A stretch of DNA of 64,000 bases from Vitrella brassicaformis CCMP3155. Lineage: Eukaryota; Protista; Chromerida. A program made the translations under genes and the position numbers. This document shows positions 1-64,000 of the stretch, one piece after another (position 1 is the first letter of the stretch; each line of letters begins with the position of its first letter). Under the pieces are notes generated by a model that was not told the origin of the DNA, made no database searches, and worked only from the letters and a program-made list of their open reading frames with translations. The stretch covers positions 1 through 64,000 of the forward strand of contig CDMY01000363.1 of the NCBI GenBank assembly GCA_001179505.1. Reading direction: 5' to 3'.

Positions 1-2590
1 GTGCGATGTCATCAAGGTGGGTGTGGTGTGACACGTGTCACAAGACCATCCATCCATCCATCCATCGGACTACCAGCCAGCCAGCCTGCCTCCTGCGTGT
101 TGGCTCCATCAGGCGGCCAGCTACCTCCACATCCCCCGTCTGATCCAGATAGCCCAGATCAAAATCGCACTATATCTGCGCGCGGTATGCGGCAGCCAAG
201 CAGGAGAGCTCACACCACATTAGGTGGTGATCGTCACGGTGGTGCTCTGCGTGCAGGAGAGTAGCCCTTCGGAGATCGCCATCTTGGTCAACAAGGCGAA
301 GGTGTGTGTGCGTGCACGGGAAGGCACACATACACACTCATTCGCCTGTGGGAATGAATGTCTGCTCAGGCTGTTTCTGTGGGGGCGTCGCCAGAAGATG
401 GCGGCCAGGTGAAGAGATCGGCCGAGGGCGAGGCCAAGGGGGCGTCGGGCAGCGGCAGGCAGCCGGGTCTCAGGCAGCCCTTGCTCGCCTTCGCCTCCAT
501 ACCGGTACGTGCGTAAAGCAATCAGGCAGGCAGGCAGGCAGATACACGACACGCGCCCAAACTCGTCCTTCGATCTGCTCGGTGTGTGTCTTGGGTCCGT
601 CTTTCGTCACTCAGTATGACGTGCTGGCTTTGACGTTGGCGTTGCTGCCCCTAGACCTCCTCTCTGCTGCGGCAGGCGCCTCGCTCACGCCCGTCGACAC
701 TCGAGAGTGGGAGGTGCTGGCCGCCAACTACACCCACCTCATCATCGACCACGACGACGCCAGTGCGACCTTCTTCGAGAAGCTCTCCTTCGCGGCGGCT
801 TACGAGTGGGGCAGACGGCTGCCGCACCTCAGGAGCATCACAGTGCGCCATCCCCGCCTGCTGGCGGCATGGTGTCTTCGTGTCGTCATCGGCATCGTGG
901 AGGGCCACGCAGAGGCGCGGGCAGCACTGGTGGCGGGGCGGCGGGAGGAGGGGCGGATACCTGAGGGCTCACTCGAGAGCATCACCTTCGAGCCAGACGA
1001 GGACCATGAGGAGGACATAGAGCAGGCTGACAAGGACAGCGAGAGCTTCAGGGAGGACCATGAGTTGCCCCCCGACGAGCTAGAGTCTGAGTCTACGCAA
1101 AAGGCGAGAGCGGGTATCAACAAGGCCCTGTCGCTGCTGCCCCGTCCCTCCACCCCATCCCCGTATCTGCCAGCCGTCAGGAGCATCGTCGGCCTAGCCA
1201 AGGACCACAACGCAATGGCCGACCGAGAGTGGCAGACGCCTGCTCTCGAGATGGTGACTGAGACTGTGGTGACCGAGCATGATTGCGTCCATGGAGTGGC
1301 CTACGGTCTGGACATGACCACACTGGGCAAGATCATCCAGACATCCGAGCGGCTGCAGGAGCTAGTGGTGACGATGGAACCTGACCCCTTGGCGGATGCC
1401 CTGTCCATGGTCCCACTGGTGGCAGTGGGGGAGGGGGGGAGACTGGTGGGGCGGCTGGCCGGCCTGAGATCGATCGGCACACTGCTGATCGACGGTACGG
1501 AGAGTCAAGACGCAGGACTGACGCGGCTCAAGGTACCAGCCGAGCAGGCACATTCATTGACGTGAATGTGATTGATGCCGTTAATGTACAGAGCGTGCTG
1601 CTGGAACGCGGGTGTCGATCGTTCGAGTGCCTCAGTGTGGAGTTCTGTCCCGTGAAGGCAATCGCATGGCCATGGATGGGAGGGCCGCTCTTCGCCACCA
1701 TCAGCGCGCTGGAGTCCTTCCAGAAGGCGCTCGGAGGCCCTCCCGTCGCTTTCAGAACTCCCCCACCCCCCACGGCATTCGTACTCCAAGGACACAGCGA
1801 CACCTTCTTCCTGCGAGACCTCCTGGACGTGCCCGATAGCCCCTCCCCTCTCTTCGTAGAGACGCTGCAGCATCTCGCCAGGAGGACGCGGAAGGTGGAG
1901 ATCTGTTTCAGCCCCCAGCAGCTGCTCGACTACCACCACCGACACGGCGCCATCCGACCTGCAGTCCATCGTGTCGCCAACAGCCTGATCTTCTGCACCG
2001 ACAGGAAGACGTTTGTCGAGATCTACCAGTGGAGTGGTTGGGATGGTGCTGATGCGACGGCGGCCATACGGGGGCTCGTCGCGTATCTCCTCCAATTACT
2101 GTGGGCAAGATCAAGATAATTGGCAACCTGTCAGGTGCCGAAGCTGTGGTCGGGGAAAAGACAAGGGGGCTGCAGAGCTACAGGGTGATCCTGGCCATGC
2201 CTTTGAGCTGCTGAGGGCGATGGGGGGGATGCGGGGGTCGAGAGGGCTGACGTGACGATCAACAACACGGGATCGCACCAGGATGCCCTTTTCTGGCGCA
2301 ACTGGGCCGAGAAGAGGGCAGACGAGCTAGCTCATGTCGAAAAGCTCAACGTCATCATTGCGCAAATCCTGCACATTCAAATCGTTAGCAGTGATTGGTT
2401 GTTGTGTGGATTGTATCTGTCTGTGCATGCAGATTTCCGATCGCATTCCGATGGCATGGCGGGTAAGGTGGCCTTCTTCAGGGCTGTCCTCGATGCGGTT
2501 CTCGTGCGAGCTCGCTTCCGCCAACTGAGGATGGGGATCGGTGGCCACCAGACTTTCGAGACGTCCTTCGAGAGATCATCCGTGGCGTGA
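1..2590 (+). CDS. 5'-truncated multi-exon gene: SKP1-like C-terminal segment, linker, F-box-like motif and a large lineage-specific (Vitrella-type LRR-like) domain
   Basis: Phase-0 GT-AG splicing gives ...CDVIK | AASYLHIPRLIQIAQIKIALYLRA (113-184) | ESSPSEIAILVNKAK (257-301) | AVSVG...LLAFASIP | YDVLALTLALLPLDLL..., then the long ORFs 306-1565 and 1562-2119 joined by an intron near 1533-1586 (GLTRLK|SVLLERGCRS). The first exons resemble SKP1 AANYL.I..L...TPEEI. The last exon (2252-2590) is uncertain. Confidence 0.6.
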
Positions 2591-2846
2591 TGGCGGACAG
2601 CTGCCAGAGGCACGGCATCCATTTTCCGCGATACCATATCGGCGAAACCACAGGACCCCCCCGCATGTATTGTTCACACCGAGCGCCGCACTACACCCTC
2701 ACTGTGTTTAGGCAGGATGCATTGCGGCTCTGACTGACTGACTGAATGCATGGACGGATGGCTGGTTGCATGTGCCGACGAAAGAGAGGAAAGAGAGAGA
2801 GATATTTCACGTGCGAGTAGCCCAGACGGTCAGTCATAAGAAGCCA

Positions 2847-3124
2847 GTCAGGCACGCAGCGGTCTGCCTTCTTATGACATACACACATGCACGCACCCAT
2901 CCATGCACATATCTGTGGACTCGGTGCATTTGCATGTGGGCCTGCGTGAGAAGCTTCATCAATCAACTGAGATGGACGCAGTCTTGTCAGGCACGCAGCG
3001 GTCTGCCTTCTTATGACATACACACATGCACGCACCCATCCATGTACATATCTCTGGACTCGGTGCATTTGCATGTGGGCCTGCGTGAGAAGCTTCATCA
3101 ATCAACTGAGATGGACGCAGTCTT
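2847..3124. repeat. Tandem duplication of a 139-bp non-coding unit
   Basis: gtcaggcacgcagcggtctgcc...gatggacgcagtctt begins at 2847 and again at 2986 with only a few substitutions. Confidence 0.95.
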
Positions 3125-3271
3125 CCGCCGACCGACGCAAGCAAGTTTGTCAATGTCCGTCTGTCTGTCATGTTTGGCTAGTAACATACTGACACCCACC
3201 CACACCCACCATTGCATTCAATCCATCTATGACACTGCAGTGGATGGTCATTCATTGACGACATATGGTTT

Positions 3272-3410
3272 GTCCGTGTCTGTATGTCCATTCATCCGAT
3301 CGGACAGACAAACCAACAACCTCTGTGGACACCCCTGGCTGAATGCAATGCATGGTTGGTACTGAACGAGACATCAGGATATAAAATGTAGACAACGATT
3401 GCTCGCCGCC
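3272..3410. repeat. Dispersed ~130-bp block also present at 8861-8988 (shared 3' region of two paralogous minus-strand genes)
   Basis: gtccgtgtctgtatgtccattcat...cggacagacaaaccaacaac...atataaaatgtagacaacgattgctcgccgcc occurs at both sites. Confidence 0.9.
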
Positions 3411-5140
3411 TCCCTCCTCTGCTGCAGCCGATGTATCGTCAAACCCGCACCGTCTGAACCGATCTCCTCATGCAGGACAGTCCAAATGTGCGATGGACGC
3501 ACTGCATTACACTCCACAAATGACGACAGACAAACAGCCAGGCCAACAACGGCGGACAAAAAATACAGACAGCCATCCAGCCACAAGACGGTACACAGCC
3601 GGACAGTCGTCCTGTGGCCTTCTCTCATAGGCGGATGCAGACGCCATCTCTGTCTGCAGTGGTGTCTGTCTGTCTGTTTCTCTAGGATCGTGTGTTCCCG
3701 CCACACACTCGGCGGCCGGGAAGTCCTCGACCGACTCGCTCTCTCGCTCCAACAAAACACCGCTAGTCAGTCACTCTGACGTGACGACACCGCCCACCGA
3801 CCGAACTTGTGCAACGCACCTGCACACACATCGACCACACACACACACACACAAGAAGTAAATGAATGCACCCCTCCCATGGCCTCCCACCCTCCCTCCC
3901 TCCCTCTCTCTGTCTGTGTGCTTACTATCAATGTGTTCGGTCGGCGTTCGGTGTCCACTCACGTCGTCATGGCGGTGCCGTAGAGGTCCCTCATGTGGCT
4001 GAGGGTGGCCTCGGGCAGCCGCACCACATACCCCTCCTCATCGAGCACCGTCCCGTCCACCACCCCCCACTCAGACACGCCCTCCGGGAACATGAGCACA
4101 TCTTGGAAACCGTACGCCTCCTCCTCGATGAGGGCGAAGCCGCCATTGGGATGGACGCAGGCCACCAAACTCCCCTCGACGATGTCGCACAAAACCCTCA
4201 GCCGCTTCCTCGGCGGCTCCCCACTCCCACCCCCCTCCCCATTATCCGACTCGTCATCGCTCTCCTCCACACACTCGAGGAGAGGCCGCCTTGGGCGAGG
4301 CGCCTCGGGTGTGTGCGGCTCCGGAGTGCCGGGGCGCTCGGGAGTCCGGGCGATGGGTGCGGCGGGGCTGCTGGGCGCCTCCTGTGGGCTGGCGGCAGTG
4401 GTGGGCGTGCTGGAGCTGTTCGTGGTGGGGATGCCGCAGTTGGACGATACATTCATGGCAGCTCTAGCGCCTGTGCGGCGTGCATAGGTGTGGTTGGGCT
4501 GCTGGCCGTTGCGCATGGCAGTGCGGCGGCCATCCATGGACACAAACAGCACAACATCCACCTCATCAGTGTGGTATGATACCCATGTCTCGTCCTGTCT
4601 TCCTCCCCTCTTACCATCATGATGATGATGAGCTTCCCGCTGGCCTGCAACACACATACATGGTGAACATTGTGAGGCACTGTATGTATTCTGCCTCACC
4701 GGTCTCTTGGGTCTGGCGCCGAACACGCGAGCTTCGCGTCGGCCATGGCTCTGTGGCATGACGTTCTCCGCCTTGTCTCTCAGACTGTTGTCGAGACCGG
4801 CCCCGTCGACACTGGCAGCATCCCAACTCCACTTGAGGGGATGGATGGACACACAGACACACACACAGAGTATCCGCGCATCCGCCCAGCCAGCCAGGCC
4901 GCCAAGTACACACTTTGCGTCCGTGCCTACCTTGTCTTTGCGGTTCGGGTCAACGGTGCAGCCACGCCAGCGAGCGGGTGATGCGGCGGGACAGCCAGGT
5001 GCAGCTGGGGCCCTGGCTGGTGCAGCTGGTGTGGCACTGCGGCGGGGAAGAATGGCGGGCCGTGCTGCCCAGCCAAGAATGGCGGGAATGGACCGACGCC
5101 CTGCATCAGTCGGGGGTCGTTGTTGACGTTCAGGTGGGCA
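3374..5140 (-). CDS. Uncharacterised multi-exon gene (family X, copy 1)
   Basis: A coding-like exon ends ...RKRLRVLCDIVEGSLVACVHPNGGFALIEEEAYGFQDVLMFPEG...; upstream exons WSWDAA and GKLIII are shared with the gene at 8942-11124. The exon structure is only partly resolved. Confidence 0.4.
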
Positions 5141-5537
5141 GCAGGATGACGGTGGACCGGCACACTGACACACACACCGAGGGACGAGTAAGAGGAGGAT
5201 CCTGTATGTACTTGGATATGCACACATGGCATTCTTACATGGCATGGTGCCTGGGGTCGAGGTCACGGGCCTGACGAATCGAGATGGGAGAAGAAAGATC
5301 GATGAATGGCTTCTTCTCCCCCGCCGTCAACCACACAACGTACCTGCTGGTTGTTGGGTCCATCGTGGCCATCGCCATCCTCACGTCCAAACAGCCCAAG
5401 GACTTGCCCAAAGAGCCCGGCGAACAGTGCTTCCATCGGTCCAACAAGCCGGTAGTATGAACAAGCTAGACTTATCTCCCTCTTGCTCGCCGCATTGCAA
5501 CGGCCTCTCAACGGGAGCTACACGCCCAATACAACGC

Positions 5538-5621
5538 CCTGCACATCATCCACACCTTACACCATCACCACAGCCAACAGATGTGACGCACACGGCCACA
5601 CACATCTACTGACCTGACGGA
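5538..5621 (-). repeat. ~84-bp intron-like segment duplicated at 6335-6418
   Basis: On the minus strand both copies read ccgtcag|gtcagtagatgtgtgtgg...gtgtggatgatgtgcag|g, which is a complete GT-AG intron. Confidence 0.85.
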
Positions 5622-6810
5622 TGGGCGGTCTGTGTACCAGCTCGCGGTCCAATTCTGCGCGCTTGTCCTTGCACCGCAGCATCTCGTACTCATGGCATCT
5701 TCCACGCATCTCATCCTGACACAGACAGAGCCACACGGCACACAACATGAAACACAGCACCTTGTCCATCCCTCCCTCCCCCCCTCCCTTCCTCCCTGCC
5801 TCCTTAGTCACCAGCCCTTGATGGTATGCCTGCCACCCGGCCGTTGGTATGTCCGCCTGCACCCTTACACCAGCTGAAAACCAAGAAAGAACCAAAAAAA
5901 GGAGAGTTTCGAGCGTTCGTCACAATCTGAAGAGCCTTCAGCAGCGGCGGCGCGAGGGAGGCGAATGACGGCGTCGTCTACTGAAAGAACCACGCAAGTA
6001 TCGTCTACCTTCCTGTCGGCCATGAGCGCGTCTTCTCCCTGATGAGCTGCAAGACACAACGATGACTTACTTGATCAATCCACTGAATTAGTCTGTTTCT
6101 CCTTTGTCCTTCGCCAGACTAAGGGGTCCTATGTCTGGAAGGCAGCAAACAAGGGCATTGACGTGTGCGGTGAACACCAGACTCAGTGAGGCACTCACAC
6201 ACCTTCTGAGAAATCTGTCGAGAACAAGAGACGGGAGCCAACAGAAGAAATCATCATTTAATCTGCACACGCACACATGACCAGGGGAGGCACACGAGCA
6301 CACACACGGCGACACAGTGTATCATGCGTTCATTCCTGCACATCATCCACACCTCACACCATCACCACAGTCAACAGACATGACGCACACTGCCACACAC
6401 ATCTACTGACCTGACGGAGGCCTTTTTGATGAGAGAACAACGGGGCGCACTCCGCTGACGCCAGGCGGCCGCCAGCCACTCCACACAAGGCAGGGCACCG
6501 CCAGGTGAGGTCTCACCCGGGGCACGGCGGTGGAGGAGAAAGGTGGCCCATAACATCCGGACGAGTTGGGAGGGGTGGAACGAGGCGAGGCGGACAACAT
6601 CAGCCGAAAATCAGCCCAAAAGAACAAGAAACGGAGGATCTGTGGCTGAAACAAGGCTGCACAGCCGAACGCGGCAGGAAATTGCGAAGAAACTTTCAAA
6701 ATCCGTAAAATCAGGGTTTGTGGGTTTCTCGCCGTCTCATCGCGAAAATCTCGCCGCACGCGATTAGTGGTTTTTGCGGACAGAATTGGCAGCAGGCCAG
6801 TAGAGATAGG

Positions 6811-6860
6811 CAGCAACAGCAGCAGCAGCAGCAGCAGCAGCACAGCAGCAGCAGCACAGC
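6811..6860 (+). repeat. Imperfect (CAG)n microsatellite in the 5' leader of the J-domain gene
   Basis: cagcaacagcagcagcagcagcagcagcagcacagcagcagcagcacagc immediately upstream of the ATG at 6869. Confidence 0.9.
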
Positions 6861-6868
6861 TTGAGGAG

Positions 6869-8404
6869 ATGCCTCCTGGGTCTCGTAGTTGTTACATTTT
6901 GGACGCGTATGTAGTGCTGGAGGTGCCGCCCTTTGCGACCAAGCAGGAGATCAAGAAGGCCCACCGCAGACTCCTGCAGGTGAGCGGAGAGGGGCTGCGG
7001 GCATGGTGCAGAGAGAGGGGGGAGGGAGGGAGGGAGGGAGGGAGAAAGGCACACACAGTGGCGGAATGCATCCGCTGCCGCTGTGTACGTGACGATGCAT
7101 GCGCACGTATGTCTGTGGAGAGAGGCGCCATATATGTGCGTGTCTGTGAGAATGCACTGATTCAATCACTGCTATGCTGACCGGCGGCATGTGCTGTGTG
7201 GGCTGTGTGCAGATGCACCCCGACAAGCACCTCCAGGACGACCACAGCGCCATGGCCGAGATAAACGAAGCGCGCGACACGCTCATGGACGACGACAAGA
7301 GGGCCACCTACGACCGCGAACATGTGACCCACACTGTTGTCATGTCACATTCTATGCGCAACGGTCTGTCGACGTGACTGAACACTTGTGTGTGTGTGGT
7401 GTTCTGTTGTGTTGTGTTGTGTTGTGTTGTGTGTGCAGGACGTGTCGGAGAGGACGTGGACTCAGGCCATGGCCCAGTGGAGAAAAGAAGTGGACCACAT
7501 CCGCGTCAGTGAGTGAGGGAGCCGAGGGAGGCCCCACGACAGACAGCTGACATCCCAACTCGCACACACATCCATCTATGTCCTGACGCTCTGTGTCTGT
7601 CTGTGTGTGTTGTCCATTTCGCTGACTGACAGGCCAAGCGTGCCAAGCTGCTCGGTCAGAGCCCGCCTGCCGATTGCCCCACCCCCTGCAGTGAGCCGCC
7701 GAAACCGGTACGTTAGAGAGATACATCCGAGTCAGTGTGTGTACGAAATCCACTCATCTGTGTGTGTTGCTGTACGGTTTGCCCTCTCTCTTCTCTTTTG
7801 TATCTTAACCCACCCTCAGGTTTTCGAGCTCCTCCCGTACATGAACTCCATCCCATTTCTGCCCACGCGTGGCTACTTCAATTTGGCCCAAATCCCCACG
7901 CCACTCCATTTCTGCCATCCCCCTTCTGCCCAACCGACCCCGCCCCACAACGCCATCCACCCCCCGCACCACCACACGGCTGCCACTGAGGCGACCCCCG
8001 CGCCGCACACACAGCATCCCCCGTCACACCCATACGTGGAGACGCTCATCGACCCCCACACGAACACCTACCGCCTTCTGGTGCCGGTGTCGGCTTGGGG
8101 GGAGGGCGAGGACGGCCACTACATCAGTGAGCTGACGGGGTGGGAAAGCGCTCACTGGCGGCGGGAGGGGGATGTGTGGGTGGTGACGGGAGAGGTGCCG
8201 GCCGACTACTGCTGGCTGCTCGAGGGGTGCGCGGAGGCTCGTCGCGGAGTGCGCATGGCCTTTGCCAACGTGTGTGAGGCCCGCGAGAGGGCTGAGAGGG
8301 CGGCGGCGAGGGCAGCGCAGGCGGCGTTATCGTGTGTGACGGGCATGTGGGCCTCTTGGGGGCAGGGGGGGAGGGATGAGTATGTGGGATTTTGTGTCAG
8401 TTGA
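6869..8404 (+). CDS. Type III J-domain (DnaJ/Hsp40-like) protein with an uncharacterised C-terminal region
   Basis: Spliced exons give YVVLEVPPFATKQEIKKAHRRLLQ|MHPDKHLQDDHSAMAEINEARDTLMDDDKRATYD, a J-domain with the HPD motif; about 5 exons, stop at 8404. Confidence 0.9.
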
Positions 8405-8941
8405 GGGGCCAGACAGTGTGAAGCGGTTGCCTGACGCATGGATTGCGGGGTATTTGCCCACCTCTTGCTGATATCTCTCTGGCTGGCTGCCTGGCTGACT
8501 GACTGACTGCCTTGACCTGGACAACTTGCCTACCTCTTGTTGATATCTCTCTCGCTGGCTGGCTGGCTGGCTTGGCACGTAGAAAACGATGGACACGGGG
8601 ACACGCAGACGAGGGGAATTCAGCCAGTTATCGCACCATCAATGAGTGCGTGACGTGTGTGTGTGGCGGATGGATGGACGGATGGAAAGGGGCGGCGGCG
8701 TCATTCCTGGGCGTGCCTTGCCCCTACCTGCCGTCCGCTTATCATAGCCGATTGGTGTAACGATTGGAGTGTGGGTGGTGTGGAGGGCTGGATTGCCAAC
8801 ACACACGAGGAGTGGACGGCTGGATGGATGGCGCATGAAGAGAAACACTGTTGTGCGTAGGTCCGTGTCTGTATGTCCATTCATTCAATCGGACAGACAA
8901 ACCAACAACGCATGTTTGTCTGAATGGACCATGTACATCAC

Positions 8942-11124
8942 TCAAAGGGACATCGGATATAAAATGTAGACAACGATTGCTCGCCGCCCCCCCGTGCTTT
9001 CCTCCCTGGCCGCGGCCCTCTCCTGCGGGACCCGCACCTCGCCATATTTGGCGACCTCGGCCTCCAGTTCCGCTGTGGTGGGGCGCTTCTGCAGGTCCTC
9101 TTGGCGCATCGGGCGGGCGGCGTCGATGAGGCCTCGGTTATACGCGTCGATGTCGACATCGTCAGGCACACCCAGCCCGAGTCGGCGCGAGTTGGCCTTG
9201 AGGCGGTGCCAGAAGGCGTCGCCGAAGACCGCCTTGATCATGTCCTCGTTGATGATTTTGTTGGCGCCATCGATGAGGGGCGAGTATCTCTTCGATGATG
9301 GGGAGGAGCGGCTTGATCTTGTTGGTGCCACTTGAGACGGGGGCGGAGATGAGGGCCAGGATCTCATCGATGATGAGCTCGAGGTACATGACCGCATGGG
9401 CTGGCCCTTGTCGCGCCGCTCCCTCTCGATGGCCTCTGCGACCTGCAACCATGACATCCATCACTGTGTCTCTTCCTTCCTCGTTGAGAAGTGACTGAGT
9501 CGCTCACTTTCTTGGAAACGTTGTCGTGTTTGACGACGAACTTGATGGCAGCGTCCCAACTCCACTGGAGGGATGGCGCGCTGCCCAGTCCCTGCAGGAC
9601 GGCGGCGATTAGGAAGCCCCTTGAAAGCCACAACACACACAGTTCATGTACCAGTGCAACACCAGTCTGATCTTAACACCAGTGTGAGATCTTGCTGTTG
9701 CAATACTCGCTTGGCGTGGGCGTCGGGGTACGTGTCGCGGATGCACTCGTACACTTTGCGGGGGTCCGTGATGTCGCAAATCCCGCTGGCCGCCGGTTGG
9801 GATGCTAACTGAACAACAGAGACACCACACACAACGCACACAGTATATCCTCATTGCTTTGTGCCTGTCTGTCTGTCTGTCTGTGTCTCTGACTCACATG
9901 TATGTGTGCAGCGCCTTCGAAGCCGGGTAGCCGAGCTCGGCCATCCATATGATGATGATTATGCCATTACAGCACCAAATGATCTGGACACACACAGCAC
10001 AGCATCCACTTATGGGTGTGGTGTGATTGAGCCGGCCTTCCGTCCTGTCTGGCTTCCCCTCTTACGATGATGATGATGAGCTTCCAGGTCTTCTTCTTGC
10101 CCTTGATGATGATGTTCTGCGCCTCGGCGAGTGCGCGGGCCAGCATCTCGTGCTCGGCCAGATGGCCGGCGAACGAGAGAGAGCTTGACCCACCGGCCGT
10201 GTCCGATAGCCCCCTCCTCTGATGTTGCCACGTCCGATGAGCCAACAGATGCAGTTGCAGGCGTTCCCGCATCTGGTGGTGGCGAAGTACATGTACTCGA
10301 CGATGGTGTCATCCACTGAAAGAAGGCCATGATGGCGTTGAGATGAAACGAAAGCAGGAGAACCTTGACGAACTGAGAGACGCACCAAGTACACACAGAC
10401 GCACCAATGGAGACACAACATGGTGCTCACATTGTGTCTTGTTCACCTTGATGAGCCTCTTGAAGCTAGGTACTTGACGGCCGCACAGACGTACCACGGC
10501 TCACCATAAGAGAAGAGCCGCTCTTGGTCTGGCTTGGCGCCTCGATCACAGACCACCTCCTGCATGCACATTCATGGCACACACACACTACAAAAGGCTC
10601 TCTTACTGACCAACTAACCACCTGACTGACTGCCTGACATTCACCAGCGTGTGCTTGCCGCCCTGGATGATGGTGCCGAAGAAGTCCACGAAAAACTGCC
10701 GCTTGGAGATGGCGAACTTGAACGCCCACGAGTCGATCTACATATTAGAGACCCATCACATCACCGACATGTGTACACTAATCGCCCATTGCATCCCTTG
10801 GTCATCTAGAGAGATGGGTACCTCGGCGAAGGCGCGGTTCCATATCAAAGCCCCGATGGTGAGGGCATAGAGGAAGGGCGTGGTGCCCTTGGTCTTGGCG
10901 CCGGCCTTGTGGGAGAGGTCGTGGTCAGTGCGGCTCCTTTTCTGCTTGGCGGCGAGGCCCTTGATGGCCTGGTTCTCCTGCTCCTTCTTGAGCTGGTGGA
11001 CTTCTTCGTCAAGGCCGGCGACCTGCTCATTCTCGGCCCTTAGCTGGTCCTTCTCCCTCTCATGTATGGCCTCCCTCTCCCTAAACTCGTCAATCTCCCT
11101 CTGCAGAGCCGCCGCAGCTGCCAT
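8942..11124 (-). CDS. Uncharacterised multi-exon gene (family X, copy 2) with an N-terminal coiled coil; possibly degenerating
   Basis: Exons MAAAAALQREIDEFRERE..., IDSWAFKFAISKRQFFVDFFG..., KTWKLIIII|WMAELGYP..., WSWDAAIKFVVKH..., VAEAIERE...KAVFGDAFWHRL. An apparent compensated double frameshift lies at ~9275-9400. Confidence 0.55.
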
Positions 11125-11533
11125 CCTAGCCGGGCTGGGCGGAAGCTAGATGCAGTACTGTATGCTCCTCTCAGTGGGCGAAGGGGTGGGGTGGCGATAG
11201 AGGTGGGTGGGATTGCCAACACAGGCGGCCTCAGGGGATTTGAGATGCCCTCCTCAGTCGTAGATGTGCTCTTGGGATGCCGATGAGCAGCCAAACGCGA
11301 GTTCTGACCGCTCTCGGGTCACGAATGCATCAGACGGTGATGCAGAGAGGCAAACGGTGACGCAAACGGTCAGAAAAAGGCAAGCGGTGAGCTGCGGTGC
11401 TGTCCTCTGCTCTCGGTCGGCGAAGGGCTGGGATGGCGAGAGGATGAACGAATTTGGAACGCTCGCCGCCGTCTCGTCTTCTCGCCCTATCCTCGCCGAC
11501 TGTAAATCGGATGCATCTGTGGGAATCGAAATA

Positions 11534-12302
11534 ATGTCTGAGTCATTCTCGAGCCTCGTGGAACGCCCTTCATCGTTCGCGGCCCTCGATGCATTCGTGC
11601 AGTTCACAGCAGATCTCTCTGCGGACGTACAAGCGCTCACCGAGGCGGCGACTTCCGGCAGCACCAGCCAGGAGCCTCCGAGCATCGACGGCATCAAGCG
11701 CCACATAGCAGTAGCGGAGGAGGCCCGTGACACCCTCAAGGGCGTCGGGGAGAAGCTCGACACTGTGGCGGGTGCTGCTGAGCTGGCGGATCTGTGCAAG
11801 AAGCTCAACATCCAGCATGAGCTCATGGCCAAGACGATAGCCAAGGAGCTGGCGCGGCGCAAATACGCCGTCCCGGAAGCGTAAGTGAGACCAACGGATG
11901 GCTGAAGGAAATCCGACCCATTCTTTCTTTCCTTGCATCAGGTTGCTGCGGCCGTCGATGGAGGTCCATGTCCAGCCCAAGCCCCATCTGAGCAAACTGT
12001 CGACGCCCTTCGGCTCCATCAACCCATCGCCCGCACCACCCAGCCCCCTGCAACGTGCTCCCACACCGACCTTTGAGAGTCTGGGGCTGTCGAAGGAGTG
12101 TCTGGAAAAGCTGCAGCAGATGGACAAGGACGACGGGGACGACAAAGACGACGGACAGGGCGGGGAGAAAGTAGCCGATGACGGCGGTGACAATGGTGTG
12201 TTGGCGGGTTACTCGCCCTCACCGCCCGTCCCCGTGCCGGCCTCTAGAGTTGGCAGTGGGAGGCTGGGGGCGGGGGGCGGAGGAAGTGAGATAGACGAGT
12301 GA
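11534..12302 (+). CDS. Putative SKA3-like kinetochore protein (2 exons)
   Basis: N-terminal amphipathic helical region (FAALDAFVQFTADLSADVQAL...), intron 11881-11941, then PTPTFESLGLSKECLEKL, which resembles the Ska3 'P.L.DFG[LI]S..CL' motif as recalled, and a Pro/Ser-rich and acidic tail. Confidence 0.5.
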
Positions 12303-12841
12303 CTGGAGGGCGTGAGATAGATAGACATGTTGACAGGCATTCCTGTCTGTCAATGCACACAGAGAGGAGGGGTAGAATGTACAGACACACACGGCCCATT
12401 AACATGTCCACTTGGTCGATCGATCGATACAAAACGGCCTAACGAATTGGGGCAGTAAGTGAGTGAGTCCCTCTCCCCCCGACAAAACTCGCTCCACCCC
12501 GTCGAGGACGAAGCTACCACACACAGAGACAGATGGAAAAACAGTATTGGCTGGCATAAAGTGACAGAGATGACTGGATGACGCCTATCGCACACAGCAC
12601 ACACGCGCACAAAGATGGGCAGACAGACTACACACAGGCGTGCAGGCCGTGAGTGGTTAGGTGGGTGGGTTGGACCAAAAAGCGCACCACTCGCACGCAC
12701 AAGGAAGCCTACTACCTACTCGTCCATCCATCCATCCATCCGTCCATCTGTGTGTCTGTACATATAAAACCAGGCTCGCTGGCTGGTGCGTCTGTCTGTC
12801 TGTCTGTCTGTGTGTGTGTGCGTGTGGATGGGTGCGTCTGT

Positions 12842-15800
12842 TTAGAGGATCTCCTGCCGGTTGTCGTAGGCCGTGCGGGCACGCTTCGGCACAAAAGCCT
12901 CTGAATACACACGCACACACACACACACCTGTGGAGAAACTCTAGTGCCGTCTTATCTGTCTGTGTGTCGTGTGTACCTTTTCTGGAGTGGAGGCGCTTG
13001 CTGTCGGCGTCCACCACCACCTGACGCACACACACAGCACACAAATGGAATATGTCGCCAATCCATCCATCCATTTGTGTGTGGAGATGTTGGCTCTTTG
13101 CTTTGTCGTTCACCTTTGGGACGACTTGGTTGAGTTGTTCTAGCCAGGTGTCTGACACCGACGGCCCCAGCCGCTGAATTACGTCACGCACCTATACACA
13201 CAACACACACACACACACAGATACACGACCAGGCATGGCCGTTGGTTGGCTTAATGCGTACAGTGATTTGGAGCTCCATCCGTGTGAAGGCGATCTCCCG
13301 CTCCTGGTCACGCCACAAATTGACACTGACAACACAATCCCACAACACAACACAGCACAGCACACATACGGCTGTATCCATGTGTGCGCTGTGTCGGCTG
13401 GTGTCGAGCGCATCCCTTCGCCCTGCCCACCTTCTTAAAACAGACCCAAACAGCGTCCGGATGGTCCTGAGAGGCAGGTGGCATGGACCAACAAGACAAC
13501 GATCCGGTGTTTGTTTGTCGGATTGCTGCGGGTGGGTCTGTGGTTTACCCACCTACCTACCTGATGAGGGGAATGACCTTCTCCATCTGACGCAGACTCG
13601 CTGTGTTCACCACAGACAGAGAGAGAAGATGTCACACACGCACGCACACACAGCATCCCTGTCAGTCGAGAAGCCTACCATAGTAAGCTGAGGGCAGTAC
13701 GGCCATACCCACAATGACCGTCAACAGCCGCTCGTGCCAATTGCTGCATTCATTCGACCAAAGAATGGATGGACACGGACACAACACAACACAACACAAC
13801 ACAGCACAGTGTGAAGGCACGGCGTCCGCTCACTCAGTGACTCACTCGAAGTAGATGAATCCGAATATGAGTGAGTAGATGAGGTTGAACAGCGGCACCA
13901 TCACCAAAGCTACCAAAATCTTGTAACTGACACACACACACACACACACACATATGCAGCGCCTGTCTGCAGCCAGCCAGCCTGCCGGTTCTGCCGCCCA
14001 CCTTGCGAGCACATCGGTGGCGCGGATCTTGACCTTGGACTCCTTCAACGCCTACGTGCACGAACACAACACAACACAACACAATGGGCTTGCTCCCTTG
14101 TCGATCTGTGCTGTGTGTGTACCCACCTTGGCTTGATGCAGGCTGGACTGCCGCCAGCAGATCATCCATATGGGGCCCCACAACACCATCAACGGAGCAC
14201 CCTGCACCACACACACACACACACACACGCGTGCCGTGTCTGTGTGCCAGGTCCAGTGTGGTTGTCTGTCCAGGCGAGTCAGCTGGTTCCCTTCCTCCCT
14301 CCCTCCCAGCCTCCCACTGACCAGTGTGACGCTGAGTAGGAGAATGAGCACTCTGTAGAGCAGTGCTGTGATGGACGAGAACAGGCTGACCCGCAGCCGC
14401 CACACCTGGTTGTCACTCACACCATACGCCTTGAGCTTCGCACCTGCAGGCAGGCACACACCAGTGTGATTGATGCATTCGTCAATCAGCCAGTCACACA
14501 CACACACGGCCACACACGGCCGGCATCCATTCTGTGTTGACCGACTGGACTGACCGTACAGCTTGAGCTTCCCCCGGAGGCTGTCGATGTCGGGGCTCTC
14601 GCGGCACTTCTCCCACAAAGTGGAAAACCTGACACACACACAGAGACAAACACCTCTCTCTCTCTCTCTCTCTGTCTCTGTGTGTGTGTGTGTGTGTGCG
14701 TGTGCAGTGTTGTGTGTGCCTACATTTGGCTCATGACGAACATGCTCTCGCGGGGCAGCTTCGTGCGGTCGGGCTTATACAACGACTGCACACACACACA
14801 CACGGAGAGAAGGGTCTGAGTGCGGTGCAGTGGGTGAGGTCCTGCTGACTGACCACGGAGAGTCTGATGCACTTCTGCTCCTCGTAGTCGCCGGCCGTCA
14901 GTATCACTCGACGCAGACTCTGAGCAACACACACCACACCAGAATGCCCTCAGTGCTATGATATCGTCTGGGTGTGTGTGTACCTTGTCGACAATAGCGA
15001 GTAGCTCATTGACGGCGTCGCGTCGCTCCTGGTCGTTCTGGTAGCGCTCAACCAGCGAATCCTCCGGCTGAACAAAAAAGCACACACATAGCACAGATGC
15101 GTCCCCTCCGTCTCTATGCATGTGTTGATCGACCGACGGCTGCGTGCCTGTATGGGCATGCCAATCTCGATGATGGCCTGGCTGCGGAACCGGTGCGCCT
15201 GCCAGCCAGCCATGTCAACACCACCATAATCTGTCAGGCAATGGGTTGGTTCAAGCGCCGACCGGCTCACCTCGAAGTAGTTGATTCCGACAGGCACGAT
15301 GGTGACGCCCTCGGCGCCCTCACTGATGGACGAGAGGGCCATGATGGCCACCCCTGGCTTCAGCGGCAGAAGCGTCGTGCGGTCGTGGGAACCACCCTGA
15401 GCACATGGACACACAGCCGTGCAGAATAGGCGGCGGCGCGTTGGCATGTTGGTTGAGGTATATATTCACCTCGGGGAATATGCCGATGCATCCGCCTGCC
15501 CTCAGGTGGTCGTTGACGGCATCGTACACATCGGCCTGGTCCACCTTGGGCAGCACCTGCACACACCACAAGAGAAAGAGAGACACTCAACTCAGAAGAC
15601 ATACAGATGTAGTGCAGTCAATGGACACAATGGACACAATGGACAGACACGCACACGGGTCGCTTGCCTTGAACTGTGCTCCGCCTTCGGGAGGCTGGTA
15701 GTCCTCGGGCACAGTATCGCTGATCTGCGCCTCGGTGTCCTACACACACACACACACACACACACACGTACGGTGTCTTCATCTGCGTATGTCTGTCTGC

Positions 15801-16833
15801 ATGGGTTGTGTATGTATGGTAGGTATAAGGTCTGGACCGATAAGACATCAGCGATGGTGACGGACGGCCCGCTGGTCTTGCCGTCGGGCTTCATGGGCGA
15901 CACCTTGTCGCCCGGCTTGAAGTCCAGACGAAAGGCAGTCTCCTCACCCTGCACCAACGACACCATCCATCCATCAAGCCACCCACACCATGGCGGCGTG
16001 CTGAAGGCATGTGCGCCTTGTGGGGTTGGGCGGCTGACCTTGACGGTCTTGTCACCCGGCGTGAGAATGAGCTTCCCTGATTCATTGATTCAGACAGACA
16101 GACAGACAGACAGACACATTCCAACACACCCACACACCCACACACCCAGGCCATTCCTATCCGTCAATCAATCGGGGTCTGGTTTGGTCTGATGTGTTGT
16201 TTATGGTTCCCTACCTTTGCCTTTGAATGTGAGGTCCTGAGGCCTCTTGACGGGGATGCACCCGGCACCCTTGCACAGCATGCCTATCACCGGACGGTGA
16301 AACGACTACACAATCACACAAACACACGTACGTGTGGTGCAGCCGTCCGTCCACCCTGCAGTGTCCGCTTCCGAGTGAGTGACTGAGTGAGTGAGTGACC
16401 TTTGCGGCCACGAGAAAGGATACGTCGCGGGGCATCTTGCCAATCAACATGGCCCCGTCAACGAACTGATTCGAGTGGTTGCCCACAAAGATCACCTGCA
16501 CATATCACAGCCACACATTCACACAGACGGCCCCAGCTGTGTGCCGCGCCGCCCCAGTGCCGTCCGTTGTCACTGTGGACTCATGTGTTGATCTCACCGG
16601 TCCATAGAGCGGGATTCGCTCCAGGCCCACCACATCCACCTCCCGAAAGAACACATGCAGGATCACTCTGACACACACACAGACAGACACACCGACATAA
16701 GATAAAACACACACCAGATGAGCTTGCTCCTCTCTCTCTGTTTGCCTTTGTGTTTGTGTGTGTCGTTGTCTGCTCACTTGCAGCACCACTGCACCAGGGC
16801 GTAGCTGCCCGCCTCCCAGTCGACGAACGCCAT
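12842..16833 (-). CDS. GPAT: Glycerol-3-phosphate O-acyltransferase, SCT1/GPT2 (fungal/protist ER) type, ~20 small exons
   Basis: VIFVGNHSNQFVDG (catalytic H...D), IPVKRPQD, GIFPE|GGSHDRTTLLPLKPG, VPVGINYF, FRSQAIIEIG, and the C-terminal KVKIRATDVLA|SYKILVALV with TM segments; MAFVDW start at 16833 and EIL* stop at 12842. Confidence 0.93.
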
Positions 16834-17043
16834 GTGTGTTGTGCGGCTCTTGACGTCTGCGGTTCAAGCCGGCTATGGCACCATCTGTAGCTGCCCTACG
16901 CGGCTCTGATCAGCCTCCATCTCACCTTCAACCTTTTTGGACGCTTAGCTCGCAGATCGTCGTCGCAAGCTTACCCCCCAAGTGGCTGATCTGGCGTCAC
17001 GGCTGCTAAGAGTGCCGCCATCACTCGCAGACCTATCGGACTC
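16834..17043. promoter_or_regulatory. Probable bidirectional promoter between GPAT and lipoate ligase
   Basis: A 210-bp gap separates the divergent ATGs at 16833 (-) and 17044 (+); inferred from geometry only. Confidence 0.5.
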
Positions 17044-18982
17044 ATGATCCTCCGACGGACAGCGACTCGCTTGTCTGCCCGCAGCGCAGCCCTCAGATCT
17101 GCACGCCGCTGCGCCGCCTCGTCGACATCTGCCGTCGGGCCCGTGAACGTGCTGCTTGGGCGTGAGCTGAGCAACCACTTCCACCTGGCGACGGAGCTGT
17201 TCTTGATAGAGGAGCGGCAGCCGCGGCAGCCGACACTCTTTCTGTGGCGCAACGACAAGACGATAGTCATCGGGCGGCACCAGAATGTGTGGCGGGAGTG
17301 CGATGTGCAGAAAATGGACAGGGACGGGGTGCAGCTGTCCAGGCGCGACAGCGGGGGAGGGGCCGTCTATCAGGTGAATGTGACAGGACAGCATCAATCG
17401 ACAGACACATCCACTCACTCACTCATGGGACGGTGAATGCATGCGTCAATGTGTTGTGCCTGCAGGATCTTGGCAACACGTGTTTCACCTTCCTCAGTCC
17501 GGGCGGCACTTTCGACAAGGCACGCAACAACGCCATCATACTGAACGCTCTCAAAAACAGATTCGGTGAGCCACGACAGACAGACACGCAGAAGAACAGC
17601 TGTCGACTGACGAGGGAGGGTGTGTGTTTGTGTTTGTGTTGGTAAGGCACCCAGGGCGAGGCGTCAGGCCGCAATGATCTGGTGGTCGATGGCAAGAAGG
17701 TGCGTTGCTGGAGGGGGTGGACGGAGGGGATGGCTGTGTGAGTGACTGCGTGTGTGTGTGTGTGTGTTGGTGTGTTGTGGTTAGAGCAGTTTTCGGGTGC
17801 CGCGTTCAAGCAGCTGGGGCCTGTAGACCTCCACCACGGTACGAAAAGCCGAGCGAGTGAAGGAGGGAGGGAGGGAGAACAGATGGACGAGATTATTCCT
17901 TGTGGTGTGTAATGCAGGCACTTTGCTGCTCCACGTGGATCTCGATGGCCTCGGGCGCTACCTCACACCACACAAGCTCAAGCTGCAGGTAGGTACCATA
18001 GCATAGCACGCAGCGCTTATACGCACACACACCAATGGACGGCCTATCCTACACGCTGCGGTTGGTTGGTATGTGCAGAGCAAGGGTGTGGCCAGTGTGG
18101 CGGCCCGGGTGTGCAATCTGCGGGACCTCAACCCTGAAATCAACCACCAAACCGTACACACACACAGACACACACAGAGCCAGAGATACTCTCTGTTTAC
18201 GGATGTGTGTGGCGTATGTGTATCCCCACGTGCTGATCAGGTGTGCGACGCCTTGATAGCGGAGTTCGCCAGGTCCTACGGCGCCGACCCCGACAGCATC
18301 CAGGCCGAGGAGGTGACCAGTACCTCGCCGCTCACACAGTCCCAAGTTTTCCAGAAACACCTCAGTCGACTGCAGGTACACACACACACACAGGAAGAGG
18401 CGTCTGGGTGCACTAAAACCTGCTCTGTGTGTGTCGGTGTAGGATTGGGAGTGGCGGTTTGGGAGCTCACCTCAGTTCTCGCACGAGCTCGAGACGCGAT
18501 TCGACTGGGGCACTTTCGTAAGCCTTGTCACTTACTCACCGCCGGCCGACGGACTTGAGACAGACAGTGCAGAAGTGTCGCTCGCTGTGTGTGTTTGTGT
18601 GTGTCGATTCGATCAGACGGTTCATTTGGATGTCAAGGGCGGCGTGGTTTCGCAGTGCCGCATTTTTTCGGACTGCCTCGACGCACCCCTAATCGACCTG
18701 CTCACCACGTCCTTACAGGGTGGGTAGCACACACACTCGCGGTATATGGGTCATATGTGTGTGTGTGTTGTGTAGGTGTCAAGTACGATCCGTCGGAGCT
18801 CTACAAGGCCGCGCTCAAAGTGGCAGGTGGGTGAGGGAAGAAAGGCACCATGAATGGCCGCCAGCCAACTCATCTGACATTTTCTGCGGCTGGGGCGTGT
18901 GTGTGTGTGGTCAGATACGGATGTGCGTGAGTCTTGGATGAAGGAGTTCGGCAGCTGGATCAGGGAACAAGTCGCCACCTAG
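17044..18982 (+). CDS. LPLA: Lipoate-protein ligase A with a probable mitochondrial transit peptide
   Basis: LFLWRNDKTIVIGRHQNVW, RRDSGGGAVYQ|DLGN, SGRNDLVVDGKK|FSGAAF, HHG|TLLL, SKGVASV, DWEWRFG, RFDWG; the N-terminus is Arg/Ser/Ala-rich and acid-free. Confidence 0.95.
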
Positions 18983-19351
18983 CTTGATGAAGGCACCTTA
19001 AGATTTAGTCTGTCCGTCGGTCGGTGTGCTTCTGTCGCTTTTTCTGAGCGGCGTTGCGTTGCCTTGACATGAATGACACACACTGTGTCTCTGTCTCATG
19101 AATAATCCGTCATCACTCGGTCATCCTAGAGAGCCAGCTACGCAGTAAGTCAGCAGCGCATAAGCGCACCCCCGACTAACTGCGGAGCCCGCCAGCCAGG
19201 CCTGACCAGAGTGATGCCAGCTCTCGAGTCAGTCAGCCCACACACAATACATACCGACAACAAAGGAAGATACACCACATCGCACCGCATTGCATCACAC
19301 CATTAGCTCTGTCGCCCTCTTATCGATGCACGGGGGTGGGGTCCGTCCACT

Positions 19352-21255
19352 TCATGTCTTGCAAGTGTCTTGGAAGAGCGAGTTCATGATCCGGTCAACG
19401 AAGCCCGCGTCATACAGGGCACCGTCGGGCGGCCGCCGCGGCTCGGGCGCCTGAACACACGAGCCGCGCCACAAGGCTCATCGTGTGTGTGCGCCTGTGT
19501 GGGGTCTGGCTGACCATGAAGTTTGCCAGTTTGGGTATGGGCACATATCTGATCTTGCGGCCCTTTGACGCCCGCCTGTCGACCTCCTTGCGCTTGGCCG
19601 CGCTCTCTGAACCAACAAACACACATTGGGACCCACAGAGGAACACAATGCCCCGACGAGCGAGCGAACCACCATTCATTCACTGACCTCTTCGCTTGAG
19701 CTTGGCCGCGAGCGAGCTGGAGGCCCCCAGCTGGTTGAGCAGCTCGCGGCGGTCCGGGGCGTCGTCACTGTCGTGCTGGAAGGGCGACGTGACGTCACGC
19801 GACTGCACAATGTCACGCAGCAGCTGCACGTAGAAGTCCTGATGGAACGAACCATCGATGAGTCACACACAAACACACAATGATTGATTAACATGGGCGG
19901 CGAGTCAGTGAGTGTGTTGTCCCTTTACTTGGTCGTCATAGATGTGGTGTGCGGCCTCTGACGGGTCGTTGTCGGCAGCAGAAGTGGCCAGCACCTTGAT
20001 GGCGCTCTCAGCGGGGCGGCTGCGGGCGATCAGACGATCCAGGTCCTGACACAAGACGAGACGGGGAACATCATGACATCGCACTTCTGTTTTTCCGCTT
20101 CCTCACCTTCTCAGCGTGCCGCAGCTGCACTGCCAGTGGCTGGTCAAAAGCCTTGAAGCTGTGGGATACCTGCCGCACCACCACCACACACCAACTCACA
20201 CGCTTTTTGGGTGGGGTGTGGGTTGGTCTCACTCTCTCTCTCTCTCTCTCTCCCCACCTGAAGAGTGGTTTCTTTTTTCCACTGGTCGGCCTTGTGCAGC
20301 GCCCAGGTGCGCACCCGCTTGGCCTGCCGCTCGACGCCGGCCTCACCACACCACAGCGACCGCTCATCGGCAGCAGCACTGGACGACCACTGCCGCTTCC
20401 GGAGTGACTTGGGAGCATCTGAATCATTGGAGGGGCCGCCATCCTCTTGACCGTCATTGAGGACTTGGAGGGCCTCGTGGAGCTGCAGTCAGATATAAAC
20501 ACATAATGAATCTCTCGTGTGTGCGTGTGTGCGTGTGTGCGTGTGTGTGTGTGTGTGTGCGCCATCGGCACCTCTGGGTGGAGTTTGGCGAGTTTGCTCT
20601 GTAGCTCCAGCAGCCCCACCAGCACCTCAGCCACCTCGAGAGCAGCGCAATCCATCGCACGCACCACCCTGTTGCCCCTCCCCTCACGCACACCCACAGG
20701 CAGCTGGTTGGCCTGCGAGAGGATGCCCTGGAGGGCCACCCGGCAGTGGACGACCTCCTTCCAGAGCCCCTGCTGTGTCTGCACATGCTTGGCCTTGGTG
20801 TACTCCTGCTCGGCCGTCTGCCGCCGCTGCTTGACGAATTGTAGAGCCTCCTTCTGCCTGCTGGCCTCGATGCGCCGCGTCTTGTCCTCGAGGGATGGGT
20901 CAAGGGACACATGCAGGCCGCTCAGGTCCACAGAGGGGAAACCACCATCTTGCTCCTCGTCCATCTGCTCGTCTCCCTCCTCTCCTTCCTCGCTTGGAGC
21001 ATCGTCGCTTTCCTCATCCTCCTCGTCGTCAAACGGCGCGGCAAACTGGCGATCTCGCTCCTTCTGCAGGTCAGCCCGGGTCACCCGCTGCCCGCGATAC
21101 CGCTCGGGCAGCTCCAGCACCCTCCCACGGCCCGGCCTGCCCTCATCGGCCTTCGGGAGGTCTCTGTACCGGGCAGCGGCGGATGTGTGGTCCAGATCGG
21201 CAAAGGCGAAGTCATCCTCGATGTCCTGGTCGACGAATGCTGCCTCGACACTCAT
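19352..21255 (-). CDS. BFR2: BFR2/AATF (TRAUB) ribosome-biogenesis factor
   Basis: Acidic N-terminus, QQGLWKEVVHCRVALQ, DFYVQLLRDIV, and the C-terminal VDRRASKGRKIRYVPIPKLANFM|APE...DRIMNSLF signature. Confidence 0.92.
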
Positions 21256-21413
21256 TCTTACCGAATGAAGCTCGCATTTGGCTGGCGACGATCGCGGTGA
21301 CGCCGTTCTTCGCTTGTCCGTGAACATGTGTGCGTCGAGGAATAGTGTGAAGATCATAGCTGACGGCGGTTGAAAGAAGTCTGTGAAGATTGTTTGTGTG
21401 AGTGAGGTGCGTG

Positions 21414-24400
21414 ATGAAGAGCGGCGGTGCGGGCCGTGAGGATGAGCAGCGCAAGGCCCTTCGAAACCTTGGGATGAGCCTGAAGCCTGTGGCACCCGTA
21501 AGCCATAAGCCATAAGCCATGCAACACAAGAAACACATGGCTGCGTTTGGAAGCACTTCCGTGTCGTGTGGTGCATGCTGTCTGTTCAGAAGTCGGTGTC
21601 CGAGAGGCAGCAGGTCCCCAAGCAGGTGGTCGGGCCAGATCCCCTCAACGAGCTTATGGCGCAGCACCAGAAAGATGACTGGGTCAGCCACCACACCTTA
21701 CCAGATAATGTCCCTGCCCTGCATGCAGTGCTCACTCTCTGACTCGACTGCCAGGACGAGGAGGAGGAGCGTCGGCTCCGCGAGGAGAACGCACGCCTGG
21801 AAGCCGAAATAAGGGCCAAAGGTATCAATTTATGCATGGCTCTTTAACACGACGACACACATGCACCCTTGTGTTGTTTGTTCTGAAGAGGAGGCCGAGA
21901 AGCGTCGCAAGGACGAGGAGTTGAAGAAGAACCTCGGCCTCGACGACGAGGACCTCCCCACCCCCCCACCCAAAGCCACCCCGCCCCCGCCAGCCACACC
22001 CCCAAAGGGCGCGTCAGCCTCGCTGTCGCCATCGCCATCGCCGGCGGCCAAAGAGCCCCTTGCTGACGAGCTGCTGCAGGCCATATCGGTGGTGGAGAAG
22101 GGGCTGACCGATGACAAGGGCAACAGGGGGGACGTCCCCAAAGGTGGTGGGCCGGACACGGCCCCGTCCCGTCCAGCTGGTGGCGTGTCGGCCCCTGCAG
22201 CTGCTGTAGAACCGAGGAAGCCTCCCGCTGCCAAGGCTGCCGCTGCTCCGCCACCCACGGATAAGGCTGCCGACGTTGGCCTCCCAGCTGGTAAGAAAGA
22301 GAAGAAAGAGAACAGGACGATACGGCTTTCCACACCAACGAGGTTTGGCCGCTTGTGATGGTGTGTGTGTAGATCCTTCCCCGGCACCGAAGCGTCCGTT
22401 GGCGAGTGCCCCAGGTGCGGCCGCTGAGGACATGTCGCTGCCCATCTTCTCGATCGATGACACGGGGGGCAAAGCCGCACCACCCCCGCCACCCCCAGCG
22501 GCCCCCATCGCAGGTGGAGTGTCGGGGCAGCCAGCCGCAGGGGGAGGAGAGGGGGCTCCATCGGGAGGGCAAAGGACGCGCCGACGCGTACCACTCAGCA
22601 CGGTAGGATCAGATAAGCGTCGCCATGAGAGAGAGAGGATCACTTTTGCTGCGGTGACGTGTTCATTCCTTGGTGCAGAAGCGGTCTGGTCTATCGGGGT
22701 CTCCGCCCGGGGACCCCTTGCCGTCCGTCGGTCCGTCTGATGACAAACTCGATGTCGCACTGGGACTCGCGGACCCCTCGCACCGCCCCGTGACCGCTCC
22801 CGACCATCTGGCGCTCCACGGCATCCCACCGATGCCACTCCAGACCGAGGCAGACAGCGGCCGGGGTGGGCCCCCCTCACTCTCACCTCCGGGCGCGCAC
22901 CGCCCCGACGTGACGACGGCCGCCAGCCCACCACTAGCAGCCGCGCCGCACATGTCGTCGTTGCTGGAGCAGCTGCGCAGCGAGAAGGTGCGACTGTCTG
23001 GTGAGCTGGATGGTGCGTACAAGAAAAAGCGACTCGAGATGGAGCTGCTCGAGTCGACATGGCAGCGGCGGCTGGCGGCCGAGCGGACCGAGTGGAGTTT
23101 GGAGAAGGACCGGCTGGAGATCGCCGTCAGGAGGCTCGAGGAGGAAAACAGACGGTGAATGGGCCACTGACCCCCTTCACCTCAACCACACCACATCGCA
23201 TCGCATGGCATCGTGTGTCTGTCTGCACAGGCTGAAGTCATCTCAGGATGAGGAGTTGCGTCTGTTGGAGGGCGCCAAGGCCAACCAGCAGCAGGTGCTC
23301 GACGCCGAGAGGGACAAGGTGCGCGAGGAGGAGCGCCGCAAGCACCACGCACTCATGGAGGATCGAGACGCCGCACACCAGGCCGCCACTCGCCGGTACC
23401 ACCAGGAGTTCGACCGCAAGCTGGGCGAGGCCAAGGACACATACGAGGAGCAGGTGCGGCGACTGAGGAAACAGCTGCACGACCAGGCCACCGTCGCCTC
23501 ACTCGCAGACAAAGTCCAGGTGGGCGAGGCATGGAGGGAGGGAGGGAGGGAGTGTGTGTGGCGGGTCTGATGACGATACCGATTGACGAACGATTTCGGA
23601 TCGGTCCGTTTTGGACCACGTGCCGACAACTGAGGGGTTTGGCTGAGGGACACGCCCATAGCACAGCACAGCACAGCCTCCACCCCTAAGTGCATGTCAC
23701 GTCCAGACAGAATGACTGATGCACTCACACGGGCCTCTCTGTGCCTGTCTGTGTCTGTCTGTCTGTCTGTGTCAGTCGTCTACGCGTCACGTGGAGGAGT
23801 GGAACGTCCGCCTGCAGGCCGACAAGACACTCGAGGAAACCCGACGCGCAAAAGAGGTACGGCTCAGCACACACAAACAGGATGTTGCCAATGCGTCTTG
23901 TCTGTGTGACAGCTGGAGGCCCGACACGCGGAGCTCAAGGATATGGAGAAGAAGCTGCATCAGCGGCAGCGTGACCTGGACGACCACGAGCAGCGGCTCA
24001 AGACACTCCAGGACGACATCAACAGACAGCGCCAGGAACTGGACCACACCGCACAACGAGACCAAGAGAGGTAGGCAGGCCGAGAGAGGGAGGGTAGCAA
24101 ACAGCCGGCCGACAGTTGTGTGTGCGTGTGGGTGGATCAAGGGTGCGTCGCGAGATGTTGCGTCTGGAGGCCTTGTCAGCGGCGCACCAGGGCGAGGAGG
24201 ACAAGACCCGGTCCAAGTACGAGGAGGTGGAGCGGGAGCTCAACCTGCAGCGCACTGATCTCGAACGACAGCGACAGCACGCCGCCACCCAACTAGACAA
24301 GGTCATTCACTCTGCCAGACGACAATACACTCAACCGCCCCCTCCCTCACATGTCATGCGTGCGTGTATGTGTGTGTTTAGGTGCGTGACGAGTTGGACG

Positions 24401-26421
24401 AGCGCGAGAAGCGGCTGCGTCAGTGGGCCGAGACCCTCAAGGCACAGCAGCAGGCCGCTGAGGACTCCGTGCTCAAGGCAGAAAGGAGAATTCGCGAGGC
24501 TGAAAGCCACGTCGCTGAAGAAAAGTGAGCGAATGGACACACACACACACACACACACACAACACATTCAGGCTCCCTCTGCACACACCGTCCCTTGTCT
24601 GCATGCCTATGTGCAGGCGTAAGTTGGTGCAGGATCTCCGCCTGGCCGCCAGGGGCAAGGAGGACGTCGAGAGCGCACAGCTGGTACACTTGACACAACA
24701 CCACACAACACAACACGCCGCCACTTACAACACACAATCCACCCACCCGGGCTTGTCTGTTGGTTGCCTCCACTGACGCAGCGCTTTGCGGGGGAGCGTG
24801 CGCAGATAGACGAGGAGCGTCAGCGTGTCCACGCCATGAAGAAGCGCGTGGCGGCCGTGGCGCTCGAGGTGCAGCAGAAGAGCCAGGAGCTCGTCGGCAT
24901 GTACCTCGACATGAAGACAGAGGCACGGCGCGTCTACAACCTCAAAAACCAAATCAAAGAGGCAAGAACGCCCCTCACTCCTCACCACCAGCTGAGCTGA
25001 AATGGGTGGATCGGTCGGTGTCTGATGTCCCTCTCCTGTCTGTGCAGGGTGAGCAGGACTATTCCGACCGCCTGGCGACTCTGCGCGGCCTCCACATAGA
25101 CCTAGAGAAGCGAAAAAGCGACTTGTTCCGGCTCGACGAGCACCGCCAGCAGCAGCGGTGGGTGGACTTCGCCAACGCCGTGCACCTCGCAAAGCCATCC
25201 AAGTCGCGGCCCTCGCCGCCAGCCGTCCCCCTGCTGCCCCTGACCGAGGCGGGCACCAAGGGCGAGAGGACAGACGAGGGCAGGGGGATGGACACAACGG
25301 CCCCCACACGGCCCACGACATCACCTGGGACGCACCTGGTGGCCTCGGCGACCAGCCGCGAGAATGAGGGCAAGACCGGCGAGGTGAGTGAGTGAGTGAG
25401 CCACATGAAGGAGGATGATTTCTCGATTGGCACTGTCTGTGTGTTGGTCAGGGTGAAGGTGGCGTGGCGCTGCCGTCGATGTCGGTGAGGGCGGTGGGCG
25501 ACCGGTCGCGGGGCCTGCAGGAGCACCTCAAGGTGTGGGACAACGAGCTACGCCAGATGAAGAACTTCCTCGTTGACATCAAGTAATCGCCCACACACCG
25601 ACACCCACACCCACACCCACACCCACACACAAGCCAAGCCAATATCTCCTTGTATTATGCAGGCTCGACATAGCTGCTGGAGGTCCTCCTGGGCCTGATG
25701 AGGATGAGCATGTAGATGAGGCCCTGATAGACGAGGATGAGGGCGAGGTGGAGCGTGGGCCGGTGCTGCTGCCCGAGAAGGTAGGCGGTGTGGAGGTGCG
25801 GCCGCTGGCCAAGCCTGACATTGGCCACCGGGTGGAGCCGCCGCCACTGCCGTCATCTGCAGCACTCAGATGTAAGCAGGGAGAGGGGAGCAGGGAGGCT
25901 GAGGTGTACAATGATGATGGAATAGGTTGAGGAGGGCGTCTGCACGCCCTTTGACTGCTACTATGGTCACAATTCGCTGAGCAACTCACACCAGCATACA
26001 TAGCCCACCCACCGTCTTCCCTCAACAACGAATTCTGCTTTATCTCTCTTTTTCTCTCTCTCTCTGTGTGTGTGTGTGTGTGTGATCAGACTTTCCCTCG
26101 TCCAAGGCCCGTTCTCTTCTGGAGAGCTTTGACGTCACCCAGCCCAGCCCGTCCACCCCCACCCCCACCCTGACACGGCAGCCCCCCTCATCAGCGGTCG
26201 GCATGCGCATCAACGTGCCCTCCCCCGACCCATCTGACCACCACATGCCCTCTCGCACATCGCTTTCATTCTCGGTCACACCACAGTCGTCCGTGGCGGC
26301 CTCACACCTGCCGTCCCACAGCCAGAGTGTGCTGCCGGGTGGTGAGACGGGCCAGGGGTCTCGGAGCGCTTCGCTGAAGAGCTTGGAGCCGCTGCAGATG
26401 CCAGGGGGGAGCGGGGCGTAG
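21414..26421 (+). CDS. Large multi-exon protein with a disordered Pro-rich N-half and a long coiled coil (possibly centriolar, FBF1-like)
   Basis: MKSGGAGREDEQRKAL... start; successive E/R/Q/K-rich heptad exons (LLEQLRSEKVRL..., EFDRKLGEAKDTYEEQVRRL..., QIDEERQRVHAMKKRV...) splice in frame. The family assignment is speculative. Confidence 0.75.
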
Positions 26422-26855
26422 GTAGGATTGTAGCTACTGCTTGATGGAATGAATGCAGTGTGTCATGTACAGTGGATCGACGGTCGTGATTGGCATGTGT
26501 GTGGATTCACTTTGCGTGGGTGGCTGCGAGTGTCGACGGCATCGAACTGTATTAGTCGATTCAGCGAGGGATGAATGGTCTCTGCCAGCCATTGCTGCAT
26601 CCGAGAAACTGCTGAGTCCATGGCAGATAGAACAACACTCAACCACCACTCGACAGACACAACACACATGCACATGCACCATTCCATTCAGTCTCCTGGC
26701 CTCCCTCACACACACGGACGGATCCATGCATGTGTGCAGGCATCGTCGTGAATGTAGGTGAGTGACCGAGGGAGGCCTCTTGCTTTTCGCATCTCTATAT
26801 CAATCAATCAATGAGCAGTAGAAGAAACGACACACGCCCCATCCCCCCTCCCCCC

Positions 26856-27155
26856 NNNNNNNNNNNNNNNNNNNNNNNNNNNNNNNNNNNNNNNNNNNNN
26901 NNNNNNNNNNNNNNNNNNNNNNNNNNNNNNNNNNNNNNNNNNNNNNNNNNNNNNNNNNNNNNNNNNNNNNNNNNNNNNNNNNNNNNNNNNNNNNNNNNNN
27001 NNNNNNNNNNNNNNNNNNNNNNNNNNNNNNNNNNNNNNNNNNNNNNNNNNNNNNNNNNNNNNNNNNNNNNNNNNNNNNNNNNNNNNNNNNNNNNNNNNNN
27101 NNNNNNNNNNNNNNNNNNNNNNNNNNNNNNNNNNNNNNNNNNNNNNNNNNNNNNN
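26856..27155. other. Assembly gap (300 N)
   Basis: Run of n characters. Confidence 1.
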
Positions 27156-27158
27156 CTC

Positions 27159-29631
27159 TTACGCACATCGCCTCATTGCGCCTGTACACAAGACCATGCA
27201 CGCACGCCAATCCCTCCATGAAGGACACGTCAACCGAGACTGCTTGTCATCCCTGGAAGTGGGCTGCGCGCGATGCTGCGGGAGTTGTGCACCGATACTG
27301 CAAGACAAGACAGCAAATGAGCATCCATGTTCAATCCAATGCACGTGTGTGCACAAGCAGGATGTCTCCTTACGCGTGACATCTTCAGGGCATTTCTCGT
27401 CGGCATCAACCGGCGACCTCAGCTGCCAAGCGTCTTCCGCACCAGCAGGCACAGCCACCATCTCAGGGGCCACATCAGCGGTTTTGGCGGCCTCGTCGAT
27501 GGCCTTGAGCACCCATCTGTGCCGCGTCCCGTGACGCACCTCCCCCGCTTCAGCATTGACAGTGCTGCTGGCGGCGGCCTTTGCGTCCCGCTCCTGCTTG
27601 GCAGCGATAGCCTTTGAGATGATGTTGGTCTTGAAGCCGTAGCCCGGCCGGGTGTGGCCCACACGCCCGGGAGACCACGTCACGAAGAAGCGAAAGCTGA
27701 GGGAGGAAGGAACAAGGGCAATAAGATGCGAGGACATTTGGTCGATCGGTGGGTGTATTTGTGTTGACTTACAATTTTCCGTCTTGGAATTGCTTGACCA
27801 GCTCCGGGTCCACCTGCTCTAGACCGGCTGCCGTGCTCGCAGCAGCAGCATAGAAGATGGTCTCCACCTTGTAGGTGCGGATGTTCCCCCAGTCGGGTGT
27901 GCCCTCGATGTGGTCGGCCCCCCAGCCCTCCATCACAAATGACCAGCCGCTCGGGTACGACAGCCACTGAGGCACCGCCTCGCCATTGAGCAAATCGGAA
28001 CGCTTCTCGCAAAAGTGACGCAAATACTGACACAAACAACAACAGCAGGCAGGCAGGCAGACAGAGAACGACATATATGTTTTCTCTCTGTCTGTGTGTC
28101 CTCTCTCTCTGTGTCACACGTGCCGCGCCCACGTCATAGAGCTTGACAGCGAAGTGTGCCATCCACTCTTTGTGTGTCTTGCCCTGCGGATAGGCCCTCT
28201 CGTTTTGCCCTGGTGGTAAGCCCGGTGAGGACGCCACACTCGACGGACGGCTGGTGGCCAAGGACGGCGTGCGATTGGTCGACCTCCTGGAACGCTCCGG
28301 CTCAGAAGGCTCTTCCAGCACCAACGCCCGCCGCCTTCGTGAGCGAGACCGATCATTTTTCTCCTTCTCCTCCTTCTCCTCCTTGACCTCCTGCTTGTCC
28401 ACCGCCTCACTCCTCAGCCGCGACGGGCGATTGCGGCGGCTCTCGCGGGCCCCCCTCTTGGCACGCGGACCGGCGATCTCGGTCCAGGTGGGGTAGGGCA
28501 GATCCTCTGTGACATCATCCGCCATAGCCGCCGCCGCCGTCGCCGCACGACCCCCCCTGGCGGCCACTTTGGCCTTGGCCGTGGAGGACCGTGGGTTGGC
28601 CTTGCTGGGCACCTGCAGCGGCTTTGGGCGCGGCCTGTTGGGGGAGGGCTGGCCGAGGATGATCGACGGGGGAGCCTTGCTGCCGTGGGGGCTGGTGGTC
28701 TGGGGAGGCGTGGCAAATGGCGTGGGGTACACTGAAAGGGAGCAACAACGGCAGCAGGAGAACAAGTGCACACTTGATCACACGCCCGTTTTCTTCCCTC
28801 TGTCCTCTACCTGAGGTACCGTTAGGCGTCCCCCCGTTGTGCTGGCCGCGACCCTGACGGCCACCGTCGGCCTCGATTTTCACGGATGGCGACGGCACGT
28901 GATTGGGTGCCTTATCATCAGCGACGGCGGCGGCTGCCTGCTTGCGTTGCTGGCGGCGCTCCTGTCGCTCAAGCCTTATCTTCTGGATCGTCGACGCACC
29001 GAACTGGACATGCCAGTCGAACTCTCCAAGCTCGACAGTGTCCCTCTGTGGGAAGTCCCTCAGGTGCCGGAGAGCCCGCATGGCCGTGAGGGCGCCATCG
29101 AGGGTCCGGAAGTCGACACAGAAGGCACTCTCGTTGTCAGGCGGGGGAGGGAACCGAACCCCGATACCTTCCAACTCGCCGTACTGCTGGAAGTACTCGC
29201 GCAGTTGTAGTCGTGAGTAGTCACCTGGACGACCAGCGGCCCACACAGTATAGCAATTCTCGCTGTCAAACTCCACCTGAGGGACAGAAAAGGAAAACCA
29301 TGCACGCATTGTGTGTGAAGCCCACATCATGAAGTGAGGCTCTCACGCTTGTCACGAGCCGACTGAGAGGCATGTGGTCGACGGAGTATGTGCTCCTACG
29401 TACCTCTGGGAGCCTCTCGGCCTCCGTTGCCTCCCTCTTTTTGTCTTCGGGTCCTTTCCTGACTCTCGCGGCGAGTGAGGACAGAGGGAGCGGCAGAGGA
29501 GGAACGAGAGAGACCGAATGGTTCGCTGCCATAGGGGTGCAACCCGTTCTGCCTCTACAGTGCCCCCGTCTTACACTGTCAAGCTCGCAGGCCCCCCCGA
29601 GCTCGCGAACCGTTTTTTGAAGCTGCCCCAT
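27159..29631 (-). CDS. Protein with a divergent RRM-like domain, a disordered basic linker and an unidentified globular C-terminal domain; may continue across the gap
   Basis: YTVWAAGRPGDYSRLQLREYFQQYGELEGIGV...AFCVDFRTLDGALTAMRAL fits the RRM pattern; later exons are EWMAHFAVKLYD|YLRHFCEKR...GWSFVMEGWG...|LSFRFFVTWSPG. Confidence 0.65.
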
Positions 29632-29749
29632 TGCAAACTCGCACGTTGACCTTCGAAGACGAATGAAACGACCGGAGGAAGCCACACGAGTCATCCGCGG
29701 CTACTTAGCAGAGGAGCGGCGCGACGAGAGGCTGCTGCGGAGGGTTTTG

Positions 29750-32700
29750 CGTGAATGCACTTGAGAAGACAAAGAAGGGAACATGGAGGTGGGTGGAGAT
29801 TGTTGGCGACAGAGAGACGCTCAAGGTACAGTACTGTACGTGGATCATGGGAGGAAAGAAAGAGCCACGTGGATTGGATGAGTTTTGCAATACACGTGAC
29901 TGACTCACCAGGCACTGTGGTCATTCATCGGTGGCGACCACCCCAACCTGATGGAAGAGCCCCTTTTTCTGATCCACGAATGCTGCATGAAGGAGCAACC
30001 TGTGGCTGAAGTTTTCATCGACACTATCGGGGTGACGAAAAAGGAATGGGGCCATCGCATGTGGTCCATGCATCAAAGGATTCCAAGAAACGACAAGACA
30101 CTCAGGTCGGGCAGCGAGACAGCAGATGACGACGGTCACATTTCACGATTCTCTTTGCTGTTCTCGGCGCAGGATCTCCGTGGCCGCCATCGATTTGCTG
30201 GAGCACGCCGATATTGACCCGGACGTGCTGCTTGCACTTGCCGGAACGGCCTATGACCAAACTCTCCATCCTTTCATTCGCCAGGCGGCGAACATTGTCG
30301 TGCACATACAGAGGCAAAGCGTCGTCAAGTCCCAAGTCAAGCCTCTATTCTTTGCGGTACGTGCAGAGAGACGTGTGATGAGGGCTGAACATGATAGCTT
30401 GCCATCGCTGGGCCTCTGTGGTAGGTTTCAGACGTTATGAGCGGTCTTTCTTTGCTGGCATTGGGCATTCAAGGAAAGAAACGCCTTCCAATTGAGCCGT
30501 CTGAGCTCTCGGAGCACGTCAATGTCAAGCTCCCGACTATCCTCCGCTCGGCGAAAGCGGCTTACGAAGGCGCACAATTGACAGCTGAGTGCGGTGGTGA
30601 GGACAACATGGCTATCCTATCCGATGTATTTCACAGGACGTACAACAATGTCTCGCCCGACGTGCTGGTGGAGCTGCTCTCCGTCAAATGTCCAGCGATT
30701 CAGCTATCTGCACTTTTCCTTCTCGCGGCCTACACATCAATCTGTCGCAATCTGGATCGTGAGGTCAAGGGCTGCGGCAACAGCCATCCTCCAAGCTCAA
30801 CCTTTCTCGGTAGCGTGTGTGAGAGGCTCATCAAGGCCCGCGACTGCAGTGTCCTTCCTGAGCTTCTCCAAGCCGAGGATGACGCGCTGCAATCAATCAC
30901 AGGTGTCAGCCCTCTGTTGGTCCGGTCTGCCGTGGTCACTTTGTTGACTGACGCTCTGGCCTGCGGTCGGGAGATTCCTGAGTTCAATTTTGGCGGGGAC
31001 CTGACAAAGCCCTTCTGCATGGCACTGAAAACGGTCCACCCACCGTTTGAACAGCACTTTCAGGACCAGCACGGCATCGTTGGATGGATGAAGCGGGCAA
31101 TCATCCAAACAGACGGATCCGTCTTTTTGCGGCACAAGTGTATGCGGTTCTTGCTCGGGTGTGTGGTGGCGCTAGTGCAGAAGGAGAAAGAAGCTGTCAT
31201 CATCATTCCATCCCCCTTATGTGGGCATCTCATGGAGGCCACTTGGATCGGCGCGCTGACTACATTCCTCGTAGAACACAGCCTTGTACGGCCTGCATTG
31301 AAGAAGACACAACTATGGGACAGCTCAGCGAAGATGGCAGTCGTAATGCTGTCTGTCCTCAGAGAATTTTGTCCTGAGGCTTTGACGACTATTGCTGCAT
31401 CGCCAGGCTTCGAAATTTTATTGAAGACCAAACAAGAGCTGACTCCTGCGGTGAACGACTTTCTCCGTGTGACCCAGGAACAGATGACCGCAGCAGGCTC
31501 TGTTTCAGAACAGCAGCCTGCTAGCTCTTCATTTGTTTCCGATGAGACACATGATCGTCTGGCGCCGTACCTGGCCGAGGCCGAGAATATAGAGAAGACG
31601 TTATTTCACGGTGCCATCTGTGATCCAGCCCTGTTAGCGACCGGGCTTGAAAAAGTACGCCTGCAGGATAAACAATGTCTGAACATATGCATGCATACTG
31701 TTTTGTGCATGTCCTAGATGTACGAGATGACCCATTACCCCAACAAAGACGTCCAGGAGCACGCAATTCATCTCCTTGCCAGACACATGAATCTCTTTGA
31801 CCTCCCACAACCTCAGCCGAGCCGTATAAATCCATATCTCAAGACGCCGTCGAAAAGGCAGGAGTGGTTTGAGCATTTCTCCAGCCTGTTACTGGAGCAC
31901 CCGCAGAGTTTAAACCTCTACACTATCATCGCGTTTCTGCTTGTTGAGCCTGGGCCCTCTGGATATCTGTTCGCCATGAGGCCGCTCCCAGAGTTAAATG
32001 AGCAGATGGTCGCTGCAGTGAGGCATCAACTGATCAACGCCTCAGTCCTCACAACAATTGGCCCGCCACTGCTGATTCTAGCGGCGGCTGTCCAAACTGC
32101 CCCAACCGTCCAGGTGAGAGCATTTGGTGAAGAGACACCGTGTCCACCTTCCATGGAAATGTATGTCTCGTGTGTCACAGTCTTTGTTCGAGTCCATCGC
32201 GCCTACCCCTAGACTTCTCGTCGACGATAAGCGCGATTTCTTTCGGCAGTCTCCGGGCGGCGGCGGCGGCGGCTTCAGCGTGCCGTATACGGCGCTCGTC
32301 AGCATGTTCATGGACGCGGTCTTTCGGAAGATTGAAGACTTTCGGCGTACCTTGGGAGAAAGTGATTGGCAGAGGCAAGCTCAAGAGGCTTTTGTGGCTG
32401 TGGAAGAGGAGCTGCCGTCCGCAGAGTCGGTCTTTATGGCGTCTCAGAAGCCGGACGTAGTGCATCTGGCTTTCTTCTTTGAGATCTTCTTCAAGGCCAG
32501 CTCAGCTTTCGCAAAAAGAGTACATCAGCTCTTATTCCAGGACACAAGTGCGCTCAAGCAGGTCGCAAGGGGCCTGTCAAAGGTAGATAGAAGGAGTTCC
32601 AATGCATTGCGAAAGCCACCACATGAATGTGTACATTATCAAGTGAAATGTGTCCATCAGCCCGAGGCGGCAGTGTATACCAACATGTTGTACGTCCTGA

Positions 32701-34445
32701 GCGAAGTCCTCCAAACAGCCCACTCGCCTCTAGACACTGCCGGGATCTCTGAAGCAGACAATGCGCGTGAAGCTGATTTGAGGGTCTTAAAACGCGTCGG
32801 CCTTCTTGATTCCCTTCTTGACGGTCTGGCTGATTGCAAGGAGACACCAAGGCAGCTTGTCATGACGATTGTTCGAGCGCTTATAAGCGTCGTAACACTT
32901 CAAAGGGTGGATCAACAGAAGAAGCCCCCCTTTGGTGTCCTCTTGACATTTCCATTAGAGATGCCCTCACTTACCTGCTGCGAGTTGCTGCGCCAAGAGA
33001 GTAAGAGACTTGCAAAGCTTGCGGAAAGGCTCGTAGAGGTCCATTCGGATTGTACCAGCAGGAGCTGGCCTACGTCGGGTATGTGCACGACACACTGTTC
33101 TTTTAACTGATCATCTCGTTTATGTTCTCATTCCATCAGCTCGATTTTTCTGTTTCTCGCTTACCTGGTTCGTTCCGAGGAGGAATTGCGGGTAACATCA
33201 CCATCAAAGGAGCCTCTCGTGGCTCAGGCGATACTCTCAAGTCCGAAAACACAGAATGCCAGACGGCAACAAGGCAACAAGGCTCCGACGTCGATGGCTA
33301 TTAAGTTGCTGGAAACGGTTGAGCCGATTCTGGACAAAGTCGCGCTCGAGAAACAGGCAAAGCTCCTGCAGGAGCTGGAGGATGAGAAGCCAGACAAAAA
33401 AACCAACAAGAAGGAGAAAAGGCCGAGACACAGGGCTGCCGTGAATCAGGAAGCACAGCCTGCCTCTCAGTCGTCATCAGAACCGCCTGCCTGCCCAAGC
33501 GCCGCAGCCCACTCGGACTCACCTTGTTCAGCTGAAGCTGCACATGACAGGCGCCTTCCCGAGACAGGTGGTGATCTCGATGCAGAGGATTCGGCGGTCG
33601 ATGATGATCCTTGTCTACTCTCCCCTCAAGGGCCACACATCGACGGCTTTGACGGGCGAAGATGGCCGCTACATGCCCCAGCGCCCTTTGCCCCACCTCT
33701 CCCGCTTCGACCGCAGGCTATGCCAAATGAGGATCTGCCACTGGACGGCCTGGTGGACTTGCCATCTCTCTCCACGGGCGCAGCTGTGGCTGCCTGCAGT
33801 TGCAATGAGGCAGGGATCACGGCAGGGCCACCCGATGAGGCATTCGTCATCGGGTAAGGAGACAGTATCTCTGACGAGGGCAGGCCGAGGCCGAATACCA
33901 TAGTGTGTCTCACCTATGACGTGCAGGATGATGAGCAACCAGGTGGCCTCACTGCAGCGACAGATATCATCGCTGCAGAAGGAGTTGGCAGACACCAAGG
34001 CTCAAGAGACGGCAACATGCGACATCAAGAACCGGTACATTCACATCTTGCCTTTGATGGGCCAGCGACAAGATGTGGTTTCATCCTTCTCCCCTCACCT
34101 GTTGTCAGCATGCAGGAAATGCTCCGAGGGGCAGCGGCGGAACTGAAGAAGGAGAAAGAGGCCCGCACAGATCTCGAGGCTCGTCTTGTCGAGGCGGAGG
34201 AGCGGCTGAAATCACATCAGAGGGAGGCCGAAACGAGGCACGTCGAGGAGGAGAGGAAAATGGCAACGAGGTGTGGTGTGTGTCAGGAGCGTCAGTGTAA
34301 CGTCCGCTTTGTTCCGTGTGGGCACACATCGATCTGCCTCAAGTGCATGCAGTGCCACATGCTGAAATTGCCAGAGAAGCATTGCATTTGTTGTGAATGC
34401 AGGGGAGGGTTCACGTCGTGGGCAGTGGTGAAAGGGGACACGTAG
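29750..34445 (+). CDS. Large alpha-helical (ARM/HEAT-like) protein with a coiled coil and a C-terminal C3HC4 RING finger (putative E3 ligase)
   Basis: Long helical-looking exons (30437-31717, 31718-32212, 32124-33110, 33186-33857) join through short introns and end in CGVCQERQCNVRFVPCGHTSICLKC...CICCECR. The start codon is unresolved. Confidence 0.75.
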
Positions 34446-34736
34446 AAGTACATGTCTTGATGAAGCATACCAAGCAGACAGAGAGACACTGTGCCTTCTG
34501 CAGCAGAAACTTGATTCATGAGCTTTTATGTTTGTGTCCATCTGGCAGAAAGTCAATAAGAAAACATGCTCAACAGATGACCATCCAGACACTGCCTGCT
34601 CCCAGCCAGCCACCAACACACACATACATGCACACATACACACACGCTCGCACTCACACGGCTACAGCCGTCAGCAACCGTGCTAATGAATCCTGAGATC
34701 CCCACCCCCATTGGCATATACACCGTGCAGTTCTTC

Positions 34737-35602
34737 TCAGGTGGCAGCATCGACGACGGCATCGGCGGCTCCACTCACCGCATTGGCTGCATCCTCACCG
34801 AACAAGGCCAACAGGCACGCGCAGCACGCCAACCCTCCCAACAACGCACCCACGCCTGACACACGCTCAGAGACATCCTGATGTGATGCATTTCATGCAT
34901 GTGGCCCCCCTGCGGCGTCTCTTCGGGCACTACTCACCACAGCAGGCGCAGCACTGTTCCTTGCGCTTCTGCTCGTCCGTGCGGCCCCCCTGGTCGTCAG
35001 TGATGATGTTCGCCTTGTACCTGCATCCACGGCATCAAAGAGCATCGCACATGAAGAGACGCAGGTGAAAGGAAAATCGTCTTACGGCTGTGATGGGCTC
35101 TCCTGCCCAGGTGTCTGTGTCTGCGGCTGCACAACTTGTGGCTGTGGCTGCTGATACATGACCTGCGGCTGCTGAACCTGCGGCTGCTGATACGGCTGAA
35201 CCTGAAGATGAACACCCAGATACAGACGAGAAATATGGCAATGAGTGTCTCCCCCTCCCTCCTCGCTCTGTTCCCCGGTCGAGTGTTACTTGTGGCTGGG
35301 GCTGGACAAACATCTGAGGCTGGGGCTGACCGTACTGCTGGGGCTGAGGCTGCGTGATGATATACGTCGTGGTCGTCGTCCCTGACGCAAACAAAAAATT
35401 CCATTGCCCCCCACAGTGCGTTCAAGTTTCTCTCTCTCCTGTCTTGATTGCTCCGAGGGTGGGTGAGGGTGGCCTCACCTGGTTGCTGCTGCTGGTACAT
35501 GGGCTGCGGCTGAATCTGTTGTTGGTAGACGGGCTGCGGTTGCTGCTGGTAGATGGGCCGCTGTTGTTGCTGGCCCGGCTGACCTATCACGATGGTCGTC
35601 AT
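34737..35602 (-). CDS. Small Q/P-rich protein with a Cys-rich hydrophobic C-terminal tail (CYSTM-like)
   Basis: Q/P/Y-rich exons, then YKANIITDDQGGRTDEQKRKEQCCACC|GVGALLGGLACCACLLALFGEDAANAVSGAADAVVDAAT*. Confidence 0.7.
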
Positions 35603-36078
35603 GATGACTCAACCGGACGAAGTTGATACACGCAACGGGAAGCAGCCCAAGCCCCTTATTTCAGTCCTCTCCTTCACCTCTTTCGGCTTAGCTCGCAGAC
35701 CCCCCCGATCGTCGAGAATTGCCGTTGGTGGCAGCTTTGCCGACTCCAGCACGCGAAGGGCCCTCTACAGTGCTGCCAGTGTTGTGTCAGCAGGCCTTGA
35801 ATCATGATCTTGAGAAATTGCGTCTAACGGCATCCCTCCCGCTTCGCCTTCCCTCCCGCCTCTCCATCGCATCGAATTCCGTACACTGCACCACAGAGAT
35901 GCTCCACAGTCCAGAGGGCGCCAGGGACTGAGGCTCTCGGCTGCCGAGCGGGTTTTGTCCACCTGGCCCTTGTCTTTGTGAAGGTCCTCTTTCCGCCACC
36001 CACCGCACCGCATAAGTAAGTGTTTGTCTGCTGTGCTGCCGGCTCCCTTCCGTCCCGCCACCCTTCTGCAGCCTCAGA

Positions 36079-38783
36079 ATGAGCAGCCCTTCGCCCAGCA
36101 GCCCCGGCCCCTCCCCCTCCCTGTCAGCCGGGCTCGATGTGGCGTCGCTGCTGCTCAAGGGCGGGGCGGCCCTGGGCGGCCTGATGGTGGGGTACTCGGC
36201 CTGCCGCCTATCGTACTTCGTGTGTCGTTATGTGTGGAACTCGTCCAAGTACCGCGAGCTGCCTGCGAGTGAAGAGTCGATGCCCGTGTGGACGGCCAAG
36301 GACCCGACGGGCAAGTTCGAGGACTTCCTCGAGTCCATCCGGGACAAAGACAAACCCGGACAGTTCAGAAAGGTCAGTCAGTCGACAGACATGGCACAGT
36401 CGACACACACAATCAGGGCAGGGGAGGGGAGGGATGGGCAGGGTTCTCATGTCACGCGTCTGTGTCTGTCTGTGGGTGTTGATTGCCCATCGTGTGTGTG
36501 TGTGTGTGTGTGTCAGTTGGTTGACTGCGGTCCGTTCTTCGACGGTCGTCGGATCGTGCTGATCAACGACCCCGACGTGTTCGCCACGGTGCTCAACGAC
36601 CTCAAGGCCTTCCCCAAATACCCCGTCCATGCCACAGAGGTCTACATCGGCGATGGGTATGTATGCCATCCAATCCAACACAAGCCATGGGGGGGGACGA
36701 CGGAATCACAGCCGCCATCAAATGCCTTGTTGTCCCTTTCTCTGGTTTTGTGTGTTTGTGTGTGGTCTTATGGTGGTCAGTTTGCTCAACGCCAAGGGTG
36801 CGCAGTGGCACCGTCAGAGGAAGCTGCTGACCCCGCTGTTCCACTTCAAGGCCCTAAAACAGGCGCTGCCACACATGGTCCGCCGCGTCAAGACCGTCGT
36901 CGCACAGATCGACCAAGAGATCGACCAAAACACTGACAACCGCACCATCAGATGCAGAGACACATTCAAGTCAGTCAGTGACCCCACAATCGCGCCGCGG
37001 TGGCCACACACAGCAGGGTCTGACTGTGTGTATATCTGTGTGTATGTGTGTGTGTCCTGTGTGTGTGGCAGTGATTTGGCGCTTCAGATCATGATGGATT
37101 GTGTGTTCCCGGGCAAGTTTGACGGCCCTTGGATGATGGAGGCCTGGGAGATCTCCACGCGCTTCTCAAACACATACTTCATCGGCAGACTCATACTCGG
37201 TCAGCCACCCCCACCCCCACCCCACCCCCACCACCACCACCACACACCTTGTCTGTGTGTTCTTGCTGCAGGTTGGCCGTGGGACCTGCTGCCCCTCCCC
37301 TCCGCCCTGGGTCTGCACCTGCGTGTGTGGCGGATCGCTCAGCGCGTCAAGGCGGCCATCCGCGACACCAAGCGGCGGCTGCAGCAGCAGGAGGCGGAGC
37401 AGGGCAGCGGCAAGGTGGAAGCGGGTGGCAATCTGGTGGAAATGCTGGTGTCGACGGACGGCATCAGCGACCACCAGGTGCTGCTGGAGGCCTTAACTTT
37501 TTTGGGCGCCGGGCACGCCACCACTTCCAACATGCTCTGCTGGGCACTCTACCACCTCGCCAAATACCCAGACAAACAGGTGCAAGGCGAGGCGATGCAA
37601 TCAGTGGCCGCACTGTGTTGCTCGGTGGATGGATCGATGGATGCATCCCTGGTGTGTTATTGTGTTGTGTTGTGTTGGTTGTGTGTCAGGCCAAGTTGCA
37701 TCGTGAGATCGACGAGATGTTTGGCGGCGAGCCGATCGCTCCGGAGGACTACATGAGACTCGAGTACTGCAGGGCCGTCATCAAGGAGACACTCAGGTAC
37801 ACCAGACACCAGGGGAGAAGGGAGGGCAGGGTGGGAGGTGAGACGACCAACAGGGCAACCGTCCATTCATCCACTGTCTGTCTGTCTGTCTGTCTGCCCG
37901 CATCGACGAATCAGGTTGCGTCCGTTGATTGCCTACATGGAGCGGCTCAGCCACAAGAAGATCCACGTCGACGGACACACCATCCCACCAGGTACACAAC
38001 CAGACACCTGTGTGCAGGTACACAACCAGACACTTCTCCTCTCTCTCTGTCGACAGGCACTGCTGTGTGGCTGGGGACCTACTTCCTCCACCACGACGAG
38101 CGTTACTGGGAGGACCCCGAGGCCTTCATGCCTGAGCGGTGGCTGGAGGAGGTGCCCGACGAGGGCCCCGACGCCAACCCACAGGACTCGGGGGTCACGG
38201 CACACCACGCCACACTCACCGACAAGATGCGGACGGCCGGCGGGAGGGCGCCGCGGTACCAGGCGGCCACGCCATTCAACCACCCGTATGCCTACGTGCC
38301 CTTCGCTGCCGGGCCCAGGAACTGCATCGGCCAGAAGGTGGGCATAGCGGCGGACACACACTCACATAGAGGCGGTATTCTGGATGGTGTGACATATTCT
38401 CGGTGGCCCGTTTGTGTGTTGTGTATGTCTGTATGTGTCAGTTCGCGCTGCAAGAGTCGATGGTACGCCGACGCGCGCACATGAAAAGGCCCCCACATGG
38501 CCACCCATTCTCTCCGTTCCCCTGGCATGTGTGTGTGTGTGTGTGTGTGTGGTGTGTCCAGGTGATCCTGTGCGAGTTGTTTCAGCGGTTTGAGGTGTCG
38601 CTGGCGGGCCCCGACCGAGTCAAGGCCATGTTCCCCATCACCATGATCCCACTCAACATACACATCGCATTCAAACGGCGGACCACATTCTACTTCAGCA
38701 ACAACACACACACCACAAGCAGCAACACAAGCCAGGCATCCACCGCCCCATCCACACCCCTGCTCCCCGCTGCTGCTGTGTGA
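36079..38783 (+). CDS. CYP: Cytochrome P450 (CYP4-clan-like), ~10 exons
   Basis: N-terminal TM anchor, WHRQRKLLTPLFHF (C helix), AGHATT (I helix), KETLR (ExxR), FMPERW, and PFAAGPRNCIGQK|FALQE (heme ligand). Confidence 0.97.
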
Positions 38784-38789
38784 CCACAC

Positions 38790-41500
38790 TCGCCTGTGCT
38801 GTGCTGTGCTGTGTTGTGTTGTTTGACGTCAAGTGTTTGTTTTTGAATACGATGTGTGGCGGGCTGTGGCGGGGCGTGAGAGGGTGTGGGTGAGGTCGAG
38901 GGATAGCCTGCAATGGCAGGGAGACATGGCTATACTTACAGGGCGGGCTGGGTGAGTGGGTGGCTGGATGGCTGGATGGTGGGGAGGGGGAGGTTTTGGA
39001 GCTCACGTCTCGCCTCTATTGCTGATGCTGATGCTGCTACTGCTGATGATACATATACATGGCACCGGTGGGTGGCTTTTTCCGTTCCATCACTTGCGCA
39101 CCCACCCATTTCCACCACCCATTTCCACACACACTCGTCTTTTTCCTTCCTCCCTCCCTACCTCTTCTCTCCTCTACCTATCTATCTATCTAGTTACCTT
39201 TCTGTGGTGCTATCATTTTGTCCCTGTGTGTGCCTGCGGATGGATGGATGGATGGGGTCTTTCCTTTCTGATTCGTTTCATTTTCGTCCATCTGTGTGCG
39301 CCGATCGCTGGCTGTCCCGCCCTCCGCAAGACATTCCATCAGCCAGCCAGCCAGCCGGAGTGGAGGCGTATTTGTGAGCAGAGATGACATGACATGGCTT
39401 GAAGGGCGGCTGTGAGAGCTTTCCTTATGTGAAAGGGCAATGTTTCGGGGTAGACACACGAGGGGGAGGAGAGGAAAGTCGTTTTTTTGCTGACGACGGA
39501 CGGAGAGAGATAGACATCGTGTGTGAGAGTGTGGCGAGTGGGCGAGAAAAGGTGTGGCTGGATAGTGTGATGTGGTGTGTGGTGCGTGTGCTGCGGGTGC
39601 GTCAGCCCCATTTTATCTTATCTAGGTGTCATGCCTACCCTGTCTAGGTGCTACATATCTCTCGGTCTGTCTGATGCTCTGGCTGGCTCTTCTGTGCAGA
39701 CAGACAGACGAACGTAGAGCAATGTTTTTCAACACGTGCACACGATACAAGGATGCAACAAGGTCGGTGGCTGGGTGGGTGGGGCTGGGGCCGGTGCTGT
39801 GTAGGTTTAGCCTGCGTGTGTTTGTGGCTGAGTGTCCAACTTGCCGATGGATAGGTACATATCGCTCTCTGCATACTTCTGCTGTGCAAATATCGGTGGA
39901 TGTGGATAAGACGACCGCATATATATGTCCGTGCGTGTTCATGTGGTGGTGGTGGTGGTGGGGCGGTTGGGACAACAGCAGCCGTGAATAAATCCATCAG
40001 CCAGCCAACCAGCCGATTGACCAATACATCACTCGACTCGACAGGTCTCCGGTGGTGTGTCTCTTTCGCCGTCCCTCCCCACAACCCCACACAGGCAGAT
40101 ACCTGGCCATCCATCCATCCATCCGTCCACACTTGCTTGAAACCTCCACCACAATCTCACCAGAGAAAGACACACACGTGGACACACACAGCACCAGCAG
40201 CAAAAAAACTCACTCACGATCGACCGAGATCACACACCACATCACACACCACATCCCCGGGCGGGATGCTGCCTGTGTCAGGTGGTTACGCTCCCCCGCC
40301 CCAATGCTGTGCGTCACATTGGTTACGCCCCTGTGACACGACGCATTGAGGCTCCAGATCACAACCACCACGACACAGACTAACCAAGGACACAACACGC
40401 GACGGAAAGCCTCCCTCTCTCTGTCTCTCTGGCTTGTCCTGTCTGATGGGCGGTGCCGCCTCCGACCCGTCAGGCTGTGCCGTGCACGCCTGAGTGCGCA
40501 CTCGCCACAGACTGCCGAGACGGAAACAGAGTCACCCACCAGCCAAGACGTACACCAACCTTGCACTCTACAAACTCTCTACCTACCAGGCTCTCTCCGC
40601 TTCACATAGATCGGGCGGCAAAAAATGGTCATAATACGAGATGCAATGCAATGCCATTCACCTCTCCCAAGCACCCATCACCCACCCAAACATCGATGTA
40701 GGCAGATAGGCAGACAGACAGACGGTGAGTGAGAGGCGGTAAGGGGTATTCATTCTCCTGACGAGGCTGGCTGGACAGTGCCATGCCAGCCCAGCCCAGC
40801 CAGCCAGCCACGCTGATGCAATGCAATCAGTGCATGCAATGCCTGGCCCGGTCCATCCCATTGCTCCCATACATCCATCCATCCATTCACCCGTCCATCC
40901 GGCTTGTGCAATTAAGAAGGCTGAAGGGGAAACGACAAACAAGAGAGAGATAGATAGCATGGTATGGTATGGCATGGACAGCACCGTATATCCCTGATCG
41001 ACCGACGGACGGGCGGACAGATCAGGTCAGCCACGTCCCCTCCCATCCCCCTTCGGGAAAACTGGCACACACGCACTGCTGGAGGCGAAAAAGGATGCAG
41101 TGCTGGTGCATGCAGACACGCATCACATCACAGACATGACAGTATGGATGTACCTGCTACGGCCACAGACATACACACGTAGACAGACAGACAGACAGAC
41201 AGGCAGTGAGACCCATGACCACTGATCATCAGATCGGTCGACAAAAAGGTGTCGCGCTGTTATACAATATGCAGGCATATCATGGCCGCCCCACCCACTC
41301 GCGATGGCCACCTCCCCACCTCATGCAGGAAGACAGGGGGGCAGCTAAGCAGGAGGAGAGCGGCTGCACACATGGCAGAAACCAGAAACCCAGTCCCCCA
41401 AAAAGCACGCTGACAAACAAGACAAACAAGGTGATGCGAGCAGGCGCACACGCCCGCTCGGGTGCGATACGTCAAGATAGATATGCGATATCCCTCCCTG
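38790..41500. repeat. Microsatellite-rich, apparently non-coding region between convergent genes
   Basis: Dense (GGAT)n, (CCAG)n, (AGAC)n and CT-rich tracts with no convincing spliced ORF. Confidence 0.6.
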
Positions 41501-41539
41501 GCCCTTCCTCCATCCCTCCCTCTCTCTCCCATCACCCCA

Positions 41540-43702
41540 TCATACCCGTTTCCCCCTGCCCTGCACAAAGTAGCCCGCTGACGGCCCCAGCCCCTCAAAC
41601 GCCTCAGCGATGGGCCCCCCCGCCTGATGGGAATCCAGCGACAACGGCCTCTTGCTGGCAAAAGCCGCCCGATCGTGCTGCAGACGAATGGGAAACGCGG
41701 GGAGGCTGCCGACGCTCTGGGCCGCATATGGGACGGGGGCGCTGCCCACGCCGGGAGGCTCGCTGTGCGCGTCCTCCGCGGTGTGTGAGTGGTGTCTGTG
41801 CCGCTGGTGGTTGTGGTGGTGATGATGGTGGCTGCTGGTGCTGCTGGATCGCCTGCCGCTTTTCTTGGAGATGAACTGCCTGATGCGCTCCCACGCGTTA
41901 GTGGGGTACACGGCCACGCGGAAAGACGAGGCCGCCCGGTCGCAGTCCAGCGGGCCAGAGACGGGCGACGGGGACGGCGGAGGGGGCGGGATGGGCGTAG
42001 AGGTGGGGGTGACGGTAAGGTCCTCCTGGTGTGACTGGGCACTGGTGGACCGGCGGAGGTCACCCTGCATCTCCTGCTCCTCGGGAATGACGGCAAAGGA
42101 CGTCACGTGCGCATCGGGCTCCCTCAGCCCGCGGAACACCGCCTCTCCGCCAGATGGCTGCTCCCGGCTGTGCATCTCGGTGGTGGTCAGAATGATCTCC
42201 ACACGCCCATCCCTCTCCCTGTCCACAGTCGTGTCGGTGTGCACCATGCCGCTGTCACTGGCCGTCTCAGCGTGGGCAGCGGCGTGGTCGACACAGCCGG
42301 CGTGATCGACGTCCTGTTGATCGTATGACAGCGACCTCCGACGACTAATGGCGACGGGAGGGTGGAGACGGGGCGAGTGCAGGGAGGGCAGCCGGCCAGC
42401 GGCACCCTCCAGTGGGGGCACAGACAGGGCGGGTGAGAGAGAGAAGACGCTGCCACTGCCTCGGCCCGATTGTCGGTCGGGCGAGTCGGCGAGGGGGTGG
42501 TCCTTGCCCGTGTTGTCCGTGTTGGGGGGTGAGAGCGTCTGGGCTGGTCCGGCCTGCCGTGCAGTGGGTGACGATGGCCCCGGTGGGCTGCCAGCTGGGC
42601 TTGGGAGAGGGGAGGGGTTGAGGTGCAGCTCCTCCAGGGCGGCCTTGAGCTGATTCAGATAGTCCTCCTCAGGCATGTCACTGATGGATGGCACGCACAC
42701 ACAGACCGTGACTTGTGCGTGAGTGGGGGCGTCGTTGAGCTTGACTGGCCACGCACCTGAGCTTGAGCAGCTTTTGGAAGAGGTAGGTCTCCTGCAGCCT
42801 GAAGTGGTTGGTGATCCTCCCGTCGGCATGGGTCACAATGGTCGCACGCACTATGTTAAAGCCATGCTGCACAACACAACACGACACAACACAACACACG
42901 CATCCGGGTGTCCACTTGCCCATGCGACTCATTTACATGTCCTTTACTGACCTGAAACACGGTATGTGCGATTTGGTAGAGCAGGCCGGGGCTGTGGGAG
43001 CCAGCTCGCCCCTGTATCTCAACCTCCACCTGACGCTTAGCTGCACGCACACACCAACCACAGACCCGTCGACACATGCACGCATCAACGGCGCACGCCA
43101 GCCTGCTTCCCCCGCCATCATCTGACCGGGCTGGAAGAGGTCCTGCTGGTACTTGTACTCATGCAGCGCCACCCCTTTCTGCGGCCCGAATGCCGCCTGC
43201 TCGAGGTCTCGCCTGAGCTCCTCCAACAAGGCGGCGTCGGCATCGTCCTGCACCTTGTCGAGCTCGAACGTGTCCTTGACCACACGCGTCGTCGCAGGGC
43301 CGCGCGTCTCGAGCCGTGCCGTCCGGACGCTGTACTTGTACTTTTTGAAACACTCCGCCACACGCTCCAGCAGACCGATGTGGTCAGCACCTGATTCATC
43401 AACCATACACACTCGAATGCTCAATGCTGCTGCTGCGTTAGTACCGGTGATCTCGATGACGGGGTGGTTTGGCGTGCCCTTGATGGAGAGGTTGACGCGC
43501 AACTGCTTCTCCTCCCTCTTGGGCTGCTGATAGGCGTGCATGATGCTGTAGTCAATCTGGTGGCCAGCATCGGCGGGTGCCGCCTCGCCGCCAACGGCAG
43601 TGTAGCTCTGAACGAAGAACGCAGAGAGATGCAGCGAGTCAGCATGGGCCAGCAGTGAGCATCGGCCTGGGTGTGAGTCATCCATTGGCGCACCTTGTAC
43701 AT
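41540..43702 (-). CDS. Tandem ACT-domain protein (ACR/GlnD-like ACT folds) with a long disordered C-terminus
   Basis: gccgccATG MYK|SYTAV...; ADHIGLLERVAECFKKYKYSVRTARLET...VKDTFEL (ACT 1); VEVEIQGRAGSHSPGLLYQIAHTVFQ|HGFNIVRATIVT...NHFRL (ACT 2); S/P-rich tail. Confidence 0.75.
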
Positions 43703-43964
43703 GGCGGCTGTGGTTATGACACGGCAAAAGGGAAAGCCTCACATTCATCCATGGTCAGCGCATCCTGCCCTTCGTGCAGCCTTCATTTCTTCAGCTCGCA
43801 GATTATTTTCGAGCGTCGAGAATTGCGCGAGCTCAGGGGAGACGTGGATTTTTCTCATTTTTCGTCACTTCCTTATCGCTTTGTCGCTTTTCCGCTGGGA
43901 TTGCCTCATCTCCTTGCTGCTGCGAGCCCTGATTTGCATCAACCCTGCGCTTGTCATTGCAGCC

Positions 43965-44953
43965 GATGCCCATGTCCACCCGAAGAGGGGCATTTCTTCG
44001 GCCACGACCTCTTCCAGCGGCCGCTACAGCCCGAGCTCAACCATGTCGAGTGCCGAGCCCAAGACCTCCGGCTGTTTGTGGAGGCCATCATCCCCCTCAG
44101 CTCGGTCGGCATTGGCCACCGCAAGCGAGCCACCATCTGGCTCGAGTACGCCCACCACCCCGATGCCCTGGAGCGCATGAGCAGATGCTGTCAGCTGGAC
44201 GGCTACAGCATCAACAAGGTCGACCTGCAGAGACGCCACACCGGCAATTGGCCGACTCTCCTTCCGTCGACGATGCTGCTCCCCACCCCTACATGACCAG
44301 AAGGAGAAGTGAGTTCCTCTCGGTAGCACGCAGGAACGATAAGAAGAGAGAGCGTATTGTACTGCTGCCCTTCCGACTCGCCGCGCCAGAGGCGGACAAG
44401 TGCATCGCACGGGACAACTGGCCGCAAGAGGACGTGCATCGGCTGCTGATACTGAGGGAGCGGCTGAGGAAGGTCGTGCCTGCGGTGAGTGAGCTAGGGA
44501 TCGGCAAGAGAGGGAGGGCTGCGCACATTCGTTTGTCTGTTTCTCTGTCTGTTGATGTCTGTCTGTCGATGTGTGTGTGTTTGTATACATCAGGATGAGG
44601 AGCTCATTGCCCAGTCGCGGTGGATGAGCATCCACAAGCTGCTCGATGCCCCCGACACCATCGGGACGACGCGGATCTCGAGCGGGACGATGCGGATCCT
44701 CGAGATCCGCGTCGAGGAGCCCGTCCACGACAGACGGGGGGGGCAGCGTGCCGTGGCTGGCGCAGCTGCAGCTGATGGAGCTGCTTCGCCTGTATGGAGT
44801 GGCGGTGAAGGGCATGCGGCTGGCTGGCCCCCATGAGCACGGGGTTCATGGCCGGCTACCTGCATCTCAAGCCGACGGGGCTCGTTCGGGCGCTGCTTCT
44901 CGGGAGGTGGGTGGGTGGACAGCGAGGGGACGGATGGATTCATGGAGACCTGG

Positions 44954-44986
<33 letters not shown>

Positions 44987-45300
44987 GTGTGTGTGTGTGT
45001 TGTGCGTGGCCTGCAGTGAGACCAAGTTCCGCGAATACGTGGCGGACATGACGGCCGAGATCGTGCGGATCGAGGGTTGCCGATGCGACAGCAATGGGTA
45101 TACGCAGGCAGGCAGGCAGGCAGGCAGACACACGCTTCCACTGACAGGTACAACTTCACACACCCTTCTCCCCTCGCTTTCCCATTATTGTCAGCACACT
45201 GTCGCCGATCCTGGAGGACCCAGCAATGGCAACCCGGCCGATGTTGCTGCTGCTGCTCCTCTTGAAGCGCAGCTGCCGTCTGCAGCCTTCTGCTGCCTTT
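43965..45300 (+). pseudogene. ACT-like family Y, copy A (frameshifted)
   Basis: Colinear with the intact copy at 49599-51461 (EEGHFFGH, DKCIARD, IAQSRWMS, LVRALLLGR, FREYV.DM) but needs at least 3 frame changes, at ~44250, in the G8 run 44736-44743 and at ~44835. Confidence 0.8.
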
Positions 45301-46200
45301 CAAAAAGCTGACAAAAAGGAGAAACGGAGAGGCTCTCTTGACCTGCCTCCATTGCTTTGTGTCTGTGTCGTCTCAGAAGCGCAGCCGCCTATGAGTTCCT
45401 CGAGGAAGCGGGAGGACCACGCTCCCTACGTGCAACAGCGCGATGCAGCGATGGGGTCCATCATCATGTGGATGGAAGGTACACACGCTCAGCCATCCTT
45501 GACATATGCATGCCTTTTGCCCCTGACGCAGCTAAGTCGAGGAAGGACTTGACTACATCGACGGAGCAGAGCGGTGCGAACAATGAATGGCTTCACTTGG
45601 ATACTATGAATGGCGTCATGAAGATCTGCCGCAGAGATGGGTGCAGCCGGGTCAGTCACCACACACCAATGCTTGAACACAGTGGCATGCTCTCTCGGTG
45701 AGGTGCGTGTGTGTGCAGATCGATGTGTGCGTGGGAGGAGCCTGCCAGCTCAACGAACCGCAGCTGCCGTCTGCAGCCTTCCTCGAGCTGTTGTGCAGGG
45801 CCACTCTCGGTAGTAAAGCTGACAAAAAGAGAAACGGAGAGGCTCTCTTCACCTGCCTCCATTGCTTGGTCTCTGTTGTCTCAGGAGCTCCGCTGCGTGC
45901 TGACGATCTCTCGTGCCTGTCGCCCAAGAGAAAGAAGACCAAAACCGAAGACACTCATGACCAGGTCTGACATCACCCTCCCTGCAGCCCCTTGGGCACT
46001 GCATGCAGTGCAGGCTATCCTTCCCACCTGTGCATTCATTGTATCTGTCAGGCTGCTGGTGGACTTCTGCTTATGTTGCATTAGGCTATTGCGGGCGGAA
46101 AGGAGTGAGAAGCCGGCGCCGGAAGACACACAAGAAGCAGGTGAGCACTTACACACACGCGCTTCTGGCCCTGCGTATGTGAGCAGTCGTTGCGTGTAGT
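45269..46200 (+). pseudogene. Degenerate coding-like fragments containing a ~110-130-bp internal duplication (45269-45380 vs 45760-45890)
   Basis: gcagctgccgtctgcagccttc...gctgacaaaaag.agaaacggagaggctctctt.acctgcctccattgctt occurs twice; the second copy reads QLPSAAFLELLCRATLGSKADKKRNGEALFTCLHCLVSVVSG. Confidence 0.4.
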
Positions 46201-46227
46201 TTTTGCTGTCGAGAGCGGCTGCTGACA

Positions 46228-47093
46228 AGGTAGACCGGCTTTATGGCCGGTCTGCAGCTGAAGCCCGGCTGACCAGGCTGGTCCGTGCGCTACTGCTAGG
46301 CAGGTGAGTGGGTGGGCACACTCGCGGGTGGGGAAGTTGCATAGAACACGCGTGTCTGTTTGTTGGTTGGTCATCCCTGGCTGTCAGTGAGTCACGCTTC
46401 CGCGAGTACGTCGCGGACATGGTCGCGGAGCTCATTCGCATCGAAGGCTGCAGATCTGACGGCATCGGAGAGCCCACCCACGAACGGTCAGCCGGGGACA
46501 TCCCGTGGCTGGCTCAGGTGATGGAGCTCCTGCGGAGCTACGGGGTGGGCATCAAGAGCCTCCGGCTGCTGCCCAAGCACAGCGGCTTCGTGAGCGGCTA
46601 CCTGCAGCTGAAGCCGACCAGGCTGGTCCGTGCACTGCTGCTGGGCAGGTGAGTGGAGGGGCACACTGGCGGGCGGGGAAGTTGCATAGAACACGCGTGT
46701 CTGTTTGTTGGTTGGTCATCCCTGGCTGTCAGTGAGTCACGCTTTCGCGAGTACGTCGCGGACATGGTCACGGAGCTCATTCGCATCGAAGGCTGCCGAT
46801 CGACCCTTCCGCCGGCCATCACACCCGCCGCCGTCCCATCCCGTCCCTGACCGTGCCACCACCGAGCATGACGCGCCGCCACCAGAGGGCCGCCCGCAGC
46901 TAGTGGAGAGTGTGGGGGCGCCCGATGAGCTGCATCGGCAGCTCGACAAGGCCGAGAGCGACGACCACGGGGAGGGCGCGGCAACGACATCGGCAGGAGG
47001 TGCCACTGATGGGCAGGACTCCTCTCCATCGACATCGTGCTGCGGGCGCGACAAGCCCATTCTGTCGTCACTCGACTCGGCTCTCAAGGTGTC
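46228..47093 (+). pseudogene. ACT-like family Y, copy B (5'- and 3'-truncated, with an internal 345-bp tandem duplication)
   Basis: LVRALLLGR|intron|SESRFREYVADMV occurs twice, 345 bp apart; homology to copy C stops at ~47093. Confidence 0.85.
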
Positions 47094-47567
47094 CCATCGA
47101 ATATGTCCATCTTTCTGCCAACCTCATGGCTTTTCTCTTTTCGACAATGTGGAAAGAAGCTCTTGCGGGCATTCCAGGAGGCACGGGGGGCAGAGGGCTG
47201 AGTGTCGGCTTCACATCGCTGTCTCCATTTTATATTTGATGTCTCTGCAGGACGCCAAATCGCCAGCTCATATATCTGATATGCGTAGATGAACTGAATG
47301 CACGCGGATTGGACGAGACATAAGTTAGCTTTCGCAATTGAATGAGTCAGTCGAGTTGATTTGAGCACCAGCTTCTGTACAATCAGCATCACACACGCCA
47401 CGTAAGCTATGCAGCTATGCACAAGAAAAGAGCCAAGGAAGGCAGGCGCAAAATACACCTACCAGACGGCACATGTCTACATCTATGCCTACATCCACCG
47501 GGCACGCAGCCATCTTTCCCACAGCCGGTCAGCGGCGACACTCTACTGCTGCCCCCTGTCGCCCCAA

Positions 47568-49446
47568 TCATCCACCGCCCCTCGCAACAGCATAGCTATT
47601 GAAGACACGCTCGTCATCATTGGCACCGTGCGGCCGTGGGATTGTCACATGGATGCCATAGTCGGATGCCTCGGCCCTCACCGCCCTGTACAGCATCTCA
47701 CAGATGCCCACACGACGGCCGTCCACAGCGAAGCACCACAGCGGGGCGATGCCGCCCTGACCGCCCACCACACGACCGTTGCCATGCAAAGGGCCCTGCT
47801 GCTGCGCCGCCGCCGGCTGGCAGATGACCCGATTGCCCTCCCTCACGTATTGCTGGACGGCGTTGTTGATTCGGTCACCGATGGGCCGGTCACCGATTGG
47901 GATGCGGGGGGGCGGGTCGGGGGCCAGGTGGCCGATGAGTGTCACCACCTCGGTCGCCCATATGCCTCAAGGAGCCCGGTGGGCAGGTCATCGTGGAAGT
48001 CAGCAGCCGACACAGATGCTCCATGCTCCAGCAGCCCGATTAGCGTCTCGACATGACGTGGCCCTAGGTCTGCCGCCGCCGACAGCACTGTGTTGCAGCC
48101 CCATAGCGATATAGACGCTCCGGGGTGGCAGATCTGGCGCCCTCGACGGCAGACGCACGGTGTCGGGGTCCTTGTCGAGGGCCCTTGAGTGGCAGGGCGT
48201 GCTGGAGGGGTCGCCGGCCACTGCTGTCTAGTGCGTTGACGACGTCTTCGCCCAGCGTGTCGACGATGTAATCAATGAGCCGCTCCTGGCAGCTGGCGTC
48301 GGCCAGTGGGTGACGGCAGAACCGGTGGATGGGCTGCATGGCTCCCTCCTCGTCCCTCTCGGCTTCCTCCACCAGCACCGACTCGTCACGCTGCCCAAGC
48401 ATCTTGACTGCCCTCAGCACCTTAGCAGGCTCCTTGATGTGATGGAACCGCATCTCAGCCAGCAGCTCCATCCCTGCCACCGATGCTCCCCTTGCGAGCA
48501 AGAGATCGATTAACTCCCACCTACCATTCCTCACGGCCAAGCAGAGGGGGCCACGTACGCTGCCGCTCCGGGGCTCCATGGGCGCCGCCGCATCCAGGAG
48601 CGCGCGCATCACACCAGCGGCCTCAGGCCCGTCCAGAAACCCGGCAGCAAGCTCAGGGACAGTCGAGGCGTAGGGCCTGATGATAATGTGCTTGACGTCG
48701 GCGCCTTGTTGTAGAGGTCGCGTGCCGCCGCCTCGCTGGTGGCCTCACACACAATGCCGGCGACTAGCTGCTTGGTCGGCTGGTTCGCGCCATTGAAATC
48801 CAGCTGCATGGACCACCACCGAGGAACGAGTGAGCATATCTCCACTCGGTCGGAGAATGTGAGGGTCGCATTCGGCACGGAAGTGTAGGGTGCCGGGAGA
48901 GGATGGGACACAGCTCAAATGGGGGACGCACCCTGAATGACCGGACCACGTAACACCAGATGAACCAACCGACCACATTACTACGTGTTGGTGTCCTTCC
49001 TTTCACCTGTGTGGGGTCGTACTTAGACGTCATCACCGACACCCACTTGGCCGTGCGGGGGCTCCCGAATTTGTCGTTGGCAACGACCAGCTACTCTGCC
49101 ATGGCGCTGCTGGTGGCGTCGCTTGACAAGTCCGTCTGCGCCGATGATGGCGTAGCCGTACGTGCAGTCCACATGAGTACCCCTGTGTGAAGGGAGGACC
49201 ATATGCAGAGACCATCTCCTCGGGCACATGGCCGATGGCGGGTTCATACGGGTAGCCCGTGAGCCAAGCACCAAAGCAACTGATGGACGGATAGATGGAG
49301 GCACCACACAGCGCGATAGATAGAAGCAGGGTAGATCTTGCCCTTTGGTTGCCGTCCTCACTCCATGCACACATACTTACTGTGCCTGATTCCAGAAGCT
49401 GCCACGGTGAACAGGACCAGCACAGGCTCCCGGTCCTTCCGCCACA
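47568..49446 (-). pseudogene. CBM20-like/ankyrin-repeat gene, copy 1 (frameshifted), with a lineage-specific C-terminal domain
   Basis: MWRKDREPVLVLFTVAASGIRH|VALVLGSR...WSLHMVLP...YGYAIIG; ankyrin part GPLCLAVRNGRWELIDLLLARGASV...GRRPLQHA; a 1-bp loss near 48714 (RDL/LQQGADVK restores the match to copy 2) and further breaks downstream. Confidence 0.7.
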
Positions 49447-49598
49447 TAATGCTCGACAACAAAGCCGCGTGCTGTGTGCTGCTGCTCGTAGCCTCGACTG
49501 AATGCAATGACTGAATGCCAAGAGAGAAACAGCAGTACTTTGCGACTGCATGTGTGTTGGGGCATCCCTGAAACCGTTGAGAGAGAGGCTCGCAAGGG

Positions 49599-51461
49599 AT
49601 GGCGAGTCATAGAGCGCTGGTGCACGTGCACAGCGTGCGCACGGGAGCGGAGAGCCTGCCCATCACTCTCGGCGGCGGCCTGGCGCCCGAAGAGGGCCAT
49701 TTCTTCGGCCACGGCATGTTCCACCGGCCTCTCCAGCCAGAGGTCAACCACGTCGAGTGCAAGGCGCAGGACCTCCCCCTCTCTGTCGAGGCCGTCCTCG
49801 GCCCGACCAGCAGCAGCCACCCCACAAGCCGGAAGCGAGCCGTCCTGTGGTGTCACTATGCACACCACCCTGAAGCCTTGGAGAGGATCTCCAAGTGCTG
49901 TCAGGAGGACGGCTTTGCGCTGTCCAAGATCGAGCTGGACACGCACCACACCGGCAATGGCGACAAGGCCAGCCTACGGCTCGAGGTGGAGCCCTTCCCC
50001 CAGCCCGACACAGACGACCCTCCCCCTGGCCCTCCCTCTCCCCCTCACCCTACCGGCCCCTACCCCCTCCTCCCCCCTCAGCCTGTCGCACCAGCCCGCG
50101 ACAAGTGCATCGCGAGGGACGGCTGGGGACAAGACGACGTGCATCGGCTGCTGATGCTCCGGGAGCGACTCAAGGAGGTCATCCGCGTGCCGAGCGTGAG
50201 TGAGGGATGCATGGGAGAGACAAGGCCGAGAGGGGGAAGGGGGCAGAAGTGGATGGACAGACATTTGTTTCTGTCTGGTTGTGTCTTTCTCTTTATTTGC
50301 CATTCAGGATGACGAGATCATCGCCCAGTCGCGATGGATGAGCCTGAGCAAGCTCTTGGACGCCCCCGACTGCATCGGCACCATGCGGAGCTTCGAGCTC
50401 CACCTGCAAGAGCCCACCCACGACAGGTCTGCGGGCGACATCCCGTGGGTGGCGCAGGTCATGGAGCTGCTGCGGAGCTATGGGGTGGGGGTCAAGAGTC
50501 TGCGGCTGCTGCCAAGGAAGAGCGGCTTCGTGAGCGGATACCTGTACCTGAAGCCGACTCGACTGGTCCGTGCACTGCTGCTGGGCAGGTGAGTGGATGG
50601 GCACACTGGCGGGCGGGGAAGTTGCATAGAATACGCGTGTCTGTTTGGGTGTTGGTGATGGCTGGTTGTCAGTGAGTCCAAGTTCCGGGAGTACGTCTCG
50701 GACATGGTCGCTGAGATGCTGCGCATCGAAGGCTGCCGACCCGACGGCATCGCAGAGCCCACAGGCAACGGGTACACGCAGACAGACATGCACACTTTCC
50801 CTCTCACACATCTTCCCTTTCTCCATCTGCCATTGTCAGCACACTGTCGCCCATCGTCGAGATCCCCCCAGCCATCACACCCGCCCCCGCCCCTGTCCAT
50901 AATGCGCCACCTGAGGCGCCACCTGCGACGTCAGAGGGCCAGCAGCGGCCGATGGACGGCAGGTGGGTGAGGGCGCCCGAGGAGCCGCAACGGCAGCAGG
51001 ACAGGGCCGAGGGCGACGACCACGGGGAGGGCGCGGCGGCGACATGGACAGCAGATGGCACTGAGGGGCAGGAGTCCTCTCCATCTGCCTCGGGCTCTTC
51101 GCCCGACAAGCCGACGTTGAGTTCGCTCGACTCGGCGCTGACTGTGTCCACCACGACGACGACGACGCGCCACACCACCGTGTCGCCGCGGCACTCGTCC
51201 GACACGGGCAGGAGCAGCGACGCCAGCTTCCGTGTGGGCCAGGGCACCAAGGTGGACGTCTACATGCACACCGACACGATGGAGAACATCGAGCTGTGCT
51301 GCCACAAGACACGGGAGGACATCGGCGCCTTCATGGAGCAGTCCGACACCGGCAAGTTCATCACCATGATGGGCAATGCCGTCGGAGGCTGGGGCAGGAG
51401 CGTGTGGGGCCTCGCACAGAGGGTGGGCCAGTGGGAGGGATTGGACTGGCAGTGGGGATGA
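49599..51461 (+). CDS. ACT-like family Y, copy C (apparently intact, 4 exons, ~532 aa)
   Basis: Exons 49599-50195, 50308-50588, 50673-50771 and 50840-51461 splice in frame (1599 nt). AHHPEALERISKCCQEDGFALSKIELDT and DIPWVAQVMELLRSYGVGVKSLRL fit ACT-like beta-alpha-beta patterns. Confidence 0.75.
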
Positions 51462-52050
51462 GCCAGTGCGACTCTTGAGTGAGCCAGCCATTGGGGCGGG
51501 CGCCTCTCTCTGGCTGGCAGGGCAGTTTTGTTTTTGGGGCGTGGGAGCCATTTGTGTTTTTCTGTGGGGGGAGTGGGGGCGTAAGGGGAAGTGTGAGGGG
51601 GGAAGGAGTCGTTGTCGTTGCTGATGGGTCAGGGGTGTTTGAAAGCGACAGTGGGTCATGGCGCGTTGGATCTGAGTGGTTCGGCCACGCATGCACGCAG
51701 GCCCGCATGTACCTGTGTTGTATAGGCCAGAGAAGGACTGCAGAGGGTGGGTGCTTCGAGTGAGTATGTGAGTGGGTGGGTGGGGTCAGGTCAGACAGCT
51801 TGACGGCATTGAGTCGAACAATCGTATGCGTGTCGTTTCGAGTTCAATACGGTTCCTCACGGGCATGGAATGAGCACATGGCGTCTCTGTACAGGCGACG
51901 ACATCCATGCACATGAACCACACACGTGACACGCATCAACGTCATGGAGGTCCACTGGTCTCTGTCATCTTGCGATATGTACACATGAATCGAAGAAACC
52001 TCTCACGCATGCGGCACGAGCGATAGGGCGACAGACATCTGCCCTCAAAG

Positions 52051-53793
52051 TCAGATGTGAGAGTATATGCAATCACACGCGTCGTAGCCGATCTCCATGT
52101 CGCTCAAGCTGTACTGGTCATCCCATCCCAACACATCCAGCGCATCCAGGCCGGCCCTCGACACTGACGCTCCCTTCTCCAGCAACTTCACCATGTCGGT
52201 CACGTCCACCCCCAACAACTCCTCGTCTCTCCTCTCGGCCCACTCAGCGTCACTCCACCCGCTCTCCACACGCAGCCATGCCACCTCACGGAACAGCGAC
52301 TCCATCACGTGGATGTCGTCTGCCCCACGGTCGAGGAGTTTGTTGATGGTGGCTCGCTTGACATCCCACCCGCCGAAGTCAAACATGAGGGACCGGTAGG
52401 CGTGCTGGAGGGGTCGCCGGCCGTGGTCGTCTGGTGCGTTGACGACGTCTTCGCCCACTGTGTCGATCAAATACTCGATGAGCTGCTCCTGGCAGCTGGT
52501 GTCGGCCAGTGGGAATTGGCAGAAGTGGTGGATGGGCTGCTCTCCGTTGCCGTCCTTCTCCCAGAGGACCGACTCGTCACGATCGCCAAGCATCTTGATG
52601 ACCTCCAGTATCTCATGACCCTCCCCCGCCCCTTCATCCCCGTAGGTCTCCTCGCTGGCCATCCCATGGACCAGGCACTGACCTGTGACGTCGGCGCCGT
52701 ACTGGGGCTGCATCATGAGCTTGACGAGGCTCCAGCTGCCCGTGCCAATCGCCCTCGAGAGTGCGATGCCAGGCTTGTCTGCCTCGGGGGGGTGCGATCG
52801 GCCCCCCTGCATCCAGCAGCTCCCTCACCACTCCCTCAGCGGCCTCTGGGCACAGGTGCTCGACAGCCAGCTCGACAAGGGTCCGTTTGTCGCTGTCTGC
52901 CGTCACGATGGCCTCGGCATCGGCCCCCTGCTCGAGCAGACCTCGTGCAGTGTGACCAGTGATGTCCTCACGCACGATTCTGGTGGCCAGCTGCTTGGTC
53001 AACTGACATGCACCGTCGTAGAATTCGAGTTCGGTCTGCTGATGGTGGGGCCGGCAGACGGTGAAGCTGTCTGGGAGGGGGACGGGGTGGGTGACGGGGG
53101 TGAAGGGGGCAGGCTGCTCGCTGTCGCTCGACATGGAATGGATGAGCTGATAGATGGGCAACGCACACACACACACACACACGCACAGAGAGAGAGAGCC
53201 CCATCCATTGGATCGTTCACACTGGCCAATGCTTCAATCTCCTGTCCCGTACCTCCTTATCAATCTCCTCGGTCATTTTCTCCCGCCGCACACGGCTGGA
53301 CATCAGCGCGTAGCGGTCGTCGAATGTGTCGTCGATCAGCAGCGCCCTGCAGTCCACAACCAGTGTGCGCGACCCCTACTCAGCTGCTGTCGCCGAGGGG
53401 CCTGCAACGACGGCACCACAGGCACAGCAGTGAACGCCCTGCCTGCCTGCGTGCCTGCCCTCCTGTGTACCTGATGAGGCAGCTGCTTGTGTCGAGCCCA
53501 TGATAGCGTAGGTGTAGCTGTGCTCGCCCAGCGGGACGGCCACGGTGAGGCTCCACACGGGCTGGCCGGAGCAGGCCATCGTCAGGGTCTTATCGCCAAT
53601 CAACACTACAACTGAATGAACGCATCCACACACGCAAACAACACGCATTCCTTTCCTCTTGTGTCACCTATTCTCCCATCCAGCATTCACCTGCGTCGCC
53701 TTGCTTGAGCGGCGTCTGCTTGGCCACGTTGACATTGAACGTCACGGGTGCGGTGAGCACGTGCTGCGATGACGGCGACTGTGAGGACGCCAT
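52051..53793 (-). CDS. CBM20-like/ankyrin-repeat gene, copy 2 (one +1 frameshift in a homopolymer)
   Basis: MASSQSPSSQHVLTAPVTFNVNVAKQTPLKQGDA|VVVLIGDKTLTM...VWSLTVAVPLGEHSYTYAIMG...|RTLVVDCRALLIDDTF, then ankyrin repeats (GLLEQGADA, QPIHHFC, GRRPLQHA, KLLDRGAD). The G7 run at 52786-52792 breaks the frame. Confidence 0.7.
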
Positions 53794-54099
53794 TGTGCGA
53801 CGGTTAGTACCTGAAGCAGAGCAGACACACATCACCGCCGCGGTGGCTCCTTCATATAGGTGTGACCAAGGCATAACTTACAATGAATTTCTCAATCACC
53901 AAGGAGAAACTCCTCCTCCACAGCAACTCATCCTCCCCTCAGCTCAGCGACTCCTCCTCCAATCTGCGAGCTTGCGAGCTTAGTTTTCCTCCATGAGTAG
54001 GAATATCCCTGAGTAGGTTCTTCTCTGCTGTTCTGTCCCAGTAACGTGTCCAGCGCTCTTGCGAAGGCATGTGTCATTGAATTGCATTTGAGGTTCTGC

Positions 54100-54141
54100 G
54101 TGGAGATCTGCGAGTGGAGATATCTGTTGGTGGAGATCTGC
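54100..54141. promoter_or_regulatory. Three GTGGAGAT(AT)CTG repeats in the divergent CBM20-ANK/RNF213-like intergenic region
   Basis: gtggagatctgc-gagtggagatatctg-ttg-gtggagatctgc; a regulatory role is inferred from position only. Confidence 0.4.
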
Positions 54142-54175
54142 AAGTGTGAGTCACGGAGCCACTCACGACGCCACT

Positions 54176-57100
54176 ATGGTGGAGGGCAGGAGGAAGAAGC
54201 CCAAATCATGGGCTCGGGTAGTTGATGGCGAGTCGTCTGGTGATGAATTTGATGACGCTGGTGATGACACACCTGTGCCGGCTGCTGCGGCAGGAGCACC
54301 GCTGGGACGTGACGGCACGGCCCAGCTATCGAAGACTGATGAGTCGGGTGTTCACACCTTCTGGGCCGTCTTCCCAGCAACATGCATCTCAGAGGAATGT
54401 AAGCGAACGCACCAAGACACACACTGCAGATGCCTGTGTGCATCTGTGTGGATGAATGTCTGTATACAGGCAGAGTTTATCTGCATTCTGACGCGTTTGG
54501 GTGGCAGCTCTCTGCGGCCAACAAGATGGAGCGGGTGCAGGGCGTCAAGCCGGATCACATCTTCTTCTACCTCAAGTGCCGCATCGAGCAGCCTCACATC
54601 AACTGCAAGCTCGCAGTCGCCGTGCCCCCGCGCCACGAGCTCATCTACGAGAAGGGTGACGCATCCACCTGGTCGCCAACCCACGACCGATGGATCGATT
54701 TCAGTTACCTGCAGAACAAGTACGGCATCGTGGCATCTCGCCAGCACGTCCTGTACGTCAAGGATCATTTGGTGCAAGGCTTCTGGCAGACGCCCATGAA
54801 GATGATCCGGGACTTTTTCACACCAGGAGCTCGTGATCCGCAGGTCCACCTGCTGCCCCGGGGCTCATGGGCTTGGCGCAACACTTCGTCGCTCGTCTAC
54901 CTTATGCCACCCATGCTCAAGAAGCTCGCCAGGGAGGGCCGGGTTGACATCCTTGAATGGAAGGCGCTGATCCAGGCAGCAAGTGTGGCGATGCAAACTG
55001 CGCGGATCAAGTATATCGACTCCGAGTACCTCACGATCATCAGGGAGGTCCTGCAGCTTGGCACGAGCGTCCACCCCATGTTCGCATTCGATCCCGACTG
55101 CATCGATTCTCGGCGTCCCCTGGCTGTTTCGGCTGCTTCTGAGCTGATTGCTGGACTGCGCCGGTCCTTCCATCTTATCCCACACCTGGCCGCGAGCCGA
55201 GACGCTCGTCAGGTGAGAGGGCACAGATGAGGGAACGCAATGAGAGGGCGTTTAGAGGGGGTATCACTGTGGCGCTGTCTGTTGCGTTCCTTCAGATTGC
55301 GGCTGAGTGGATGGACAAGTTTCTTCAGCTCCTCAAGCCCTCTCACCACGCTCTCCGCAATTCGAAGGACGAAAGCGAGTTGATGGGCTACATCCTGGTG
55401 TCGTTGTTCCGCGCGCAGCTCGTGGGCGAGTCCGTCAGCCACACGCAGCTCCTGGGGCAGTGCCAAGACGTCGATGTCATGCGGTACGTGTTGAAAGAGC
55501 TGATCGAGCTGTGCTTCACCGACGGCCGGCTGGATGTGGAGAAGGCGACGACCATCCTCCTGCTGGTGCCCATGCGGGAGTGCCTGAAGGATGCCATCGA
55601 TCTCGTGTTGGACAGCCCGTTCCGGAACGCCTCCCTCGTGTGCAAGGGCCTGGTCCACAGACTGCGGGCGTATCCGACACACGCGTCACATGAAGAAGGT
55701 AGGGCTGGGAAGGCGGATAGAGTAATCATGATGGATACGAGCTGATTGTGTGATATCTGTTGTAGGAAGCAAGTTGCTGCATTTTCTACGAATCGTTCTT
55801 GATGCCGTCCACCAGCACGTAGCCTTCTTCTTCGAGGATCCAACGTGTGTGGTCTCGGTCATCGACCTGCTGGAGGAGATCATGAAAGCCCCAGCATTCG
55901 CAGTACGAGAAGCAGCGGGGAGCTCGCCGGATGGGCTAAACGCCTCGTGTGGCTGTGCTGTGTCCCTCAGGTTGAGATGGCGCTGAAGCACAAGCGCAGC
56001 GATCTCATCATCAGCAAGTTTGCCGCCATATTCGCCCTGCCGGAGGCTCACCGGGCGAGCGAGCTGCCCAAGATGGGTCCTGTGCTCCAGTTGCTGCGAC
56101 AACGCATCCGCCGCTACCTCGACAGCGTCCAAGCAGACCGCCAGGTCAACAGGCAAATACCTACATGCTCAATCACATGTCGGCCTCGTATTGATTCGGC
56201 TGTCCTGCTCACTGCATCTGCATGTGCAGAAAGCTGCTTTCGAGATCTATCGTGATGTCTTGGCGGCCTTGTCAAACCTGTGGGACGAGCAGTCGAGTGA
56301 CAGCGTCCTTAGCCAGCTGGTAGCTGAGGTCGTCAACAATCTTCCGAAAAGCTTCTTCGTGAACAGCAACATCATGGAGACTCCGCTGGTGCAGCTGCTG
56401 CCCCAGCTGCCACAAAACCTACAGCAGGTCCGCTGCAGAAAGACGTGCAGAAGAGAATGGCAAAGGTCACTTGTGTGGGTTTGCAGATCCTGAACAAGCA
56501 GGCATTGGAGGTCTTCGGTGCAGCAGCAATCGATGAGTCGAGTCAGCTGCAGTTCTTTGAGAAGATCCACAAGACGCTAAAGCGCATGGATGTGTCGCGC
56601 TACCAGCCCGCCCAGCTGCAGTATCTTGTGGACTGCACCACGGCCCTCCTCAGGCAGCTGGAGGAGTCCACCAAGCTGCCCCCAAGCACAGCTCAGTCCA
56701 GCGTGCCCCTCGAAGTGGTGCGGATGGTCGACAAGGCGGCTCTTTACCGATTCTTATCCCGATTCGAGGCTGATGTTGTGGCGTCCAATCTGACCGCAGC
56801 CATCCCACAGCTCAGGACAATCGTCACTTCCCTCCAGCGATCATTCCTGGCTCCTTATCGCGATCTCCTCCATCAGCTGGGCAACGGAGATGTCTACAAG
56901 GCAACTCTCGACTTCATCTACAGGCACCAGGAGGCCTTTGCTGCAATTGCCGGCCAAGACAGTGAGAGGGAGGCGATTGTCAAGGCCATCGATGATCTCA
57001 TGCGAAAGAAGCGGGCCATCGAGGACAAGGAGGGGACGTGTGAGGCCTTCCTCACTCAGTGCTGTACCGATGACGGCCCCCTGGGTGTCTACCGGGAGAG

Positions 57101-60100
57101 CTGTCGCACGCGCCTCCATGAACACGCTGCGCTCAGGTCGGGGGACACAGATTAAACATGAAGGGACGGTCCGGACGTATGCTCTCCTGCCTTTTCTTCA
57201 GAGATGAGTCCGTTGGTCTCAAGAACTGGAGGGCCTTTGCTCTCGTGGAGCGAGATGAAACACTGCAGGTGATTCCAGTCTGACAACATCGCTGCACGAA
57301 CAGCAGCTCTGGTGCCTTTTTCTCTTCTGGCAGGCCATGGGTTTCGCTGCCAGTGCGGTGAGCTCCCCGCTGTGCTACAAGCTGATGCTGGACTCGACCA
57401 AACTGGCGCCCTGCGGACCGCCGACCACCGTCTTCGACCCAGCAGCCTTTTCCCAGCTCGTGGAGGCGTCAGTGACGAAGTTCCAGGAGCAGCTCCAGTC
57501 CGCATACGGCCTGCTCGTGTCGCCAAGGGCCCTGAATGCCGAGTGCTGGCCTCTTGTTCAACCGGTGATGGCGCTGCTGCCCAGCAGCAGACCGCCAGCG
57601 GCACACGAGACGCCTTCGCAGGCCCGCGAGAGGGCGCATCAAGACCGAGAGATTCGGCAGGCAGAGCTGCATCGCATCCTGACCCAGGAGGTCGCCCACC
57701 TGCAGCAGCTCATGCGGCAGATAGGCATCCCTGCCCAGAGGCTTTCAGGGGATGCTGACCTCGTCAGCAGCACGGAGCGATGGATCATCGCGTGGGAGAC
57801 TGTGCCAAAAGTGGAGGCACTGCTTGCGCTGATCAAAGAGCATGAGATGTCGAGATTTCCTTTCGCCAGCAGCAGCCAGGACATGCAGCGGTTGAGGGAG
57901 CTCGCGACTGAGGTCGCTGGCGCAACGACCAAACAGCAACTAGAGGAGCGGGTGTCAGACATGACCCGAATATGCCCGTCGCTCAGCCATGTGTCCCTCG
58001 ACCAGCTCAAAGGCCTCCACGGTGCCATCAAGTCGTCGCTGCTCAGGAGGATCCTCTACCATACGGATGATGCATCCTTCTCAACATTCTTTGAGATGCG
58101 GTGAGTACAGCACAGCACAGTTCAGGGTGGCGAAATCGGTCATCTCCTGCTGTTCGTGTTGCGCAGGCTGAGTCATGCTTCAGATCCGCTGGACGTCGAC
58201 CTGCTGCAATCATTCAGGTGAATGAGTGACGATAGAGAATGAAGGTGGACAGAGGTCATTCCGCTCTGCTGCTGGCTGCGCATTTACAGGCGGCTTCGTC
58301 ACGAGTTGTTCCCGTATCTTTCGTCAGCTGATGCGACGTTGGAGGAGTTCCTGCACACGTGTTCGATGCTGTCTGCCTTCGACATGGAGCTGTACACCAG
58401 CCATGCGGCGCGCATCACACACATGCTGTCGGCAGCTGCTCAATTTGAGGGCGTCACGGTGCGTACATGGCATCTGCGACGAAACACAACACACAAATGT
58501 CAATCGTGCATCACGTCGCTCGCTTCCTTGGTCTTGTCCGCAGGCGCTCGAGACTCTGTGTCACCTGTACAACTTCGGCTCATTCAACATCCGCGTGATC
58601 GACAATGCGAGTGACGCCACACTCATTGCATCCTACAAGCTGCCGGCCGGGACCTGCAATGAGCTGTCATACGAGGACCTGACCGAGCTGCGCAACCAGA
58701 TCTCTCTGCAGGTGAGGAGTGGAGGGAAGTGGCAGGCACTCGATCCCATTCATTTGTTATGTCGTGTTGTACAGGACCTTCCGACCAGCCAGGACGACGA
58801 CAATGAGGAGCCTGCAGCTGCAGCGACGACAGCAAGCGGTGAGGAGCTTCTTACAGTCAGCAGCCTCCTCCATAATCGCGACAAGAAAACAGGTGAGCGG
58901 GCAGAAACCATGGGGCGTCATTCCGGCGAACCTGAGTGCTATGTGCGCCCTACGTTTCTGCAGCCTACGTGAAGGCCTTTGCAGCCAACCTTGAGAGCTC
59001 TGTGAGGATTCGAGACCTGCTTACTGGTCTCTGCCGCGATGGTCATTTGCGCTACCAAGAAGGTGTTCTGCCCATTCGTGTGAGCTGCGAGGTGGACGAA
59101 TTCCGGAGGGAGAGGGAGGCGCTGGAGGACGAATGACTGGTGTGGCGCAGGACACTGGCGGAGAGGCGGAGGGCGCTCCCCATCCTGTCGCTGCTGTCTG
59201 GCCCGAAGCAGCTCATCCGCATCTTGAAGCTGGCGAGGCAGTGTGCTCAAGCCGCCGGCACGGGAGACGAGATTGGTGAGGCCGTCCATCTGGACGAGTT
59301 GGCATCGTCGCTGTCGTTTGTGGCCCCTGTCAAGATGGATTTGCTGCGGCCTGCCATCGGTCCGCTGCAAGGTGTGTTTGAGGGGATACAGGACGAGAGC
59401 CAAGGACTGAGGGAGGTCTTCTCGGGCGTTGCAAGCTTCTTGCGGGCGGCGTTCGAGTACGCCTTCCAAAGGCCTCAGGGCCTCCTGACTGGGCAGGCGC
59501 TGCCTCCAGGGCTCATGTCTGACACAGCAACTTCGCAGGCCCGACCACTTCGAAGCCTGGTGCAGACTCTGTCAGATCTGCCGATCCGCGAGGACCTTCC
59601 ATTCGTCGTTGGCGAGACGGATATGGACAGCACTCTTTTCCTGGAGGTCGCGTCGGTCCTCTACTACATGGAGTTCTCTCGCAAGCCAGCTCCATGGTCA
59701 GCTGACACACAGGAGAAGCCAGGACGTGGGCATGTGCCATTGTCTGTTATGTGTACACCTGCGTGCAGGGAGGTGTTGTTTCTGACCAGCAGGACAGCGA
59801 CTGCTGATCTGAATAGCTTTCTCGAGAGATGGGCAGAGAGCCACCTGCTGGAGGACCTGATCGGCGGGCAGAGGAGGGGGCTGTTCATGCTGTGCTGTGT
59901 CGAGGTATCGGTAGAGACCGAGCAGGAAATCGTGTCGGTCATCATGCGACTGAGAGAGGAGCTCCGCGGGTAAGCGAATAGGCCAACGGGTACACACAGA
60001 CATGCCATGCAAGATGCCTTGTATATTTCCCTCTAGGATGGAGAAGAAGGCAAGAAAAGCAACTCTCGCCAAGACCCTACCGATGCTGATCTTGCAGTCG

Positions 60101-63100
60101 ACGAAGGTATCACAAGTGGCGCCCATCGGCTTTGAGGCGCCCATGGCCGCCCCTCCGGCCAAGCTGCCCTCCGTCCTTGCGAAGACGTTTCCATCCAGAG
60201 TTATGCATCTTGACGTTATCTGCGGACAGAGGTACTCACCGCCACTCACCGACTTGGAACAACTGATCCTCTGACTCGATGACCCTTGTTGTTCCAATTC
60301 CCCAGGACGTCGCCAGCTGAGGAGCTGATTCGGAACGTCGGCGGTGCAAGGTCGATGGTCTACGCCACCAGAGAGCCGTGCACTGGCAAGACAAGAACGG
60401 TGCTGTTTGAGTGCGCAGCGGAGAACGAGGCCTTTTGCACCATCACACTCAACCATGACGTTGATCCGTCGACGCTGCACACTGCCTTCCGGCGGGTCGA
60501 GGAGGAGCGGACTCGGGTGGAGATGTTCAGCAAGAACAGAACGGCTGTGGGGTTCCATCTATCGGTGTCCCCGTCAACCAATGGCATGGATCTGAACAAC
60601 GTACTATCTCAGCTCGTCTTTGTCGGCCGTCTGGTGACCCCTGGTGGTGACGTCATCCGCATGAGGGAAGGCGACCGACTGCACGTCGAACTGCCGTCAA
60701 ATGGCGTCGATGTGAATGCGACCATCGCCCACCTTCCAATCTGTCGTCTGCTTCCGCACCATGCTGTGACGCCCCATCTCGAGGCCAAGATGCCCCTTCT
60801 CCTGCCCGTGATGGATGACTGCCAGATGCTCTACAGGGTGAGGGAGGCTGCAGACACCGCAATGCTCGAGAGTGCGAGGATGCTTCGTGGCTTCCTCGAT
60901 ACACTTCCCACTCGCGCGCTGCCGTCCACCTCCCAGCTGGAGCAGGTAAGGATGGGGAGCACAATGGAGCTGCTCATCTTCACTCATGAGTTGTTGTATT
61001 TTTCCCTCGATTAGATGGCGGCAGAGGACGTCGATGCCACCATTACTGAGGTGCTCCGGCCTCAAACAAGACTGCAGCTTTACGGCAGAGATGTGGCGGA
61101 TGGTATAGGTAACGAACCTCGCCTGCTCGAGAAGGTCCGGCTCGTCAAGTTCATCAGTCCAGCCCTCCGCTCCATCATGGCCTTCGACACGCATATCGCG
61201 AGCGCGATTGACGCAGGAGAGCAGAAGCTGGTCAGCATGTTCAAGCATCTGCTCGCGAATCTGATGCTGCGGAGCGCGATCGATGTCGCCGCGGCAGCAG
61301 TGGAGCCCCCGCCGGGCCTGTCCAGCACCGAGGACGGCTACATCAGGCGGTTTGACCGGATGATGACCTTCCAAGGGTCGCATCTCTTCTTCGTCATTCA
61401 CCACAAGGACAGTGACGGCACCCCACATTACAACCCCATCGGTCTGCATCAGGAGGGCCAGTCGCTGCTGGCGTCAATCCTGGCAGAGTACCCGCAGGGT
61501 CTCAAGGGCACACAGTATCTGGTGGCGTGGATGAGGGACAACCTTCGCTTCAGCCCTCAGGATAGCGAGGCCGTGGAGCGTGAGACGCTCGTGAGTGTTG
61601 ACAAGGGACGGCGACGCATCTGGTAAGGAGGGAGCTGAAGAACGAACAAATCACAAGAACTTGCCTAACACGCCTTCCTCTCCGTCGACACTGCTCAGGG
61701 AGTTGTTTCATGCACCGACACATCTTCGTCTGCTCGACAGCCTGACGGCCCTCGAAGAGCTGCAGAGAAAAACAGCAGTAAGGAAGGATGACAGGGCAAT
61801 TCAGCGGGCTTACGAGACAGCCAGGGAGGCCTATGAGGACTTGGTTATGGGCGAAGTCCTCATAGGCCTGGAGGATGAGGACGACATGCCGACCTTCGAG
61901 AGCATCACGGACAGCGGTATCGTCAAGCGGTTCCTCATGAAACATGCGATGCTTCCCGAGGTGACAGTGACGCTGGAGAACTTGGTCAGGCTGATATCCG
62001 TGGAGATGCGCATGAAGGCAAGGATGCCTGTCATTCTGCAAGGTACACCACAAAGGCAGGCAGGCAGGCAGGCAGGTAGGTGGCAAAAAAATGTTGTACG
62101 GATGCAGGTGAGACTGGTTGTGGCAAGACACAGTTGGTGCAGTTCCTCTCCAGAATGCTGGGCGCGTCGTTCTTCGCTGTCAATGTCCATGGCGGCATGA
62201 AGGCTGCCGACTTCGAGGAATACCTCCGGCCGGCCATCGAGGCAGCGAGAAACGCCTCAGCTGCCAAGAAAGTGTGTCAAGCGAGCCATGACATGGAAGG
62301 GCAAGAGTGTGCGCCTCATCGAGTGTGTCCTCTTTGCGCTTTCGTGCTCAGGTGTATGTGTTGCTTGACGAGGCCAACTCCAGCAGTGACGTGTGGTCCA
62401 TCAAGAGGCGGTGGTCGATGGTTTCCTCAACGGCGTCCGCATCCCCGAGTCGATCGCCTTCATCTGCTGCATCAACCCCACACGCGCGAAGCGCACCACA
62501 CTGGCCGAGCATGAGAGTGCTGGTTTGGACTTGGAGCTGATGCGCTTCGGAGAGGACGTTGCGTCACCAAATGGGGCATCACTTCATCGACAAGGAATCA
62601 GCCCGTTCGCTGGACTGGCATACCCCGTGTACGCTCAAAAAGGAAGGGGGAGGCTGGACTGATCGCCATTCATGGCTCTCTGTGTGGTCAGGTACCGTCT
62701 GGACGAGAGCATGATTTCCTACGTGTGGGACTTCGGCAGTCCGGCTGAGAACGTCCTTCAGCCCGCTGCAGCTGAGGCTGCATGCCACCGCCGCACTCTC
62801 TTTCTGGACAAGTGCATGGTCACTGACGAGTCGCTGTACGCAGAGGCCATATGCGCCTACTCACCCGTGGAGAAGAAGCTGCGGTGGGTGTCAACGATGA
62901 AGATGCACGTCAGCGACTCGCTGTCCATCGTTGTTGTCCTCCTCTCAGGTCCGATGCTGCATTTCTGGATGAGCTACGCGCATTTGGAGGGACCGAAACA
63001 TACTGGCGGCACCTCCGCACACTGATTGTTGCCCTCGGTACGCCACAACGGCTAGACACAGCCGCGAAGCGATATCTGTGGTGCGTGTGGCGCAGTGTCG

Positions 63101-64000
63101 CAAGCCCAGTACTTCGTCCGTCACGATATCTACAAAGGCGACACGAGCGCAGTGTCCCTTCGCGACATCCGCCGATGCATCGACATGATCCCCGTCATTC
63201 TGGACCTCATTGACAAGAAAGCTCAGTCCAAGGTGGCCAAGACAGTCGAGACGGGCGGGACGAGGGCCATGAAGGTGTCGGCGGCACTCCAGACATCCCT
63301 CACCATCTGTAAGCACGTCCACGGCTGAGCGGGCAGCAGCAGCAACTTGTCTATTCGTCTTGTTTTGTGCTTTGTAGGCTATGCATTGCGTCTGCCGCGC
63401 GAGAGGAGGCCAGAGTTTGCGGCTGAGATGACCAAGACGTGGGAAAGTGTCCGCGGCCACTTTGAGAACACCAACGAGGGCTTCTTCCCGGTGCCCAACA
63501 CCGAGCACTTCGAGGCGCCCTTCTTTGAGTTGGCTGAGTTTGTTGCTGACCAGCTGATTCGCCCGTCGGGCATCGCCCTCAACCACATGCTGCTCGAGAA
63601 CACGCTCACCCTGCTAGTGGCCATCATCACAAAGACAGCCATCTTCCTTGTGGTCAGCAACGAGAGGGAACGGCACAGAAGAGGCAGCTGCATTCGGACG
63701 GCCTCTGTTTGTTCAGGGCAAGCCAGGCACGTCCAAGTCGTTATCAATGGAGCTATTATCGGCCTCGATGTCCGATCGCGAGCATCCCTTCTGGTCCCTC
63801 CTTCCATCGGTGACCAAGAAGACGGTCCAGTGCTCCCCCCTCACCACGCCACATGCCATCCTCCAGGCGGCCAACCATGCTGCCAAGGTCCAACTGCGCG
63901 AGTTACAATCCGACTCGGAGCACACGGCCGTGCTGGTGCTGGAGGAGATCGGAGGTGGGTGCAACACATGGTGCAAAAGGTCTGTCTTGGCATCTCATGG
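54176..64000 (+). CDS. RNF213-like: RNF213/mysterin-like giant AAA+ ATPase, running off the window; carries an in-frame TGA (59134-59136) and a 1-bp frameshift (~62405), so it may be a pseudogene
   Basis: TLENLVRLISVEMRMKARMPVILQG|ETGCGKT, VNVHGG, VLLDEAN, ICCINP, VYRLDESMISYVWDFG, VSLRDIRRC, IALNHMLLENTLTLLVAIITKTAIFLV|GKPGTSKS, VQCSPLTT and VLVLEEIG appear in the same order as the RNF213 AAA core recalled from the literature. Confidence 0.9.

What the first reader, a model, noticed from the sequence alone, without database searches (positions are those of the whole stretch)
1..700. SKP1-like domain fused in cis to an F-box-like motif in one polypeptide
Four consecutive phase-0 introns keep one open frame. 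It runs from a SKP1-like C-terminal segment (AASYLHIPRLIQIAQIKIALYLRA-ESSPSEI) through a G/S-rich linker into LLAFASIP|YDVLALTLALLPLDLL, which matches the F-box pattern L..LP.D+L..IL..LP..L, and then into a large lineage-specific substrate-binding-type domain. SKP1 and F-box proteins are normally separate SCF subunits. A fusion would be a self-contained cullin adaptor plus receptor, or a decoy that does not need the cellular SKP1.
Basis: partly seen in the sequence, partly recalled or inferred. Interest (0 to 1): 0.72.

Follow-up and report, generated by a model that had tools for sequence, protein, structure and literature searches.

The report
Natural SKP1 fused to F-box-like receptor
In the alga Vitrella brassicaformis one spliced transcript joins a SKP1 adaptor domain to an F-box-like, leucine-rich-repeat receptor, two ubiquitin-ligase subunits that are normally separate proteins. 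The copy in this window carries frame-breaking deletions and is probably a decaying member of a small fused gene family.

Summary
One RNA contig runs from the SKP1 start codon into the F-box-like exon.

The window opens inside the gene. The missing SKP1 N-terminal exons lie on the end of another contig, C552. An intact paralog (CEM22146.1, 847 aa) lies about 10 kb away on C552.

- **SKP1 part:** it is a real SKP1 domain (Skp1_POZ E 8e-12; human SKP1 residues 2-135, E 2e-11). It shares intron positions with the canonical gene and lacks helix 8.
- **F-box part:** it fails every Pfam cut-off. It belongs to a Vitrella-only family with more than 170 genomic matches, whose N-terminal motif resembles F-boxes. 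The hhalign probability is 73%, and the best PDB sequence hit is the FBXW7 F-box at E 0.11.
- **Structure model:** it shows three helices capping a confident LRR solenoid. The best fold matches are D3, MAX2, COI1, TIR1 and SKP2.
- **Other copies:** five loci show this architecture.
- **This copy:** a 1-nt deletion puts a stop after codon 12, and three deletions truncate the 3' end.

F-box identity and function remain inferred. The scan noted the same kind of fusion before on two other pieces of this genome.

The parts
1..16 (+). Last 16 bases of exon 3 (SKP1 helix 4/5 region). The window and contig C363 begin inside the gene.
   Evidence: The same exon is complete at L008:6971-7042. RNA joint 7040->7137.
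17..112 (+). Intron, GT..AG, phase 0. It sits at the same position as the intron before AANYL in the canonical Vitrella SKP1 gene.
113..184 (+). Exon 4: SKP1 helices H5-H6 (AASYLHIPRL...).
   Evidence: 35% identity, exon for exon, to canonical SKP1 exon 4. The nearly identical paralog segment aligns to human SKP1 104-130. The exon is present in the RNA contigs of X1 and X7, although public model P0001 skips it.
185..256 (+). Intron, GT..AG, phase 0, at a position shared with canonical SKP1.
257..301 (+). Exon 5: SKP1 helix H7 (SPSEI...). The domain ends here, with no H8 and no TPEEE hydroxyproline region.
302..369 (+). Intron, GT..AG, phase 0.
370..504 (+). Exon 6: linker rich in Gly, Ser and acidic residues, modelled as disordered in the paralog. 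Its last 8 codons (481-504, LLAFASIP) begin the F-box-like motif.
   Evidence: pLDDT is below 50 for paralog residues 158-184.
505..614 (+). Intron, GT..AG, phase 0, splitting the F-box-like motif.
   Evidence: X7 joint with side 136; X1 loose ends on both sides.
615..725 (+). F-box-like three-helix motif. By collinearity with the paralog model, H1 is about 615-638, H2 about 651-677 and H3 about 699-722.
726..1532 (+). Rest of exon 7: the first half of the LRR solenoid (family motif YTHLxID onward), with an acidic insertion.
1533..1591 (+). Intron (GT..AG) used by public model P0002. It was not covered by the reads I laid.
1592..2119 (+). Exon 8: more LRRs, ending at a premature TAA (2117-2119) compared with the paralog.
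2085..2540 (+). Remnant of the C-terminal coding region, still homologous to the paralog. Deletions of 13, 1 and 1 nt (about 2085, 2178 and 2222) put it out of frame.

Best explanation
The window holds the 3' two thirds of a Vitrella brassicaformis gene. Its single mRNA encodes four parts in order. First comes a SKP1-derived domain, made of a BTB/POZ half plus helices H5-H7 and lacking H8. Next comes a linker of about 35 disordered residues. Then comes a divergent F-box-like three-helix motif, and last an RNI-type leucine-rich-repeat solenoid. The SKP1 part arose by duplication of the genomic SKP1 gene, as the shared intron positions show, and was spliced onto a member of a large Vitrella-specific F-box-like/LRR family. 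Most likely mechanism (inferred): in intact members such as CEM22146.1, the F-box-like helices fold back onto SKP1 H5-H7 of the same chain. That would give a single-chain CUL1 adaptor plus substrate receptor, the SCF counterpart of BTB/3-box CUL3 adaptors. Such a protein would not depend on free SKP1 or on its C-terminal hydroxyproline/glycan region. The window's own copy is a recently damaged duplicate. It is transcribed and correctly spliced, but a stop follows codon 12 and the C-terminus is truncated. It probably makes no full-length protein, or at most an N-terminally truncated one.
For: **Fusion transcript.** Spliced contigs from two studies join the SKP1 exons to the F-box-like exon. Public models P0002, P0003 and P0008 have the same architecture.

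**SKP1 identity.**
- Skp1_POZ scores 45.7 bits (E 7.7e-12) in P0003. Exon-wise hits fall on the C552 exons.
- phmmer aligns P0003 2-143 to human SKP1 2-135 at E 2e-11.
- The ESM Atlas model matches SKP1 clusters, with TM 0.80 by target.
- Intron positions and phases are shared with canonical SKP1 on C278.

**F-box-like identity.**
- The motif is conserved across the family, directly before YTHLxID.
- The only Pfam hits on three paralog motifs are F-box or F-box-like, at 12.5-14 bits.
- The family profile's best PDB sequence hit is the FBXW7 F-box, in register, at E 0.11.
- hhalign against Vitrella's own Pfam-positive F-boxes gives probability 72.7% and E 3.2e-5.
- A distant relative on C643 has an above-threshold F-box-like hit followed by the family motif.

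**Structure.**
- The AF2 model of P0003 has pLDDT 78 and pTM 0.74. Helices lie at 199-206, 211-219 and 227-234, followed by beta/alpha repeats with pLDDT mostly above 88, interrupted by lower-confidence loops.
- The ten best Foldseek matches are all F-box/LRR receptors (D3, MAX2, COI1), at E 1e-7 to 7e-6; TIR1 follows at rank 16.
- VIA alignments to SKP2, FBXL17 and FBXL3 start at their F-boxes, with Z 7.6-8.6.

**Docking hint.** In the 88-335 model (pTM 0.66), SKP1 H5-H7 and the first F-box-like helices align together. They fit the compact SPOP BTB C-terminal/3-box bundle at Z 6.8, rmsd 2.6 A, with 60 of 64 residues aligned.

**Recurrence.** Five loci carry the architecture.

**Damage to this copy.** Searches show the exon 1 deletion, which is present in both RNA and DNA contigs. 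Searches show the 3' deletions.
Against: - No Pfam F-box model hits the fused proteins even at E<=10, and PF01466 does not hit them either.
- Foldseek with the 88-335 model finds nothing significant.
- All VIA Z-scores are in the 'middling' range, where LRR proteins without an F-box score equally well.
- The POZ half is modelled poorly (pLDDT 42-64), because only 2-8 sequences cover it.
- I could not see coordinates or PAE, so docking is indirect.
- There is no protein-level or binding evidence.
- dN/dS between the window copy and the paralog is 0.1-0.7, and dS ranges from 0.02 to 0.96 between exons. That mosaic looks like gene conversion and gives no clear signal of constraint.
- It is not proven that the end of C552 and the start of C363 are one locus rather than near-identical copies. 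They differ at 3 sites in 839 bases.
Confidence: 0.6

Rival explanations
1. The SKP1 domain is real, but the motif after the linker is only the N-terminal helical cap of the LRR domain and is not a SKP1-binding F-box. In that case the protein would bind CUL1 through its SKP1 domain. Its H5-H7 groove would stay free for other F-box proteins in trans, or would serve for dimerisation, so the protein would act as a scaffold, competitor or decoy.
For: There is no Pfam F-box hit in the fused proteins. hhalign probability is only 73%. The PDB profile hit is only E 0.11. Generic LRR proteins score as high as FBXL proteins. The small model finds no F-box protein.
Against: The motif has the F-box pattern and three helices at the correct place before the first LRR. 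Every sub-threshold hit is to an F-box and to nothing else. A relative has an above-threshold F-box in the same position. The FBXL alignments begin at their F-boxes. The model packs the motif against H5-H7.
Confidence: 0.2
2. The window's copy is not a pseudogene. It is translated from an internal ATG (the Met of ...KVMQWC... in exon 2, as in public model P0001). The product would lack the CUL1-binding POZ core but keep H5-H7, the F-box-like motif and a shortened LRR. Such a self-capped receptor could not join an SCF complex and would act as a substrate trap or regulator.
For: The locus is transcribed and precisely spliced in two studies. A 565-codon frame remains open from exon 4 to 2116. The SKP1 exons show dN/dS of 0.1-0.6 against the paralog.
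Against: Several short upstream ORFs precede that ATG on the mRNA (read from the sequence). There are four independent frame-breaking deletions in one gene. The C-terminal 250 residues found in the paralog are lost. No peptide evidence exists.
Confidence: 0.15
3. Assembly or annotation artefact: two neighbouring genes (a SKP1 paralog and an LRR gene) were merged by read-through or by a chimeric gene model.
For: The window starts at a contig end inside a repeated gene. The copies on C363, C552 and C167 are 97-99.6% identical. Public model P0001 skips an exon.
Against: RNA contigs from two independent studies span all the junctions with canonical introns. The same order of parts recurs in an intact paralog inside a contig, and in three much more divergent loci at about 33% identity.
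Confidence: 0.03

Closest known systems
Canonical SCF adaptor/receptor pair: SKP1 with an F-box/LRR protein (SKP1-SKP2, ASK1-TIR1/COI1/D3)
   Same: It has a SKP1 fold with helices H5-H7, and a three-helix motif directly before an RNI-type LRR solenoid. The best fold matches are exactly these receptors.
   Different: Here both parts are one polypeptide joined by a disordered linker. SKP1 H8 and the hydroxyproline region are absent. The F-box is too divergent for Pfam. The LRR family is found only in Vitrella.
Engineered Skp1-TIR1 fusion of the fission-yeast auxin degron (i-AID; described in PMC8229956)
   Same: It has the same order, SKP1 then F-box/LRR receptor, in one chain. It shows that such a fusion can work inside a cell as an SCF receptor.
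   Different: It is man-made, uses full-length Skp1 with H8, and inhibits growth when over-expressed. The Vitrella genes are natural, spliced, multi-copy and lack H8.
BTB/3-box single-chain CUL3 adaptors (SPOP, KLHL11; PMC3597819 calls them single-chain analogs of Skp1/beta-TrCP1)
   Same: The adaptor fold and the receptor are in one protein. The model's SKP1 H5-H7 plus F-box-like helices superpose best on the SPOP BTB C-terminal/3-box bundle.
   Different: The Vitrella domain is SKP1 by sequence, not a CUL3-type BTB, so CUL1 is the expected partner. The Z-scores are only 6-7. The receptor is an LRR, not MATH or Kelch.
Other natural SKP1-domain fusions in databases (ESM Atlas cluster 'SconC protein', Skp1 + DUF4116, about 764 aa, diatoms)
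   Same: A SKP1 domain sits at the N-terminus of a long multi-domain protist protein.
   Different: The partner domain is different, no F-box-like motif is reported, and the match is weak (TM 0.46/0.22). I did not examine the cluster further.

Membership tests
SKP1 family | Skp1_POZ domain (PF03931) above the gathering score | tested here: met
   The paralog P0003 scores 45.7 bits against a cut-off of 21.9. For the window's gene, upstream exon 2 alone scores 20.3 bits (E 6.5e-4), just under the cut-off, and exon 1 is frame-shifted.
SKP1 family | C-terminal Skp1 domain (PF01466: H5-H8, the F-box-binding helices) | tested here: inconclusive
   There is no PF01466 hit in the genome scan or on the proteins, and the window segment alone has no PDB hit. 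However, phmmer aligns the paralog through human SKP1 residue 135, covering H5, H6 and the start of H7. Exon 4 matches canonical exon 4 at 35% identity with identical boundaries. H8 is absent.
SKP1 family | Descent from the SKP1 gene (shared intron positions) | tested here: met
   The introns before AA[SN]YL and before the (S/T)P.EI exon are phase 0 and lie at the same codons in the canonical gene on C278 and in the window.
SKP1 family | Binds CUL1 and F-box proteins | not testable with these tools
   This needs binding assays or complex modelling with PAE.
F-box proteins | F-box profile match (PF00646, PF12937 and relatives) above the gathering score | tested here: not met
   There is no hit at E<=10 in P0001, P0002, P0003 or P0008, or in their motif segments. 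Three family paralogs give 12.5-14.1 bits against cut-offs of 20.5 and 24.3.
F-box proteins | Remote homology to bona fide F-boxes (profile level) | tested here: inconclusive
   hhalign of the family motif against 12 Pfam-positive Vitrella F-boxes gives probability 72.7% and E 3.2e-5 over 42 columns in register. The best PDB hit of the profile is the FBXW7 F-box at E 0.11. The C643 relative has a 25.2-bit F-box-like hit plus the family motif.
F-box proteins | Three-helix bundle directly N-terminal to the substrate-binding domain | tested here: met
   The AF2 model has helices at 199-206, 211-219 and 227-234, then the first LRR strand at 239-243. The SKP2, FBXL17 and FBXL3 alignments start at model residues 185-195 and at the F-box of each chain. 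This is a model only, with pLDDT 59-79 in that stretch.
F-box proteins | Packs on SKP1 H5-H7 | tested here: inconclusive
   SKP1 H5-H7 and the first motif helices of the 88-335 model align as one compact unit to the SPOP BTB C-terminal/3-box bundle (Z 6.8, rmsd 2.6 A, 60 of 64 residues). pTM is 0.66. No coordinates or PAE were available.
FBXL-type (RNI-like) LRR receptors | Beta/alpha leucine-rich-repeat solenoid | tested here: met
   Alternating strands and helices run through 239-828, with pLDDT mostly 88-98. Foldseek gives E 1e-7 to D3, with probability 1.00 for D3, MAX2, COI1, TIR1, NLRPs and ribonuclease inhibitor. VIA gives Z 8-9. No Pfam LRR model hits.

The most novel reading that the evidence does not exclude
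Vitrella has evolved, and kept in several divergent copies, a natural single-chain SCF module. In it, SKP1 without H8 is tethered to its own F-box/LRR receptor. This reproduces on the CUL1 branch the one-polypeptide design of BTB/3-box CUL3 adaptors. It would free these receptors from competition for free SKP1 and from the oxygen-dependent hydroxylation and glycosylation of the SKP1 C-terminus that tunes F-box binding in protists.
Probability: 0.35. Interest if true: 0.75.

Novelty: new variant of a known kind. Interest (0 to 1): 0.55.

Why it matters
SKP1 and F-box proteins are the textbook example of a separable adaptor and receptor, and exchange of F-box proteins on SKP1/CUL1 is central to how SCF ligases are regulated. 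A natural, repeatedly retained cis fusion would show that this modularity can be given up. It would offer a ready-made single-chain SKP1/F-box pair for structural work. It would also give a test of what SKP1 helix 8 and its hydroxyproline/glycan site contribute, because the fused domains lack them while the canonical Vitrella SKP1 keeps the TPEEE site (pathway background in PMC11570480). Finally, it identifies a family with more than 170 genomic matches of unannotated Vitrella proteins as probable, highly divergent F-box/LRR receptors. For this window specifically, the value is lower, because the copy is broken.

Tried and rejected
- Pfam on single exons and on P0001 and P0002 found no F-box, no PF01466 and no LRR.
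- My first set of motif sub-ranges for the paralogs was misplaced and gave nothing. I corrected it.
- A word search with P0003:1-150 found no scored candidate, so I could not build a deep SKP1 alignment.
- The look-up of encoding contigs for P0001 found no record.
- The window's SKP1-like 45 residues alone found nothing against PDB sequences.
- I tried adding canonical SKP1 exon translations to the AF2 alignment. MAFFT misplaced several of them; for example AANYLDI was pulled onto the family's AANYTHL. I dropped them from the second job.
- Foldseek with the 88-335 model found nothing significant.
- I assumed P0061 was the C600 fused gene, but tblastn shows it is another gene on that contig.
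- I tried dN/dS as a test of pseudogenisation. It is uninformative because dS varies 50-fold between exons.
- Rfam on the whole window found nothing.
- Earlier notes searched by place found nothing.
All searches used single exons by reference or the public models P0001, P0002 and P0003.
Full report
**Where the window lies.** The window is the first 64 kb of contig C363 of a 72.7-Mb, 1064-contig assembly. Public proteins that match it exactly come from Vitrella brassicaformis CCMP3155. The contig starts inside the gene. The last 839 bases of contig C552 match window 1-839 with three substitutions, and a 1.3-kb contig (C167) is 97% identical. I fetched the end of C552 as L008, where window position equals L008 position minus 7026. 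This supplied the upstream exons. A full paralog lies on the minus strand of C552, about 10 kb away (L007).

**Observation.**
- In the window, exon 3 ends at base 16.
- Exon 4 is 113-184, exon 5 is 257-301, exon 6 is 370-504, exon 7 is 615-1532 and exon 8 is 1592-2119.
- The four introns in 1-614 are GT..AG and phase 0.

I laid contigs of four public runs on L008:6200-7865. Two runs from different studies are spliced and so derive from RNA.
- X1 has one 692-base contig that joins exons 1 to 6. Its loose end reads the first 16 bases of exon 7.
- X7 joins exons 1-2-3(-4) in one contig and exons 4-5-6-7 in another.
- X3 and X5 are unspliced DNA.

The X7 transcript carries the two exon 7 bases that distinguish the window from the C552 end, so the window's copy, or an identical one, is expressed. 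Searches used single exons by reference or the public models.

**SKP1 part.**
- The upstream exons encode the BTB/POZ half. Skp1_POZ hits exon 2 of this gene at 20.3 bits, and exons 1 and 2 of the paralog at 19.5 and 25.9 bits.
- The paralog's public model P0003 (CEM22146.1, 847 aa) scores 45.7 bits, E 7.7e-12.
- Against PDB sequences, P0003 2-143 aligns to human SKP1 2-135 at E 2e-11.
- The window's own 45 residues are too short to score alone.
- Exon 4 matches exon 4 of the canonical Vitrella SKP1 on C278 at 35% identity, with the same phase-0 boundaries on both sides.
- The domain stops after helix 7. Helix 8 and the NDFTPEEE stretch that the canonical gene keeps are replaced by the linker.

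**F-box-like motif and the large domain.**
- Exon 7 belongs to a very large family. A six-frame search of the genome gives 172 matches, which is a lower bound.
- A search of 1.84 billion representative proteins gives 75 hits. Nine of the ten I checked are from Vitrella, and the tenth is a repetitive chance match to a newt protein.
- Pfam names nothing in the domain.
- About 40 residues before the conserved YTHLxID, nearly all members carry an F-box-like pattern of the form LPxD/ELLxxVFxFLxPxELxxL....W.
- The evidence that this is a true F-box is consistent but weak at each step:
  - The only Pfam hits on the motif of three paralogs are F-box or F-box-like, at 12.5-14.1 bits.
  - A profile of 49 motifs finds the FBXW7 F-box as its best match among 177,635 PDB sequences, in register, at E 0.11.
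  - hhalign against twelve Vitrella segments that pass Pfam's F-box-like cut-off gives probability 72.7% and E 3.2e-5.
  - One of those bona fide F-boxes, on C643, is itself followed by YKHLVI..FW and matches the family HMM at E 4e-7.
- The fused proteins themselves never reach a Pfam threshold.

**Structure models.**
- AF2 on full-length P0003, with 77 aligned rows, gives pLDDT 78 and pTM 0.74. The POZ half is poor because its alignment is shallow. H5-H7 score 81-84 and the linker scores below 50. Three helices at 199-206, 211-219 and 227-234 score 59-79. A beta/alpha repeat solenoid follows, at 88-98.
- The ten best Foldseek matches are all plant F-box/LRR receptors solved with ASK1 (D3, MAX2, COI1), at E 1e-7 to 7e-6. 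TIR1 follows at rank 16, and NLRP LRRs and ribonuclease inhibitor come after.
- VIA re-alignment gives SKP2 Z 8.6 (model 185-557 to chain 105-401). FBXL17, FBXL3 and further SKP2 entries start at model residues 192-195 and at their own F-boxes. LRR proteins without an F-box score equally well.
- A second model, of residues 88-335, has pLDDT 79.7 and pTM 0.66. Foldseek finds nothing with it.
- An exhaustive VIA search puts the SPOP BTB C-terminal/3-box region first (Z 6.8, 6.6 and 6.1). KBTBD2 and KBTBD4 also appear, and ASK1 matches the H4-H6 part.
- The SPOP alignment spans model residues 14-125, that is SKP1 H5-H7 together with the first motif helices, on a 64-residue compact target at 2.6 A. 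This requires the two segments to be packed together in the model.
- It also recalls the published view of BTB proteins as single-chain analogs of Skp1 plus F-box protein, with the 3-box analogous to the F-box (PMC3597819).
- These Z-scores are in the range where chance arrangements occur, so this is a hint and not proof.

**Recurrence.** The same order of parts (SKP1-like exons, linker, F-box-like motif, family LRR) occurs at five loci:
- the window (C363, the C552 end and C167);
- the C552 paralog (P0003);
- C225 (P0008 = CEL94714.1, 33% identical in exon 7, with a short linker);
- C648 (L011);
- C600 (L012).

The last two rest on genomic arrangement only. Other SKP1-like loci (C408, C47, two on C808, and C782) and an Elongin C gene (C275) were seen but not resolved.

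**State of the window's copy.**
- Exon 1 on the C552 end lacks one G compared with the paralog. That gives a stop after 12 codons.
- The RNA contigs of X1 and X7 and the DNA contigs of X3 and X5 all carry this sequence, with no indel reported.
- Between about 2085 and 2225 the window has deletions of 13, 1 and 1 nt compared with the paralog. The frame ends at TAA 2117-2119, although homology continues to about 2540.
- The copy therefore looks like a young, still transcribed, decaying duplicate.
- dN/dS against the paralog is 0.09-0.72 per exon, with dS from 0.02 to 0.96. This suggests gene conversion and does not settle the question.

**Comparison with what is known.** Engineered Skp1-TIR1 fusions work as SCF receptors in fission yeast (PMC8229956), so the design is viable. 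I found no paper describing a natural SKP1/F-box fusion. UniProt merely labels P0003 and P0008 as 'SKP1 component POZ domain-containing protein'. An ESM Atlas cluster of diatom proteins combines Skp1 with DUF4116, so SKP1 fusions as such are not unique. The same scan has already noted this kind of fusion on two other pieces of this genome (s1-201771 and s1-235847). My results agree with both, including that one copy is cut short.

**Verdict.** This is a new variant of a known kind: SCF adaptor and receptor in one chain. The case is strong for the fusion and the SKP1 domain. It is moderate for the F-box. It is untested for function. The window's copy is probably non-functional.

Noticed in passing
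L008:7139-7210 (= window 113-184): Public gene model P0001 for the C552-end copy skips exon 4 (SKP1 H5-H6) and starts at an internal Met. The RNA contigs of both studies include exon 4, so that annotation is probably wrong.
   Followed up: yes
window 2847-3124: A 139-bp unit is repeated twice in tandem at 98% identity, about 0.7 kb downstream of the gene's stop.
   Followed up: no
L010:2136-2231 and L010:9206-9301 (contig C808): Two copies, 7 kb apart, of an exon encoding an identical 32-residue SKP1-like N-terminus (MIKVQSADGELVEIPLEAARRSN...). It is close to exon 1 of the C648 fused gene. What they are joined to is unknown.
   Followed up: partly
L033:727-2118 (contig C643): A 464-codon ORF has a Pfam-significant F-box-like domain (25.2 bits) directly followed by YKHLVI..FW, and it matches the family HMM weakly (E 4e-7). 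It is a possible link between canonical F-boxes and the Vitrella family.
   Followed up: partly
proteins P0004-P0075: Five of the 74 family representatives carry a TLDc domain, and many have N-terminal extensions of 110-500 residues with no Pfam match before the F-box-like motif.
   Followed up: no
window exons against L007 exons: Synonymous divergence between the two C552/C363 paralogs ranges from 0.016 (exon 7 codons 46-130) to 0.96 (exon 2). This mosaic suggests gene conversion between copies.
   Followed up: partly
L015:2301-3154 (contig C408) and L017:2108-2200 (contig C47): These are further SKP1 genes or fragments with a canonical C-terminus (..NDFTPEEE..). The C408 locus contains a run of withheld or unknown bases.
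   Followed up: no
ESM Atlas cluster 'SconC protein': A diatom protein cluster of about 764 aa combines Skp1 with DUF4116. It is another natural SKP1-domain fusion worth comparing.
   Followed up: no
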